In this document: positions 1 to 55,480 of the stretch, piece after piece
How the letters are laid out: each line of letters starts with the position of its first letter
Position numbering within the stretch: position 1 is the first letter of the stretch
NCBI GenBank assembly: GCA_023474425.1
Contig: JAMCXX010000001.1
Location: forward strand, 1 to 55,480
Length of the DNA stretch: 55,480 bases
Source of the DNA: Patescibacteria group bacterium
Lineage (GTDB): Bacteria; Patescibacteriota; WWE3; JAMCXX01
Reading direction: 5' to 3'
Position numbers and translations under genes: made by a program
Notes under the pieces: generated by a model
Database searches by the model: none
Told to the model about the DNA's origin: nothing
The model's input: only the letters and a program-made list of their open reading frames with translations

Positions 1-136
1 GCTGTGGCCGCCGGCCGCCATGTCGCAAGTTAGAAAATTAAAAGTTAAGAATTGTCGCAATTCTTAAGAGGTATTTGTTAGCTATTTTTGATAAAATAGG
101 TTCGAGCTGCCTTGTATAGGCAGACCACTAAAAGAG

Positions 137-2464
137 ATGTTTCTTTCTAATCGCCGGCGGTTGACGCCTTTTAACCGCAAAAAACAAAGCGCCTACGTTA
201 ACCTGCGCCGCAAGCGTAACTGGGCGGTGATTCTTACGGCTGCCATTTCCCTGCTTTTCTTTTTCATGATTTCCGGTTCCATTTTGGCTCTGGTCTCTTT
301 TGCCGTTTTTTCCAAAGACCTACCTTCCCCCGACAAACTTACCAACCGCAAAATCGATGTATCCACCCGCATTTATGACCGTAATGGAAAACTTTTGTTT
401 GACGTCTATAAGGACGTCAACCGCAGTATTGTAAAACTTAGCGATATTCCCAAGCCGGTTATTGATGCGACTTTAGCTACTGAAGATGCCGAGTATTATC
501 AGCACGGGGGGTTCGATATTCTGGGAATTCTGAGGGCTTTTAAAAACATTGTTCTTTATCATCAGCTCCAAGGAGGTTCTACTATTACCCAGCAACTGGT
601 TAAGACAGCCCTCCTTTCCAACGAGCGATCTGTAATCCGCAAGATTAAAGAGTTGGTACTTTCCATTGAAATTGAACGTATTTACAACAAGGACCAAATT
701 CTGCAGATTTACTTTAACGAGATTCCCTATGGCGGTACGGCTTGGGGTATTGCCGCGGCCAGCGAGCTCTATTTTGGCAAGAACGTTAAAGATTTAACTT
801 TGGGTGAGTCGGCGCTCTTGGCCGGTCTGCCGCAGTCGCCTACTTACTACTCTCCTTTTGGGCCGGAGCCGCAGCGTGCCCGCGAGCGCCAGCGCTATGT
901 TCTTTATCTTATGGAAAACAAAGGTTGGGTGGACAAAGACGGCAAGCGTTATTTTCTCTCCAAAGAAGAAGCCGACGCCGCCCGCAACCAGGTTTTGGAC
1001 TACGCTAAACCGGGTCAGACCATTAACGCTCCGCATTTTTCCCTCTACGTTAAGAGTTTACTGACCCAGAAATATGGCCAGGATATGGTGGAGTCAGGCG
1101 GTTTGCAGGTGACCACGAGTCTGGATTTGGACTTGCAGAACCAGCTTCAGGATATTGTAAAAAGTCAACTCGATAAAATTAAGGCCCTTAAAGTGGGCAA
1201 TGGCGCCCTTGTTGCCATGGACCCGAAAACGGGAGAGGTTTTGTCTATGGTCGGCTCTAAAGACTACTTTGGTTCACCGGAGCCTGCCGGCTGCACTCCG
1301 GGTAAAGACTGCACCTTTGAGGGTAATTTTAACGCAGCTCTCGATGCCCTGCGCCAGCCCGGTTCATCTTTTAAGCCCATTACCTACGCTACCGCCTTTG
1401 AAAAAGGATTAACCCCGGCCACGCTGATTATGGATGTGCCCACTTCTTTTCCCGGCGCCGATGGGCAGGCCTACTCCCCGGTCAATTATGACGGCAAGTT
1501 TCATGGACCGCTCTCCTTGCGCAACGCTTTAGGCAGTTCCGTTAACATTGCCGCCGTTAAACTTTTAAAAATTGTGGGCATCCCAAGTGTTATAAGTAAG
1601 GCGCGGCAGTTGGGCATTACTACCCTCACCGACCCCGCCCGCTACGGACTTTCTTTAACTCTTGGCGGTGGGGAGGTTCCTTTAATTCAAATGACCCAAG
1701 CCTATGCCGCTTTTGCCAACCAGGGCAAGAGTGTGACCCCGCTCTACATTTTGGAAGTCAAGGACAGCCACGGCAACGTCTTAGAAGAAAACCATCCCGT
1801 TGACGGGCAGAAGGTTTTTAGCCCGGAGGTGAGTTATTTAATTTCCAATGTTCTTTCCGACGACAGCGCCCGGGTTTTGGCCTTTGGTCCCAATTCCCTT
1901 TTAAACATCCCAGGCTTCAGCGTAGCCGTTAAAACCGGTACCAGCAATGATAAGCGCGATAACTGGACAATCGGTTATACCCCCTCCATTGTTATAGGCG
2001 TTTGGGTAGGCAATAACGACAACAGCCCTATGGACCAAAGGTTGGCCTCGGGCATTACCGGCGCATCTCCCATTTGGAATTTATCCATGAAAGCTTATCT
2101 TAAAGGCAAAAAAGACGAACCGTTTGTAAAGCCGGACAATATTGTGGAAATGGATGTTGACTCTTTAACCGGCATGCTGCCGTACGCCGGCCAGCCGACG
2201 AAAAAGGAAGTTTTTATTCAAGGAACACAGCCGACAACAACCTCGGACATGTACCAAACCATTAAGGTCTGCCGGGTAGACAATAAAATCGCCGACCAAA
2301 ACTGCATTAACCAAAATCAGTACGATGAAAAAACCTTTGTCGTTTTTCACGATCCGGCTTTGCAGAGCGAGTTTCAACAGGACATTCAGAATTTTATAAA
2401 CAGCGCCGACGGTTTTAAGGACAATCCCATTTACCATCCGCCAACCGAGACAAGCACGATGTGA
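137..2464 (+). CDS. Class A penicillin-binding protein (bifunctional glycosyltransferase/transpeptidase, PBP1A-like)
   Basis: 775-aa ORF with ATG start and an N-terminal TM anchor. GT51 motifs EDAEYYQHGG and GGSTITQQL. Transpeptidase motifs SxxK (SSFK), SxN (SVN) and KTG (KTGT). Confidence 0.9.
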   Translation: MFLSNRRRLTPFNRKKQSAYVNLRRKRNWAVILTAAISLLFFFMISGSILALVSFAVFSKDLPSPDKLTNRKIDVSTRIYDRNGKLLFDVYKDVNRSIVKLSDIPKPVIDATLATEDAEYYQHGGFDILGILRAFKNIVLYHQLQGGSTITQQLVKTALLSNERSVIRKIKELVLSIEIERIYNKDQILQIYFNEIPYGGTAWGIAAASELYFGKNVKDLTLGESALLAGLPQSPTYYSPFGPEPQRARERQRYVLYLMENKGWVDKDGKRYFLSKEEADAARNQVLDYAKPGQTINAPHFSLYVKSLLTQKYGQDMVESGGLQVTTSLDLDLQNQLQDIVKSQLDKIKALKVGNGALVAMDPKTGEVLSMVGSKDYFGSPEPAGCTPGKDCTFEGNFNAALDALRQPGSSFKPITYATAFEKGLTPATLIMDVPTSFPGADGQAYSPVNYDGKFHGPLSLRNALGSSVNIAAVKLLKIVGIPSVISKARQLGITTLTDPARYGLSLTLGGGEVPLIQMTQAYAAFANQGKSVTPLYILEVKDSHGNVLEENHPVDGQKVFSPEVSYLISNVLSDDSARVLAFGPNSLLNIPGFSVAVKTGTSNDKRDNWTIGYTPSIVIGVWVGNNDNSPMDQRLASGITGASPIWNLSMKAYLKGKKDEPFVKPDNIVEMDVDSLTGMLPYAGQPTKKEVFIQGTQPTTTSDMYQTIKVCRVDNKIADQNCINQNQYDEKTFVVFHDPALQSEFQQDIQNFINSADGFKDNPIYHPPTETSTM

Positions 2465-2535
2465 GTTTAAACGAGCAACACCGAGAGTAAAATTCCTCCA
2501 ACACCAACAAAGCTACATGCGGACTACTTCCATAC

Positions 2536-2578
2536 CGTCATTCTGGCTTGACCCGCTTAGCGGGTCTTGTCCAGAATC
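2536..2578. repeat. Palindromic repeat copy 1 (orientation CGTCATTCTGG...CCAGAATC)
   Basis: 43 nt. Outer arms ATTCTGG/CCAGAAT, inner arms GACCCGC/GCGGGTC. Its reverse complement matches 10561-10603 at 41/43 positions by hand alignment. The last base overlaps the GIY-YIG stop codon. Confidence 0.85.
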
Positions 2579-2868
2579 TAACCCATTAATCCGTCCGCCA
2601 GATCCTTAAATTTCGGGTTTAGTTTTGAAATCAAGTTTATCTTTTCGTCTCTGTTTAAATCCTTGATTTGTTTTTCTCGAATAATCGCCTGCTCGATTGT
2701 TTCAAAGCTTTCGTAGTAAACCAATTTGTGGAGGTTATATTTTGAAGTAAAGCCGGCGACGAGATTATTTTTGTGTTCGTGGACACGGCGTAGCAGATTG
2801 TTGGTAACTCCGGTATAAATGGTTGGCCTTTCGTTGACCATTATATAGACGAAACCTCCTTTAATCAT
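2578..2868 (-). CDS. Small stand-alone GIY-YIG nuclease family protein
   Basis: 96-aa ORF with ATG start. FVYIM...IYTGVTNNLLRRVHEHK fits the GIY/YIG strands plus the conserved Arg and His-Glu block. Confidence 0.8.
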   Translation of the reverse strand: MIKGGFVYIMVNERPTIYTGVTNNLLRRVHEHKNNLVAGFTSKYNLHKLVYYESFETIEQAIIREKQIKDLNRDEKINLISKLNPKFKDLADGLMG

Positions 2869-2884
2869 AAAAGAATGCCGGCTT

Positions 2885-2917
2885 GATTCTGGATGCGCTT
2901 TGCTTACCAGAATGACG
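2885..2917. repeat. Palindromic repeat copy 2 (orientation GATTCTGG...CCAGAATGACG)
   Basis: 33 nt with arms GATTCTGG / CCAGAATGACG. Lies 16 nt upstream of the GIY-YIG start, inverted relative to copy 1. Confidence 0.8.
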
Positions 2918-2945
2918 AAGATACCTTATCAGTGTTAGATTGCCG

Positions 2946-3350
2946 TTACGGGTGACTAACAATTTCAAGTTTCATTTTTTCCGGGTCCTCAAAGAAGACT
3001 GCGTAATAATCCTTGCTGTATTGAGGAAAAGGTTTAGGCGTCTCGTAGAGAACTCCTATATTGTTCGGTTTCAAAAACTCTCTGTAGAAGTTATCGACCT
3101 CCTCTTTCGATCTAACTTTGAAGGCAATGTGATTGAGTCCAACTCGACGACGGTGATAGCCGTCGTTAATATGGTCTTTCGGCGCCTGCTCGAACCAAAT
3201 GCTCGTATCTTTGTTTACGAAGGCAAAACCCCAGTTCCTTTTATTGAAGCATTCGCTATATCCCAAAAGTTCTAATAGCGGTTTATAGAATTTGTAGGAT
3301 ACTTCAGGGTTTGTTACATATAGGTAAAGATGGCTAATAGAAGTTTCCAT
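2946..3350 (-). CDS. VOC (glyoxalase/bleomycin-resistance/dioxygenase) family protein
   Basis: 134-aa ORF with ATG start. LNHIAFKV and YAVFFEDPEKMKLEIV blocks are typical of the paired beta-alpha-beta-beta-beta VOC fold. Confidence 0.75.
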   Translation of the reverse strand: METSISHLYLYVTNPEVSYKFYKPLLELLGYSECFNKRNWGFAFVNKDTSIWFEQAPKDHINDGYHRRRVGLNHIAFKVRSKEEVDNFYREFLKPNNIGVLYETPKPFPQYSKDYYAVFFEDPEKMKLEIVSHP

Positions 3351-3365
3351 AGATTTATTATTTTC

Positions 3366-3398
3366 GATTCTGGAGTCCCTTCGGTCCCCAGAATGACA
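3366..3398. repeat. Palindromic repeat copy 3 (GATTCTGG...CCAGAATGACA)
   Basis: 33 nt, near-identical in arms and length to copy 6 (10941-10973). Lies 15 nt upstream of the VOC gene start. Confidence 0.8.
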
Positions 3399-3430
3399 GG
3401 GTATACCCTCTAATCGTCCTGCTGGGCGCC

Positions 3431-5410
3431 TTAAGCAGTCACTATTAAATTCTTTAGCTTTTCTGACTCCTCCTTGGCTTTTTTAAGAGCGAATTTAAAA
3501 TTGAAAGTGATGTTTTTTTTGTTTTGTTTCTTAAGTTCGTCGTTTTCAAAAATGCCAACAAATTTAATTTTTGTACTCGGGTCCATTTCGTTTCTCAATC
3601 TGTTGAGCAGTTTGCCGGCTTCCGCTCTCGCATCCACTTCGAAGGTTTTATCTTCCGCAACTAGGTTTTCAATACTTGTTTTAACTCCAGAAGCCGGGTT
3701 AGGTTTAGCCTGTTTCAAAAGCTCCTGCGTGTAAAAACAGGCATGACACCAGGTTCCTTCGAGATTAAAGTTGCTTAGGAGTGCCTGCTTAAGCTCTCCT
3801 ACCTCACCGATTTCTTCGCCGTTTGTTTTTAGAATAGCGCCCTTTTGCTCTTTATAAATAACAAGCTTTTCTTTTACCCAAACCGGCTCAAAATTACCCA
3901 GCTCTTTAAGAAAAGTCTCCACAAAAGATTTAAAAGAGAGAAAATCTAAGTTTGCACTAAAAGCAATTTTTCGTGTTTCTTTGTATTTTTCCAACCCCCG
4001 CCCCGTTCCGGTTTGGGTGTAGCTTTTACCAACCTCAAAGATTTTAATAGTTGTTACACCGTGCTTTTGATAACTCAAACCGTATTTTAGCTGTCCCGAC
4101 AGCGTTTCCGGTCTCATTATATTTAGTTCCTCGTTCCATGAATTTTGCAGGCGGATAATTTTATTTTCGTTAAAAAGTCCGGTTTTTATTGTGTCTTTTT
4201 CGTCAATTATCTGTTGCGAAACTACTTCATTGAACCCAAGCTTGGTAAGGGTGTCCCGAGCTAAGTCTTCTAAGTCTCTTTCCGGAAATTCGAGTTTCTT
4301 GGGAGCCGGTCGGTTGGGAAGAAAGAGAGGGATTTTTTCGTAGGTTCTAATTCTTAAAACCTCCTCAATTAAGTCGGCTTCACCCACAACATCGGTTCTA
4401 AAATAAGGAACTTCCACGGTTATGTTAAGCGGCGTCTCGTTAAGGATTTTGAATTCCAGGGATTTAAGTATCTCTTTAGCTTCCGTTGGTTTAACCTCTT
4501 CACCGGCAATTGTGTTGAGCGCACTAAAGGTTAGGTTTAATACAGTCGGCCCCAGTTCTTCCGGGTAATAGTCGAAGCCCGGTGTTACAGGTGACACGTC
4601 CAAAATATCTTTAAAAAGTTCCAGCGAGCGGGCTATGGCCACTTCGCAAAATTTGGGGTGCAGGTATTTGCCAAGTCTTTGAGAGGTTTCGTTTTTGATT
4701 TTCAAGCGCAGTGCACTGCGTCTGGCGGTTGGCTGGTCGTATAACCCCGCCTCTAATAGAATGTTTTGGGTGGTTGGGGCAATACCCGAAGACCTTCCGC
4801 CAATAGCTGTAGTTAAGGTCAGCGGCTTTTTGGAGTCGGCGGCCACAAGGTCGTTCTCGTCCAATTCCAATTTAGTGCCTTCAAAAGTTACCAGCGACTC
4901 CCCTCTCGTAGCCGCGCGGAGATTTATTTCGTCCACCTTATCCAAATCAAAGGCATGCAGGGGCATACCCAGCTCCACCATAACAAAGTTGGTAACATCC
5001 ACCACATTGTTTAAAGGTTCAATGCCATACGAGGCAAGTCTTTTGGCCAGCCATTTGGGTGAGGGTGTAACTTTAACATTACGCAAAACTACCGCCGTCC
5101 AGCGTAGAACCTTTTTGGAAGAGATAGTAATTTTTGGTATAAATTTATTGTTATCCGAGGCCGGCAGCGGTGCGGTCAGCGGAAATTTTAAAATTTTACC
5201 GGTAAGGGCGGCCAAATCGCGGGCAATGCCCACAATACCCATAATGTCCGCGCGATTGCCGCGGTCCTCTAGATCCAAAATTTTATCGCCTTCCTCACCG
5301 AAGATTGGTTTGTCTAAAGCATGACCGGCCAAGGTTAAAATATTGGCTACTTCCTTGGGGCTTTTATCTATTTCCAGGTAGTCTTTAAGCCAGCCGTAAG
5401 GCACGCGCAT
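3431..5410 (-). CDS. pheT: Phenylalanine--tRNA ligase beta subunit
   Basis: The ORF track starts at a TTG (5428). I prefer the ATG at 5410, which gives MRVPYGWLKDYL, the conserved PheT N-terminus. Lies immediately downstream of pheS. Confidence 0.93.
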   Translation of the reverse strand: MRVPYGWLKDYLEIDKSPKEVANILTLAGHALDKPIFGEEGDKILDLEDRGNRADIMGIVGIARDLAALTGKILKFPLTAPLPASDNNKFIPKITISSKKVLRWTAVVLRNVKVTPSPKWLAKRLASYGIEPLNNVVDVTNFVMVELGMPLHAFDLDKVDEINLRAATRGESLVTFEGTKLELDENDLVAADSKKPLTLTTAIGGRSSGIAPTTQNILLEAGLYDQPTARRSALRLKIKNETSQRLGKYLHPKFCEVAIARSLELFKDILDVSPVTPGFDYYPEELGPTVLNLTFSALNTIAGEEVKPTEAKEILKSLEFKILNETPLNITVEVPYFRTDVVGEADLIEEVLRIRTYEKIPLFLPNRPAPKKLEFPERDLEDLARDTLTKLGFNEVVSQQIIDEKDTIKTGLFNENKIIRLQNSWNEELNIMRPETLSGQLKYGLSYQKHGVTTIKIFEVGKSYTQTGTGRGLEKYKETRKIAFSANLDFLSFKSFVETFLKELGNFEPVWVKEKLVIYKEQKGAILKTNGEEIGEVGELKQALLSNFNLEGTWCHACFYTQELLKQAKPNPASGVKTSIENLVAEDKTFEVDARAEAGKLLNRLRNEMDPSTKIKFVGIFENDELKKQNKKNITFNFKFALKKAKEESEKLKNLIVTA

Positions 5411-5460
5411 AAATATATAAAAATCCAATCTTGCGAATATTACGAATGGGTATGCCTTTT

Positions 5461-5513
5461 CGAATCTTACTAATGTTACGAACGATCTTTATAAGTAATA
5501 TTCGTAAGATTCG
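5461..5513. repeat. Inverted repeat in the pheS-pheT spacer
   Basis: Perfect 10-bp arms CGAATCTTAC (5461-5470) and GTAAGATTCG (5504-5513), 33 nt apart. The surrounding spacer is full of TACGAA/TTCGTA-type half sites. Confidence 0.6.
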
Positions 5514-5550
5514 TATCTTTGTGTATTTGCAATATTAGTAAGATTAGCTT

Positions 5551-6576
5551 TTATTGTGTGAAAACTAAATTACCGGAGTGCAAATCACGAATATCCGTTA
5601 TCCCAAACTTTGTCATAATGATTCGGTCCAAGCCCATGCCGAAGGCGAAACCGGACCAAACTTTCCAATCAATGCCGGACTTGGCCAGGAGGTTTCGGTG
5701 AATAATGCCTGAGCCCAAGATTTCTATCCATCCGCGGTCTTTGCAGATCCGGCAGCCCGTACCCGAGCAAAAGCGGCAGAGAATGTCCATGCCGGCGCCC
5801 GGCTCAACTTCGGGATAATATTTGGTGCGAAAGCGTGTCTTAACTTTGTCACCGTACAAAAATTTGGCAAATTCGTTAAGAGTCGCTTTAAGATTGGCCA
5901 GACTTACGTCTTTATCTACCAAGACTCCCTGATACTGGTAAAAAATGGCGTGGTTGCTTTGATTAATAATTTCGTTGCGAAAGGAGACCCCGGGAACTAC
6001 AAAACGCAGCGGCGGCTTGTGGGAGCTTAAAATTCTCGTTTCAACACTCGAAGTGTGGGTTCGCAAAAGTACTTCCGGAGATTCAATGTAGATAGTGTCC
6101 TGCAAGTCGCGGGCCGGGTGGTCTTTGGGAAGGTTTGTTTTTTCAAAGTTATACTCATCGGTTTCAATTTCCGGGCCTTCGGCAACGCTGTAGCCATGGT
6201 AGGTAAAAAACGCGTTCATTTGACGAATGACTTGAGTATCGGGGGCCATGTGACCTATAGGAGCTTTGGGAACAGGCAGACTGACGTCGAACCACTCCCC
6301 CTCTTCGTCATAATTTCTGTGAATTCTCTCTTCGGCTCCTTTTATAGCGGAGTTAAGCGTTTCCTTGGCCGCATTAATTTCCTGTCCATAGGATTTTTTT
6401 TCCGATTCAGTAAGGTTTTTAAGGCCTTGGGTTAGTCGGTTGAGGAGGCTTTTTTTACCGGTAATATATTCAAGTTTGTAGTCGTTTAATTCCTTGAGAT
6501 TGCTGGATAAAGAGATTTTTTGCTCCGCGGTTTTTATTAATTCTTGAAGGTCATCCAAACTTGCAACTTTAGCCAT
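5551..6576 (-). CDS. pheS: Phenylalanine--tRNA ligase alpha subunit
   Basis: 341 aa with ATG start. HPARDLQDT and FRNE class II motifs, C-terminal GFAFGMGLDR block. Confidence 0.95.
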   Translation of the reverse strand: MAKVASLDDLQELIKTAEQKISLSSNLKELNDYKLEYITGKKSLLNRLTQGLKNLTESEKKSYGQEINAAKETLNSAIKGAEERIHRNYDEEGEWFDVSLPVPKAPIGHMAPDTQVIRQMNAFFTYHGYSVAEGPEIETDEYNFEKTNLPKDHPARDLQDTIYIESPEVLLRTHTSSVETRILSSHKPPLRFVVPGVSFRNEIINQSNHAIFYQYQGVLVDKDVSLANLKATLNEFAKFLYGDKVKTRFRTKYYPEVEPGAGMDILCRFCSGTGCRICKDRGWIEILGSGIIHRNLLAKSGIDWKVWSGFAFGMGLDRIIMTKFGITDIRDLHSGNLVFTQ

Positions 6577-6611
6577 TGCTTATATTTTAGCATATAAAAA
6601 CGGCTCTTTGA

Positions 6612-6953
6612 TTACTTGCTTTGGGAAACAAGCTGCTCAAAAATTTGCGGGTATTTGAGGGCCAGCTCTGCCATGATTTTCCTGTCCAGTTTTATTTTTT
6701 TGTCACCCAGGTTTTTTAGGAATTGACTATATTTAACTCCGAAAGGCTCCAAGGCGGCGTTAATCCGCATAATCCAAAGACGGCGAAAGTTTGACTTCCG
6801 GTCTTTGCGTCCGGCAAAAGCGTACTGGCCGGCATGCAAAACAGCCTCTTGCGCGCGCCGGAACAATTTGGAGCGGGCGCCAAAGTAACCTTTAGCCCGC
6901 TTAAGCACTTTCTTGTGTTTTCTTCTCTGAACAAATCCCCCTTTTACTCTCAT
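6612..6953 (-). CDS. rplT: 50S ribosomal protein L20
   Basis: 113 aa. MRVKGG...RRKHKKVLKRAKGY...R is a typical L20 N-terminus. Sits in the operon position after rpmI. Confidence 0.95.
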   Translation of the reverse strand: MRVKGGFVQRRKHKKVLKRAKGYFGARSKLFRRAQEAVLHAGQYAFAGRKDRKSNFRRLWIMRINAALEPFGVKYSQFLKNLGDKKIKLDRKIMAELALKYPQIFEQLVSQSK

Positions 6954-7033
6954 AACAATAAGGTTAGAAGGTTAGCAGTCCTTACGTCGGAAATATACAT
7001 GGCTTCCGTTCTAAGACCTTTTTGCCTTCAGAC

Positions 7034-7228
7034 CTAAAGGTTGAGCAGCCGCTTAACCCTCTTTAAATCCTGGTTTTTGACCAACCGGTTTTTCTCTTTG
7101 CGCTTGTGTCCGGAAGTTGTCTCGTGTCGCCGTAAATGAGAAACCGATCCCGGGCGGCGGATTATCTTACCTCTCTTGGTAACCCTGAATCTTTTAACGG
7201 CTGTCTTGTGAATTTTTAGTTTCGGCAT
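7034..7228 (-). CDS. rpmI: 50S ribosomal protein L35
   Basis: 64 aa. MPKLKIHKTAVKRFRVTKRGK is a typical L35 sequence. Lies between infC and rplT. Confidence 0.92.
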   Translation of the reverse strand: MPKLKIHKTAVKRFRVTKRGKIIRRPGSVSHLRRHETTSGHKRKEKNRLVKNQDLKRVKRLLNL

Positions 7229-7310
7229 AATCTTTAATTAGGTCAGAAGTTCTTAGGTCCGAAGGTTAGTAGCTCAGAAGCTCGGACCTACTGCCTTTTG
7301 CCTTCGTGCC

Positions 7311-7820
7311 TTATTTTGGTGCTAGAGTGGCCGCCAGGAGGTTTCGCCCTTGCCATTTAGGTGGTGAAACTAATTTACCGGCGGGTTCCAAAATTTTTAA
7401 GGCGTCCACCATTTTCTTTTGGGCCAGTTCCGGATGAGTAGTCAGCCGCCCGCGAATAAGAACGTTAACCCGCAACTGGTCGCCGTTTTTTAAAAACTCT
7501 GTTCCACGGCGGACTTTATTTTCAAAATCGTTTTGAGCAATAATCGGGCTCAAGCGAATTTCCTTAAGTTTTGAATGCGTCTTAGACTTTTTTTGTTCCT
7601 TTTTGGTTTCCTGATAGACAAACTTCTTGAAATCCGTAATCTTAACCACCGGTGGTTTGGCGTTTGGGCCAACCTCAACTAAATCCAGTTTCTGGTCTAA
7701 GGCCCTTTTTATGGCTTCGTGAGTAGGGATAACTTCGTTTGTCCCCTCCCCGACTAACCTTACTTCCGCGGCCGTGATACGGTGGTTAATTCTGAACCTT
7801 CTTTCTATCTCAAAACTCAT
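7311..7820 (-). CDS. infC: Translation initiation factor IF-3
   Basis: 169 aa with ATG start. INHRITAAEVRLVGEG...DLVEV in the N-domain, C-domain with KEIRLSP..I..D. Conserved position after thrS. Confidence 0.92.
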   Translation of the reverse strand: MSFEIERRFRINHRITAAEVRLVGEGTNEVIPTHEAIKRALDQKLDLVEVGPNAKPPVVKITDFKKFVYQETKKEQKKSKTHSKLKEIRLSPIIAQNDFENKVRRGTEFLKNGDQLRVNVLIRGRLTTHPELAQKKMVDALKILEPAGKLVSPPKWQGRNLLAATLAPK

Positions 7821-7836
7821 TAATGATGAGTGGAAT

Positions 7837-9624
7837 TTACCACAAATCCAGCTCCCTGGTCAAGATTCTGTTTTTAGCGGCCTGAATAAAGTCGTCCAGG
7901 CTCATTTGTCCCTCATCTCTTTCGTCTCTAAGCCTTAGTGATATTTTATTACTTTCCTGCTCCTTTTGTCCTATAATTATCATGTAAGGAATTTTTTGCA
8001 GCTGGGCGTCCCGGATTTTGGCTCCCAGTTTTTCGTTGCGGTCGTCCAGTCCACTTCGCAAGACCTGGTCTTGTAGTCGTTGATTTACCGCCGTTGCATA
8101 GTCCAGAACTTTATCCGTAACGGGTATTACTTTGACTTGTATTGGTGAAAGCCAAACCGGGAAAGCTCCGGCAAAGTGTTCTATGAGAATGGAAAGGTAT
8201 CTTTCAACGGAGCCCATAATAGCCGCGTGAATCATAATAATCCGCTCATCTTTACCCTCCTCGCCAACGCAGGTAAGGTCAAATCTTTCCGGCATATTGT
8301 AGTCAAGCTGAATGGTAGCTAGCTGCCACTCCCGTCCCAGCGAATCGCGGGACATAAAGTCAAGTTTAGGCCCGTAAAAGGCGGCCTCACCGGGCGCTTC
8401 AAAAAATTCAATGCCCTTACTTTTGGCGGTGTCTATTAAAATACTTTCCGCATCCTTCCACGAATTTTCGTTGCCCAGGTATTTTTCCATATGCGCGGAA
8501 TCGTGGAGCGAAACTCTAAGTTTCAGCTCAAAGCCGGCGGCGGAGTAAAATCTTTCCACGATATCCCAGATTTTGTATATCTCCTCTTTTATTTGGGATT
8601 TTCGGCAAAACACGTGAGCGTCATCCTGCGTAATACAGCGTACCCGGGAAAGTCCGGAAAGCTCTCCCGTTTGTTCGTCACGGTAAACCATGGTGGTATT
8701 GGCATACCTTTGGGGAAGATCGCGATAGCTGCGTTTTACGTGATTGTATATTTGCGTGTGGTGAGGGCAGTTCATAGGTTTCATGGCAAAAACGTGTCCT
8801 TCACGGGTATTAATTTTAAAAAGCTCATCTTCAAACTTGTCCCAATGCCCGCTTTTTTCATAGAGGTCTTTTTTGGTGATGTGTGGAATTTCTACTTTTT
8901 GATAGCCGTGTTCGCGCCGCAGTTCCCAAACGAAATTGTCCAGCTGGTCCCGCAGAATCGTGCCTTTGGGCGTCCACAAAGGTAGTCCAGCTCCAACTAG
9001 GTCGGAGAAGGTGAAAAGGTCGAGCTCGACACCTAATTTCTTGTGATCCCGCTTTTTGGATTCTTCTAAAAGGTGCAAATACTCGTCCAGTTCTTTTTGG
9101 CTCTCGAAAGCCGTGCCGTAAATGCGGGTGAGCATTTTGTTTTTTTCGTCCCCGTGCCAATAAGCGCCGGCGACAGTCAGAAGTTTAAAGGCTTTGACCT
9201 TTCCCGTTGAGGAAACATGAGGCCCGCTGCAAAGGTCTAAATCAACGTTTCCTATTTTGTAAATTGATACTTTTTCACGTCTTTGTTCGATCTGATCCAG
9301 CCAGTCGAGTTTATAGGGGTTATTTTTGAAAATTTCGCTCGCCTTTATTACATCAACAAACTCCTGTTTTACTGGCAGATCGGCCTCGATAAGTTTTTTC
9401 ATTTCCTTTTCTATTTTGGGGAAATCCCTTTCACTTATCTTTTCATCAAGATCAAAGTCAAAGTAGAATCCTTCGTCCGTAGCCGGGCCCATGGCCTTTT
9501 TAAGTTTGGGATAAAGATTTTGCATGGCCGTGTGCAGCACGTGTTCAGCCGTATGGCGCAATGCCAAAAGTTCCCTTTCTTTTGCCGGCAGCTTTTCCAT
9601 TTTCTCGTCCAGTATTTTCGACAT
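7837..9624 (-). CDS. thrS: Threonine--tRNA ligase (apparently lacking the N-terminal TGS domain)
   Basis: 595 aa with ATG start. Editing-domain HxxxH (HTAEHVLH), class II catalytic core (RVRCITQDDAHVF) and a C-terminal anticodon-binding domain. The protein begins directly in the editing domain. Confidence 0.95.
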   Translation of the reverse strand: MSKILDEKMEKLPAKERELLALRHTAEHVLHTAMQNLYPKLKKAMGPATDEGFYFDFDLDEKISERDFPKIEKEMKKLIEADLPVKQEFVDVIKASEIFKNNPYKLDWLDQIEQRREKVSIYKIGNVDLDLCSGPHVSSTGKVKAFKLLTVAGAYWHGDEKNKMLTRIYGTAFESQKELDEYLHLLEESKKRDHKKLGVELDLFTFSDLVGAGLPLWTPKGTILRDQLDNFVWELRREHGYQKVEIPHITKKDLYEKSGHWDKFEDELFKINTREGHVFAMKPMNCPHHTQIYNHVKRSYRDLPQRYANTTMVYRDEQTGELSGLSRVRCITQDDAHVFCRKSQIKEEIYKIWDIVERFYSAAGFELKLRVSLHDSAHMEKYLGNENSWKDAESILIDTAKSKGIEFFEAPGEAAFYGPKLDFMSRDSLGREWQLATIQLDYNMPERFDLTCVGEEGKDERIIMIHAAIMGSVERYLSILIEHFAGAFPVWLSPIQVKVIPVTDKVLDYATAVNQRLQDQVLRSGLDDRNEKLGAKIRDAQLQKIPYMIIIGQKEQESNKISLRLRDERDEGQMSLDDFIQAAKNRILTRELDLW

Positions 9625-9857
9625 ATCCGTTTATAAGGTTTGGATTGGAATCCGTTATTCGGGAGCCCGCCAAGCATGACGGACTCGGAAATTAAGTCCC
9701 ACAAAAACACAGAATCGCCCTTAGAAGTATTTGAGGGCCTATCAGGATTGATAGACGGTTCCACCTCAATTACCGCCAAGGGCGATATCTCATTGATGCT
9801 CATTTCGAAGAGCCATCGTTAGGGCTCCGCGGTTGGTAGCCGCCTCAATACCCTACT
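9625..9857 (-). promoter_or_regulatory. T-box riboswitch leader of thrS (Thr specifier ACC)
   Basis: On the minus strand, the T-box sequence AAUUGAGGUGGAACCGUC lies at 9754-9771. The antiterminator has helix UUGAGG/CCUCAA, a 7-nt bulge UGGAACC (consensus UGGNACC) and inner helix GUCUAUC/GAUAGGC. Upstream is a short Stem I with hairpin GCGG-CUACCAA-CCGC (9829-9843) presenting ACC followed by A. Confidence 0.75.
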
Positions 9858-9862
9858 CTTTT

Positions 9863-9891
9863 ATTATCTCTCCAATTTGATAAAATGTCAA
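9863..9891 (-). promoter_or_regulatory. Sigma70-type promoter for the thrS leader
   Basis: Minus strand TTGACA (9891-9886), a 17-nt spacer, then GATAAT (9868-9863). Lies immediately upstream of the T-box leader. Confidence 0.7.
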
Positions 9892-9896
9892 TATTA

Positions 9897-9940
9897 GCGG
9901 GCTTGTAGCTCAGTTGGCTAGACCTGCCTGCCAATGCCTT
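9897..9940 (+). pseudogene. 5' fragment of a tRNA-like sequence (acceptor plus D arm only)
   Basis: GCGGGCTTGTAGCTCAGTTGGCTAGA is a good acceptor-5' strand plus D stem-loop (TAGC/GCTA). The following sequence forms no anticodon or T arm, and no 3' acceptor strand is found. Confidence 0.4.
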
Positions 9941-9945
9941 GTTTT

Positions 9946-10022
9946 GGGTGGTTAGCTCAGATGGTTAGAGCGCCACGTTGACATCGTGGAGGTCATAGGT
10001 TCGAGTCCTATACCGCCCACCA
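9946..10022 (+). tRNA. tRNA-Val (anticodon GAC), CCA encoded
   Basis: Hand-folded cloverleaf. Acceptor GGGTGGT/ACCGCCC, anticodon loop TTGACAT, T-loop TTCGAGT. 77 nt. Confidence 0.9.
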
Positions 10023-10032
10023 AGGAGACAAT

Positions 10033-10461
10033 ATGAGTTTACTGCACAGATTTTCCTCATTATTTAACGAATACGCCAACAGGCTTATTAGTAGCCACCT
10101 TTTCCTTTTGGTCCACATCGCTTTTATTACTTTCTGGCTTGTTTTAAAGCTAGATATTACCCTCTTGGCTCTGGTGCTTTCGGTGGAAGGGGTAACCATT
10201 TGGACGGTAGTTCTAAAATCGACCAATAAAATACGGGAGGGTCAGGAGAAAAAGGATAGGTTTGAAAACAAAAGGTTTAGGGAATTTTTGGAGGAGGATA
10301 TAAAATCCACCGAGCAGAATCTTAAGGTCTCGCGGGAGATATTTCTGAAACTCCAGGAGAATGAATACCGGCTGGAGGAGCTTAAAAGTCAAGTGGAAGA
10401 GCTATCAAAATCAGTCTCGGTGACTATTCCGGGACAGAACAGTGAAAGTAGGAGCGAGTAA
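10033..10461 (+). CDS. Membrane protein, DUF1003-like (two TM helices plus C-terminal coiled coil)
   Basis: 142 aa with ATG start. Two hydrophobic helices followed by a charged helical tail. The family call is from memory only. Confidence 0.45.
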   Translation: MSLLHRFSSLFNEYANRLISSHLFLLVHIAFITFWLVLKLDITLLALVLSVEGVTIWTVVLKSTNKIREGQEKKDRFENKRFREFLEEDIKSTEQNLKVSREIFLKLQENEYRLEELKSQVEELSKSVSVTIPGQNSESRSE

Positions 10462-10502
10462 ATTTCTAACTACTATATCCTATTTCGAAACCTATCCGTT
10501 TT

Positions 10503-10543
10503 CGTCATTCTGGTAATCCGCCATAGGCGGAGCATCCAGAATC
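10503..10543. repeat. Palindromic repeat copy 4 (CGTCATTCTGG...CCAGAATC)
   Basis: 41 nt with inner palindrome CCGCC-ATA-GGCGG. Left half of a back-to-back doublet. Confidence 0.85.
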
Positions 10544-10560
10544 TAAAAGGGGCCGAAACC

Positions 10561-10603
10561 GATTCTGGGCAAGACCCGCTAAGCGAGTCAAGCCAGAATG
10601 ACG
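10561..10603. repeat. Palindromic repeat copy 5 (GATTCTGG...CCAGAATGACG)
   Basis: 43 nt. 41/43 identical to the reverse complement of copy 1. Right half of the doublet. Confidence 0.85.
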
Positions 10604-10638
10604 GGTTTTTGAAACGGACTCTATAGGAATTGGTTATT

Positions 10639-10971
10639 ATGGTGCACTCGGTTAAGGAAATTATTAATACTAAAGCTAATAAGAGGATTCCCAAGAATAT
10701 TGCTTATGAATTTCAGGATTTTGGCGTGCGGCTCGCCCAAAGTCTGGGTGACTTAAAGCACAAGTCCTTCTATATAAAACTTTCCAAAGAAGTTGACCGT
10801 TCTGTTTTGGAGAAAGCCCGCGATCTGGCCTCCGACTACCCTAAAGCCAAATCCAAGGCGCGGGTGTTTATGTGGTACCTCCACGAGCTTAGGGCTCGTG
10901 GAAGTTCTAAGCTTCAAGCAAGTACCGATTCCCAAAAAATGATTCTGGAGTCGCCCCGCTCCCCAGAATGA
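10639..10971 (+). CDS. Hypothetical small protein
   Basis: The ORF track starts at TTG 10630. The first ATG is at 10639 (MVHSVKEII...). No recognisable motif. The last ~10 codons are encoded by repeat copy 6, so the true C-terminus is uncertain. Confidence 0.4.
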   Translation: MVHSVKEIINTKANKRIPKNIAYEFQDFGVRLAQSLGDLKHKSFYIKLSKEVDRSVLEKARDLASDYPKAKSKARVFMWYLHELRARGSSKLQASTDSQKMILESPRSPE

Positions 10972-10973
10972 CG
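10941..10973. repeat. Palindromic repeat copy 6 (GATTCTGG...CCAGAATGACG)
   Basis: 33 nt, same architecture as copy 3. Confidence 0.8.
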
Positions 10974-10986
10974 AACTCGAACAATC

Positions 10987-11012
10987 CGTCATGCTGGCCG
11001 AGTCCGGCATCC
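10987..11012. repeat. Degenerate repeat copy 7 (CGTCATGCTGG..., no closing arm)
   Basis: The left arm has one mismatch to CGTCATTCTGG, followed by the short hairpin GCCG-AGTC-CGGC. The right arm is missing. Confidence 0.45.
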
Positions 11013-11045
11013 GTTTTCGATTTCTATTTGAGTTCTGTGGTTGAT

Positions 11046-11642
11046 TTACTTTCTTTCTGTTGACTCGATTACCCTATCAATCATGCCGTACTCTTTGGCC
11101 TGCTGCGGGGTCATGTAGTAATCGCGGTCAATGTCTTTGACCACCTGCGGGATTTTTTTGCCGCTGTGTTTGGCAATAAGCTGGGCGTAAAGGTCTTTAA
11201 GTCTTAATATTTCCCGGGCCGAAATTTCAATATCGCTCGCCTGGCCCTCGGCTCCGCCCAAAGGCTGGTGAATGTGAATTAAAGAGTGCGGCAAGGAGAG
11301 TCGTTTGCCTTTGGTGCCGGAAGATAGAATCATAGAAGCCGCTGAAGCGGCCGTGCCCACCACGATTGTAGAAACGTCGTTTTTTAGATGCTGAATGGTA
11401 TCGTAGATGGCCAAGCCGGAATAGGCCGAGCCACCTGGGCTATTTATGTACATAAAAACATCTTTTTTTGAGTCGGTGCTCTGAAGATAAAGCAACTGGG
11501 CAATAATTGTGTTGGCCACGGCATCATTAATGGGGCCGGTCAAGAAAATTATTCTCTCTTCAAGAAGTCTTGAATAAATGTCGTACGACCTTTCTCCGGC
11601 CAAACTTTTTTCTACCACAAAAGGAATGTACTGATAGTCCAT
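11046..11642 (-). CDS. clpP: ATP-dependent Clp protease proteolytic subunit
   Basis: 198 aa with ATG start. ERIIFLTGPI, the INSPGGS active-site Ser region, and His in HQPLGG. Confidence 0.95.
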   Translation of the reverse strand: MDYQYIPFVVEKSLAGERSYDIYSRLLEERIIFLTGPINDAVANTIIAQLLYLQSTDSKKDVFMYINSPGGSAYSGLAIYDTIQHLKNDVSTIVVGTAASAASMILSSGTKGKRLSLPHSLIHIHQPLGGAEGQASDIEISAREILRLKDLYAQLIAKHSGKKIPQVVKDIDRDYYMTPQQAKEYGMIDRVIESTERK

Positions 11643-11644
11643 AG

Positions 11645-12532
11645 TTATTTGGCGTACTCCAAAAGCTTTTGAATCGTTTTATTCTTTGTAAGAATACTCT
11701 TTAGATAATTCAAATTTTCCGTACGGCTAAGGCTTTTACGTGACTCCTCGTCGGGAGCCGAATTAATTGTAGCAGAAATTTCCGGTTCTTCAACGCTAAT
11801 ATTTTCCTGTTTGGCAATTTCGGCTAGAGCAAATTCCAGTTTTAGAGATTTTTCAGCAACGGCACGGTATTCTGACCTTAGTGCGGCGGCGTCCTTACCC
11901 ACCGAGGCTAAATACTGGTCCACGGTTAAACCTAAACGCCCTGTTTGGTCAATCAAGCGCCCGAGCATATTATTAACCTCTTCGTCGATGAGGAGGTCAC
12001 AGATTTCCACCCGGCAGACCATTAAAATCGCCTCTAAAACTTTTTGTGTTTTATCTTCATCGTCATGATTATCGTTTTCATTAGGTTTTTCTAAGGGCGC
12101 TCCGTCGGGGCCGAGGATTGTTTTGGGCCGGTCCCCGTTGTCTGTTTTTAATTTGTTAAGTGCCGACCTGTAATCTCCAATTTGAACATCCGGCGCCTCG
12201 CAGGTTTCGGCCGTGAATTCCAGAAGACCCCCTTCCTCAAAGGAGTTAATTGCAATTTTTGGAAGCATTATTGGTTTAATCATGGTTTCCTTTATTGCCT
12301 GGTCGTAGCTCTGCGGCACAAGGTGATTAATAATTTCACCGCGGATTTTAGCCGGGTCGAGGGATTTTTCTACTAAGTCGTGCGGCGCCGTACCTTTACG
12401 GAAGCCCCTAACCTCTGTTTGTCCGGCAAGATCGCTAATCACATGTTGGCGAATTTGAGCAACTGTCTCGGCGTCAACCGTAATTTTTATTTTTACTCCG
12501 TTTTTTGGCAGACGTTCTGTTTCCGTTTTCAT
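11645..12532 (-). CDS. tig: Trigger factor (short form, no PPIase domain evident)
   Basis: 295 aa with ATG start. N-terminal ribosome-binding domain with GFRKGTAP (GFRxGxxP signature) and a C-terminal helical domain. Sits immediately upstream of clpP, as in many bacteria. Confidence 0.85.
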   Translation of the reverse strand: MKTETERLPKNGVKIKITVDAETVAQIRQHVISDLAGQTEVRGFRKGTAPHDLVEKSLDPAKIRGEIINHLVPQSYDQAIKETMIKPIMLPKIAINSFEEGGLLEFTAETCEAPDVQIGDYRSALNKLKTDNGDRPKTILGPDGAPLEKPNENDNHDDEDKTQKVLEAILMVCRVEICDLLIDEEVNNMLGRLIDQTGRLGLTVDQYLASVGKDAAALRSEYRAVAEKSLKLEFALAEIAKQENISVEEPEISATINSAPDEESRKSLSRTENLNYLKSILTKNKTIQKLLEYAK

Positions 12533-12627
12533 AGCTTACATCGTTGATTTCTTTTATAGACCTTAAACGCAGATTCGTGAATTCCGCGAGCTTTTCTGTT
12601 GTTGCTGATTAATCACCAGGACGTTTA

Positions 12628-13581
12628 TTATACGAGCTTAATACGTTCAACTTCAAGAGTTTCTTTTTCCCGATGTACAAGGCCCAAAAGAATAAATAAA
12701 TAAAGAATGAGTTGGGAGATAATCGAGGCACCGGCGGCAAAGATTGACGAAAAAAAGTTTAGTGTCAGAAAGACGGAGAGACAGAGAATCAAGGGCAGGT
12801 ATTGCCGATAATTATTAAGGAGAGAATTAATCTGGGTTTCTACAGTCTGTTTAAGTAAATCCGGGTTAAGGTTATTTCCCGAAACCGCTGTTTTTAAATT
12901 GGCGGCGACCTGGTTTAAGTAATCCTCGCGGGCGCGGTTAATCTGGCTGTTAATTTGATTTTCATCGGTAATACCCTGATTAATTAGCTGAAGTCGGATT
13001 TGGGGAATTTGGGCGTTAAAGTTACTTAGAGCCTCCTCTTTAAGAGAATCCGGCAGACTTCCGTTGTTAGGTAGAAGATTTGGTTCGAGTTTTGAAATAA
13101 CAGTTTGGAAAACATTGCCGGGGATGTTGATTTTAAAGTTTTGGGACAGATTGAGAGCCTTCGGATAGTAAATTACGGATAGACCCAAGGCCAACATCGT
13201 AGCGAATGAGGAGAGAGTTCCCGAGGCGGCGGTTAGACTCGGTTTAGTCAAATTATTTTTTAGCGAGTTTACTTTAAAGGAAGCAATTAGGAAAAACAGG
13301 ACCAGAATGGCGGCAACTGCTATCCCGTAGAGATTTTGATTAGCAAAAAGCGTGATTAGGCCGGTGGCAAAAGCATAGGCGGCGATAAAAATTGGCTTAT
13401 CGTTTAAGAACCAGAAGAGAGCCAGCACACTTAGATAGATTATAATTGATAGAGAAAAGAGGGCTAAAGATAGCGGTTCGAGTTTAATCACAATCACAGG
13501 CCAAAGTTGAAAAATAATGAATAATAATAGGACACCGGTGAGAATAAGAAATAGCAGAGTGAGAGTTGCTTTAAGAGTCAT
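12628..13581 (-). CDS. Polytopic membrane protein, unknown function
   Basis: 317 aa with ATG start. About 5 N-terminal and 2 C-terminal hydrophobic helices flank a Q/N-rich soluble segment. Confidence 0.55.
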   Translation of the reverse strand: MTLKATLTLLFLILTGVLLLFIIFQLWPVIVIKLEPLSLALFSLSIIIYLSVLALFWFLNDKPIFIAAYAFATGLITLFANQNLYGIAVAAILVLFFLIASFKVNSLKNNLTKPSLTAASGTLSSFATMLALGLSVIYYPKALNLSQNFKINIPGNVFQTVISKLEPNLLPNNGSLPDSLKEEALSNFNAQIPQIRLQLINQGITDENQINSQINRAREDYLNQVAANLKTAVSGNNLNPDLLKQTVETQINSLLNNYRQYLPLILCLSVFLTLNFFSSIFAAGASIISQLILYLFILLGLVHREKETLEVERIKLV

Positions 13582-13701
13582 ATTTAATTTTACCCCGAAC
13601 CTGACCGGCCTAAGGCCGGTCGAAGGATGGTGCTGTAATTATACGCTTCGCGCGAACCTACTTTGAGCGGAACTGACCACCTCCGCTTCGCTTCGGCGGA
13701 C

Positions 13702-14205
13702 TTAATTATTAGTTCTTATCCTTACTGCCTCCTCAACCGCGTCAGAAATGTATCTTGAAATCCAGTCGTATCTTTCTTTGCTGTTACTTCCGCTCGGATT
13801 GTAACATTTTACTATCGCAGATAATTTTTTACCAGTGTCGCCGTAGGATATGTAATCAAACGGATTGGCTCCAGATTCGGTAATGTACCCCTCGTTATTT
13901 TTCAATCCATGTATACGAATACCAACTACACCCAAACTAGCGTTCCATGCTTCTATAATCTCGTGATTTATCCATTTACGATTCGCTGTTTCCTTTCCAA
14001 CAAGCACAACCGCGCATGTTCGATATTTCATTTGTTCCTTTATCCATTTTTTGATCGCCTCGTGGCCACCGCGCACAACCGTTTCCCAATCATTATCCGG
14101 TGCCGGTTTGTTTCCCTCAATTACTCCAATACTACGAACAGTTGCTGCTCGCCAGCAATCGGGTTTGTAGTGAAAACTATAAAAAACTTGTCTTCTTGTT
14201 GCCAT
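13702..14205 (-). CDS. ThsB-like TIR-domain protein (DUF1863/Thoeris ThsB clade)
   Basis: The ORF track starts at 14298. I prefer the ATG at 14205 (167 aa), 2 nt after the upstream stop codon. Blocks VFYSFHY, VLVGKETANRKWINHEI and GANPFDYISY resemble ThsB as I remember it, and the candidate catalytic Glu is retained. Confidence 0.72.
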   Translation of the reverse strand: MATRRQVFYSFHYKPDCWRAATVRSIGVIEGNKPAPDNDWETVVRGGHEAIKKWIKEQMKYRTCAVVLVGKETANRKWINHEIIEAWNASLGVVGIRIHGLKNNEGYITESGANPFDYISYGDTGKKLSAIVKCYNPSGSNSKERYDWISRYISDAVEEAVRIRTNN

Positions 14206-14207
14206 AT

Positions 14208-14612
14208 TTATTTGATGAGTTGTAGAACTACAAACATTGCTAATGCAAGCGGTACATAAAACCAAAGCAAGGTCGCAGACAACATTGAGCCAAGCCAAGT
14301 ATTACGCCAAATATCTTTGTACTTTTTTGTGTTCATCGAAAAATCTACTTTCTGCTCGTCCAGTTTTCTTACATCGTCGTATAAACAGCAAAATCTCCGT
14401 TCTTGTGAGAGAAAATATCCGTCCAAAATCCAAAAAATAAGAAGCAGAAAGTAAGCGAGCAAAATATAGCCGCCATACGAACCCTTTGCGGCGGAAAGTG
14501 CAAATAGTCCGGTAATTAAGGTTATTGTCCAGCCACGCAGGAAAAATAAATTTCCGGCCATTCGATTTATAACCCCCTGTATTAACTCAAGATGTTTACG
14601 CTTATTTTCCAT
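14208..14612 (-). CDS. Small three-TM membrane protein, unknown family
   Basis: 134 aa with ATG start. Hydrophobic segments at about aa 22-42, 47-67 and 105-131, with a charged ~35-aa loop between TM2 and TM3. Tightly coupled to the TIR gene. Confidence 0.6.
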   Translation of the reverse strand: MENKRKHLELIQGVINRMAGNLFFLRGWTITLITGLFALSAAKGSYGGYILLAYFLLLIFWILDGYFLSQERRFCCLYDDVRKLDEQKVDFSMNTKKYKDIWRNTWLGSMLSATLLWFYVPLALAMFVVLQLIK

Positions 14613-14622
14613 TGCTACAAAA

Positions 14623-15462
14623 TTATAGTTTTCCTTCCTCTAACTTTTCCGGCGGCGGTTCGATACCAAGAAATTCTCGGTAGATTCGATTTTTATAGTC
14701 TGCCCCAATCTCATTTATCGCTTCGATAAATGCTTTATATGTCCCAAGCCCGCCGATTTTCTCCCAAAACTCATCACCAATTAAAACTACTTCATCGTTT
14801 TTCATATCGAACCACCGAGCCGGAAAAGCCCAAGAGTAATTCTCTCGTTTCCCAAAAGGATTGTAGGGAAGCGCGTAAAAAGCACCGTCAACTTGCAATG
14901 GCTCCATACTATAAAGCTTGAGCATTTTCTCTTTACTTACCTTTGTTTGGTCGCTATTCGGCAAAGGTGCCTTCAACTCAAAAGCATATTTCTTTTTGTT
15001 TTTTTTATCTTCCGCATATACATCAGATATGACCGTAACAGGAATAAGTTTTGTGTTTTTGCCCTCCAAAATATATTTCAATTCATTGTCCCAATCCGGC
15101 TTAATGCGTTTCTTATCTTTTATTCCGTGTTCAAGGTTATTTAGCACTTCTTGGATCCTACGCAATCTTTCGGCATTTACTTTGCCAGTTATTGTCTTTC
15201 CTTTTTCTCCGTGCCCAAGACCGTTATTTGCCGCAACTATCGCTAACTTTTCCCAAACCCCGCCGAATGGGGTAACAAAACGGCGTTCAAAATGAGAGCC
15301 CTTAAATATTTCGTCCGGTACTAAAGCCGCATAAAGCGGCTTCTTGGCTCTGTGTTCTTCTTTCACAAAAGGTTCTTCTACCAAAACCTTATTCATAACC
15401 CTATCCATCATCATTTTTATGACAGATTGGATTGCCTTTTTCATTTCTTGTTTCTCGGTCAT
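14623..15462 (-). CDS. Type II restriction endonuclease (PD-(D/E)xK; TdeIII-like by recollection)
   Basis: 279 aa. The ATG overlaps the methyltransferase stop (ATGA). Candidate catalytic motif SDVY-x12-FELK (D...ExK). The family name is unverified. Confidence 0.6.
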   Translation of the reverse strand: MTEKQEMKKAIQSVIKMMMDRVMNKVLVEEPFVKEEHRAKKPLYAALVPDEIFKGSHFERRFVTPFGGVWEKLAIVAANNGLGHGEKGKTITGKVNAERLRRIQEVLNNLEHGIKDKKRIKPDWDNELKYILEGKNTKLIPVTVISDVYAEDKKNKKKYAFELKAPLPNSDQTKVSKEKMLKLYSMEPLQVDGAFYALPYNPFGKRENYSWAFPARWFDMKNDEVVLIGDEFWEKIGGLGTYKAFIEAINEIGADYKNRIYREFLGIEPPPEKLEEGKL

Positions 15463-16652
15463 ATTTTTTGCCAGATTAAAATACTTTCGTAAAATGCACC
15501 CTCACGTCTTCCAGTCCGGCGGTTCACATGACGTTCAACACGTCCAATTTCCTTAAACCCCGCATCGTCTGCTTTGTAAAGTCCATATTTGTCATTTACA
15601 ACAATGAGAGCCAGACCTTTTGGCGTCATATATTTACGAGTATGGAGTAAAACATCATTTATGCCTTTGATATAGTCCTGTTTTGCTTGTTGTGATTGTC
15701 CATTTTTTGCAGGACCAATTTCCCTCGTCTCGTTATTTTTTAGACCAAGTAATTCGTAAGCGTATTTATGTTGTTCGTGGTAATCAATCAAACCAATATA
15801 GGGAGGTGAAGTGAAAACCATATCAATACCGTTTGGTAACTCAACCTCGCGCGAATCCGCATGGTTTACGATTACTTTTGCTTTCGTCTTAATTTTAGAA
15901 AATTCTTTTATGCGATCTAACGTATCAATCGTGTAACGCGACAAGAATTTATAAGCTTCTTCAACCGGCTGACATGTTCGGTTATGTTTGTAGCACTGAT
16001 AGGGTTTTGTTTGCGGCTCCTTTGGAAAATCCAGATCGTAGTGTGTAACAAGCCGCGCTGAACGCGCCGAACGAGATAAAACAACTTTCAATAAATCTTG
16101 ATAAGTGTAATCCTTAATAAGCCGTAGATAGCATAGAAGCTCTTTTTGTGTGTTTGGCGCGAACCATTTTTGTATATACTCATTTTTCGTTGAAAATACC
16201 TTGTTTACCTTTTCGTCATTAGAAAACTTACTTTTATAGGTATTGAGACGATTCAAAATTTCGTAAACTTCCTCTTCAAGTCTTGGAATATCATAATCAT
16301 CAGTCTTAACTTTTGAAAGCAGGATATTAAAGGCCGAAATATCAGTGCCGATTGAATCTATGCCGAGCGCGTTTGCCTCAACTAAAGTTGTCCCGCTTCC
16401 AGCGAACGGGTCATAAACAAGGGTTGGCTCGTACTTACGTAAAAATATTTCTACAAGTTGCGGAATAAATTTACCAAGATAGGGATGTAAGCGGTGAACG
16501 TGTTTTGTTCTTTGGTATTCGGGCAAATCGCGCTCGCGCCAATTCAAATTCAAAGATTCAAGTGGAGTCTCCGGCTTTACGCTGGCAAAATCCGTAAGCG
16601 GATTTTGCTTATACTGCTGGGCTATTTTTTGAGCAATAGTATTATCGTACAC
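15459..16652 (-). CDS. DNA methyltransferase (N4-cytosine or N6-adenine; SPPY motif)
   Basis: 397 aa with GTG start. AdoMet motif I DPFAGSGTT (aa 81-89) precedes catalytic motif IV TSPPY (aa 281-285). HPYLGKFIPQL block typical of the N6_N4 MTase family. Confidence 0.85.
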   Translation of the reverse strand: MYDNTIAQKIAQQYKQNPLTDFASVKPETPLESLNLNWRERDLPEYQRTKHVHRLHPYLGKFIPQLVEIFLRKYEPTLVYDPFAGSGTTLVEANALGIDSIGTDISAFNILLSKVKTDDYDIPRLEEEVYEILNRLNTYKSKFSNDEKVNKVFSTKNEYIQKWFAPNTQKELLCYLRLIKDYTYQDLLKVVLSRSARSARLVTHYDLDFPKEPQTKPYQCYKHNRTCQPVEEAYKFLSRYTIDTLDRIKEFSKIKTKAKVIVNHADSREVELPNGIDMVFTSPPYIGLIDYHEQHKYAYELLGLKNNETREIGPAKNGQSQQAKQDYIKGINDVLLHTRKYMTPKGLALIVVNDKYGLYKADDAGFKEIGRVERHVNRRTGRREGAFYESILIWQKI

Positions 16653-16654
16653 AA

Positions 16655-16793
16655 TTATTTTTTCAAAAGGTCATCAACTGACGCTTCGAGAGCTTTCGCA
16701 ATCCGTTGGACTGCTTCAATGATAGGATTAGGACTATCGTCAAGTTCTATTTTAACAACCGTATTAAGTGACAAATCAGCAAGTTTAGAGAGT
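16655..16793 (-). pseudogene. Truncated XRE-family HTH (R-M controller-like) remnant
   Basis: My own translation gives ...QLSKLADLSLNTVVKIELDDSPNPIIEAVQRIAKALEASVDDLLKK*. This matches helices 2-5 of an HTH_3 domain. There is no ATG or GTG start, and the frame runs straight into the tRNA-Leu 3' end. The stop lies 2 nt before the MTase start. Confidence 0.5.
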
Positions 16794-16884
16794 TGGTGCT
16801 GAGGAGAGGACTTGAACCTCCACCCCCGATTTTACGGAGACAGGCCCCTCAAGCCTGCGCGTCTGCCAATTCCGCCACCTCAGC
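16794..16884 (-). tRNA. tRNA-Leu (anticodon GAG), CCA encoded
   Basis: 91-nt class II tRNA. Acceptor GCTGAGG/CCTCAGC, anticodon loop TTGAGGG, long variable arm. Confidence 0.9.
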
Positions 16885-16899
16885 TTATTTCTTATTTTA

Positions 16900-18432
16900 T
16901 CACACGTTGGCGAACTCCTTAATTGCTTTGGCGGCTTCCTTAGGTTGTTCCAGGGGTACCACGTGTCCCGCTTTCTCGATTATTTTTAAGCGCACCAGGC
17001 TGTTTTCGGGCAAGATTTTTTCTCGAGCGAAATTAGGTGAAGAGATCTTGTCCTCGCGGCCGTAAAGAAGCAGGGTTTCCGTGTCGGTTGATTTAAGTAT
17101 ACCGGCCAAGTCGTAGCCTGCGGCCGAAATTCCCATTTGCGTAAAGGCTTCCTTACGCATCTTTTTTTTGCCGATCAGTCCGTAGGCGTCAACCAGAAAA
17201 CGATTAAACTTGTACATATTAATGTATTTGGACATGGCATAGGCGGCCAGCCTGGTTTCAATAATTTTCTTTAGAGTAGATTCGCCCAGTGAAAATTTCT
17301 TGAATAACCAAAGAGAATACCTCACCGCGCTGCCGGCCAGGTCAATCCCCTGCCCGCGCATTACCGGGCCGGCTAAGATTAATTTACTTATTGAGTTCGG
17401 AAACCTTTTAGCGGTTTCCGCGGCTACTAAACTGCCCATGGAAAGTCCGCAAAGAATCACGGGACTTTCTGAAACCGCAGTTAAAAAGCGGCCAACATAA
17501 TTGGCTGCGGATTCAATGGAATAAACCGGCAAATCGCCCGAATCGCCGAATCCCGGCAAATCCAAAAGATAGAGCGTAAAGTCTTTTTTTAAGTATTTAA
17601 TCACCGGAACCCAACCCTCCCAGTTATTGGCCCAGCCGTGAATTAGGACTAACGGCCGTCCGGCTCCAACCCGGACATAATTTATTTTAAGACCTTTAAT
17701 AATTACATTTTTAGGACGATAGTTAGAAGTAAGACGTCCGGCGGGAGCCTCCCAGTAGTTTCTTAGGCCGTTTAGAAAGTCACGGGGCATTTGAGTGCCG
17801 TAGATATTAACGTATTTACCAACCAGGTTGCTGGCCTCGGCCAGGTGAAGCTTCCATCCGTGCCCCTTTTGGGGTTTGGGTAAGTCGTTGACCCCGTCCA
17901 GAAGAACCTTGATTACCGGTTGTCTTTTTTTAAAGAAATAGTAGTTCATGTAGGGCTCAATGCCGTAATCATCGGCTAATGGGCTATCAAGAACTTTAAT
18001 TAAGTCGTTTTTAGAAATGACCCTCATTCCGGAAATAAGCGGCAAAAAGTTAGCCCGTATCCAGTGGTAGGAAGACAGATTATTTTTTTGGGTTAGACCT
18101 ACAACCAGCCCCTTAGGGTTTTTCTCATAAGCCTCAACCATTTTTCTTACATGGTTTTCTTTAAGCCCGATTAAGTCGGCATCGCAAAGAAAAATGGCGG
18201 AACGTGTGGCAAGATTTAGGCCTTGGCGTACATCCTGTCCTTTGCCGCCGCGTTTTTTTAGCGCAACAATTTTAACCTTATTAAAATTCCGGGCGATTTT
18301 TACGGAGTTGTCCGTACTACCCCCGTCAACAAAAATAATTTTTTTAACTAGAGGGGATTTGTTTAAGGCCGTAAGCACGCCTCCGACCCTTGGTTCCTCG
18401 TTGTAACAAGGGACGATTGTGTCAATAATCAT
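16900..18432 (-). CDS. Fusion protein: family-2 glycosyltransferase (N) plus alpha/beta hydrolase (C)
   Basis: 510 aa with ATG start. N-terminus has IVPCYNEE...FVDGGSTDNS...DAD (GT-A/GT2). C-terminus has LVLIHGW...GLSMGS (GxSxG nucleophile elbow)...GH. Confidence 0.8.
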   Translation of the reverse strand: MIIDTIVPCYNEEPRVGGVLTALNKSPLVKKIIFVDGGSTDNSVKIARNFNKVKIVALKKRGGKGQDVRQGLNLATRSAIFLCDADLIGLKENHVRKMVEAYEKNPKGLVVGLTQKNNLSSYHWIRANFLPLISGMRVISKNDLIKVLDSPLADDYGIEPYMNYYFFKKRQPVIKVLLDGVNDLPKPQKGHGWKLHLAEASNLVGKYVNIYGTQMPRDFLNGLRNYWEAPAGRLTSNYRPKNVIIKGLKINYVRVGAGRPLVLIHGWANNWEGWVPVIKYLKKDFTLYLLDLPGFGDSGDLPVYSIESAANYVGRFLTAVSESPVILCGLSMGSLVAAETAKRFPNSISKLILAGPVMRGQGIDLAGSAVRYSLWLFKKFSLGESTLKKIIETRLAAYAMSKYINMYKFNRFLVDAYGLIGKKKMRKEAFTQMGISAAGYDLAGILKSTDTETLLLYGREDKISSPNFAREKILPENSLVRLKIIEKAGHVVPLEQPKEAAKAIKEFANV

Positions 18433-18440
18433 ACTGTAGC

Positions 18441-18530
18441 TGGTGCCGGAGAGAGGACTCGAACCTCCACGGGAGGATTAATCCCACTAGGCCCTGAACC
18501 TAGCGCGTCTGCCAATTCCGCCACTCCGGC
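18441..18530 (-). tRNA. tRNA-Leu (anticodon CAG), CCA encoded
   Basis: 90-nt class II tRNA. Acceptor GCCGGAG/CTCCGGC, anticodon loop TTCAGGG. Confidence 0.9.
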
Positions 18531-18601
18531 TCCGTTGACATTTTGACATAAGAGTTGGTCTTTGTTAAATTCTTTTTAACGCTAATCTTTAGAAAGATTA
18601 T

Positions 18602-19231
18602 ATGAAACATCTGCCTTTGGCTTTATTGGTGGTTGTCTTCCTGCCGGTTTTATTTTTTTTGGGAGGCTCAATTGCTGTTTTGTCTGCCGGGGTTTTTTTG
18701 GTGACGCAGAAAGCCTCACCAATTGCCGTTGTGCCCGACACTTCGGTAAAGCAACGTAGTGTTTATAACCTATTTTCTTCCCCGCCTCCGGTTTTGGGGT
18801 CGTTTACTTCTTCGGTGAGCACGGCAGACGCACGGGCCTTAAAGCTGGAGCAGTTTTTTGCCAAATACCACTCCCCTCTTTCGGGCTATGGGGAGGACTT
18901 TGTTACCGCGGCTCAAAAATACAGTCTGCCCTGGCAGCTTTTACCGGCTATTTCTATGCAAGAGTCTTTAGGCGGAACCAACGTACCAGAGGATTGCTTT
19001 AACCCCTTCGGTTGGGGCATTAATTCGGCAGGCACGCTTTGTTTTTCTGACTGGCCGCAAGCGATTGAAACGGTTTCCAAAGGAATGAAGGAGAGATACA
19101 TAGACAACGGTCTTGTAACGGTGGAACAAATAATGAGCAAGTATAATCCCATTTCCTACCACCGCGACGGGTCTTGGGGCAACGGTGTGCAGTACTTCTT
19201 GGACGAAATCAACTCCTTTAGCACTCCCTAA
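18602..19231 (+). CDS. Secreted/anchored peptidoglycan hydrolase-like protein (GH73 glucosaminidase-like)
   Basis: 209 aa with ATG start and an N-terminal TM. AISMQESLGGT...NPFGWG resembles the ESxxG...N.FG block of the glucosaminidase domain. Confidence 0.5.
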   Translation: MKHLPLALLVVVFLPVLFFLGGSIAVLSAGVFLVTQKASPIAVVPDTSVKQRSVYNLFSSPPPVLGSFTSSVSTADARALKLEQFFAKYHSPLSGYGEDFVTAAQKYSLPWQLLPAISMQESLGGTNVPEDCFNPFGWGINSAGTLCFSDWPQAIETVSKGMKERYIDNGLVTVEQIMSKYNPISYHRDGSWGNGVQYFLDEINSFSTP

Positions 19232-19258
19232 AGGGCGAATCTCGAACCTATCGAAGGG

Positions 19259-19347
19259 TGGTGCCAAGGGAGGGACTCGAACCCTCACGTCCCATTAAGG
19301 ACACACGGTTCTAAGCCGTGGCTGTCTACCAATTTCAGCACCTTGGC
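19259..19347 (-). tRNA. tRNA-Leu (anticodon TAG), CCA encoded
   Basis: 89-nt class II tRNA. Acceptor GCCAAGG/CCTTGGC, anticodon loop CTTAGAA. Confidence 0.9.
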
Positions 19348-19465
19348 ACAGCTTAATTGTAAGTGGAAAATTGTCCCGACGTAAAGTCCGGACCCCGGTG
19401 CCAGATGATTTTGTCGGCATTACGTACCGTAGCGTCGGAACTGAAATGTTGGAAAAAAATTACGT

Positions 19466-20041
19466 TCAGAGGGGTTTGTATTCCTTGTTTTTTTCCATCT
19501 CTTTGCCCAAAAGATCGCGCAGGTAAACGGCCCGGGGCACTCTTTTGACCCGCGAAATCCAGTCTAAATAATCGTTTATTTCCGGAGAAATAAAGAAGTT
19601 GAACCTAATTGGCGCACTGCCTTTAAGATTTGCAATTTCTTGCGTTAACACCTCCTCAATATTCTCTAGCGTGTATTTCACAATACGCACGGTGTTTGTT
19701 GGCACGGCCTTTAAAATTTGTGGAACAAGAGATCCGCTCACCTGTAAGACCAGAACGGGTTTGTTTTTTTCCAGGGCGATAGAAATCTCGTGCCCGATAC
19801 CGATGGTCGGTTGGGAAACTTCCGCAACGACTAAATCGGCAGAGGAGATATTTTTAAGCGTTCGTTCGTAGTACTTGACTAATTCTTTGTCCGAGGCGTC
19901 TCTTACTTGGTTGTACTCTGTATTGAGCACATGATCGCTGACCAGTTTATAGCCAAGACCGGTAAGCACGTCGATTATTCTTTCGTAGTTCTTCTGATAT
20001 TTAGCCTTACCCGACAGCGAAGCTGCAAAGTATATTTTCAT
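19466..20041 (-). CDS. DNPH1/nucleoside 2-deoxyribosyltransferase-like protein with C-terminal RHH-like tail
   Basis: 191 aa with ATG start. KIYFAASLSG at the N-terminus and ADLVVAEVSQPTIGIGHEISIAL resemble DNPH1 (Rcl) ADVVVAEVTQPSLGVGYELG, including the catalytic Glu. Residues ~145-180 (RFNFFISPEINDYLDWISRVKRVPRAVYLRDLL) look like a beta-strand/helix/helix RHH unit. Confidence 0.65.
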   Translation of the reverse strand: MKIYFAASLSGKAKYQKNYERIIDVLTGLGYKLVSDHVLNTEYNQVRDASDKELVKYYERTLKNISSADLVVAEVSQPTIGIGHEISIALEKNKPVLVLQVSGSLVPQILKAVPTNTVRIVKYTLENIEEVLTQEIANLKGSAPIRFNFFISPEINDYLDWISRVKRVPRAVYLRDLLGKEMEKNKEYKPL

Positions 20042-20060
20042 AAGCTTAATTAGTTTAGTT

Positions 20061-20696
20061 TTAATTAGCAGAATTTACAATCTTAGAATACAAATCAGAT
20101 AGGCCGTTTTGTTCCAGCAACTCTTTTAAATAATCGTTGCTAAAAGTATGATTGTTCTTCAGCTGTCCGCAATCGACTAAGTCTTTATTGATAATTCTAG
20201 ACCCTACTCTAAAAGTGCGTCGGGTAATACTTTTGCATATAAAGACCAGCTCTGGGCGCGCAATTTTTATTCTAAATCCGTCTATTTTAAAGAGAATCGC
20301 ATCGCGTATGGCTTTTTCGTTGTAAGGCATTCGTATAATACGTCCGTTGTTGAGTTTGTATACCCAATCGGTTGATATGTGAACTTCGACACCACGAACA
20401 CTAGTTCTTAGATAGCTGGTAATGGGTGTTACATCACCAAATTTTGATACAAACTTAACCTGACATAAACCGTCAAATTCTTTGTTCTTGTTAAGGATAT
20501 ACTCGAGTTCGTTTAACTCAACTCCGTTGACGATAATGTCAATGTCTGTTATTGGTCTTTGCGGATTCCCGTAATAAAAAACAGATACGCCCGAGACTAC
20601 CATCCAATCCAGACTATTTTTTCTAAAATATTCATTCAGAAATCTAAGCGTATTTATGTATTTTATTCCGATTGTTTGTTTTTCTGTTTTCTTCAT
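20061..20696 (-). CDS. Pol-beta-fold nucleotidyltransferase-like protein
   Basis: The ORF track starts at TTG 20723. I prefer the ATG at 20696 (211 aa). VVSGVSVFYYGNPQRPITDIDIIV fits the G[SG]-x(9-14)-DxD NTase signature. The gene is AT-rich and lies 19 nt upstream of the DNPH1-like gene. Confidence 0.55.
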   Translation of the reverse strand: MKKTEKQTIGIKYINTLRFLNEYFRKNSLDWMVVSGVSVFYYGNPQRPITDIDIIVNGVELNELEYILNKNKEFDGLCQVKFVSKFGDVTPITSYLRTSVRGVEVHISTDWVYKLNNGRIIRMPYNEKAIRDAILFKIDGFRIKIARPELVFICKSITRRTFRVGSRIINKDLVDCGQLKNNHTFSNDYLKELLEQNGLSDLYSKIVNSAN

Positions 20697-20712
20697 ATAG
20701 CAAAAACCAACC

Positions 20713-20738
20713 CAAAAAAGCAAACCTTACGGTTTGCT
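20713..20738 (-). terminator. Rho-independent terminator after the 20822-21523 gene
   Basis: Minus-strand stem AGCAAACC/GGTTTGCT (8 bp, 4-nt loop) followed by UUUUUUGGG. Confidence 0.6.
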
Positions 20739-20821
20739 CCTTATGTTCCTCGCTTCTGTTTTTTTATTAAACCAGACTTTGCCACTATAGCTTAATAATC
20801 TTAATTTTGCAAACTCCGATT

Positions 20822-21523
20822 TTAGTCAACTGTAGAGCCAATTTCAACTGTTGCCGGCGGAAGGTACGTGTCTTTTGGCAGATTAATGACGATAACGGGA
20901 TTGAACGAGAATTCCCCCCTATTTTTGCCGTTTTGGGGCGTAACATTAATTTCTTTTCCGTTAGTAATAGTTAAGTCTTCGGGGCTGCGGCTTGAAGATT
21001 TAATATCGTTTTTGCTAAGACTTAGGCCTATGTAATTTTTAGCCATAAATTCCGAGAGCGGCCCGGCGTCTTTAATGAAAATTGCAAGTTTCCAGGTAGT
21101 TGAGTCGGGGCGGCTGTCTTTGACTTCAAAAGTACCGAGTTGTATGCGAATCTCCTTGTCTTCGCTCGATTTATCTTCGGCGTTTACGAAAACGCTTTTT
21201 GGGGCTTTAAGATATAGTTGGCCGCTTTGGAAGTTGGAGAGATTTTCTATTAGACTTTGCGCCTTAGGAATTAAATTCTGAAGACCGGCGCTTCCTAGTT
21301 GACCGAGATCCTTTAGATTTCCCAAGTTAAGGTTTTGCGATAAATATGAACTGACAGAGGCGGTAAGCCCGGAATTATCCAGTGGAGCGGTCAGATTGGT
21401 CACGGAAGGGGGTATATATTTGACAACCAAACCTTCAATTTTCTGGCCTTTTTGTATCTGCCCGCTAAAATAAAGAACGGCGGCAAGAAGTCCAATTATA
21501 AAGACAAAACGCAGTAGTACCAT
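20822..21523 (-). CDS. Signal-anchored hypothetical protein
   Basis: 233 aa with ATG start, an N-terminal hydrophobic anchor and a beta-rich C-terminal part. No motif recognised. Confidence 0.5.
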   Translation of the reverse strand: MVLLRFVFIIGLLAAVLYFSGQIQKGQKIEGLVVKYIPPSVTNLTAPLDNSGLTASVSSYLSQNLNLGNLKDLGQLGSAGLQNLIPKAQSLIENLSNFQSGQLYLKAPKSVFVNAEDKSSEDKEIRIQLGTFEVKDSRPDSTTWKLAIFIKDAGPLSEFMAKNYIGLSLSKNDIKSSSRSPEDLTITNGKEINVTPQNGKNRGEFSFNPVIVINLPKDTYLPPATVEIGSTVD

Positions 21524-21528
21524 AATTT

Positions 21529-21603
21529 TGGTCGGGGAGACAGGAGTCGCACCTGCTACCTCTCGGTCCCAAACCGAGCGTTCTACTGCTGAACTACTCC
21601 CCG
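21529..21603 (-). tRNA. tRNA-Pro (anticodon TGG), CCA encoded
   Basis: 75 nt. Acceptor CGGGGAG/CTCCCCG, anticodon loop TTTGGGA. The T-loop reads TGCGACT (G at position 55). Confidence 0.85.
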
Positions 21604-21618
21604 CAATTCAAAGTCGAA

Positions 21619-21695
21619 TGGTGGGCCCGGATGGTCTCGAACCAACGACCTTTCGGATGTAAACCGAACGCTCTAACCGGCTGAGCTACGGGCCC
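21619..21695 (-). tRNA. tRNA-Val (anticodon TAC), CCA encoded
   Basis: 77 nt. Acceptor GGGCCCG/CGGGCCC, anticodon loop TTTACAT. Confidence 0.9.
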
Positions 21696-21757
21696 TTAAC
21701 TTAAAGTATATCCCAGTGGAATTGAAGCCGTAAATATTGTAGATTGAGGTAAGTTGG

Positions 21758-21844
21758 GCCGGCGTGGCGGAACAGGTATACGCGACAGACTTAAAATCTG
21801 TTGTCAGCAATGACGTGTCGGTTCGAGTCCGACCGCCGGCACCA
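21758..21844 (+). tRNA. tRNA-Leu (anticodon TAA), CCA encoded
   Basis: 87-nt class II tRNA. Acceptor GCCGGCG/CGCCGGC, anticodon loop CTTAAAA. Confidence 0.9.
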
Positions 21845-21847
21845 GTA

Positions 21848-21921
21848 GCGGGTGTAGTTCAATGGTAGAACGTCAGTTTTCCAAACTGAGAACGGCGGTT
21901 CGATTCCGCTCACCCGCTCCA
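21848..21921 (+). tRNA. tRNA-Gly (anticodon TCC), CCA encoded
   Basis: 74 nt. Acceptor GCGGGTG/CACCCGC, anticodon loop TTTCCAA. Confidence 0.9.
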
Positions 21922-21925
21922 ATCT

Positions 21926-22864
21926 TTAAGAACAGCCGGAGAAGGTAAAGGCATAAGCTCTAAAGTTACCCTCAACCGCCTCAACTTTTAGCACCCCGTT
22001 TAGAGGTGTGTTTGACTTAATCAGGTTGTACATTCGCGGTTTCTTAACCTCTACTTCCCCTTCAAGGTTTACATCCCGACCCAGGGCATTTTGATTTAGA
22101 TTTTTTTCGTCAAGTTTGAGCGCGATCTTTGTCGTGTTGCTCGCGGCCGACAAAACAAGATTGACTTCGGTGCCTTGGAAATTTATTAGAATCGAGGCCC
22201 CCGGCGCCCGGGATTCCACAAACTCCTCCTTGGCCAGAAAACTCCCTTTAAGAGCCAAGCCGTCTTGGGGTAGATGAGTTGGAGCCCAGTAGTCAAAGAC
22301 TGAATTGGGGTTGTAATTTTGCTCGAAAAGGCGGCCGCGGGCAAAGCCGCAGTAGGTTTCGGGCGTGGGTATAAAACAAACCTCTCCGTGCTCATGTTCA
22401 GACGTTTCTGTTGCCGCACCGGCGCTAGAAGAGCCTGAGTTTAAAAGTTGCCTAATAGTCTCTTCGGTTTTTCGATATTCGCCTTCACCAAAGTGAGTGT
22501 ATATAAGTTCACCCCCTTGATTAAAAAGGTATTTTGCCGGCCAGTAGCGGTTGGCAAAGGCCCGCCAATTTATGTAGTCGTTATCCAGAAGAACCGGCCA
22601 GGTGACCCCCAAATCCATAAGGGCCGTTTCTACATTTCCACTATTTTTTTCGAATTCAAACTCCGGGGTGTGAATACCAATAATGAGTAAACCGCAGTCT
22701 TTGTATTTGGCCCACCAGTCTTTAAGATAGGGCAAGGTACGGCGGCAGTTAACGCAGGAATAGGTAAAAAAATCCACTAAAACCGCCTTTCCGGAAATAT
22801 CAGGTGTATTAAGGGGCTTGGAATTTAACCAAGTTGAGCCGAAAAATTTAGGGATTTTAACCAT
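21926..22864 (-). CDS. Thioredoxin-fold (redoxin/DipZ C-terminal-like) protein
   Basis: 312 aa with ATG start. CVNC (CxxC) in FFTYSCVNCRRTLPYL, followed by a beta-rich C-terminal domain. Confidence 0.7.
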   Translation of the reverse strand: MVKIPKFFGSTWLNSKPLNTPDISGKAVLVDFFTYSCVNCRRTLPYLKDWWAKYKDCGLLIIGIHTPEFEFEKNSGNVETALMDLGVTWPVLLDNDYINWRAFANRYWPAKYLFNQGGELIYTHFGEGEYRKTEETIRQLLNSGSSSAGAATETSEHEHGEVCFIPTPETYCGFARGRLFEQNYNPNSVFDYWAPTHLPQDGLALKGSFLAKEEFVESRAPGASILINFQGTEVNLVLSAASNTTKIALKLDEKNLNQNALGRDVNLEGEVEVKKPRMYNLIKSNTPLNGVLKVEAVEGNFRAYAFTFSGCS

Positions 22865-22916
22865 ATACCACTAATATACAATTTCTATGTGGGAGATGTC
22901 GTGAGATAATTTAGCC

Positions 22917-23702
22917 ATGAAAAGACTTTTATTCTTTATACTTTTGTTGGCGATTTTTACTTTTATCTTGATTATTTTTCAACCTAAGTCTTCGAGAGAG
23001 AATAAGAGATCCGGCCCCACTGTTTCAAAAGAGTTGTCAACCGAACTAAATGAACTCTTTGGCAAAGGTTTAGTTTTTTTAAACGGCGAGGAGATTAATT
23101 TTTCTTGGTTTACAGTTAACAGCGTTTCGCGTTTGACGCTAACGCCGAATTTCGATGAAAAAATTTCGAGTTTTGAATTTGTGAATGAAAACGCCTGCTA
23201 TTTTTTGGCCAATGGAGGCTTTTACACCTCTGATTATAAGCCTCTGGGTCTTTTGGAAAGCGAAGGCAAGATTTTAAGCAATTTTGACCAAAGTAACCTA
23301 CGTAACGGCGTCTTTTTTGTTGACAAGTTCGGTGTCGCCGGCATTGTTCCGTCGGTAAACGACCCAAATTTAGAATTAGCAGTTCAATCCGGCCCACTTC
23401 TTTTAATGGAAGGACAGCCGGCAAAGTTACTAATTTCAAATGATGAGCCGAGGCGGCGTGTACTGGTTTCTCTGGACCAAAATCAAAAGATTGTATTTCT
23501 TACGGCTTATAGCGCCGATGACAGCTTTAACGGCCCGAGGCTTAAGGATTTACCTATCGCGTTAAAAATGTTGAGCGATAAATATTCTCTGAATTTGGTA
23601 AGCGGCTTAAATTTGGACGGCGGTTCGGCTTCGGCCTTTTACTCCCCCCAACTTTTTCTTTCGGAAATAAAACCGGTCGGCTCTTTTTTCTGTGTTAGAT
23701 AG
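22917..23702 (+). CDS. Phosphodiester glycosidase (NAGPA/DUF2233) family protein
   Basis: 261 aa with ATG start and a signal anchor. LANGGFYT and NLDGGSASAF blocks. Confidence 0.65.
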   Translation: MKRLLFFILLLAIFTFILIIFQPKSSRENKRSGPTVSKELSTELNELFGKGLVFLNGEEINFSWFTVNSVSRLTLTPNFDEKISSFEFVNENACYFLANGGFYTSDYKPLGLLESEGKILSNFDQSNLRNGVFFVDKFGVAGIVPSVNDPNLELAVQSGPLLLMEGQPAKLLISNDEPRRRVLVSLDQNQKIVFLTAYSADDSFNGPRLKDLPIALKMLSDKYSLNLVSGLNLDGGSASAFYSPQLFLSEIKPVGSFFCVR

Positions 23703-23730
23703 CGGCCTGTGCTAGTATATTAATTATCAT

Positions 23731-23804
23731 TTCGGGGTCGTCTAACGGTAGGACAGCGGCCTTTGAAGCCGTTAATCATGGTCCGAATCCATGCCCCGAA
23801 GCCA
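23731..23804 (+). tRNA. tRNA-Gln (anticodon TTG), CCA encoded
   Basis: 74 nt. Acceptor TTCGGGG/CCCCGAA, discriminator G, anticodon loop CTTTGAA. The T-loop reads TCCGAAT (C at position 55). Confidence 0.85.
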
Positions 23805-23846
23805 TTCGGTCAGCGATGCCGGCTTTTGGCAAGCTGTTGTTAAGAA

Positions 23847-25535
23847 ATGCTTAATTTTGGTAGTTGGCCGCTTTTACTTCTACGTACGGGGTACGATTTG
23901 TCAGTCGCCGCAATCGTAATTTTCGGTTTGTTGATTCTTTTGCTAGCCTTTAGGCGTCTGGGCCGACGGCAGCAGAAAAACGCAGCTCAATTCGAAGAGA
24001 CATCCTTACTCGAAGCAAACTCTACTTTCCGCGCTTATAATCCGGTCAACATCTTGGATGTTAAAAGCGAAAATTCGGATAACAGAACCGCCGCTTCGGA
24101 ACAACCGTTTCCGGAGGTTTTTAATGCCAGTCCGAATATTGTTTTTATTAAAAACAAGGACGGCTATTACGAATTTGTTAACCGCCGTTTTGCCGAGGTC
24201 TTCGAAATTAAACCGGAAGAAGTGAAAGGGAAAACCGGTTACGGGTTCTTTCCCAGAGACTTAGTTGACCGTTGGAATCAGGACGATCGGAAAATTATTG
24301 ATGAGGCCTCAATTATTAACCGTGAGGAAAAATTTTTTGACCGCCGCGGCGGTCTACACGTTTATTTTGTCACCCGTTTTCCGCTTTTTGACTCCCTTGG
24401 TAAGGTCGCCTCAATTTGCGGTATTGGTACGGATATAACCGAGATCCGAGAGTATCAGACTACTCTGGTTCAGGACAAAGCGCGGATGGAAGCCGTTCTT
24501 AGAAGCATTGGCGAAGGGCTAGTGGTCAGCGATGCTCAAGGGCGCCCCACGCTCATAAATCCGGTAGCGGAATCGAGTTTAGGCTACTCAATTTCCGATT
24601 TTGGTCTTAAGAGTTGGCCGCAGGTAGTCAGGCTTGAAGACGAAAAAGGAAATGTTGTTGAGGAATCCGCCCGGCCGCTTATCCGGGCTCTGGGCAATAA
24701 ACAGAAATTCTTTTCGGACCAATACTATTTTGTTGAACGGGGCGGTCGGCGGTTTCCGGCGGCCATTACGGCTGCTCCAATTATTTTTCAGGATAAAATA
24801 ATCGGCGCCGTGGCTGCCTTTCGGGACATTAGTCGGGAAAAAGAGTTGGAGCAGGCCAAAGATGAATTTGTTTCTATGGTTTCTCACGAACTTAAAGCCC
24901 CGATGACGTCTATTAAAATGGGTTTCGACGTTGTTCTGCGCGGCGATTATGGTCAATTATCTTCGTCACTTAAGGAGATTATTGGCAAGATGTACGCCTA
25001 CATTGACCGTCTCTTGGATTTAGTGGAAGACGTTTTGAGCCTTTCGCGTCTGGAGTCGGGAGTTTATAAGGTTACTCTTAAAGATTTAAATATGTCCGGT
25101 GTCGTTAGGGAAACAGTCGACTCTCTAAAAATCCTTGCCGAAAAGAAAGGGGTATCAATGACCATCGGTAACTTTGCCGAGGCAAATGTTCGGGCCGACC
25201 CGGCTTTAGTTGTGGAAGTTCTGACCAATTTATTGGGCAACGCCGTTAAGTTTACCGATCGGGGCTCAATCGTTGTGAGTGGCGAAGTGATTGGTAAATT
25301 CTTGGAAATAGCCGTGACCGATACTGGAGTGGGAATTTCGGAAGTTAACCAGACGAAGCTTTTTAAAAAATTTCAACAGGTAAGCTCTTCGCAGCGCGGG
25401 CGCCCCTCGGGTACCGGTTTGGGACTTTATCTTTCCAAAAAATTGGCTAATCTCATGGCTGGAGATTTGGTGCTTAAAAGTTCTAAAGAAAATCGGGGAA
25501 GCGTTTTTGTCCTGTCTTTGCCGTTAGTCGGTTGA
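23847..25535 (+). CDS. PAS-domain sensor histidine kinase
   Basis: 562 aa with ATG start and an N-terminal TM. Two PAS-like segments, H-box SHELKAPMTS, N-box LLGNAVKFT, G-boxes DTGVGI and GTGLGL. No response regulator is adjacent. Confidence 0.9.
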   Translation: MLNFGSWPLLLLRTGYDLSVAAIVIFGLLILLLAFRRLGRRQQKNAAQFEETSLLEANSTFRAYNPVNILDVKSENSDNRTAASEQPFPEVFNASPNIVFIKNKDGYYEFVNRRFAEVFEIKPEEVKGKTGYGFFPRDLVDRWNQDDRKIIDEASIINREEKFFDRRGGLHVYFVTRFPLFDSLGKVASICGIGTDITEIREYQTTLVQDKARMEAVLRSIGEGLVVSDAQGRPTLINPVAESSLGYSISDFGLKSWPQVVRLEDEKGNVVEESARPLIRALGNKQKFFSDQYYFVERGGRRFPAAITAAPIIFQDKIIGAVAAFRDISREKELEQAKDEFVSMVSHELKAPMTSIKMGFDVVLRGDYGQLSSSLKEIIGKMYAYIDRLLDLVEDVLSLSRLESGVYKVTLKDLNMSGVVRETVDSLKILAEKKGVSMTIGNFAEANVRADPALVVEVLTNLLGNAVKFTDRGSIVVSGEVIGKFLEIAVTDTGVGISEVNQTKLFKKFQQVSSSQRGRPSGTGLGLYLSKKLANLMAGDLVLKSSKENRGSVFVLSLPLVG

Positions 25536-26327
25536 AGCGGACGGTGTGGACGACCGGCTTCCTGCAATCAGCTGTTTAAAGAGATTTCTCATTTGGCCAA
25601 AGTCGGCTCTAATTTTGGCAAAGCCCGCCCTAGTGGTATTGGCAATGTCCTGACGGACGGTGGAAAAAATCTGCTCCGCTTCCGAGACGTTCCCATTCCC
25701 CAACGCTTCCACCTTGGCAATATTGGAGTTTATGTCAACGCTAATTGTTTTAAGCTCCTGCGAAATGTCAGAGAGATACGATTGAAGTCCGGTGGTATCC
25801 TTCCCCTGCGACTTGAGATCGTTAACTAAGTTCTGTATTTCCGGAAGCTGCGCCGCGAGATTGGCGTCAACGGCGGCCAGATTGTTGAGGGTAATTAAAA
25901 GGCGGATTTTGGGCTCAAAGACAGCGTAAATGTAGTAGTTGGTAACAATCTCTTTGGCGTTGGCGCGGGCAGCAACTAAATCGGTATCCGCGTCAATTTT
26001 TTGTTTAAGGGCGGTTAAACCGGCGATATCGTTTTGCACCTCGTTTGTAAGCGAATTCTTTTGGTCGCTCGTCAATCGGTTGTCGTTCTGAATTCGAGTA
26101 TTAATCGTATTTAGGGAACTAATACGCATTCCGATCATTTTATCGGCTCTCTGAATAAGTGTTTCCAAGCCTTGTGCCTTCCTCTCGGCCGCGCGGGTAG
26201 CCTGGTTGGCTAAACGGTCGACTCCTCTCACCAGTCCGGGAACGTCCAGACCAGCGGCATAAACCCCACCGGAAATTACGCAGCCTAAAAGTAAGACGGT
26301 TATCGTTAGAGTTAGTAACTTTTTCAT
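25524..26327 (-). CDS. Secreted helical/coiled-coil hypothetical protein
   Basis: 267 aa with ATG start and a signal peptide ending VYAAG. Q/N/A-rich helical repeats. The start overlaps the upstream gene stop (ATGA). Confidence 0.5.
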   Translation of the reverse strand: MKKLLTLTITVLLLGCVISGGVYAAGLDVPGLVRGVDRLANQATRAAERKAQGLETLIQRADKMIGMRISSLNTINTRIQNDNRLTSDQKNSLTNEVQNDIAGLTALKQKIDADTDLVAARANAKEIVTNYYIYAVFEPKIRLLITLNNLAAVDANLAAQLPEIQNLVNDLKSQGKDTTGLQSYLSDISQELKTISVDINSNIAKVEALGNGNVSEAEQIFSTVRQDIANTTRAGFAKIRADFGQMRNLFKQLIAGSRSSTPSASTD

Positions 26328-26710
26328 AAGCCAACGGTTGAATCTTGGGTTTTATCTATGGAGTTTAAGGCCTTTAGGTCGGCGTCGGTTTGGTCCAGAG
26401 CTTTCTGGATCGACGCTTCCGTGTTGTTCAGGGTTTGGTCAACATTGGCGGCGGTTACGGGAGTCGGCGTCGGTGTAGAAGTCTGACTGACGGCATTGGA
26501 ATCTTCCTTGACCGGATTTGGTTGGATAGAAAGCTTAGTTATCGGTTTGTTTTGCAGGTAAAAGTAAATTCCGGCGATGACAATAATCAACGCCAGCACG
26601 GCCATAAAATAATTTAGTACATGGCGTCCTTCCTTCTTTCCTGCGTTCGGTGTCGCCGGGTTTGAATTTAAATTCGCGGGTTTTGGGGAAACCACTTCCG
26701 GTTCGGGCAT
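26324..26710 (-). CDS. Single-pass membrane hypothetical protein
   Basis: The ORF track starts at TTG 26731. The first ATG is at 26710 (MPEPEVV...). One TM (FMAVLALIIVIAGIYFYL). Translationally coupled to the downstream gene. Confidence 0.45.
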   Translation of the reverse strand: MPEPEVVSPKPANLNSNPATPNAGKKEGRHVLNYFMAVLALIIVIAGIYFYLQNKPITKLSIQPNPVKEDSNAVSQTSTPTPTPVTAANVDQTLNNTEASIQKALDQTDADLKALNSIDKTQDSTVGL

Positions 26711-26767
26711 ATTAAAAATATTATTTCGCAAAAAACTTTCTTGTCAAATATAATATACTTCTCGAGT

Positions 26768-27685
26768 ATGGCGAGGTTCCTAAGCTTCCTAAAAAGAAAT
26801 CGTCTCTGGTTGTTTCTTTCCCTCTTAATTTTTGTCGGTTTTACTGGACAGCTGGCCGTTAAAAGAATAATTCTCCATTCCTATGATTCTTCCGCCGGCG
26901 GCGAGGAACTTTTGGACCTGGCGCCGGTTTCCCCGCCGGCGGAAATACAGGAAAAGATAAACAAAATTAAACAGCCTACGCCGGGCACGTCAACCGCGCC
27001 GGTCTACCGGATACCCATTTTAATGTATCACTATGTGGAACCGGTGGCCGATAAAACCAACAAAGTCCGCACGGCTCTAACCACCACGCCGGAGGTTTTG
27101 GAAAGCGACTTAAGAGCCCTTAAATCGCGCGGTTATACTTTTTTAACGGCGAGTGATTTAGCGGATATCTTGGACGGTAAAGCCGGACTTCCGGCCAAAC
27201 CAATTCTTCTGACTTTCGACGATAGCTATGAAGATTTTTACACTGAAGCCTACCCTATTCTTAAAAAGTATCGGGCAAAGGCTACCCAGTATGTAATCAG
27301 CGGGTTTATTAACAAACCCGACCATTTAACGGCCCAACAAATTGAAATAATCGCCAAAGAAGGTTTGGTGGAAATCGGCGCCCATACGGTTCATCACTTT
27401 TGGCTCAAGGGGCTTTCTGTATCTAAAGTAAATGTAGAGATTGCCCAGAGCCGTGATGCCCTGGAAAAACTTATTGATAAGCCGGTTACGGCCTTTGCCT
27501 ACCCTTTTGGCGCTTTTGACAATCAAACAATCGAGTCTGTGCGAAAGGCCGGTTTTACTACGGCTGTCTCTACCCAGCCGGGAACATCACAAAGCGAGGT
27601 CAACCGCTATTTTCTTTTTCGCCTGCGTCCGGGTGGCCGCGTCGAAGCCGGATTAATTGATTGGCTCAATCGTCAGGGGCCTTAG
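26768..27685 (+). CDS. Polysaccharide deacetylase (NodB homology) family protein
   Basis: ATG at 26768 (MARFLSF...). LLTFDDSYEDFY (TFDD motif) and GAHTVHH (His motif). Confidence 0.85.
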   Translation: MARFLSFLKRNRLWLFLSLLIFVGFTGQLAVKRIILHSYDSSAGGEELLDLAPVSPPAEIQEKINKIKQPTPGTSTAPVYRIPILMYHYVEPVADKTNKVRTALTTTPEVLESDLRALKSRGYTFLTASDLADILDGKAGLPAKPILLTFDDSYEDFYTEAYPILKKYRAKATQYVISGFINKPDHLTAQQIEIIAKEGLVEIGAHTVHHFWLKGLSVSKVNVEIAQSRDALEKLIDKPVTAFAYPFGAFDNQTIESVRKAGFTTAVSTQPGTSQSEVNRYFLFRLRPGGRVEAGLIDWLNRQGP

Positions 27686-27692
27686 AAACTTT

Positions 27693-28370
27693 ATGATTAA
27701 GTTTCTGATTCATAGTCTTTTAGTATTGGCGGCAATTTTGGCTGGCATTTTTTTATCTTTTTATTACTCAAGAATTATTGACTTTGTTAAAAATTCCGCC
27801 CCCGTTGCAGGTGTTGGGGAGAACACTCGGCTGAAAATAGAAAGTCCGGTTTTTTCTTTTGACCAAGCTCCGTTGGAATCGCAGAAAGCGCAGATAACCG
27901 CGCTCTTTGGCGGAGTTTTCTGGCAGTCGCGCACGGCCAGCCAAGCCGCCGAGATTAAATCTCCAGTCAGCCTTGCGCAAGGGGAAGAAATTTCTACGGG
28001 CGATAACGGAGGGGTGACAATCCTTTTTCCGGCCGGTCAGACCGTTTCCCTAGAGGCTGATACCAAGGTTAATTTAATTCAGACCTTGCCTAAAAACTTG
28101 GTTTTTGAACAAAGCCTGGGCAGCGCAATCTATCTTAATACCGAGGTTGAACCAATCTCGATCAAAGCGGCTAGCCTGCTCACAACACTAGCCTTGGGAA
28201 AAATAAAAATCTCGGTTTCCCCTTCCCTGCCCCAAATAATTATTGCGGTTCAGGATGGCCAAGCGACGGCGGCCTACAACAATCAGCAAAACGTGACCCA
28301 AGTTAAGAAAATAAACCCAGGGCAAACGGCGGTATATAACACGATCTTTCGGACGTTTATATTTGAGTAG
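27693..28370 (+). CDS. Membrane-anchored beta-rich hypothetical (FecR-like?)
   Basis: ATG at 27693, 7 nt after the deacetylase stop. N-terminal TM. The family call is weak. Confidence 0.4.
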   Translation: MIKFLIHSLLVLAAILAGIFLSFYYSRIIDFVKNSAPVAGVGENTRLKIESPVFSFDQAPLESQKAQITALFGGVFWQSRTASQAAEIKSPVSLAQGEEISTGDNGGVTILFPAGQTVSLEADTKVNLIQTLPKNLVFEQSLGSAIYLNTEVEPISIKAASLLTTLALGKIKISVSPSLPQIIIAVQDGQATAAYNNQQNVTQVKKINPGQTAVYNTIFRTFIFE

Positions 28371-28391
28371 GGTCGAATTTTGTGCGCTGCG

Positions 28392-29591
28392 TCATTGCGG
28401 GCTCCGCAGATAAGCCCCAACGGGTTTAAGAATACTCCCACCCTCGTAACCCAGCGCCCAAAGGGCAATTCCGCTTAAATTTTTATCTATAGAAAGACTA
28501 ATTTTAGCCTGCGCTGATTTCTCATCCGGAAAGAAAATTTCATGAACGGAGCCAGTCTCTTGATCGGGGTAAACCAAGAATTCTTCTTGGGCAGTTTCGT
28601 CAAAAACAAAACGGCAGTTAGAACAGTCATTTAATATTTTCTCGGCCGTTGCGTTGCTTACGGTTAGAGCCGAGCCGGGAATTACGGCGGCGTGGTTTGA
28701 GTCACTAATCGTTTCCCAGCCGTAGCCATAGAGGGGAATGCCGAGAATTAACTTTTGTGGTGGAACAAGGTTGAGCGCCAGCGTAACAGCCTGGTTTACG
28801 TCGTACTCATAAATACCGCCGCCGCCGTTAAGGGGCGAAACCGGACCGACTACTTTGGAGCCGGGGAAGTGGTAATCATAGGCCATAATTACGATTTTAT
28901 CGGCTATCGGAGCAATTTGTTTAAGGTCAATAAGGTTATGCTTTACTAAGTCAGAGGCACTTGCCTCAATTGTTAAACTCTGTTTTCTTTCGGAAAGTCC
29001 GGTTTTTAAGGAACCCACAAAAACAGCAAAATTAAGCCGGGCTTCGTCTGAGGCTTCCTTGGTGCTTTCCACATCGAGATTTAAATCACTAAACCCGTAT
29101 TTGTTCATAATCGGCTCCAGATTTTTGAGGAGCTGCTGCGCTTTACCGGCCGGGTTTTGAATAAGGTTGTCAATAGACCCATTGTCGCCGTTAAATACCG
29201 CCAGCGAGAGATTCACGCCCTTTTCTTTTAACGACGATAGAAAAGTTTGAGTCTTTTGATCGGTCAGCTTGTACCAGCCGGGGTCAAACTGCCCGGGTTT
29301 GGCAAATTTAATTAAATTACCATCGGCGTCAAATTTAAGACCAAAATAGATAAGGGTGGAAAGGACAGTTGAGTAGTCTTGATTATCCTGAAGCTTGGCC
29401 CAGTAAGGCCAAAATCCCAATACCTCGCGTTTACTTTGAAAATCATTCAGGAATGAAACTAGGGGTGAAATAATCGAAGGCGTCCGGTTAAGTTGGATAT
29501 ACAGTTTTTGATAAAAAAATCCGAGAGCGGCGCCCAGAGCCAAGCAAAGAATAAAAAGAAAGGCGTACTTAACTGCGTTAAACAATTTCAT
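28392..29591 (-). CDS. Glycoside hydrolase family 18 (chitinase-like) protein
   Basis: ATG at 29591 (MKLFNAV..., signal anchor). FSDLNLDVE fits DxxDxDxE, and MAYDYH is typical of GH18. Confidence 0.7.
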   Translation of the reverse strand: MKLFNAVKYAFLFILCLALGAALGFFYQKLYIQLNRTPSIISPLVSFLNDFQSKREVLGFWPYWAKLQDNQDYSTVLSTLIYFGLKFDADGNLIKFAKPGQFDPGWYKLTDQKTQTFLSSLKEKGVNLSLAVFNGDNGSIDNLIQNPAGKAQQLLKNLEPIMNKYGFSDLNLDVESTKEASDEARLNFAVFVGSLKTGLSERKQSLTIEASASDLVKHNLIDLKQIAPIADKIVIMAYDYHFPGSKVVGPVSPLNGGGGIYEYDVNQAVTLALNLVPPQKLILGIPLYGYGWETISDSNHAAVIPGSALTVSNATAEKILNDCSNCRFVFDETAQEEFLVYPDQETGSVHEIFFPDEKSAQAKISLSIDKNLSGIALWALGYEGGSILKPVGAYLRSPQ

Positions 29592-29635
29592 AGGCCGACT
29601 AGACACAGCTTTACCTAATACTTATTATATAATCA

Positions 29636-30124
29636 ATGCCTCAAATAAATTTAAAGGATTGGGCAATATTCCTTGCCTCAATTATTGTCTGCCAAATGGC
29701 CGGGGTTATAGGTTCCTTTTTTACTATTAGCGCCATCACCGGCTGGTATGCCACCCTGTCTAAGCCTTTTTTTAGTCCCCCCAACTGGGTTTTTGGTCCG
29801 GTTTGGATTTCTCTCTATACACTTATGGGTGTTTCTCTATTCTTCCTTTGGCGCTCCCGCCCCCAATCGTCCGATCGCCGCCGGGCTCTATGCCTCTTTG
29901 GTGCGCAGTTAATTTTAAACGCTTTTTGGTCGGTGGCTTTCTTTGGCTTAAGAAACGCCCTTTTCGGACTTTTAATAATTTTGCCGCTTTTAGGATTGAT
30001 TGGCTGGCTGATTCTAACTTTAAAAAAGGTTAACCTGATTGCCGCCGCCCTTCTTTATCCGTATTTTCTTTGGGTAAGTTTTGCCTCGATTCTCAATTTT
30101 TCCGTTTGGTATTTAAACAGATAG
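29636..30124 (+). CDS. tspO: TspO/MBR family tryptophan-rich sensory protein
   Basis: 162 aa, 5 TM. GWYATLSKPFFSPPNWVFGPVWISLYTLMG is the family signature. Confidence 0.9.
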   Translation: MPQINLKDWAIFLASIIVCQMAGVIGSFFTISAITGWYATLSKPFFSPPNWVFGPVWISLYTLMGVSLFFLWRSRPQSSDRRRALCLFGAQLILNAFWSVAFFGLRNALFGLLIILPLLGLIGWLILTLKKVNLIAAALLYPYFLWVSFASILNFSVWYLNR

Positions 30125-30131
30125 GATTACT

Positions 30132-30548
30132 TTAGGATTGTCGGATTTTTTTAAGCTTGGCCACGTAAACAATTTCTGCTGTTTCGCCGTCATCGCCTTC
30201 GATCTGGTTGGAACCGGAGAGTCTTTGGTACTCCACCAAATAATCGGAAAGAGAAGCCCGGGTTTCCTTAAGATAGGCGGTTAGTTCCTTGATTTTGGCA
30301 ACCGTGGGTGAAAGTTTAGCGTCATCTAAAATTTGCCTTTTAACGTCCGATTTAATTTTGGAAGCCTCCTTGGCTTCCTGACTGGCCTCGCGGTAGTGTG
30401 GATTATTTTCCAAAGTGTCTTCAACCATCTCTTTATGATTACCTAGTTCTTTTTGCGCTCGATCCAGCGCCGCCATTTGATTTTTAATAATCTTAATTAC
30501 GGCGGTTAGGTCATCGACGGCTTCTTTTTCAATCTTTTTTTCCGGCAT
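30132..30548 (-). CDS. Coiled-coil hypothetical protein
   Basis: 138 aa with ATG start. Highly charged and helical, no motif recognised. Confidence 0.45.
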   Translation of the reverse strand: MPEKKIEKEAVDDLTAVIKIIKNQMAALDRAQKELGNHKEMVEDTLENNPHYREASQEAKEASKIKSDVKRQILDDAKLSPTVAKIKELTAYLKETRASLSDYLVEYQRLSGSNQIEGDDGETAEIVYVAKLKKIRQS

Positions 30549-30616
30549 AAATTAAATATAATTAATCGTATAAATAATTTCCAGTGTTTTTTTCTGATTT
30601 ATAGTAATATACTCAC

Positions 30617-31309
30617 ATGGTGAAAATACTAGCGGTTGTCGTTTTAATTTTGGTTATTTGGGTTTTAGCCCTTAATTCCGTTAAAAATACCGGTTCTAAG
30701 AATCTGCCGGAATCCGCTCCGCCATCGGAGCCATTAGAATCGACAGCTTCATCCAGGTTGGAGCAGTCTCCTGCAACCCCGGCGGCCGCGATTAAAACTT
30801 ACAACTCACCACCGCCCATGCAGATTAACTCCTCTAAGAGTTATACAGCCATACTTAATACAACGGCAGGCCAAATTCAAATTCAACTGGACGCCTCTGT
30901 GACGCCAATAACCGTGAATAACTTTGTCTTTCTTGCCCGTCACAATTTTTACGACGATACAATTTTTCATCGCGTTATAAAAGGTTTTATGATTCAGGGA
31001 GGCGACCCCAAGGGCGACGGCACCGGCGGTCCCGGGTACACTTTCGCCGACGAGCCTTTTAGCGGCGAATACAGCCGCGGTACCGTCGCCATGGCCAACG
31101 CCGGGCCGAATACCAACGGCAGCCAGTTTTTTATTATGCAGGAAAACGCGAACCTCCCTAAAAACTACGTAATCTTTGGCAAAGTCACCAAAGGTCTGGA
31201 TGTCGTTGATCGGATTGCCGAGGCCGCAGTTAAAGAATCCCCAGCCGGAGAAATGTCTTCGCCCGCGGAACCCGTAAAAATAACCTCTGTTTTTATCGAG
31301 GAAAATTAA
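30617..31309 (+). CDS. Cyclophilin-type peptidyl-prolyl cis-trans isomerase, membrane-anchored
   Basis: 230 aa. FHRVIKGFMIQGGDP and GTVAMANAGPNTNGSQFFI. Confidence 0.9.
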   Translation: MVKILAVVVLILVIWVLALNSVKNTGSKNLPESAPPSEPLESTASSRLEQSPATPAAAIKTYNSPPPMQINSSKSYTAILNTTAGQIQIQLDASVTPITVNNFVFLARHNFYDDTIFHRVIKGFMIQGGDPKGDGTGGPGYTFADEPFSGEYSRGTVAMANAGPNTNGSQFFIMQENANLPKNYVIFGKVTKGLDVVDRIAEAAVKESPAGEMSSPAEPVKITSVFIEEN

Positions 31310-40697: not shown

Positions 40698-41567
40698 TCA
40701 CGAAAGGCGAAGGTGGTCTTTGTAGTACTCCTCGTAATCTCTTTTAAGACCCTTGAGTAAAGGTTCAAAGGCCAGTCCTAAAGATTTTAGCTTTTGGTTG
40801 CTAAAAATCAGGTTTTCGTTGGCAAACGGGAACTGGTTCTCGTCGTAGTTCTTCCCATCAGTTTTGGGGTTGTGTTCAATAATTGCCTTTCGCCCCGCTA
40901 TTTTGGCCATTTCCAAAACCAACCCATCCAAGGTTATTAAATCATCTCCAGCGCAGTTAAAAGCTCCGGGAATTTTCTTCTCGGCCAGAAGAGCGATGGT
41001 GTTAGCAACCTTTTTGGCGAAAACGAATTGTACCACCGCCTGCCCATTGCCCGGAACAATAATTGGCTCACCGCTAATTATCTTATGGTAGATGAAGCGC
41101 TCTCGCTCAACGTAATTTCGCGGACCAAGAATGTAGACCGGCCGAACCGAAGCATAGTCGCAACCGCTTTTTTTAAGAACCTCTTCAACTTCCATTTTGC
41201 CTTGTCCGTAATCGCCGAACGGGCTCCAAGGACCCAAAGGAAATTCCTCCGTAATCGGAAAAATCTCCGACTTTTTGTAACTGGCCACCGAACCGAAGTT
41301 GACGTAAAAATCAAATTTTAATTCTTTAACGGCGGTTTCTGCCTGGCGTCCGTTGTAGGCGCAGGTATCAATAACCGCATCAAATTTATTGGTAACGGCG
41401 CTAAACCCCCCGTTACGGTCGCCAATAATCTGCTTAAAGTTTTTGTTTAAGTTTTGACCGTATTTATGGCCGCGATTAAAAATAGTTACTTCATGCCCGT
41501 GCTGCGTAAGTCTGTCGGTAAGAAGCGGCCCAACAAACCTGGAACCGCCAATAACAAGAATCTTCAC
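40698..41567 (-). CDS. NAD-dependent epimerase/dehydratase (extended SDR) family protein
   Basis: 289 aa with GTG start. MKILVIGGSRFVG is a Rossmann GxxGxxG motif. Confidence 0.8.
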   Translation of the reverse strand: MKILVIGGSRFVGPLLTDRLTQHGHEVTIFNRGHKYGQNLNKNFKQIIGDRNGGFSAVTNKFDAVIDTCAYNGRQAETAVKELKFDFYVNFGSVASYKKSEIFPITEEFPLGPWSPFGDYGQGKMEVEEVLKKSGCDYASVRPVYILGPRNYVERERFIYHKIISGEPIIVPGNGQAVVQFVFAKKVANTIALLAEKKIPGAFNCAGDDLITLDGLVLEMAKIAGRKAIIEHNPKTDGKNYDENQFPFANENLIFSNQKLKSLGLAFEPLLKGLKRDYEEYYKDHLRLS

Positions 41568-41588
41568 GTATCTATTATAATATATTCT

Positions 41589-41638
41589 GATTCTGGAGCC
41601 GTCGTCCTTCCGTAGTGGGACTCCTTCCCAGAATGACG
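41589..41638. repeat. Palindromic repeat copy 8 (GATTCTGG...CCAGAATGACG)
   Basis: 50 nt with the same terminal arms and a longer spacer. Lies between divergent genes, just upstream of the metal-transporter operon. Confidence 0.8.
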
Positions 41639-41650
41639 CTTAGTACTAAT

Positions 41651-42574
41651 ATGAAGGCAAAAATTTTATTTCTAATCTCGGTGTCTTTAGTTCTTATCGG
41701 ACCTGTTTGGTTGATTGTGAGGAGTCCAAGAAATAACAACGATACCGGACAGAAAAAAATTGAAGTTGCGGCAAGCTTTTATCCTTTGGCTTTTTTTGCC
41801 CAAGAAATCGGCGGCAACCGGGCTAAGGTGATCAATATTACTCCATCCGGCGCCGAACCCCACGACTATGAACCAACACCAAAAGATTTACTCAGTGTTT
41901 ACCGCTCTTCTGTTTTCATTTTAAACGGCGGCGGAATTGATCCCTGGGCTCAGAAAATTGTTCCGGAACTTAAAGCCAGGGGAGTAATTGTTGTTAACAT
42001 GAGCGAGATTATAAAGATGCGGCAGGAAATTCCCGGCGAGCCATCCACTGCCGACCCGCACATATGGCTCTCGCCTACTTTGGCTGAGGAAGAAGTGTTT
42101 GCAATTTCTAGGTCATTAATAAAAGCAGATATCCAAGGCAAACTAGACTATGAAGAAAATCGAGATAGAGTTGTTAATGAACTTAAAGCCGTTGACGGCG
42201 AATATCGGTCGGGGCTGTCATCCTGCCGGCAGAAAGACTTCGTGACCACCCACGCTGCCTTCGGCTATTTGGCCGAGCGATATCACCTTTCCCAGGTTTC
42301 TATTACCGGCCTCTCGCCCGATGCCGAACCTTCGCCGCAGAAATTATCCGAAATAGTTAAAATAATTAGGGAAAAGAGAATAAAATATATTCTGTTTGAA
42401 ACTTTAGTGAGTCCCAAACTAGCTCAAACTTTGGCATATGAGACCGGAATTAAAACGCTAACGCTCAACCCTCTGGAAGGGCTAACGTGGGCGCAAAAGG
42501 CCAACAGCGTAGATTACTTTTCTGTCATGAGGGATAATTTGAAGGTTTTAAAAACGGCAATGGAATGTTCTTAG
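41651..42574 (+). CDS. Metal (Zn/Mn) ABC transporter substrate-binding protein (ZnuA/TroA family)
   Basis: ATG at 41651 (MKAKILFLIS signal). EPHDYEP and DPHIWLSP metal-ligand His blocks. Confidence 0.85.
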   Translation: MKAKILFLISVSLVLIGPVWLIVRSPRNNNDTGQKKIEVAASFYPLAFFAQEIGGNRAKVINITPSGAEPHDYEPTPKDLLSVYRSSVFILNGGGIDPWAQKIVPELKARGVIVVNMSEIIKMRQEIPGEPSTADPHIWLSPTLAEEEVFAISRSLIKADIQGKLDYEENRDRVVNELKAVDGEYRSGLSSCRQKDFVTTHAAFGYLAERYHLSQVSITGLSPDAEPSPQKLSEIVKIIREKRIKYILFETLVSPKLAQTLAYETGIKTLTLNPLEGLTWAQKANSVDYFSVMRDNLKVLKTAMECS

Positions 42575-42575
42575 T

Positions 42576-43331
42576 ATGTCTACATTAAAGGTGATTGAAG
42601 TAAAAAACTTAAGTTTTAAGTATGGTCAAAGTTTTGCTTTGGATAAGGTGAGTTTTGATGTTGCCGACGGGGATTATTTGGGAATAATTGGGCCGAATGG
42701 TGGCGGCAAATCAACCCTGCTTAAAATTATTTTGGGAATTATTCGGCCGGATTCCGGCGAAGTCCGTGTTTTTGGTCAACCGGTAAACAATCTGCGCCAG
42801 GAGAAATCCTATATTGGCTACGTGCCTCAACGGCTTTCCGAACTGGGTTATAATTTTCCGGCGACCGTACTTGAAGTGGTTGAAAGCGGTCGCACTCCTC
42901 TCTTGGGTTTTTTTCCCCGTTTGACTAACAAAGATAAAAAAGAGGTAGAGAAAGCACTGGTTTTCACAAAAACGTCCGACCTAAAACAAAAGTTGATCGG
43001 TAACCTTTCCGGCGGCCAACTTCAGCGTGTCTTAATCGCCCGGGCTCTCTGCAGCTCTCCTAAAATACTGATTCTCGACGAACCCACAAGCGGGGTTGAT
43101 GTTGGCACCGAAGGGCAATTTTACGACACTTTATGTGAACTCAACACTTCATTAGGAATCACCGTTCTTCTTGTTTCTCACGATATCGATGTCGTTGCTA
43201 AAGAAGTACGCTCTCTTTTACTTCTCAACAAAAAAGTGGTCGCTTATGGCTCGGCTCAGGGCTTAATTAACGAACGATATTTAGAAGAACTTTACGGTGC
43301 AAAATTTAGTTTTTTAAAACACCAGCATTAA
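42576..43331 (+). CDS. Metal ABC transporter ATP-binding protein
   Basis: 251 aa. Walker A GPNGGGKST, signature LSGGQLQR, Walker B ILILDEP. Confidence 0.9.
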   Translation: MSTLKVIEVKNLSFKYGQSFALDKVSFDVADGDYLGIIGPNGGGKSTLLKIILGIIRPDSGEVRVFGQPVNNLRQEKSYIGYVPQRLSELGYNFPATVLEVVESGRTPLLGFFPRLTNKDKKEVEKALVFTKTSDLKQKLIGNLSGGQLQRVLIARALCSSPKILILDEPTSGVDVGTEGQFYDTLCELNTSLGITVLLVSHDIDVVAKEVRSLLLLNKKVVAYGSAQGLINERYLEELYGAKFSFLKHQH

Positions 43332-43333
43332 TT

Positions 43334-44125
43334 ATGTGGGAGCTATTTCAATACGGCTTTATTCAAAGAGCTTTTCTGGCCGGTATAATTACCGCCGTTA
43401 TCGCGCCGATTATTGGAATTTTCTTGGTGGTGCGCCGTTATTCACTTATGGCCGATACTCTGGCGCACATTTCTTTGGTAGGCGTAGCCGCGGGATTACT
43501 TACTAATACAAATCCTGTCATTGCTTCGCTGATTGTTTCCATCGGCTCTTCTTTTCTAATTGAGCGGCTTCGTGAAAGCAAAAAGGTTTTCGGCGAGTCT
43601 GTTTTAGCCCTTTTCCTTTCCGGCGGTTTAGCCCTAGCCGTAGTTTTAGTAAGCCTTTCTCACGGTTTCAGTGTTGACTTAATAAGTTACCTCTTTGGCA
43701 GCATTTCCACCGTTTCAGTTTTTGACCTATATGTTATTGCCCTGCTGGCTCTAATCATTTGTTTTACAACTATTTTTTTATTTCGTCAGTTTTTTATAGT
43801 TTCCTTTAACGAGGAGCTGGCCTCCGCCGGCGGTTTAAAAGTTCACTTCCTGAATAATATACTTATTGTTTTGGCCGCGGCCACAGTGGTTCTTTCCCTG
43901 CGGATTGTAGGAGCATTGCTCATTGGTGCCTTGATGATTATTCCCGTTATTTCAGCCATTCAGTTTAAAAAAGGGTTTCTTAAAACACTTTTTATTTCGA
44001 TATTTATTTCGCTCTTGAGCGTAATTCTTGGTCTTTTGTCTTCTTACTATCTTAATCTGCCCAGCGGCGCAACCATTGTCGTCGTTTCTCTAATTATTTT
44101 CGGTTTTAGTTTAATCCTCAACTAG
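43334..44125 (+). CDS. Metal ABC transporter permease (ZnuB/TroCD family)
   Basis: 263 aa, polytopic. Contains the ADTLAHISLVG block characteristic of this family. Confidence 0.88.
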   Translation: MWELFQYGFIQRAFLAGIITAVIAPIIGIFLVVRRYSLMADTLAHISLVGVAAGLLTNTNPVIASLIVSIGSSFLIERLRESKKVFGESVLALFLSGGLALAVVLVSLSHGFSVDLISYLFGSISTVSVFDLYVIALLALIICFTTIFLFRQFFIVSFNEELASAGGLKVHFLNNILIVLAAATVVLSLRIVGALLIGALMIIPVISAIQFKKGFLKTLFISIFISLLSVILGLLSSYYLNLPSGATIVVVSLIIFGFSLILN

Positions 44126-44147
44126 AGTCCTACTTTTTTCTTAAATT

Positions 44148-44236
44148 CACAACAAAAACATAACACCAAAGGACTATGTTTTTTTGTTGCGGAATACAAC
44201 AATGTCATACGCCTTTGGCGGTACGAATTTGTTGTG
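44148..44236. terminator. Cluster of nested/competing inverted repeats between convergent genes (possible bidirectional terminator)
   Basis: Four arm pairs: CACAACAAA (44148-56) with TTTGTTGTG (44228-36); AACAAAAACAT (44151-61) with ATGTTTTTTTGTT (44176-88); TTGTTG (44184-89) with CAACAA (44197-202); CCAAAGG (44166-72) with CCTTTGG (44212-18). Confidence 0.35.
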
Positions 44237-44279
44237 AGTCTAAAAAGATAATAGGACAGAATAAAAAAGATTAAATAAT

Positions 44280-45734
44280 TTAGAGGGCTCTCCAGTCGGA
44301 AAAATTTAAGAAGCGGTCGGCCGGTGAAAAGAAACCCGCAAGGTTAGGGCCCGTAATACCGGTTTTAAAGTAATATTGATAAAGCGGGTGATAAAGAAAA
44401 ATGGCCGGCACATCGGCGCCCCACGTTTTTAAAAAGTTCTGGTAGTCTATAGTTCTTGTTCTAGGGTCGTTGGTGCTGCGACCTTCCTCCAAAGAGCGGT
44501 CAGCCAGAGCCGAACTATAACTGGTAAAATTTAATCCGGGTAAATCTTTCTGTGAAGAATGCCACAAAACATAGACATCCGGGTCGCGGCCTACTTCTTG
44601 GCCATAAAGTAGGGCCTGGAAATCTTTTTTTGCTACGACCTCACTAAATATTTTTTCGAGCGGTACTTCGGTGATTGAAACGCTAATCCCTAAAGGTTGC
44701 CACGCCTCTTTGATTATTTGAGCAATTTTTGAAAATGGTTGTTCGTTTTTTTTCTTGCTAATGGGAATAGTTAGAGAAAGAGTTTGGTTGTAGGGCTTTA
44801 CCGTCTCTTTGTTATTAAAGGGCAGAGAATAAGACGGGTCGGCGGTTGGATTTACAAAAGTGTATTCCAAGGGCCCGTAAGCTACGACAGCCTGACCACC
44901 AAAGACCTGATTTACAATTTCCTGTTTTGGCAGGAATTTTAAAAGATTTTCACGCAAACCCTGGTCGGTCAATGGTTCGGTAGCCGTGTTGAAAAATAAA
45001 ATATAACTGCGTGAGCCCATAGGGGCGCTAACTTTATTGAAATTATGTACGTTTCCGAAGTTGGCTGTAGTACCAAATGAGTCGATTTCTCCCAACTTCG
45101 CTGCTGTTAAAAGATCTTCGTCGTTAGCATAAAAAATAAAAACAATCCGGCTAAATTTATAGTTATTTTTCTGCCAGGGCCAAGCTCGGGTAAGTATAAT
45201 GGAGGAAACCTTGCTGGAACTTTTAATACGGGCTATACGAAAATCACCTATTCCTACCTGGTTTAATCCCGGTTTAGCTTCTCCGCCATAGTCGACTGGC
45301 ATAAGATACTGGGTCATTAAATCCAGAAAAGGGGCGTAGACATTTTGGCTAAGACGAAAACGCACCGTGTATTTGTCCAGCCTATCCACCGAAACGGATT
45401 GCAGGTTTTCCTTGCCGACAGTATAAATTACGTCGTCAGAGGTCAATTCTTTGCCGTTGTGCCAGAATACTCCTTTCTTTAGATGGAAGGTATACTCCTT
45501 TTTATCATCGGAGATGGTGTAAGATTCGGCTAAATCCGGCACAATGTTGCCTTTTTCATCGTATTTTAAAAGCCCTCTAAAAATAAATTCGGCCAAGTCT
45601 CTATCCGGCTGATTGGTAGTAATACTCAGCGGGTAAAGATCCCGCGGTTGGCCGACAATTCCCTCCCTTAGAGTGGGCTGTGGAATAAAAGAGTTAATAA
45701 AAGCTAAAAGAGAAAGTAAGAAGGAGAGAACCAT
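44280..45734 (-). CDS. ABC transporter substrate-binding protein, family 5 (peptide/nickel type)
   Basis: 484 aa with ATG start and an N-terminal anchor. Overall SBP_bac_5-like blocks (GLLKYDEKGNIVPDLAES, FHLKKGVFWHNGKELTSDDV). Confidence 0.75.
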   Translation of the reverse strand: MVLSFLLSLLAFINSFIPQPTLREGIVGQPRDLYPLSITTNQPDRDLAEFIFRGLLKYDEKGNIVPDLAESYTISDDKKEYTFHLKKGVFWHNGKELTSDDVIYTVGKENLQSVSVDRLDKYTVRFRLSQNVYAPFLDLMTQYLMPVDYGGEAKPGLNQVGIGDFRIARIKSSSKVSSIILTRAWPWQKNNYKFSRIVFIFYANDEDLLTAAKLGEIDSFGTTANFGNVHNFNKVSAPMGSRSYILFFNTATEPLTDQGLRENLLKFLPKQEIVNQVFGGQAVVAYGPLEYTFVNPTADPSYSLPFNNKETVKPYNQTLSLTIPISKKKNEQPFSKIAQIIKEAWQPLGISVSITEVPLEKIFSEVVAKKDFQALLYGQEVGRDPDVYVLWHSSQKDLPGLNFTSYSSALADRSLEEGRSTNDPRTRTIDYQNFLKTWGADVPAIFLYHPLYQYYFKTGITGPNLAGFFSPADRFLNFSDWRAL

Positions 45735-45747
45735 AAATTACCTTGTT

Positions 45748-45969
45748 TTAATACAGAACGAAGTTGATGATAGACAGCAGGAAAAAGACAGCAGCCACCA
45801 GCAGCGTAGTATAAAAAATAGTTTTTTCCAAACCTCTTTTCGAACGGTAAACGGAAACAAAACTGCCAAAAGTCGGGTTAAGACCGCCGGGTTTTCCTTG
45901 AATCATAATTAGGATGATTAAAAGTACCGAGAAAACTAATTGTAAAATATAAATAAAGTTTTTATTCAT
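45748..45969 (-). CDS. secG: Preprotein translocase subunit SecG
   Basis: ATG at 45969 (73 aa). Two TM helices with the central IMIQGKPGGL...FG...RG.EK motif. Confidence 0.7.
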   Translation of the reverse strand: MNKNFIYILQLVFSVLLIILIMIQGKPGGLNPTFGSFVSVYRSKRGLEKTIFYTTLLVAAVFFLLSIINFVLY

Positions 45970-45980
45970 AAACCACGTTT

Positions 45981-46379
45981 TTACCCAATGGCCGCCCAAA
46001 GGAGACTATTAAGAAAACCTAATCCGGCAGCAGTCACGATGTAAGTCCAAACGCCGGAAAAGTAAAGCGGGCCAATATTATAGCCTAATAGGTTAAAGAC
46101 GTTAAGGCTAAAAGCACTAATCGTAAAACCGGTTACCACTAAAGTTACCATATATAGAAAGAGGACGTTCATGAGTGATGAGAGCAGCCCGAAGGTTAAA
46201 AGATTTAGGGGAAAAAGAAGAATTTTCAAAATCGGCTTAACGAAGATTGTAAGAAAGCCGAAAACAACTGCGGCCAAAAAGAGACTTTGCCAGGAGGCAA
46301 AACGAACGCCCGGAAAAACCAAAGCCAAAAGATAAATGGAGACTGCGTTAAAGATAACCGTCTTAATTACCCACCTCAT
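45981..46379 (-). CDS. DUF360/phage-holin-IV-superfamily membrane protein
   Basis: 132 aa, 4 TM. The N-terminus MRWVIKTVIFNAVSIYLLALVFPG resembles the YvlD/DUF360 family. Confidence 0.6.
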   Translation of the reverse strand: MRWVIKTVIFNAVSIYLLALVFPGVRFASWQSLFLAAVVFGFLTIFVKPILKILLFPLNLLTFGLLSSLMNVLFLYMVTLVVTGFTISAFSLNVFNLLGYNIGPLYFSGVWTYIVTAAGLGFLNSLLWAAIG

Positions 46380-47667
46380 CCTTTAATCTTAACAACTGGT
46401 GGTATTTCTTGGCAAAACGGTGTGACTCATCACGAATGCGGACTAAAAGTTCCATTATCGGTTGGTTTTTGGCAATACGATAATACCGACCTTTGAAATA
46501 AATTTGTTCTAATCTTTTGGCCAAACCGATTACAGGAATACTAAAAAAGATTCCCAAAATTGTTTCGGCGATTTTTGCCTGGCCGGCTCCGCCGTCGACT
46601 AAAACCAGGTCCGGTTTGGGCCAATTATCATGCTTCGACCTTCTACTTAAAACCTCCGCCATCATTTGGTAGTCGTTAATGCCTTTGACATTTTTTACTT
46701 TAAATCGCTTATACTCCTCTTTCTGCGGCAGTCCGTTTATAAAGACAACCATCGAAGCCGTCGGCTGATTTCCGTTGAGGTTGGAGATATCATAGGCCTC
46801 CACACGAAAACCATCTTTATTCGCATTTAAACGGTAATTGCTCTTATCGTTGACAAATTCAGCTAAATCGTTGTTTTCCAACCGTCGGCGGTCCCGAATA
46901 AGAAAAGGGTTTTGGCGGTAATCCTCGGGGCTAAATTTTATTTCGCGGATTTTTTTTATAACCTCCAATTTCTGTTTAACTTCCTCCGCTTTTTCGAAAT
47001 CCAAAATTTGCGAATACCGAATCATGGAATCCGTAAGCTCTTTCTCCAAATTCTCCGAGCCCTCGGAGAGAAAACGCCGAATGCTTTTTAGCGAATTCAG
47101 ATACTCAAAGCGGCCAATCATACCGGCACAAGGAGCTTGGCAGAGGCCTAAATCAAAATAAAGACAGCCGCGTCCCAGCTTCCGATATTTATTGAATTTA
47201 GTTTGGCTGCAGTCGCGGAAGTTAAACATTTTTCGCAAAGAACGAAGAACTTTTTTAATCGAACTCCCTTGGGGAAAGGGACCAAAATAGGAAGCGGCGT
47301 CTGGCTCCCGACGACGAACCAAGAGAACACGTGGAAAACTTTGACGATGGGAATTTTCGACTTTAACCAAAAGATAACTTTTATCGTCTTTGAGGGCTAT
47401 ATTGTACTTCGGTTTTAAGCGTTTAATAATGTCGGCCTCGAGAATAAGGGCGTCAACTTCGCTGGCCGTTTCTATTGTTTCAAGGCTAAAGGACTCATTG
47501 ACCATAGTTCTGGTCCGGTCTGAAAGTAAATTTTCCTGAAAATAATAACTTAACCGCTCACGAAGATTCTTGGCTTTGCCTACATAAATCGGCTCGCCCA
47601 TCTTATTTTTAAATATATAAATACCGGAACGACGGCTTGAGTTCGCAAAGTAATTTCGGTTAATCAC
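46363..47667 (-). CDS. uvrC: Excinuclease ABC subunit C (short form without C-terminal (HhH)2)
   Basis: 434 aa with GTG start. GIY-YIG (GIYIFKN...PIYVGKAKNLRERL), Cys-rich block, UVR helix hairpin and endonuclease domain (RVEAYDISN...ASMVVF). The protein ends at IRDESHRFA.... Confidence 0.85.
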   Translation of the reverse strand: MINRNYFANSSRRSGIYIFKNKMGEPIYVGKAKNLRERLSYYFQENLLSDRTRTMVNESFSLETIETASEVDALILEADIIKRLKPKYNIALKDDKSYLLVKVENSHRQSFPRVLLVRRREPDAASYFGPFPQGSSIKKVLRSLRKMFNFRDCSQTKFNKYRKLGRGCLYFDLGLCQAPCAGMIGRFEYLNSLKSIRRFLSEGSENLEKELTDSMIRYSQILDFEKAEEVKQKLEVIKKIREIKFSPEDYRQNPFLIRDRRRLENNDLAEFVNDKSNYRLNANKDGFRVEAYDISNLNGNQPTASMVVFINGLPQKEEYKRFKVKNVKGINDYQMMAEVLSRRSKHDNWPKPDLVLVDGGAGQAKIAETILGIFFSIPVIGLAKRLEQIYFKGRYYRIAKNQPIMELLVRIRDESHRFAKKYHQLLRLKDEVGN

Positions 47668-47694
47668 GTCTGGTATTGTATCATTTAATAGCTT

Positions 47695-49587
47695 ATGAAT
47701 TTGCGTCGGCGTCTTGGTCTTGCCTCCGTATTTTTTGCTTTAATATTCTGCTTTTCTTCCAGAAAATCCTTGGCCGATGTCGCTTATACTTTTAATTACA
47801 GTGTTGAAGATACGGGGCAAACAAATGTTACGGTTAACGGTTCTCTTTATAATCCCAGTCCCGACGTTTACGTCTCCGAGTATTCCCTAACCTTAGGGCT
47901 TAGCAATGTCGACAATATTACCGCCTCCGACCGGTTAGGCAAACTTACACCCGACGTTCACAAAAAAGAGGGGCAGACTATAATTGACCTTAAGTTCAAT
48001 GATAAGGTTGTTGGCGTAAATAAACCGCTCGTTTTTACGATTCAATTTACCTCAAACTCTATTGCCCAAAAAAACGGGCTGATTTGGGAAGTAACTCTGC
48101 CCAAGCCTTCCGAAACAGCTTCTCTTAAGGGTTACGACGTTTCGCTTTCGGTGCCTCTCTCATTTGGTCCGGTGATTTATAGCAGTCCGCCGCCGAATAT
48201 AGAACAGAAAACCCTAACCAAACGAAACTTTAAATTTAACCGCGAGACACTTGGAAAAACAGGGGCTATTCTAAGCTTCGGACCTTACCAGCTTTATAGT
48301 TTTGATTTAAAATACAACCTAAAAAATTCCAATCTTTTTGAAGGAAAGGCTCAAGTTGCTCTGCCGCCTTCGATTTTTGGAGAACAGGAAGTAGTCTTTG
48401 ACCGTATCTCTCCCACACCTATCACGGTAACCGAGGATGCTGACGGCAATTATGTAGCCGAGTTCCGTGTTGCTTCCGGCAAGACATTGACCGTTGAAGT
48501 CATTGGAAAAGTTAAGATACTCAATCCCAAGCGTGATTTGAGTGAGTCTGGTCCGGTTTCGGAAGTTCCGCTAAGCCTTTTACAAAGCTACACCTCGGCT
48601 CAAAAATATTGGGAGGTGGAAAGCCCCGAAATAAAGCAGCTGGTTAAAAGTGCGGTGGGAGCGGTTTTACCGAATGACAATGCCGCTCTTGTTGCTCAAA
48701 AACTTTTTTATTATGTAGCCTCGTATCTATCCTATGATGCGAATCGAATTAATCCGTCTCTCATAAGATTTGGCGCCTTAAAGGCGTTACAAAACCCTAA
48801 AGAGGCCGTCTGTATGGAATTCGCCGACCTTCTAACCTCTGCCTTGCGTGAGGCCGGACTGCCGGCCGAAGTTTTGGAAGGGTTTGCTTACACTAAAGAC
48901 TCGATCAATCGTCCGGTAGTCGGTGATGTGCTCCATTCTTGGGTGAGGGTTTATTTGCCGAGAATTGGCTGGGTAGCCGTTGACCCAACCTGGACAAACA
49001 CTACCGGGGGTTTAAATTATTTTAGTCAATTTGACACCAATCATTTTATTTTTGCTATTAACGGACACAATTCGGAGACACCGTACCCAGCCGGAGCCTA
49101 TAAAATCTCCCCCGATCAAACCGGAGATATAAATGTGAAAGTTTTAGACGGGGTTAGCGATCTTAAAGAGGAAGGTCCAAAAATAAAAGTTTCCGCCGCG
49201 GAAAGCCTACCTAGGTCGTTTCTCTTTTTTCACAATCCGGGCGAACTGATTTTGACTTTTATCAATCAGGGAAGCCAAACCGCGTTTTCATCCACGGCAA
49301 AGTTAGATTCCGGTTATGTTGACCAACCGTCTCTAAATTTAGGCGATTTACCGCCGTTTGGTTCCATTACTCAAAAGTTTGATACGAGAGATAAGAAAAT
49401 TTCCCCCGGCGAAATTGGCAGTCTTTCTTTTCTGGATTTTGACGGCAAAGTTTACCGCCTGCCTATTGAACTCTCTTACGGTACGGCAAAGCCCAAAACG
49501 GAAACTTTTATTTATATTTTTTCAGCTCTTGCCCCGTTCGGCTTTGCCGGATTGCTATTAGTTGTTCGGCGGTTCCTTCGCCGATAA
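47695..49587 (+). CDS. Secreted transglutaminase-like domain protein with C-terminal TM anchor
   Basis: 630 aa with ATG start and a signal peptide. A Cys-His-Asp core is seen in CMEFADLL...HSWVRVYLPRIGWVAVDPT. Confidence 0.75.
   Translation: MNLRRRLGLASVFFALIFCFSSRKSLADVAYTFNYSVEDTGQTNVTVNGSLYNPSPDVYVSEYSLTLGLSNVDNITASDRLGKLTPDVHKKEGQTIIDLKFNDKVVGVNKPLVFTIQFTSNSIAQKNGLIWEVTLPKPSETASLKGYDVSLSVPLSFGPVIYSSPPPNIEQKTLTKRNFKFNRETLGKTGAILSFGPYQLYSFDLKYNLKNSNLFEGKAQVALPPSIFGEQEVVFDRISPTPITVTEDADGNYVAEFRVASGKTLTVEVIGKVKILNPKRDLSESGPVSEVPLSLLQSYTSAQKYWEVESPEIKQLVKSAVGAVLPNDNAALVAQKLFYYVASYLSYDANRINPSLIRFGALKALQNPKEAVCMEFADLLTSALREAGLPAEVLEGFAYTKDSINRPVVGDVLHSWVRVYLPRIGWVAVDPTWTNTTGGLNYFSQFDTNHFIFAINGHNSETPYPAGAYKISPDQTGDINVKVLDGVSDLKEEGPKIKVSAAESLPRSFLFFHNPGELILTFINQGSQTAFSSTAKLDSGYVDQPSLNLGDLPPFGSITQKFDTRDKKISPGEIGSLSFLDFDGKVYRLPIELSYGTAKPKTETFIYIFSALAPFGFAGLLLVVRRFLRR

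Positions 49588-55480: not shown

Follow-up and report, generated by a model that had tools for sequence, protein, structure and literature searches.

A probable recombinase-less mobile defence cassette, eroded at both ends, behind tRNA-Leu(GAG) of a Patescibacteria group bacterium

Introduction

A short array of defence genes lies directly behind the 3′ end of tRNA-Leu(GAG) in a 55,480-nt stretch of a Patescibacteria group bacterium (assembly GCA_023474425.1, contig JAMCXX010000001.1; the whole stretch is called the window here). How did these genes arrive at the tRNA, what do they encode, and how might they be expressed? We consider it probable that the segment 13628-16793 is an immobilised, end-eroded and recombinase-less mobile defence cassette, with the history, cargo and read-through transcription set out below taken jointly. 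Comparison loci in other genomes are designated by L numbers.

Results

A compact array follows tRNA-Leu(GAG)

On the minus strand, tRNA-Leu(GAG) is followed by an HTH remnant, a methyltransferase (MTase), a TdeIII-family endonuclease (REase), a 3-TM protein and a ThsB-type TIR protein (Table 1). The junctions within the array measure 2 nt, a 4-nt overlap, 10 nt and 2 nt, and ORF calls, ARAGORN and Rfam return the layout given in a preliminary description of this DNA. That description also saw no terminator between the tRNA and the array, and we find no terminator-like site on the minus strand from 17200 to 12400, hence none within the array. The islet, as we call this segment, is ~3.2 kb long. 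Downstream it borders a membrane-protein gene whose homologues in the relatives L111 and L113 are 37-38 % identical and lie upstream of tig (in L111 also of clpP).

Table 1. Features of the islet and its borders, in minus-strand order.
Feature	Coordinates	Strand	Evidence or remark
tRNA-Leu(GAG), CCA encoded	16794..16884	(-)	ARAGORN; Rfam tRNA 51 bits
HTH-XRE controller gene remnant	16655..16792	(-)	45 C-terminal codons + stop
Type II DNA methyltransferase (N6A/N4C class), 397 aa, intact	15459..16652	(-)	PF01555 6e-12; PADLOC MTase_II 4.3e-93
Type II restriction endonuclease, TdeIII/HinfI family, 279 aa, intact	14623..15462	(-)	PF09520 8.3e-73 (full length); PADLOC REase_II 3.5e-41
ThsF-like 3-TM putative effector (PADLOC PDC-M50A), 134 aa	14208..14612	(-)	PDC-M50A 5e-46
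ThsB-type TIR protein (PADLOC ThsB1 / PDC-M50B), 167 aa	13702..14205	(-)	PF08937 1.5e-24; ThsB1 1.2e-63; PDC-M50B 2.7e-59
Right-end remnant of the cassette family (seg57)	13636..13692	(-)	local alignment to L127 3641-3697
Copy of tRNA-Leu(GAG) 3′ end (CAGCACCA), attR-like direct repeat	13628..13635	(-)	2 nt after TATAAT
Perfect hairpin GACCGGCC-TAA-GGCCGGTC	13603..13621	(-)	8-bp GC-rich stem, 3-nt loop; sequence and fold
Flanking backbone gene, 317-aa membrane protein	12628..13581	(-)	syntenic with tig-clpP in relatives

The islet is of foreign origin

The four islet proteins are 86-96 % identical to those of cassettes from unrelated uncultivated bacteria, whereas identity between backbone genes and their nearest relatives is only 37-56 %. 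At the nucleotide level, the islet is 76-89 % identical to cassettes in unrelated phyla. It is not present in L111 and L113, and in one of the closest relatives the tRNA has the opposite orientation. No true empty site was found in the sequence collections, since these include no close relative: near-identical contigs all carry the islet, and other relatives are distant. Read depth across the islet is even in both metagenomes that contain it.

The islet had been described as AT-rich from single 60-nt lines. Those values are exact (0.333, 0.367, 0.30 and 0.267 in the islet; 0.45, 0.483 and 0.467 in the backbone) and the drop is real, but single lines overstate it: the whole islet has 39.9 % G+C against a window mean of 44.9 %, which places it among the lowest 0.2 % of same-sized windows (sd 0.020). 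GC3 is lowest in the window for the islet genes and for ORF 20061-20723, with z from -1.3 to -2.2. An ancestral, vertically inherited islet whose low G+C stems from gene function only would agree with a drop of only ~5 points that other window segments approach. The cross-phylum nucleotide identity, set against backbone proteins at no more than 56 %, and the absence from L111 and L113 effectively refute vertical inheritance, which we regard as extremely improbable. The locus had further been proposed as an insertion hot spot; the only observation in its favour is that two distant relatives differ in what they carry upstream of the membrane gene.

An intact cassette family defines the missing ends

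Intact relatives of the islet share a frame that runs from a tRNA 3′ end through a direct repeat, a ~300-nt left inverted repeat (modules P and B), a promoter, HTH, MTase and REase genes to a variable second defence module, a right inverted repeat (B, P, seg57) and the direct repeat again. The order P-B-promoter-HTH...B-P-seg57 is common to L114-L118 and L127; L119-L125 have the right-end modules in common, L124 additionally retaining part of the left B. The inverted repeats of L114 span 350 nt (78.6 %). Its exact 44-nt direct repeat, which lies 2 nt past TAGAAT, consists of the tRNA-Lys 3′ end and terminator hairpin. A clean tRNA association is seen only in L114, the one complete copy. L125 shows signs of tandem accretion, and its 16-nt direct repeat does not lie at a predicted tRNA; the sequence examined for L119 and L127 contains no left-hand repeat or tRNA. 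Neither the islet nor any of the related cassettes examined carries an integrase or transposase.

Homology between the islet and L114 (82.7 % nt identity, window 16792-14622 to L114 5859-8031) begins 1-2 nt past the tRNA CCA. In L114 the HTH gene encodes 66 aa, and the blastn match opens 63 nt past its start; the first 62-63 nt of this gene (21 codons), the promoter and the left terminal inverted repeat are missing from the window, the loss running exactly to the tRNA CCA. What remains gives weak HTH matches (capH 2.9e-4, RstR 3e-4) and contains no frameshift and no usable in-frame start codon, the sole candidate being an internal TTG.

The distal end mirrors a tRNA-derived repeat

At the other end, the islet (13636-13687) is homologous to the conserved right end of the family: seg57 aligns with a score of 27, compared with 8.5 ± 1.3 for shuffles (~14 sd). 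It terminates in a -10-like hexamer, a perfect TATAAT (13643-13638) oriented towards the host gene downstream, and the elements in L114, L116, L118, L119, L121, L124 and L127 likewise end with seg57. The B and P repeat modules are missing between seg57 and the TIR stop codon.

The octamer TGGTGCTG had been suggested as an eroded att repeat. It occurs at 16794, 13628 and 44471, and as its reverse complement at 54762; four occurrences compare with an estimate of ~1.7 expected (2 × 55480 / 4^8), and Smith-Waterman comparison of the tRNA with the spacer gives p = 0.27, so that by itself the octamer is at chance level. What sustains the suggestion is position, for the distal copy lies at the site that corresponds to the start of the 44-nt tRNA-Lys repeat in L114. 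The perfect hairpin reported beside it is indeed present, and in L114 the tRNA-Lys terminator hairpin occupies the equivalent position. Because the order TATAAT, 2 nt, octamer and hairpin parallels L114, we read the octamer as attR-like and the hairpin as the native trailer/terminator from which tRNA-Leu(GAG) has been separated. With CCA|TCCTTCGA and the tRNA-Leu(TAG) trailer CCA|CCCTTCGA aligned in register, 13 of 14 nt are identical (p ~0.003). On this view, integration would have targeted tRNA-Leu(GAG), whose last 8 nt would be the proximal repeat copy. The hairpin is now part of the membrane-protein gene's leader.

Foreign genes could also have come to lie beside the tRNA by coincidence, through illegitimate or homologous recombination in a variable region, with a chance octamer and with seg57 as no more than a conserved type of promoter. 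The chance-level octamer count, the lack of a recombinase, a region upstream of the membrane gene that is different in each relative, and a cut HTH gene, unlike the outcome of site-specific integration, would all suit such an event. However, seg57 occurs once in the window and directly adjoins the P module in four other genomic settings, the octamer stands at exactly the site where the L114 repeat starts, the sequence after it resembles a tRNA-Leu trailer, and relative to the tRNA the cassette points the same way in the window and in L114. We therefore judge a coincidental link to be distinctly unlikely. Breakpoints, right end, repeat position and protein identities support the initial view of an integrase-less remnant inserted at the tRNA 3′ end.

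In this cassette history, integration would have occurred 7-8 nt inside the tRNA-Leu(GAG) 3′ end, pushing the trailer hairpin 3.2 kb downstream. A ~0.5-kb deletion, its size taken from the L114 layout, may have removed everything from the CCA as far as HTH codon 21, and a second of ~0.2 kb most of the right repeat. The pre-insertion junction would be expected to join the tRNA end ...CAGCACCA to TCCTTCGACCGGCC....

The restriction-modification pair is intact

More than 100 MTase homologues of 397 aa share 80-93 % identity and are found in Buchanan-, Davies- and Roizmanbacteria, Nitrospirae, Firmicutes and Elusimicrobia. The 4-nt REase/MTase overlap and the REase length are identical in L114-L125. 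dN/dS is 0.02 for the MTase against L114 and 0.03 for the REase, and 0.02-0.04 across the four full-length ORFs. GGNCC is the most depleted XYNY′X′ palindrome in the window (z = -7) and is probably the specificity of the pair, which would cut unmodified incoming DNA.

This module resembles C-protein-regulated Type II R-M cassettes of the TdeIII/HinfI type in its PF09520 REase and PF01555 MTase, and in its relatives the HTH-XRE, MTase and REase genes follow one another in that order, separated or overlapping by 4 nt. The order HTH-M-R differs from that of classical C-protein-regulated systems, in which the C gene directly precedes R. Since the HTH gene in the window is decapitated and its promoter lost, regulation here must differ from that of such cassettes.

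The membrane/TIR pair matches type V Thoeris

The second, independent module pairs the 3-TM and TIR genes. Hydrophobic stretches of the 3-TM protein lie at residues 22-39, 44-69 and 109-134, and AlphaFold2 predicts two long helices plus a third (pLDDT 96.6). Its homologues reach 96 % identity, and a ThsB-type TIR gene comes directly after the 3-TM gene in every context examined. Among 95 members of this family, 19 have sub-threshold DUF2270 matches, and DUF3278 is matched equally often. The TIR protein resembles 8wcf (4.6e-31) and the ThsB1 structures 9b7d and 6lhy (~5e-16) in the PDB, and its catalytic Glu is likely E82 in the motif WINHEI. It is 76 % identical to a TIR catalogued as 'DUF2270 - Type V'.

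From their sequences, the pair matches both PADLOC PDC-M50 and type V Thoeris. The PDC-M50A and PDC-M50B matches are full length; PDC-M50 is an untested candidate system, and our literature search returned no paper naming it. Like type V Thoeris (Yirmiya et al., bioRxiv 10.64898/2025.12.03.692087), the pair forms a two-gene operon of a ~135-180-aa three-helix membrane protein and a ThsB-type TIR, and a second TIR type beside this TM family in L035 resembles, by eye, a type V TIR cluster. It differs in that the TM protein falls below Pfam DUF2270, with relatives only sub-threshold; in that its TIR cluster is not that of either validated system and also pairs with type XI effectors; and in being operonically appended to an R-M cassette in an uncultivated Patescibacteria host. 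In validated type V systems, a TIR-made signal acts on the 3-TM effector (bioRxiv 10.64898/2025.12.03.692087). By analogy, the TIR protein would sense infection and produce an ADP-ribose-derived signal, on which an oligomeric 3-TM ThsF-like protein would damage the membrane and abort infection.

The TIR could instead itself be an NAD-depleting toxin, with the TM protein serving it as a sensor, an anchor or an antitoxin, and an addiction module with a stabilising effect on the cassette would agree with this. The window TM protein has no Pfam match, no structural neighbour found and no recognised ligand-binding domain, and mobile R-M cassettes carry the pair at their 3′ end, as this reading would lead one to expect. 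Against it stand the ThsB-family membership of the TIR and its identity to TIRs catalogued with DUF2270 effectors, the signalling demonstrated in validated type V systems, and one family member in which the TM domain is fused to a SLOG nucleotide-sensor domain, a fusion that marks the TM domain as effector. A toxin module thus appears improbable, and we favour the signalling Thoeris-like function.

A nearly identical TM/TIR pair lies behind a different HTH-M-R cassette in L126-L128, from three other metagenomes (89 % nt identity between window 14612-13692 and L126). The R-M plus Thoeris array thus recurs with a different R-M pair, in line with the earlier description of the two modules as physically fused in one array, from which a layered or co-regulated defence had been suggested.

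Discussion

The family shares traits with two known classes of mobile element. Cis-mobilisable elements (CIMEs), which are integrase-less att-flanked islets at tRNA 3′ ends, likewise lie directly 3′ of a tRNA between tRNA-end direct repeats and have no recombinase, and the tandem accretion in L125 is a further likeness. Terminal inverted repeats are not known as a CIME feature, whereas these cassettes carry imperfect, palindrome-rich ones of ~300 nt, and their direct repeats vary in length (8, 16 and 44 nt). Non-autonomous, MITE-like transposons share the long terminal inverted repeats around transposase-less cargo, and L115 compared with L116 suggests a possible inversion between repeats. In place of the short, fixed target duplication of such transposons, long repeats of variable length that derive from tRNAs flank these cassettes, and the cargo consists of 3-5 kb of defence genes.

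Whether the genes are still expressed bears on a further reading, that the array is a dead remnant which lost promoter, operator and controller, its R-M and Thoeris genes being unexpressed and not yet eroded. The deleted promoter region and 21 HTH codons and the erosion at both element ends would agree with this, and the low dN/dS reflects the entire divergence rather than the period after truncation. Yet all four ORFs keep their full length and native overlaps, no terminator stands between them and the upstream tRNA/GT2 unit with its 8-15-nt spacers, and read depth is even in both metagenomes. An REase without its MTase would be selected against, but loss of both would leave scars, of which none are seen. 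On balance a dead array seems somewhat unlikely. Having lost the promoter and controller of the cassette, and lying behind a tRNA whose terminator has been displaced, all four genes are most likely read through from the tRNA-Leu(CAG)/GT2-hydrolase/tRNA-Leu(GAG) unit, although the R-M pair might be silent through the loss of its controller and promoter.

A truncated defence array at tRNA-Leu(GAG)

Directly behind the 3′ end of tRNA-Leu(GAG), an HTH remnant, a methyltransferase (MTase), a restriction endonuclease (REase), a three-helix membrane protein (TM) and a TIR protein follow one another on the minus strand (Table). The junctions reported in the preliminary description, which are 2 nt, a 4-nt overlap, 10 nt and 2 nt, are reproduced exactly. 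The HTH remnant keeps codons 22–66 only, its sole in-frame start codon is an internal TTG, and the tRNA stands where the upstream region with promoter and operator was. We found no integrase or recombinase among the ORFs of 13582–16793, and none inside the related cassettes of the comparison loci L114–L128, which come from other genomes or metagenomes.

Table. Features of the array at tRNA-Leu(GAG), and related genes in comparison loci (L numbers)
Feature	Position	Strand	Description
tRNA-Leu(GAG)	16884–16794	minus	CCA encoded
HTH remnant	16792–16655	minus	45-codon open stretch; match confined to the C-terminal two thirds of HTH-XRE proteins
MTase, 397 aa	16652–15459	minus	N6A/N4C DNA methyltransferase; PF01555; PADLOC MTase_II 4.3e-93
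REase, 279 aa	15462–14623	minus	TdeIII/HinfI-family Type II endonuclease; PF09520 8.3e-73
TM, 134 aa	14612–14208	minus	PADLOC PDC-M50A 5e-46; without Pfam match
TIR, 167 aa	14205–13702	minus	ThsB-type; PF08937 1.5e-24 (GA 21.2); PADLOC ThsB1 1.2e-63
Spacer, 120 nt	between TIR gene and membrane-protein gene		
Membrane-protein gene, 317 aa	13581–12628	minus	
Array of L126–L128			HTH 67 aa; MTase 269 aa (different); putative endonuclease 388 aa (different); TM 135 aa; TIR 167 aa
Small membrane protein gene preceding TM/TIR, L028	7236–7490		
Small membrane protein gene preceding TM/TIR, L029	7121–7402		
Small membrane protein gene preceding TM/TIR, L031	6539–6820		
Small membrane protein gene preceding TM/TIR, L032	1817–2098		

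A Type II R-M pair and a type V Thoeris-like pair

The MTase and REase form a conventional Type II R-M pair. The REase matches PF09520 over residues 8–253 of 279, and the MTase gene adjoins it with the 4-nt overlap. The Pfam description gives GGNCC as the TdeIII recognition site. Across the window GGNCC is the rarest, relative to expectation, of the 16 XYNY′X′ palindromes (131 observed versus 242 expected, z = −7), and GANTC shows no depletion. This depletion of GGNCC lends indirect support to a GGNCC specificity of the pair. CTNAG, TCNGA and CCNGG are also under-represented in the window, and CGNCG and ATNAT are over-represented.

The TM and TIR genes lie 2 nt apart and both match PADLOC PDC-M50 models, the PDC-M50A match spanning residues 1–130 of 134 of the TM protein and the PDC-M50B match (2.7e-59) residues 4–165 of 167 of the TIR protein. 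Sequence searches of the structural database return ThsB structures for the latter (PDB 6lhy and 9b7d, ~5e-16). In the alignment alone, E82 (W78-INH-E82-I) falls on the WV.YEI glutamate of PDB 8wcf, presumably the catalytic residue of ThsB. Three hydrophobic helices are present in the TM protein; its very confident predicted model (pLDDT 96.6) comprises two long helices and a third, with no structural neighbour in the PDB (best E-value 2.4). The window TM protein itself is without any Pfam match. Among 95 diverse homologues, 19 match PF10028 (DUF2270, ThsF) at E ≤ 1, the best at 1.4e-5 and none shown to reach the cut-off, and 27 match DUF3278. The TM effector likely belongs to DUF2270, as judged from these homologue matches. 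A SLATT effector, as in type VII Thoeris, was rejected, with no SLATT family among the listed Pfam matches of the TM protein and its 95 homologues at E ≤ 1 to 10.

In type V Thoeris, the ThsB TIR protein makes a signal upon infection, which is 3′cADPR in the validated Bacillus thuringiensis case, and ThsF, a DUF2270 protein with three TM helices whose model is a ring bearing positively charged pockets, causes toxicity (Yirmiya et al., bioRxiv 10.64898/2025.12.03.692087). The window TIR protein is 76% identical over 153 aa to IMG 2627254940, which is listed as 'DUF2270 - Type V' in cluster 2661146773 (Table S1 of the same work). This cluster also holds type XI TIR proteins (bioRxiv 10.64898/2025.12.03.692087). 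The TM/TIR pair probably corresponds to the type V Thoeris of Yirmiya et al.

Two homologous proteins fuse the 3-TM domain to other domains, namely a SLOG cluster-2 domain (P0259, 378 aa) and an 8xMP octameric membrane protein domain (P0338, 351 aa). A remoter TM/TIR lineage has an additional gene ahead of the pair (Table), whose product is a small, Gly-rich membrane protein of 84–93 aa with a faint CrcB-like match. The 93-aa gene at this position in L028 and L031 was considered as the missing HTH and proved to be this small membrane protein instead.

Two matching cassettes and a recurrent array

We compared the array with the fetched comparison loci by blastn. Window 16792–14622 aligns with 5859–8031 of L114, a Buchananbacteria contig, at 82.7% nucleotide identity, and window 14612–13692 aligns with 2361–3283 of L126 at 89%. 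In L114–L118 the R-M unit opens with a 66-aa HTH_3 gene; the MTase gene comes after a 4-nt gap and overlaps the REase gene by 4 nt, and behind the unit lies an OLD-family ATPase/TOPRIM gene. L119–L125 carry variants of the HTH-M-R unit. Homology to the L114 unit starts 1–2 nt past the tRNA CCA, at a point 63 nt inside the HTH gene. The window therefore lacks 21 controller codons as well as the promoter region. The remnant differs from L114 by four amino-acid changes and no frameshift, and dN/dS is 0.02–0.04 for all four ORFs, which argues that the truncation is recent relative to the divergence from L114.

The array had been described as a single R-M and TM/TIR unit, and this arrangement recurs with a different R-M pair. 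The closest TM/TIR loci with enough flanking DNA (L126, L127 and L128, from three samples) all contain the same five-gene array (Table), with gaps of 1–4 nt or a 4-nt overlap throughout; their putative endonuclease has weak PD-(D/E)xK-type matches. Remoter TM/TIR pairs adjoin R-M genes of Type III or Type ISP, or follow another large operon. These varied neighbours indicate that the second module is exchangeable, yet its attachment to the tail of the HTH-M-R operon recurs. Separately, L115 and L116, from two samples, hold the same HTH-M-R-OLD cassette, whose flanking genes (HxlR, 112 aa and 374 aa) lie on opposite sides, which is what inversion between long terminal repeats would produce.

Foreign origin and the search for an empty site

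By the distribution of their relatives, the islet genes are foreign and the backbone is nearly orphan. More than 100 homologues share the exact length of the MTase, at 80–93% identity; they come from Buchanan-, Davies- and Roizmanbacteria, Nitrospirae, Firmicutes and Elusimicrobia. TM homologues reach 96% identity, and the TM family comprises 3781 clusters at 50% identity. Among 5.8 billion proteins, just two relatives of the flanking membrane protein were found (37–38%), and scans of genome_contigs and metagenome_contigs gave no trigger factor relative above 40%.

The closest relative found is L111, with a trigger factor 56% identical. L111 and L113 keep the synteny of the membrane gene and tig (in L111 also clpP and tRNA-Val), and both are without the islet. 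Upstream of the membrane gene lie two small ORFs and a HicAB pair in L111, and in L113 a tRNA-Leu(GAG), 70 nt away in divergent orientation. Exact-protein look-ups for an empty site returned the same strain alone. Near-identical contigs of two mine-tailings metagenomes hold the islet at even depth, and no joint skipping the islet occurs in the contigs of three mine-tailings runs, the joints reported there being cross-matches among tRNA paralogues of other organisms. Because relatives are distant or rearranged and near-identical contigs carry the islet, a strict empty site was unobtainable; the nearest relatives (tig 56%) lack the islet but are rearranged. The locus had also been called an insertion hot spot, which overstates evidence consisting of the differing upstream content of two distant relatives, L111 and L113.

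In distant Paceibacterota-like relatives (L003 8200–9945; L037–L042), tig is immediately preceded by tRNA-Leu(TAG). A gap of 22 nt separates tRNA-Leu(GAG) from tRNA-Leu(CAG) in L003; the window has a 1.5-kb GT2/alpha-beta-hydrolase fusion gene between them.

Composition and the tRNA-end octamer taken alone

Single-line G+C values had led to the islet being called AT-rich. These values are exact but unrepresentative, and the term is too strong for an islet at 39.9% against 44.9% for the window. The islet G+C nevertheless falls within the lowest 0.2% of same-size windows, and the islet genes, together with ORF 20061–20723, have the lowest GC3 of 46 ORFs (z −1.3 to −2.2). At the right end of the window (53000–55480), G+C climbs to 0.52–0.57 and the three ORFs have the top GC3 (z +1.9 to +2.3).

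The 8-mer at the tRNA-Leu(GAG) 3′ end, CAGCACCA on the minus strand, occurs at 16801–16794 and 13635–13628 and had been proposed as an eroded att repeat. Taken alone it does not exceed chance. Its plus-strand form, TGGTGCTG, has three plus-strand occurrences and one reverse complement versus about 1.7 expected by our own estimate, and local alignment of the whole tRNA with the spacer gives p = 0.27. By these figures, an att repeat would have to be dismissed. The octamer copy with the next 8 nt (GCACCA followed by TCCTTCGA) nevertheless agrees in register, at 13/14 nt (p ~0.003), with the end of the paralogous tRNA-Leu(TAG) and its trailer (GCACCA followed by CCCTTCGA). We rejected a partial tRNA in the spacer, as Rfam found none and Smith-Waterman alignment with tRNA-Leu(GAG) did not exceed chance, and also a repeated element, as the spacer has no further copy inside the window.

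A conserved cassette frame and a probable insertion scar

In L127, five genes lie between inverted repeats (96–174 versus 3494–3416, 97.5%), with a second pair of repeats. We name the terminal modules P (a ~140-nt palindrome), B (~80 nt), the promoter region and seg57 (the terminal 57 nt). All of these also bound the HTH-M-R-OLD cassette of L114–L118, and the right-end modules bound L119–L125 as well, with 80–93% nucleotide identity across differing genomic contexts. Palindrome-rich inverted repeats of ~300 nt occupy 18–174 and 3416–3648 in L127 and 5310–5656 and 9862–10185 in L114, and such repeats explain why the ends of the L126 contig are mutually reverse-complementary. An integron attC reading of the palindromic ends was rejected, since the flanking repeats are inverted, not direct, and inspection shows no GTTRRRY-type core. 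The cassette ends have no match in viral contigs.

L114 carries a complete copy at a tRNA end. The element spans 5352–10142 with 350-nt inverted repeats at 78.6%. On its left, tRNA-Lys(CTT) ends in ...CCCACCA, followed by a perfect terminator hairpin, and on its right is an exact 44-nt repeat of CCCACCA and hairpin. L125 has a 16-nt direct repeat with a seg57-like end immediately left of its left copy (AAACTAGATACGAACT; 5440–5520 and 10480–10545), which suggests that cassettes have accreted in tandem at a single site.

The window spacer (13687–13630) aligns to seg57 with a score of 27, compared with 8.5 ± 1.3 for shuffles, and no other seg57-like sequence occurs in the window. The right end of L114 reads TAGAAT, AT, CCCACCA (the tRNA-Lys end) and terminator hairpin; that of the window reads TATAAT, TA, CAGCACCA (the tRNA-Leu(GAG) end), TCCTTC and the hairpin GACCGGCC-TTA-GGCCGGTC. 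Since the two right ends align, the octamer, although only 8 nt and not significant alone, is read as the distal direct repeat, position-homologous to the 44-nt repeat of L114. The hairpin is best read as the original trailer of the tRNA, moved 3.2 kb by the insertion, and such a displaced trailer would explain the likeness to the tRNA-Leu(TAG) trailer. The predicted pre-insertion junction would join the tRNA-Leu(GAG) 3′ end ...CCTCAGCACCA to TCCTTCGACCGGCCTTAGGCCGGTC.

Modules P and B and the promoter region have no match in the window, and we interpret them as deleted. A right-hand deletion of ~0.2 kb lies between GTCCGCCGAA and GCGA..., and everything left of HTH codon 22 is absent. The window copy is apparently an immobilised remnant. 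The earlier proposal of an integrase-less remnant of a tRNA-end insertion is thus supported by seg57, the breakpoints and the L114 right end.

Expression of the array and meaning of the cassette

C-protein-controlled R-M systems have an intact HTH controller and an upstream promoter/operator, whereas the window cassette is without both. Upstream, tRNA-Leu(CAG), the GT2/hydrolase gene and tRNA-Leu(GAG) follow one another with spacers of just 8 and 15 nt. As had been noted, no terminator separates tRNA and array, and we found no terminator-like minus-strand site through the array; the tRNA hairpin now lies beyond ThsB and the cassette promoter is deleted. The tight tRNA unit, the missing terminator, the lost promoter and the displaced hairpin together make read-through from the tRNA unit the most economical expression route, by which the four intact genes would be transcribed. 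The array is possibly a silent remnant that has not yet eroded. At the right end of the element a TATAAT faces the membrane gene, and the L127 equivalent, TAGAAT, stands 7 nt before the ATG of the next gene, which suggests an outward promoter.

The defence systems themselves are of known kinds, and their annotation is routine; what is new is the frame of the cassettes, together with the repeated joining of R-M and Thoeris-like genes in one operon. Tentatively, and with somewhat less than even confidence, we propose an undescribed family of 3–5-kb mobile defence cassettes without recombinase, which have ~300-nt palindrome-rich inverted repeats, lie at tRNA 3′ ends between direct repeats and can accrete in tandem, in Patescibacteria-like and other uncultivated bacteria. 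Within their fixed frame (promoter, HTH controller and right-end outward promoter), both the Type II R-M pair and the abortive-infection module (type V Thoeris or OLD nuclease) would be swapped for others, R-M and Thoeris would be transcriptionally coupled as one layered unit, and the window copy would have been captured by tRNA read-through after controller loss. Such a recombinase-less conserved frame would carry R-M and an exchangeable second defence module between very distant uncultivated bacteria. The operonic fusion of R-M with a signalling/abortive system, if true, provides a natural, testable layered defence under one promoter. The TM/TIR pair extends type V Thoeris-like systems to Patescibacteria-like genomes. 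The window copy would illustrate a route of domestication, with the controller lost and the tRNA terminator shifted to the far end of the islet. As a lesson of method, an 8-nt repeat that fails statistically can be a real att scar given homologous intact elements.

Other features of the window

A second low-GC pair lies upstream of tRNA-Leu(TAG) (19466–20723, minus strand). At 0.356, the G+C of its 220-aa ORF is the lowest in the window; this ORF shows a weak AbiEii-like match, and the 191-aa ORF has a nucleoside 2-deoxyribosyltransferase/SLOG-like domain (PF05014, 1.4e-8). This may be another acquired toxin-antitoxin or defence pair. A tRNA-Gly(GCC) at 37785–37868 (minus strand) measures 84 nt, with an Rfam score of no more than 37.6 bits; a normal 75-nt tRNA-Gly(GCC) is present at 33927–34001.

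Follow-up and report, generated by a model that had tools for sequence, protein, structure and literature searches.

A putative type V Thoeris gene pair, thsF-thsB, in an uncultured Patescibacteria group bacterium

The window, that is, the whole 55,480-nt stretch of contig JAMCXX010000001.1 (Patescibacteria group bacterium, assembly GCA_023474425.1) that was analysed, contained a four-gene defence block in the order MTase-REase-thsF-thsB, with tRNA-Leu(gag) at its upstream edge (Table 1; gene names follow the assignment made below). The stop codon of thsF (14208-14210) was separated by a 2-nt gap from the ATG of thsB at 14205 on the same strand, the TdeIII-family endonuclease gene was located 10 nt upstream of thsF, also on the same strand, and the methyltransferase gene overlapped the endonuclease gene by 4 nt. 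An earlier reading made from the letters alone (the sequence-only reading) had described the two smaller open reading frames; both frames, their coordinates, the 2-nt spacing, and the peptide blocks that it quoted were all confirmed on the minus strand.

Table 1. Genes of the defence block and the adjoining tRNA gene, with positions in the window.
Feature	Position	Strand	Description and supporting match
thsB	13702..14205	minus	167 aa, putative TIR-domain sensor and signal synthase
thsF	14208..14612	minus	134 aa, putative three-helix membrane effector of type V Thoeris (= PADLOC PDC-M50A)
TdeIII-family type II restriction endonuclease	14623..15462	minus	PF09520 8.3e-73; PADLOC REase_II 3.5e-41
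Type II DNA methyltransferase	15459..16652	minus	Pfam N6_N4_Mtase 6e-12; PADLOC MTase_II 4.3e-93
tRNA-Leu(gag)	16794..16884	minus	ARAGORN and Rfam

A tRNA gene is a typical insertion point of islands. Att-like direct repeats flanking the island beside tRNA-Leu were searched for and not found, and there was no integrase among the neighbour genes scanned. The window contained 16 tRNA genes, several of them clustered (e.g. 21532-21918, 33850-34139, and 37788-38049), and just past tRNA-Leu there was a gene for a 510-aa fusion of family 2 glycosyltransferase and alpha/beta-hydrolase domains (16900-18432, minus strand). The GC content was 0.39-0.42 across 13-17 kb, compared with roughly 0.44-0.47 in the flanks. 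In the sequence-only reading the pair had been placed in a low-GC array with an R-M system; the R-M genes were real (TdeIII, 8e-73, and the methyltransferase), whereas the drop in GC content was modest. The two TdeIII-type R-M genes form a separate defence system on the same small island and lie outside Thoeris; a tie of thsF and thsB to this R-M family was rejected, because homologues of the window endonuclease or methyltransferase were present at only 3-7 of 80 thsF-family loci. R-M genes of other kinds were seen near several thsF-family loci, without a systematic count. A promoter and terminator scan of the locus performed below chance and was therefore uninformative.

The TIR reading frame from the ATG at 14205 encodes 167 aa and carries VFYSFHYKPDCWRAATVRS, CAVVLVGKETANRKWINHEIIEAW, and GANPFDYISY. 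A longer version with a TTG start at 14298 overlaps the upstream gene, and because TIR homologues at other loci likewise start MATKRQVFYSFHY, we regarded the ATG at 14205, and not the TTG, as the real start of thsB. The protein matched Pfam PF08937 (ThsB_TIR) at 9.2e-25, the PADLOC ThsB model PDLC00433 at 1.2e-63, and the PDC-M50B model at 2.7e-59 over model positions 2-160 of 162. Among solved structures, its best match was 8wcf, annotated as 'Molecular chaperone Tir' (4.6e-31), and the Bacillus cereus ThsB structures 9b7d and 6lhy matched at approximately 5e-16 (6lhy, 5.8e-16). Glu82 of the window TIR, in 'NHEI', aligned to the Glu of the 'RYEI' motif of B. cereus ThsB, and the proposal of a ThsB-type TIR with its catalytic Glu was thereby upheld. 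This Glu was retained in all 72 of the 72 thsF-adjacent TIR homologues, and the window TIR deviated at none of 49 positions conserved in at least 90% of close relatives.

Yirmiya et al. (December 2025) extended Thoeris to eleven verified types and approximately 29 effector classes; type V consists of ThsB and ThsF, the latter labelled DUF2270 and spanning the membrane with three helices, and was validated with the systems of Bacillus thuringiensis DAR 81934 and Bacillus sp. 1NLA3E (bioRxiv 10.64898/2025.12.03.692087). The sequence-only reading had known ThsA effectors only as SIR2-SLOG or 2TM-Macro proteins, which is outdated in the light of that survey. Table S1 of Yirmiya et al. includes, under the label 'DUF2270 - Type V', TIRs that showed 62-76% identity with the window TIR. 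The window ThsB falls in TIR cluster 2661146773, which also includes type XI TIRs (47% identity to the window TIR) and does not contain any of the three type V ThsBs tested by Yirmiya et al.

The 134-aa protein encoded by thsF matched PADLOC model PDLC04686 (PDC-M50A) at 5e-46 over model positions 1-129 of 134, and Pfam and NCBIfam scans gave no match. Even with the limit relaxed to E <= 10, PF10028 (DUF2270) gave no match to the window protein, and its matches to relatives of the protein were sub-threshold, the best scoring 20.8 bits against a cut-off of 25 bits; at E <= 0.01, weak DUF2270 matches were obtained for 8 of 150 diverse relatives. No Pfam match is on record for the validated B. 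thuringiensis DAR 81934 ThsF either. Because of these sub-threshold scores and the lack of a Pfam match for the validated protein, DUF2270 is a weak label and unusable as a criterion. Among the same 150 relatives, DUF3278 matched 23 weakly, and PF24838 ('8xMP, octameric membrane protein family') matched 4 strongly, with a best value of 1.6e-27; the coverage of the ThsF-like superfamily in Pfam seems to be confined to side branches. A literature search found nothing relevant on PDC-M50 or on 8xMP/octameric membrane protein. The family itself is large: 1,578 clusters were obtained at a 90% identity level, and matches with E <= 1e-3 numbered 5,034 when reduced to representatives at 50% identity.

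An AlphaFold2 monomer model of the 134-aa protein (pLDDT 88.7) predicted helices at residues 2-43, 47-83, 106-110, and 113-133. In this model, helix 2-43 comprises an amphipathic N-terminal part and TM1, helix 47-83 comprises TM2 with a cytosolic extension, and helix 113-133 is the C-terminal TM helix. The best 19-residue Kyte-Doolittle averages were 1.53 (residues 22-40), 2.26 (50-68), and 2.30 (115-133), so that two segments are strongly hydrophobic and TM1 only moderately so; the earlier description of three strongly hydrophobic segments held for the second and third segments and was slightly overstated for the first. When PDB sequences were searched with a profile of the family, nothing was found, and Foldseek comparison of the AlphaFold2 model with the PDB gave no match below E = 2.6. 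SLATT or a type II membrane effector was considered as the identity of the 134-aa protein and rejected, as there was no domain match; Pfam scans of this partner of thsB and of six flanking genes detected no SIR2-SLOG, Macro, or SLATT domain. The sequence-only reading had asserted the absence of SIR2, SLOG, and Macro for the entire window, and these scans bear it out for the immediate neighbours.

To compare the effectors directly, the validated B. thuringiensis ThsB was found as a 100%-identical database protein (P0271), and its contig was then read. The gene directly downstream of it encodes a 141-aa protein, which is ThsF; in Table S2, the B. thuringiensis ThsB and ThsF have IMG gene IDs that follow directly on one another (bioRxiv 10.64898/2025.12.03.692087). 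The window 134-aa protein showed 49% identity with this ThsF (E = 7e-43) with 129 of its 134 residues aligned, hhalign gave a probability of 100% for the two, and both matched PADLOC PDLC04686. From this direct effector match by identity, hhalign, and PADLOC, we concluded that the genes at 14612-13702 (minus strand), thsF then thsB, constitute a type V Thoeris anti-phage system, with a probability of roughly 0.85. An earlier route, through plasmid matches to the B. thuringiensis ThsB (H1 and H2), had led to loci without a TM neighbour; the TIR clade of the B. thuringiensis ThsB serves other effectors too. The B. thuringiensis type V locus (L087, 4454-6759) adjoins genes for a UvrD-type helicase and an OLD-TOPRIM ATPase, a Gabija-like pair, and on account of this pair it sits in a defence island.

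Judged by its model matches, the window pair corresponds to a candidate system catalogued since PADLOC-DB v2 as PDC-M50; PDC-x entries are 'unpublished candidate systems' (PMC11811056). Both proteins matched their PDC-M50 models over the full length (A, 5e-46; B, 2.7e-59) and the genes are adjacent, but the catalogue entry carries no mechanism, and the function comes from the type V Thoeris paper. Together with the identity to the validated ThsF, these matches bore out the earlier suggestion that the pair is a defence system. The accompanying suggestion of novelty did not survive, since the pair corresponds to both the catalogued PDC-M50 and the published type V Thoeris, an outcome that the sequence-only reading had itself named as telling against it.

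The synteny of the family was analysed at 80 loci from species-representative genomes, each with a gene for a relative of the 134-aa protein. A window-like TIR was encoded on the same strand at 73 of these loci, mostly within 50 bp downstream, and at 5 further loci a TIR of another ThsB clade was encoded directly downstream; one locus was cut by a contig end. The thsF-family gene adjoined a ThsB-like gene at 78 of the 79 informative loci, which supports the proposed partnership of the two proteins. Both gene orders occurred among relatives, and at L040 (1359-2651) and L078 (4977-6579) one thsF was followed by two ThsB genes of different TIR clades. The similarity of ThsF to the window protein was approximately 60% whichever TIR clade it was partnered with (Spearman rho = -0.04, p = 0.71). 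Because this similarity is independent of the partner clade, ThsF appears to be a conserved effector that is shuffled among sensors. Homology to type V Thoeris, the two-gene architecture, operon adjacency, recurrent synteny, and the retained catalytic Glu are thus directly observed features of the window pair.

Hosts of the thsF family belonged to many bacterial phyla and included many Patescibacteria MAGs as well as cultured isolates such as Nitrosomonas europaea. The thsF-thsB pair was also present in two MAGs of archaea (L010, 2596-2994, and L053, 1493-1888), one labelled 'uncultured archaeon' and the other from Nanoarchaeia, and the family was rare on viral contigs. There were 113 plasmid records with the thsF family, including 40 from Klebsiella and 36 from Escherichia; 72 of the 113 were conjugative. 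At the plasmid loci examined, including L083-L086 from Priestia, Terribacillus, and Klebsiella, relatives of ThsF annotated as 'hypothetical protein' were encoded beside TIR genes, the TIRs being of the B. thuringiensis type V clade.

Three fusion proteins, P0140 (378 aa), P0132 (362 aa), and P0199 (351 aa), carried a ThsF-like module at the C-terminus. P0140 had a SLOG-like domain at its N-terminus (NCBIfam Thoeris type III ThcA, 1.2e-8), and Pfam SLOG cluster2 was matched by one of the 150 diverse ThsF relatives at 1.7e-15. These fusions may represent the candidate 'SLOG and 4TM' class of Yirmiya et al., and the joining of SLOG to a ThsF-like module fits the view that the ThsF module provides the output in response to a nucleotide-derived ligand.

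Compared with the characterized type V systems, the window pair has the same layout of a two-gene operon with a ThsB TIR and a three-helix membrane protein of roughly 135-140 aa, its ThsF is about half identical to that of B. thuringiensis, and Table S1 assigns its TIR clade to type V. It differs in gene order (thsF-thsB in the window, thsB-thsF in B. thuringiensis), in having a short, 167-aa DUF1863-type ThsB that belongs to another cluster than the tested ThsBs, in an Arg75Cys replacement in ThsF, and in its location beside an R-M system in an uncultured host. Type I Thoeris (ThsB with a SIR2-SLOG ThsA) shares the ThsB-type TIR, as the match to 6lhy indicated, and likely the signal 3'cADPR, but the window effector is a small membrane protein and not a SIR2-SLOG NADase, and NAD+ depletion by the effector would not be expected. 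The activation of a membrane-spanning effector by a small-molecule signal is a feature in common with type II (TM-Macro ThsC) and type VII (SLATT ThsH) Thoeris and with the membrane effectors of CBASS and Pycsar. However, neither Macro nor SLATT was detected by Pfam in the window 134-aa protein, and the signals of types II and VII, His-ADPR and canonical cADPR, respectively, differ from that of type V.

In type V Thoeris, infection leads the ThsB of B. thuringiensis DAR 81934 to produce 3'cADPR even when it is expressed without its partner, addition of 3'cADPR is toxic only to cells with the system, and defence is lowered by Tad1, a 3'cADPR sponge; AlphaFold3 predicted the B. thuringiensis ThsF to be a ring-like homo-heptameric channel with positively charged pockets between protomers (bioRxiv 10.64898/2025.12.03.692087). 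These three experimental results identify ThsF as the responder, and one of the two options offered by the sequence-only reading, in which the small three-TM protein acts at the membrane as the effector of a TIR product, has thus been demonstrated in the homologous system. By analogy with that system, from which signal identity, oligomeric state, and defence phenotype would carry over, the ThsB of the window would sense phage infection, and its TIR active site (Glu82) would turn NAD+ into a cyclic ADP-ribose isomer, probably 3'cADPR. The signal would bind ThsF, presumed to be a ring-shaped homo-oligomer in the membrane with charged pockets between protomers, and the bound ThsF would turn toxic, presumably by breaching the membrane, so that the infected cell would stop growing or die before the phage cycle was completed.

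The other option, that the TIR itself is an NAD+-depleting effector with the membrane protein as its sensor or gate, starts from the existence of NADase effectors among bacterial TIRs, which are possible for the non-verified Thoeris types (bioRxiv 10.64898/2025.12.03.692087). Published results for the homologous system speak against it: a validated type V ThsB makes 3'cADPR without its partner, and 3'cADPR is toxic only when the system is present and the sponge weakens defence. The SLOG-ThsF-like fusions, moreover, place a ligand sensor ahead of the membrane module, and several ThsB clades pair interchangeably with ThsF. We therefore consider this arrangement highly improbable. The signal is the least secure step of the preferred mechanism, in which ThsB signals to ThsF, because the window ThsB falls in a cluster that differs from those tested and holds type XI TIRs, and because the 1NLA3E system was unresponsive. 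The type XI TIRs of cluster 2661146773 yielded none of the known signals, and 3'cADPR did not render the type V system of Bacillus sp. 1NLA3E toxic (bioRxiv 10.64898/2025.12.03.692087). Both results would suit the same architecture running on another signal, with a ThsB clade whose product is derived from ADPR but is not 3'cADPR, and with a ThsF sub-branch tuned to that product. On the other hand, both of the assayed type V ThsBs, which belong to different clades, produced 3'cADPR (bioRxiv 10.64898/2025.12.03.692087), and the equal similarity of ThsF across partner clades and the occurrence of a single ThsF with two ThsB clades at some loci point to a common signal. On balance, a different signal for the window system is rather unlikely, and by analogy with the assayed ThsBs we slightly favour 3'cADPR as its specific signal. 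The broader proposition that the short DUF1863-type ThsB clade as a whole makes a signal other than 3'cADPR, with ThsF either multi-ligand or divided into sub-branches of differing ligand specificity, appeared quite unlikely; if it were true, Arg75Cys would mark a pocket residue, and TIR-signalling immunity would be extended to small-genome Patescibacteria and to archaea (two MAGs, one of them Nanoarchaeia).

The Arg75Cys replacement bears on whether the window copy works at all. Residue 75 of ThsF, which lies within a conserved cytosolic segment after TM2 and is encoded by codon 14388-14390 (minus strand), is Cys in the window and Arg in 262 of 276 relatives (95%). All five of the closest relatives checked (90-96% identical) have Arg, making Cys75 private to the window copy, and it is the sole deviation of the window protein among 33 highly conserved ThsF positions. 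The conserved basic residues of the family (K4, H7, R17, K/R26, R72, and R75) would fit the modelled ring with charged pockets, save for the Cys75 of the window. Arg75Cys could weaken ligand binding or gating, and the window copy might on this account be decaying or attenuated, with ThsF disabled and the system non-functional. However, the reading frames of thsF and thsB are both intact, the TIR is unaltered at all 49 of its conserved positions, and in approximately 5% of ThsF relatives position 75 is occupied by Ile, Leu, Lys, Val, or Gly, so the replacement may be neutral. It could also be a single-base assembly or sequencing error. A non-functional copy is thus very unlikely in our estimation, and Arg75Cys may be hypomorphic, or stem from an error in base calling, in a pair that we continue to regard as type V Thoeris.

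The window pair is an ordinary further example of type V Thoeris and not a new system, and as such it changes little for the field. A reader with only the sequence in hand was able to spot a real defence pair and to guess its logic correctly, although the type had already been published and catalogued. For the family, the analysis indicates that ThsF is freely shuffled among at least three ThsB clades and that this effector goes undetected by Pfam (DUF2270) and NCBIfam; at the plasmid loci examined, on conjugative plasmids of Klebsiella and E. coli among others, its relatives bear the annotation 'hypothetical protein'. The natural Arg75Cys variant could serve as a probe of the proposed ligand pocket.

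Follow-up and report, generated by a model that had tools for sequence, protein, structure and literature searches.

The 2'-deoxynucleoside 5'-phosphate N-hydrolase DNPH1 (Rcl) and the nucleoside 2-deoxyribosyltransferases (NDT) are built without a C-terminal ribbon-helix-helix (RHH) domain. In RHH regulators and antitoxins such as CopG, Arc, MetJ and NikR, this domain is a strand-helix-helix unit of about 40 amino acids, which dimerizes through a two-stranded sheet to bind DNA and which, in NikR and most antitoxins, is located at the N-terminus. NikR is also a precedent for the fusion of an RHH unit to a ligand-binding domain. A different group of proteins, the toxins MenT1 and AbiEii (DUF1814), are nucleotidyltransferases (NTases) of about 190-210 amino acids carrying hG[GS] and DxD motifs. 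The same core fold is present in the TM1012-like, DUF2204, NTP_transf_5 and DUF6036 families, which are uncharacterised in function, and in LnuA and ANT(2'')-Ia, which act on antibiotics.

Here, these systems are compared with two adjacent genes, A and B, located on the minus strand of a Patescibacteria genome of the Microgenomates type, within a window of 55,480 nucleotides (the whole stretch of DNA that was analysed). The features of the locus are the following:

19259-19347, minus strand: tRNA-Leu(tag), on the same strand as the pair, 118 nt 3' of B, its position being kept in relatives
19466-20041, minus strand: gene B, 191 aa, a DNPH1/NDT-like N-glycosidase domain with a C-terminal RHH domain
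19490-19609, minus strand: predicted RHH unit, B residues 145-184 (strand IRFNFFIS, helix 153-165, helix 170-184)
19619-20041, minus strand: DNPH1-type Rossmann-like domain, B residues 1-141, from the alignment to rat Rcl
20061-20696, minus strand: gene A, 211 aa from its ATG, a divergent Pol-beta-fold nucleotidyltransferase
20713-20738, minus strand: terminator-like hairpin AGCAAACC-GTAA-GGTTTGCT followed by a T-run, between the 233-aa gene and A
20784-20813, minus strand: sigma-70-like promoter match TTGCAA-17-TATAGT from a consensus scan, upstream of the hairpin
20822-21523, minus strand: 233-aa ORF that matches no family and has a hydrophobic helix at its N-terminus
21529-21921: tRNA cluster, beyond the 233-aa ORF as seen from the gene pair

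Gene B and the DNPH1-RHH family

The initial annotation described the first ~140 residues of B as DNPH1/NDT-like with the catalytic Glu retained, and this assignment is sustained by a PF05014 match (E 1.4e-8, aa 3-100) scoring 35.3 bits against a gathering cutoff of 28.8. A search of the PDB recovered DNPH1/Rcl chains at E 2e-11 (E 1.5e-20 in its profile version), and with the AF2 model of B (pLDDT 87.7) the top 50 Foldseek matches were all DNPH1, with TM of about 0.8-0.88 (~0.85) normalised to the target. B thus belongs to the DNPH1/NDT superfamily both by its fold and by a profile score exceeding the curated cutoff, the identity to DNPH1/Rcl being about 25-28% over 140 aa. Weak matches of the NDT fold of B to SLOG families and to ThsB were also obtained.

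The likeness to DNPH1 extends to the catalytic Tyr/Asp/Glu, to the N-terminal loop and to a Ser/Thr-x-Gly motif in the position of the phosphate loop. The catalytic and phosphate-binding roles of these residues have been described for DNPH1 (PMC10483697). Tyr4, Asp69 and Glu85 of B are intact and align with human Y24, D80 and E104, and Thr79 and Gly81 stand at the phosphate-binding positions Ser98 and Gly100, the Thr79 position being Ser in 114/127 members of the B family. In contrast, the position of Ser128', contributed in DNPH1 by the partner subunit, corresponds to Pro107 in B. The nucleotide domain of the copy in the window is probably still catalytic.

The reading of the last ~40 residues as RHH-like is supported mainly at the level of the family. 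RHH_3 was matched by 14/32 family tails (best 1.1e-5) and RHH_1 by 3/32 (best 2.7e-7), whereas the tail encoded in the window reaches E 0.013 and 15.9 bits against RHH_3, under the Pfam cutoff of 21.6. The Pfam matches of B-type tails comprise RHH_3, RHH_1, RHH_5, CopG and Arc and, like those in the PDB, fall into RHH families only; the best PDB profile matches of the tail, a CopG-family regulator (E 0.05) and NikR (E 1.7), are both weak. The strand shows the polar/hydrophobic alternation of RHH regulators (R-F-N-F-F), and the AF2 monomer contains both helices of the unit, with coil at 142-152, where the RHH strand would lie. Such a coil is expected in a monomer model of an obligate dimer, though it does not prove one. 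Unlike the RHH regulators, B carries the unit on the C-terminal side of an enzyme domain, hundreds of species share its strand residues without variation, and no operator was found for it. With 370 intergenic regions as background, k-mer enrichment in 78 promoter regions of B operons pointed to nothing other than extended -10 elements (TGnTATAAT).

The RHH unit is the most conserved segment of the B family, with R146, F147, N148, F149, F150, L159, W161, P169 and R175 invariant in the family alignment; in a residue census of 127 members, R146 is kept in 126/127, R175 in 127/127 and G83 in 126/127. The catalytic residues are more variable: Glu85, the position of the DNPH1 nucleophile, is kept in 88/127 members, with Leu, Val or Ile in its place in 32, Tyr4 is likewise retained in 88/127, and the full Tyr/Asp/Glu triad is present in only 62/127. 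Roughly one member in four is without the catalytic Glu, while the RHH residues are almost invariant. The RHH domain of B would bind DNA as a dimer.

The full-length fusion is common to the family (493 homologs at about 99% query coverage), which comprises more than 490 protein clusters, is Microgenomates-wide, is encoded by 192 GTDB species representatives and is confined to Patescibacteria. The genes next to B are core genes, including dnaX, ybaB and recR (in the order dnaX-ybaB-recR), cysS, murF, rmlC, pilM, a PfkB kinase and a radical-SAM gene, and two to four tandem paralogs of B are present at 33/80 loci. The gene immediately upstream varies over the family, being a radical-SAM, PfkB, methyltransferase or recR gene. 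These data identify B as a core gene, not a mobile one, and as a member of a lineage-wide DNPH1-RHH fusion family that is so far undescribed. The initial impression that the architecture is not a named system agrees with this: a search of NCBIfam with A and B gave no matches, no description of an NDT/DNPH1-RHH fusion was found in the paper searches, and the PADLOC-DB v2 defence models gave only noise-level scores (ThsB E 0.03 for B and AbiEii E 0.03 for A), so that no defence model was matched by either protein. Scans of viral contigs found no relatives of A or B, an absence that speaks neither for nor against a role in defence.

Gene A and its nucleotidyltransferase relatives

A had been assigned to the Pol-beta fold from a minimal NTase signature, and the structural comparison leads to the same conclusion. 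The hG[GS]...DxD pattern known from distant nucleotidyltransferases aligns with the segment SGVSVFYYGNPQRPITDIDIIV (residues 35-56), in A the residues S35-G36 and D51-I-D53 do not vary, the AF2 model has a pLDDT of 92.7, and the Foldseek matches are all NTases. A thus presents the hG[GS] motif, the [DE]x[DE] motif and the fold of the Pol-beta superfamily. Downstream of D51xD53 follow K155...R160 and K171-D172..D175, and this C-terminal K...R and KD..D (after PE) resemble motifs III and IV of DUF1814 (PMC7450476). On the other hand, the third metal-binding carboxylate expected on an h[DE]h strand is missing; in contrast to AbiEii/MenT, this position is occupied by His106, which is invariant in the five A clusters, while the neighbouring Glu104 is not conserved, being Asn or Val in two of the five.

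No Pfam family matched A itself at E <= 1, PF08843 included, although its distant relatives fall into DUF2204, NTP_transf_5, DUF6036, ANT(2'') and AbiEii (PF08843). In the Foldseek comparison suggested by the initial annotation, the best match was the MenT1 toxin (E 2e-7, TM 0.62-0.69), with TM1012, LnuA and ANT(2'') also found. By sequence profile against the PDB, TM1012 is the closest (5e-16), followed by MenT1 (2e-9), and LnuA is matched too. The nearest solved relatives are TM1012, the MenT1/AbiEii toxin and LnuA. Two distant relatives of A (P0129 and P0130) are flanked by unrelated genes, among them those for a HAD hydrolase and an LTD protein, and these contexts are uninformative on toxin-antitoxin pairing.

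A is very rare. About five clusters are found among 15 billion proteins; when 1.84 billion representatives were searched exhaustively by HMM, only four close clusters emerged, and a metagenome scan added none. Unlike the TM1012 and LnuA groups, A forms a tiny clade of its own in which a DNPH1-RHH gene is invariably the linked partner. Its coding sequence, noted earlier as AT-rich, has a G+C content of 35.7%, the lowest among the 39 long ORFs of the window (mean 44.6%, sd 3.7).

Genomic setting and linkage of A to B

The two ORFs first reported, of 191 and 211 aa and 19 nt apart, were recovered unchanged. The mechanical ORF of A runs on to a TTG at 20723; this start was rejected, as it lies inside the terminator hairpin and the relatives begin at the aligned ATG. 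The hairpin, annotated earlier as a terminator, has a perfect 8-bp stem (an inverted repeat with 100% complementarity) and ends 17 nt before the ATG of A. The only candidate promoter for A-B is the sigma-70 consensus match at 20784-20813. An Rfam scan of 19200-21600 detected tRNAs only, with no leader or riboswitch. Inverted repeats upstream of A were compared in five lineages and no shared palindrome emerged, the search picking up only the terminator hairpin of the window and, in lineage L089, a single weak repeat; neither here nor upstream of the B operons was an operator or other evidence of self-regulation found.

The initial annotation placed the pair between tRNA-Leu(TAG) and a tRNA cluster. 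The tRNA-Leu is indeed next to B, but the cluster is not adjacent, since the 233-aa ORF lies in between. This upstream gene is probably outside the A-B module. It is a syntenic flank in relatives: in L089 the sequence upstream of A encodes a homologous C-terminus, and in L003 and L097 the counterpart is a protein of 242 aa. The order of tRNAs and flanks is the same in L003, L005, L008, L091 and L092 as in the window; the reading of the locus as a tRNA-flanked island was therefore discarded, and the position between tRNA genes reflects conserved backbone synteny, not a mobile cassette or an integration signature. The notion of a cassette is further weakened by B itself, whose Microgenomates-wide family sits amid core genes and whose loci in other species are without A: no A-like ORF was found at 80/80 of those examined. 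None of the core neighbours recR, radical-SAM, cysS and dnaX was found in the window, and in this lineage B is located in another genomic region than the core-neighbour loci. A defence cluster, formed by PDC-M50 and a type II restriction-modification (R-M) system, lies at ~3 kb from A-B.

The proposed search for conserved neighbours showed A and B to be adjacent in every lineage that has A, that is, in six contig lineages (the window, L002, L003-8/L097, L089, L091-93/L001 and L099). A always precedes B at a distance of 1-19 nt or shares 4 nt with it (gaps of -4 to 19 nt), and, as far as short contigs allow, no A gene was seen without B. In relatives with 53-54% identity in B, the place upstream is taken by a gene for a radical-SAM protein or a methyltransferase. 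Across the clade, A diverges faster than B (42-48% versus 65-71% identity); within the L003 lineage the contigs are almost identical, and their one or two differences are too few for synonymous/non-synonymous counts. As the whole region is syntenic in a narrow clade, the adjacency of A and B could reflect shared descent, not functional coupling.

Functional readings of the A-B pair

On the present evidence, A-B is best called a putative operon of some interest that lacks an annotation, and falls short of a demonstrated defence system. The explanation we prefer, tentatively and with a probability judged just short of even, is a two-gene chromosomal operon in which B is a nucleotide-binding or -hydrolysing RHH regulator and A is an acquired accessory MenT-like NTase. 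In this scheme, DNA binding through the RHH dimer would be the constant function of the B family and the nucleotide domain would serve as a ligand-binding module, a putative sensor; the copy present here would hydrolyse a dNMP to the base and deoxyribose-5-phosphate, and through B nucleotide status may be coupled to transcription or to some other process acting on DNA. The rare, fast-evolving, AT-rich A would have been fixed directly upstream of B in one small clade, where the two would share a transcript and, at some loci, be coupled in translation. Candidate targets of A are B, small molecules and the 3' end of an RNA or tRNA. Functional coupling between A and B is likewise putative. Since Tyr/Asp/Glu are intact in B, a plain salvage enzyme fits as well as a sensor.

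A toxin-antitoxin (TA) or defence role is a possible, minority reading. Seen as a TA or abortive-infection system, the pair would consist of A, a MenT/AbiEii-like toxin that nucleotidylates tRNA 3' ends or other RNA, and B, an RHH antitoxin and autorepressor whose DNPH1 domain neutralises or senses. MenT1, the best structural match of A and a profile match, is a bona fide toxin, RHH is the commonest DNA-binding fold of antitoxins, and the DUF1814-like motifs, the weak AbiEii score, the rarity, composition and fast evolution of A, the tight or overlapping spacing and the nearby defence cluster all point the same way. Nonetheless, type II TA modules are co-occurring units with a patchy or mobile distribution, whereas B stands without A at all 80 other loci in core contexts, and is therefore not a dedicated antitoxin, and the locus is syntenic. 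Moreover, where AbiEii and MenT have an AbiEi, MenA or COG5340-type antitoxin gene upstream, A has the 233-aa gene and then a terminator hairpin, its linked gene being the unrelated B downstream; this gene order, the C-terminal RHH and a 191-aa enzyme are atypical for AbiE/MenAT and RHH antitoxins. Also, A is without the third catalytic carboxylate, misses PF08843 and is nearer in profile to TM1012 than to MenT1, with LnuA matched as well. The TA reading is considered unlikely. An anti-phage system in which A makes or modifies a nucleotide signal on infection, the NDT/SLOG/TIR-like domain of B binds or degrades it or depletes dNMPs, and the RHH gives the transcriptional output is more improbable still. 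The NDT fold is related to SLOG and TIR sensor and effector domains, and the weak SLOG and ThsB matches, the pairing of an NTase with a nucleotide-processing domain raised in the initial annotation and the nearby defence cluster are consistent with it; but no PADLOC model rose above noise for A or B, the fold of A is not cGAS/DncV-like, B belongs to a core-context family, and the catalytic Glu has been lost in roughly one of four members.

The two genes may instead be uncoupled, B being a housekeeping nucleotide-salvage or pool-sanitising enzyme or regulator and A an unrelated accessory NTase, for example LnuA/ANT(2'')-like, from an ancestral insertion upstream of B, inherited with the syntenic block. 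Flanks and tRNAs are conserved along with A-B, so that the adjacency carries little independent weight, LnuA and ANT(2'') are among the structural and profile neighbours of A, and the upstream partner of B varies over the family. Against this, a spacing of -4 to 19 nt is maintained in all six lineages despite the 42-48% identity of A, and A without B was never encountered; such independence is considered as unlikely as the TA pair. A bolder reading has a rather low probability, between those of the TA pair and of anti-phage defence: the DNPH1-RHH proteins would be a Microgenomates-specific one-component class of nucleotide-responsive DNA-binding proteins, and in the clade of the window one of them would have come to control, or to act as the antitoxin for, a MenT-like NTase with an unusual Asp-Asp-His centre, giving a new TA or signalling pair. 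The sensor idea fits the occurrence of catalytic and catalytically dead paralogs in tandem arrays.

Candidate-phyla bacteria depend on nucleotide salvage. The NDT/DNPH1-RHH fusion, present in hundreds of their species, brings a dNMP-cleaving or -binding domain and a DNA-binding domain together in one protein, and is thus a plausible regulator of nucleotide economy or a DNA-associated pool sanitiser. The A-B pair, if it were a TA system, could widen the range of MenT/AbiEii-type toxins and their modes of control. Finally, the repeated loss of the catalytic Glu with an invariant RHH would offer a natural case of the conversion of an enzyme into a sensor.

Organization of the locus and its putative control region

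Genes A and B are both encoded on the minus strand of the window, with 19 nt between them.

Features of the A-B locus
19259-19347, minus (the strand of B): tRNA-Leu(tag), 118 nt past B
19466-20041, minus: gene B, ORF of 191 aa
20061-20696, minus: gene A, ORF of 211 aa counted from the ATG
20738-20713, minus: terminator-like perfect 8-bp hairpin with a T-run, after the 233-aa gene and ending 17 nt before the ATG of A
20822-21523: 233-aa ORF between A and the tRNA cluster
21529-21921: tRNA-Pro/Val/Leu(taa)/Gly cluster

The initial annotation located this cassette between tRNA-Leu(tag) and a tRNA cluster, directly after a terminator. Both flanks and a terminator-like hairpin were recovered, with the correction that the 233-aa ORF intervenes between A and the cluster, which are thus not immediate neighbours. 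A hairpin with a T-run also precedes the A gene in contig L089. The TTG at 20723, proposed as the start of A by mechanical ORF calling, was rejected, being inside the hairpin, and the relatives start at the aligned ATG. Ahead of the hairpin is a sigma-70-like match (20813-20784), the only one upstream of A, and for this reason the minus-strand stretch 20713-20813 may constitute a read-through or attenuating leader. No Rfam family matches this leader, no palindrome is common to five A lineages, and k-mer analysis of the regions preceding B operons returned promoter elements only; thus, autoregulation by the RHH tail, conceivable from general knowledge of RHH proteins, is not supported by these searches. 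Elsewhere in the window, a tRNA-Gly(gcc) of 84 nt (37785-37868, minus; ARAGORN) is unusually long for a tRNA-Gly, a second tRNA-Gly(gcc) at 33927-34001 being of normal length.

The DNPH1-type domain and the RHH-like tail of B

Several lines of evidence agree on a DNPH1-type N-terminal domain in B, as originally annotated. The PF05014 profile covers residues 3-100 with a score over the gathering cutoff, phmmer aligns rat and human DNPH1/Rcl to B with an E of 2e-11 (1.5e-20 for the B-family profile), and the top Foldseek matches of the AF2 model (pLDDT 87.7) are DNPH1 chains only, with a TM of ~0.85 normalised to the target. In human DNPH1, catalysis involves Glu104, Tyr24, and Asp80, and the 5'-phosphate is contacted by Ser98, Gly100, the 29-31 loop, and Ser128' of the partner subunit (PMC10483697). 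The catalytic positions correspond in B to Glu85, the glutamate noticed from the start, Tyr4, and Asp69, and because they are present this copy looks catalytically competent. The phosphate-loop positions are occupied by Thr79, where most family members have Ser, and by Gly81, and Pro107 stands at the Ser128' position. It is plausible, though less than certain, that B is specific for substrates with a 5'-phosphate.

The most conserved stretch of the family comprises residues 145-184 (IRFNFFIS, helix, VP, helix), with R146, F147, N148, F149, F150, L159, W161, P169, and R175 invariant in the underlying alignment. The tail from the window alone matches only RHH_3, below the cutoff (E 0.013). Among 32 family tails, 14 match RHH_3 (best 1.1e-5) and three RHH_1 (best 2.7e-7), others hitting RHH_5, CopG_antitoxin, Arc, or CcdA. 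Against the PDB, the tail profile finds, all weakly, a CopG-family regulator, NikR, and 3h87, a 73-aa protein left uncharacterised by its depositors. In the AF2 model a coil leads into two helices (153-165 and 170-184), as would be expected of an RHH strand pairing only in the dimer. On these grounds, the RHH assignment suggested earlier is accepted at the family level.

The search returned 493 B homologs, nearly all of 187-200 aa, whose ~99% query coverage indicates that the DNPH1-RHH fusion is the standard architecture of the family. Their source names are Microgenomates, Beckwithbacteria, Shapirobacteria, Collierbacteria, and Chisholmbacteria, and relatives with the RFNFF motif are present in 192 GTDB species representatives. 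In the 80 GTDB loci inspected, the neighbours of B are core genes: recR (31 loci), a radical-SAM gene (23), ybaB (15), cysS (15), dnaX (11), and a PfkB kinase (11), besides murF, rmlC, and pilM. B paralogs themselves make up the most populous neighbour cluster: 33 of the 80 loci have tandem sets of two to four NDT-RHH genes.

Several observations accompany this census of neighbours. Arrays of three or four paralogs occur near position 5000 in loci L012, L018, L020, L028, L051, L055, L075, L076, and L078, from other Microgenomates genomes, many of the arrayed copies having Leu, Val, or Ile for the catalytic Glu and retaining the RHH residues; the 55-kb window holds one copy. The commonest immediate neighbour elsewhere is a radical-SAM protein of ~320-356 aa directly upstream (L015, L090, and 21 further loci), which 12 loci have in the orientation of B and nine in divergent orientation, and which is often preceded by a PfkB-family kinase; it falls below every NCBIfam equivalog cutoff and weakly resembles MoaA, NirJ, and viperin. 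Patescibacteria-type B loci also appear in records titled 'uncultured Pseudomonadales' or 'Gammaproteobacteria' (L010, L027, and many of L011-L087) and in two contigs of Bathyarchaeia and Methanoperedens MAGs, probably through taxonomic mislabelling or binning contamination in public records.

Residue conservation in 127 members of the B family
Glu85, catalytic nucleophile: kept in 88; Leu, Val, or Ile in 32
Tyr4, catalytic: kept in 88
G83, glycine two residues before Glu85: kept in 126
R146, RHH strand: kept in 126
N148, RHH strand: kept in 114; Thr in 12
R175, RHH helix: kept in 127

Given the frequent loss of Glu85 and Tyr4 against the retention of R146 and R175, the RHH is the constant part of the protein and catalysis is dispensable. 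Such a pattern would be expected for a ligand-binding domain on a DNA-binding output, and differs from what a mobile defence system would show in a dedicated effector.

The nucleotidyltransferase A and its linkage to B

A has no match in Pfam or NCBIfam, and PADLOC gives only AbiEii at noise level. Two homologs came from a word-indexed search. Exhaustive profile searching of 1.84 billion representatives gave four close clusters (E < 1e-68) as well as ~25 distant relatives, about 180-200 aa long (E 1e-7 to 1e-3), the latter matching DUF2204, NTP_transf_5, DUF6036, ANT(2''), and AbiEii. The invariant core comprises G36 and D51xD53, followed by PE...K155...R160 and K171-D172..D175, which resemble motifs III and IV of DUF1814 (PMC7450476). 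Where the third metal-binding carboxylate would be expected, A has an invariant His106; Glu104, close by, gives way to Asn or Val in two of the lineages. With the confident AF2 model (pLDDT 92.7), the best Foldseek match is the MenT1 toxin (E 2e-7, TM 0.62-0.69), followed by TM1012, JHP933, LnuA, ANT(2'')-Ia, and MenT3; the sequence profile puts TM1012 (5e-16) at the top, with a fungal NTase-like protein next, then MenT1 (2e-9) and LnuA (7e-7). Judged from motifs and model, A is a real, if unusual, Pol-beta-fold NTase, in agreement with the initial annotation. Its neighbours, among them a toxin that modifies tRNA, enzymes that modify antibiotics, and proteins yet to be characterised, point to no particular substrate. 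The AT-richness noted earlier is also borne out: at 35.7% G+C, A is the lowest of the long ORFs in the window (mean 44.6%, sd 3.7), and it lies below B in all five lineages compared.

Every contig with an A homolog has a B homolog directly downstream, at 19 nt in the window, 13 nt in L002, 11 nt in L089, 6 nt in L003-L008 / L097, 1 nt in L091-L093 / L001, and with a 4-nt overlap in L099. The adjacency is therefore real, and the spacing argues for co-transcription. In these lineages identity to the window's proteins is 42-48% for A and 65-71% for B. At 53-54% B identity the gene upstream of B is a radical-SAM or methyltransferase gene, and at the GTDB loci (35-50%) an A-like ORF is found in none of 80. 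The upstream 233/242-aa protein recurs in relatives, within the conserved order tRNA-Pro/Val/Leu(taa) ... A, B, tRNA-Leu(tag), a ~207-aa opposite-strand gene, tRNA-Leu(cag), and tRNA-Leu(gag). Conserved flanks, together with the absence of A from the other B loci, indicate a single acquisition of A in a small clade, after which it was passed on along with the backbone around it. No relative of A or B was found in IMG/VR viral contigs. The three-tRNA-Leu array (gag, cag, tag) is shared with relatives (window 16794-19347; contig L003 4571-6285) and its cargo differs, being a GT2 glycosyltransferase-alpha/beta hydrolase fusion in the window (16900-18432) and a cupredoxin in L003; it may be a variable-gene hotspot.

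Possible roles of the A-B pair

A toxin-antitoxin or abortive-infection pair, the former being one of the roles first proposed, would accommodate the resemblance of A to MenT1 as well as its rarity, AT-richness, fast evolution, and close spacing to B. Nonetheless, we consider it unlikely, because B occurs independently of A, the arrangement of genes and of domains is unusual, the third carboxylate is missing from A, and there is no sign of mobility. It is also improbable that A and B have no functional coupling, although adjacency alone is weak evidence of coupling when the whole block is syntenic. A nucleotide-signalling or nucleotide-depleting defence, close to the other role proposed, seems very unlikely, its only support being general fold kinship and a small nearby defence cluster of lower G+C (39-42%), the candidate system PDC-M50 with a type II restriction-modification pair.

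Defence cluster at 13702-16652, minus
13702-14298, minus: PDC-M50B, ThsB-like TIR protein
14208-14612, minus: PDC-M50A
14623-15462, minus: TdeIII-family endonuclease
15459-16652, minus: type II R-M methyltransferase

The DNPH1/NDT, RHH, and NTase domains are each already known. No name exists in Pfam, NCBIfam, or PADLOC for the NDT/DNPH1-RHH fusion family, for its tandem arrays of active and inactive copies, or for the linked Asp-Asp-His NTase clade, and our literature searches turned up no description of them. Our preferred, still tentative reading is that B would be a core nucleotide-binding or -hydrolysing RHH protein of Microgenomates, and A an accessory NTase recruited into the B operon in one clade.
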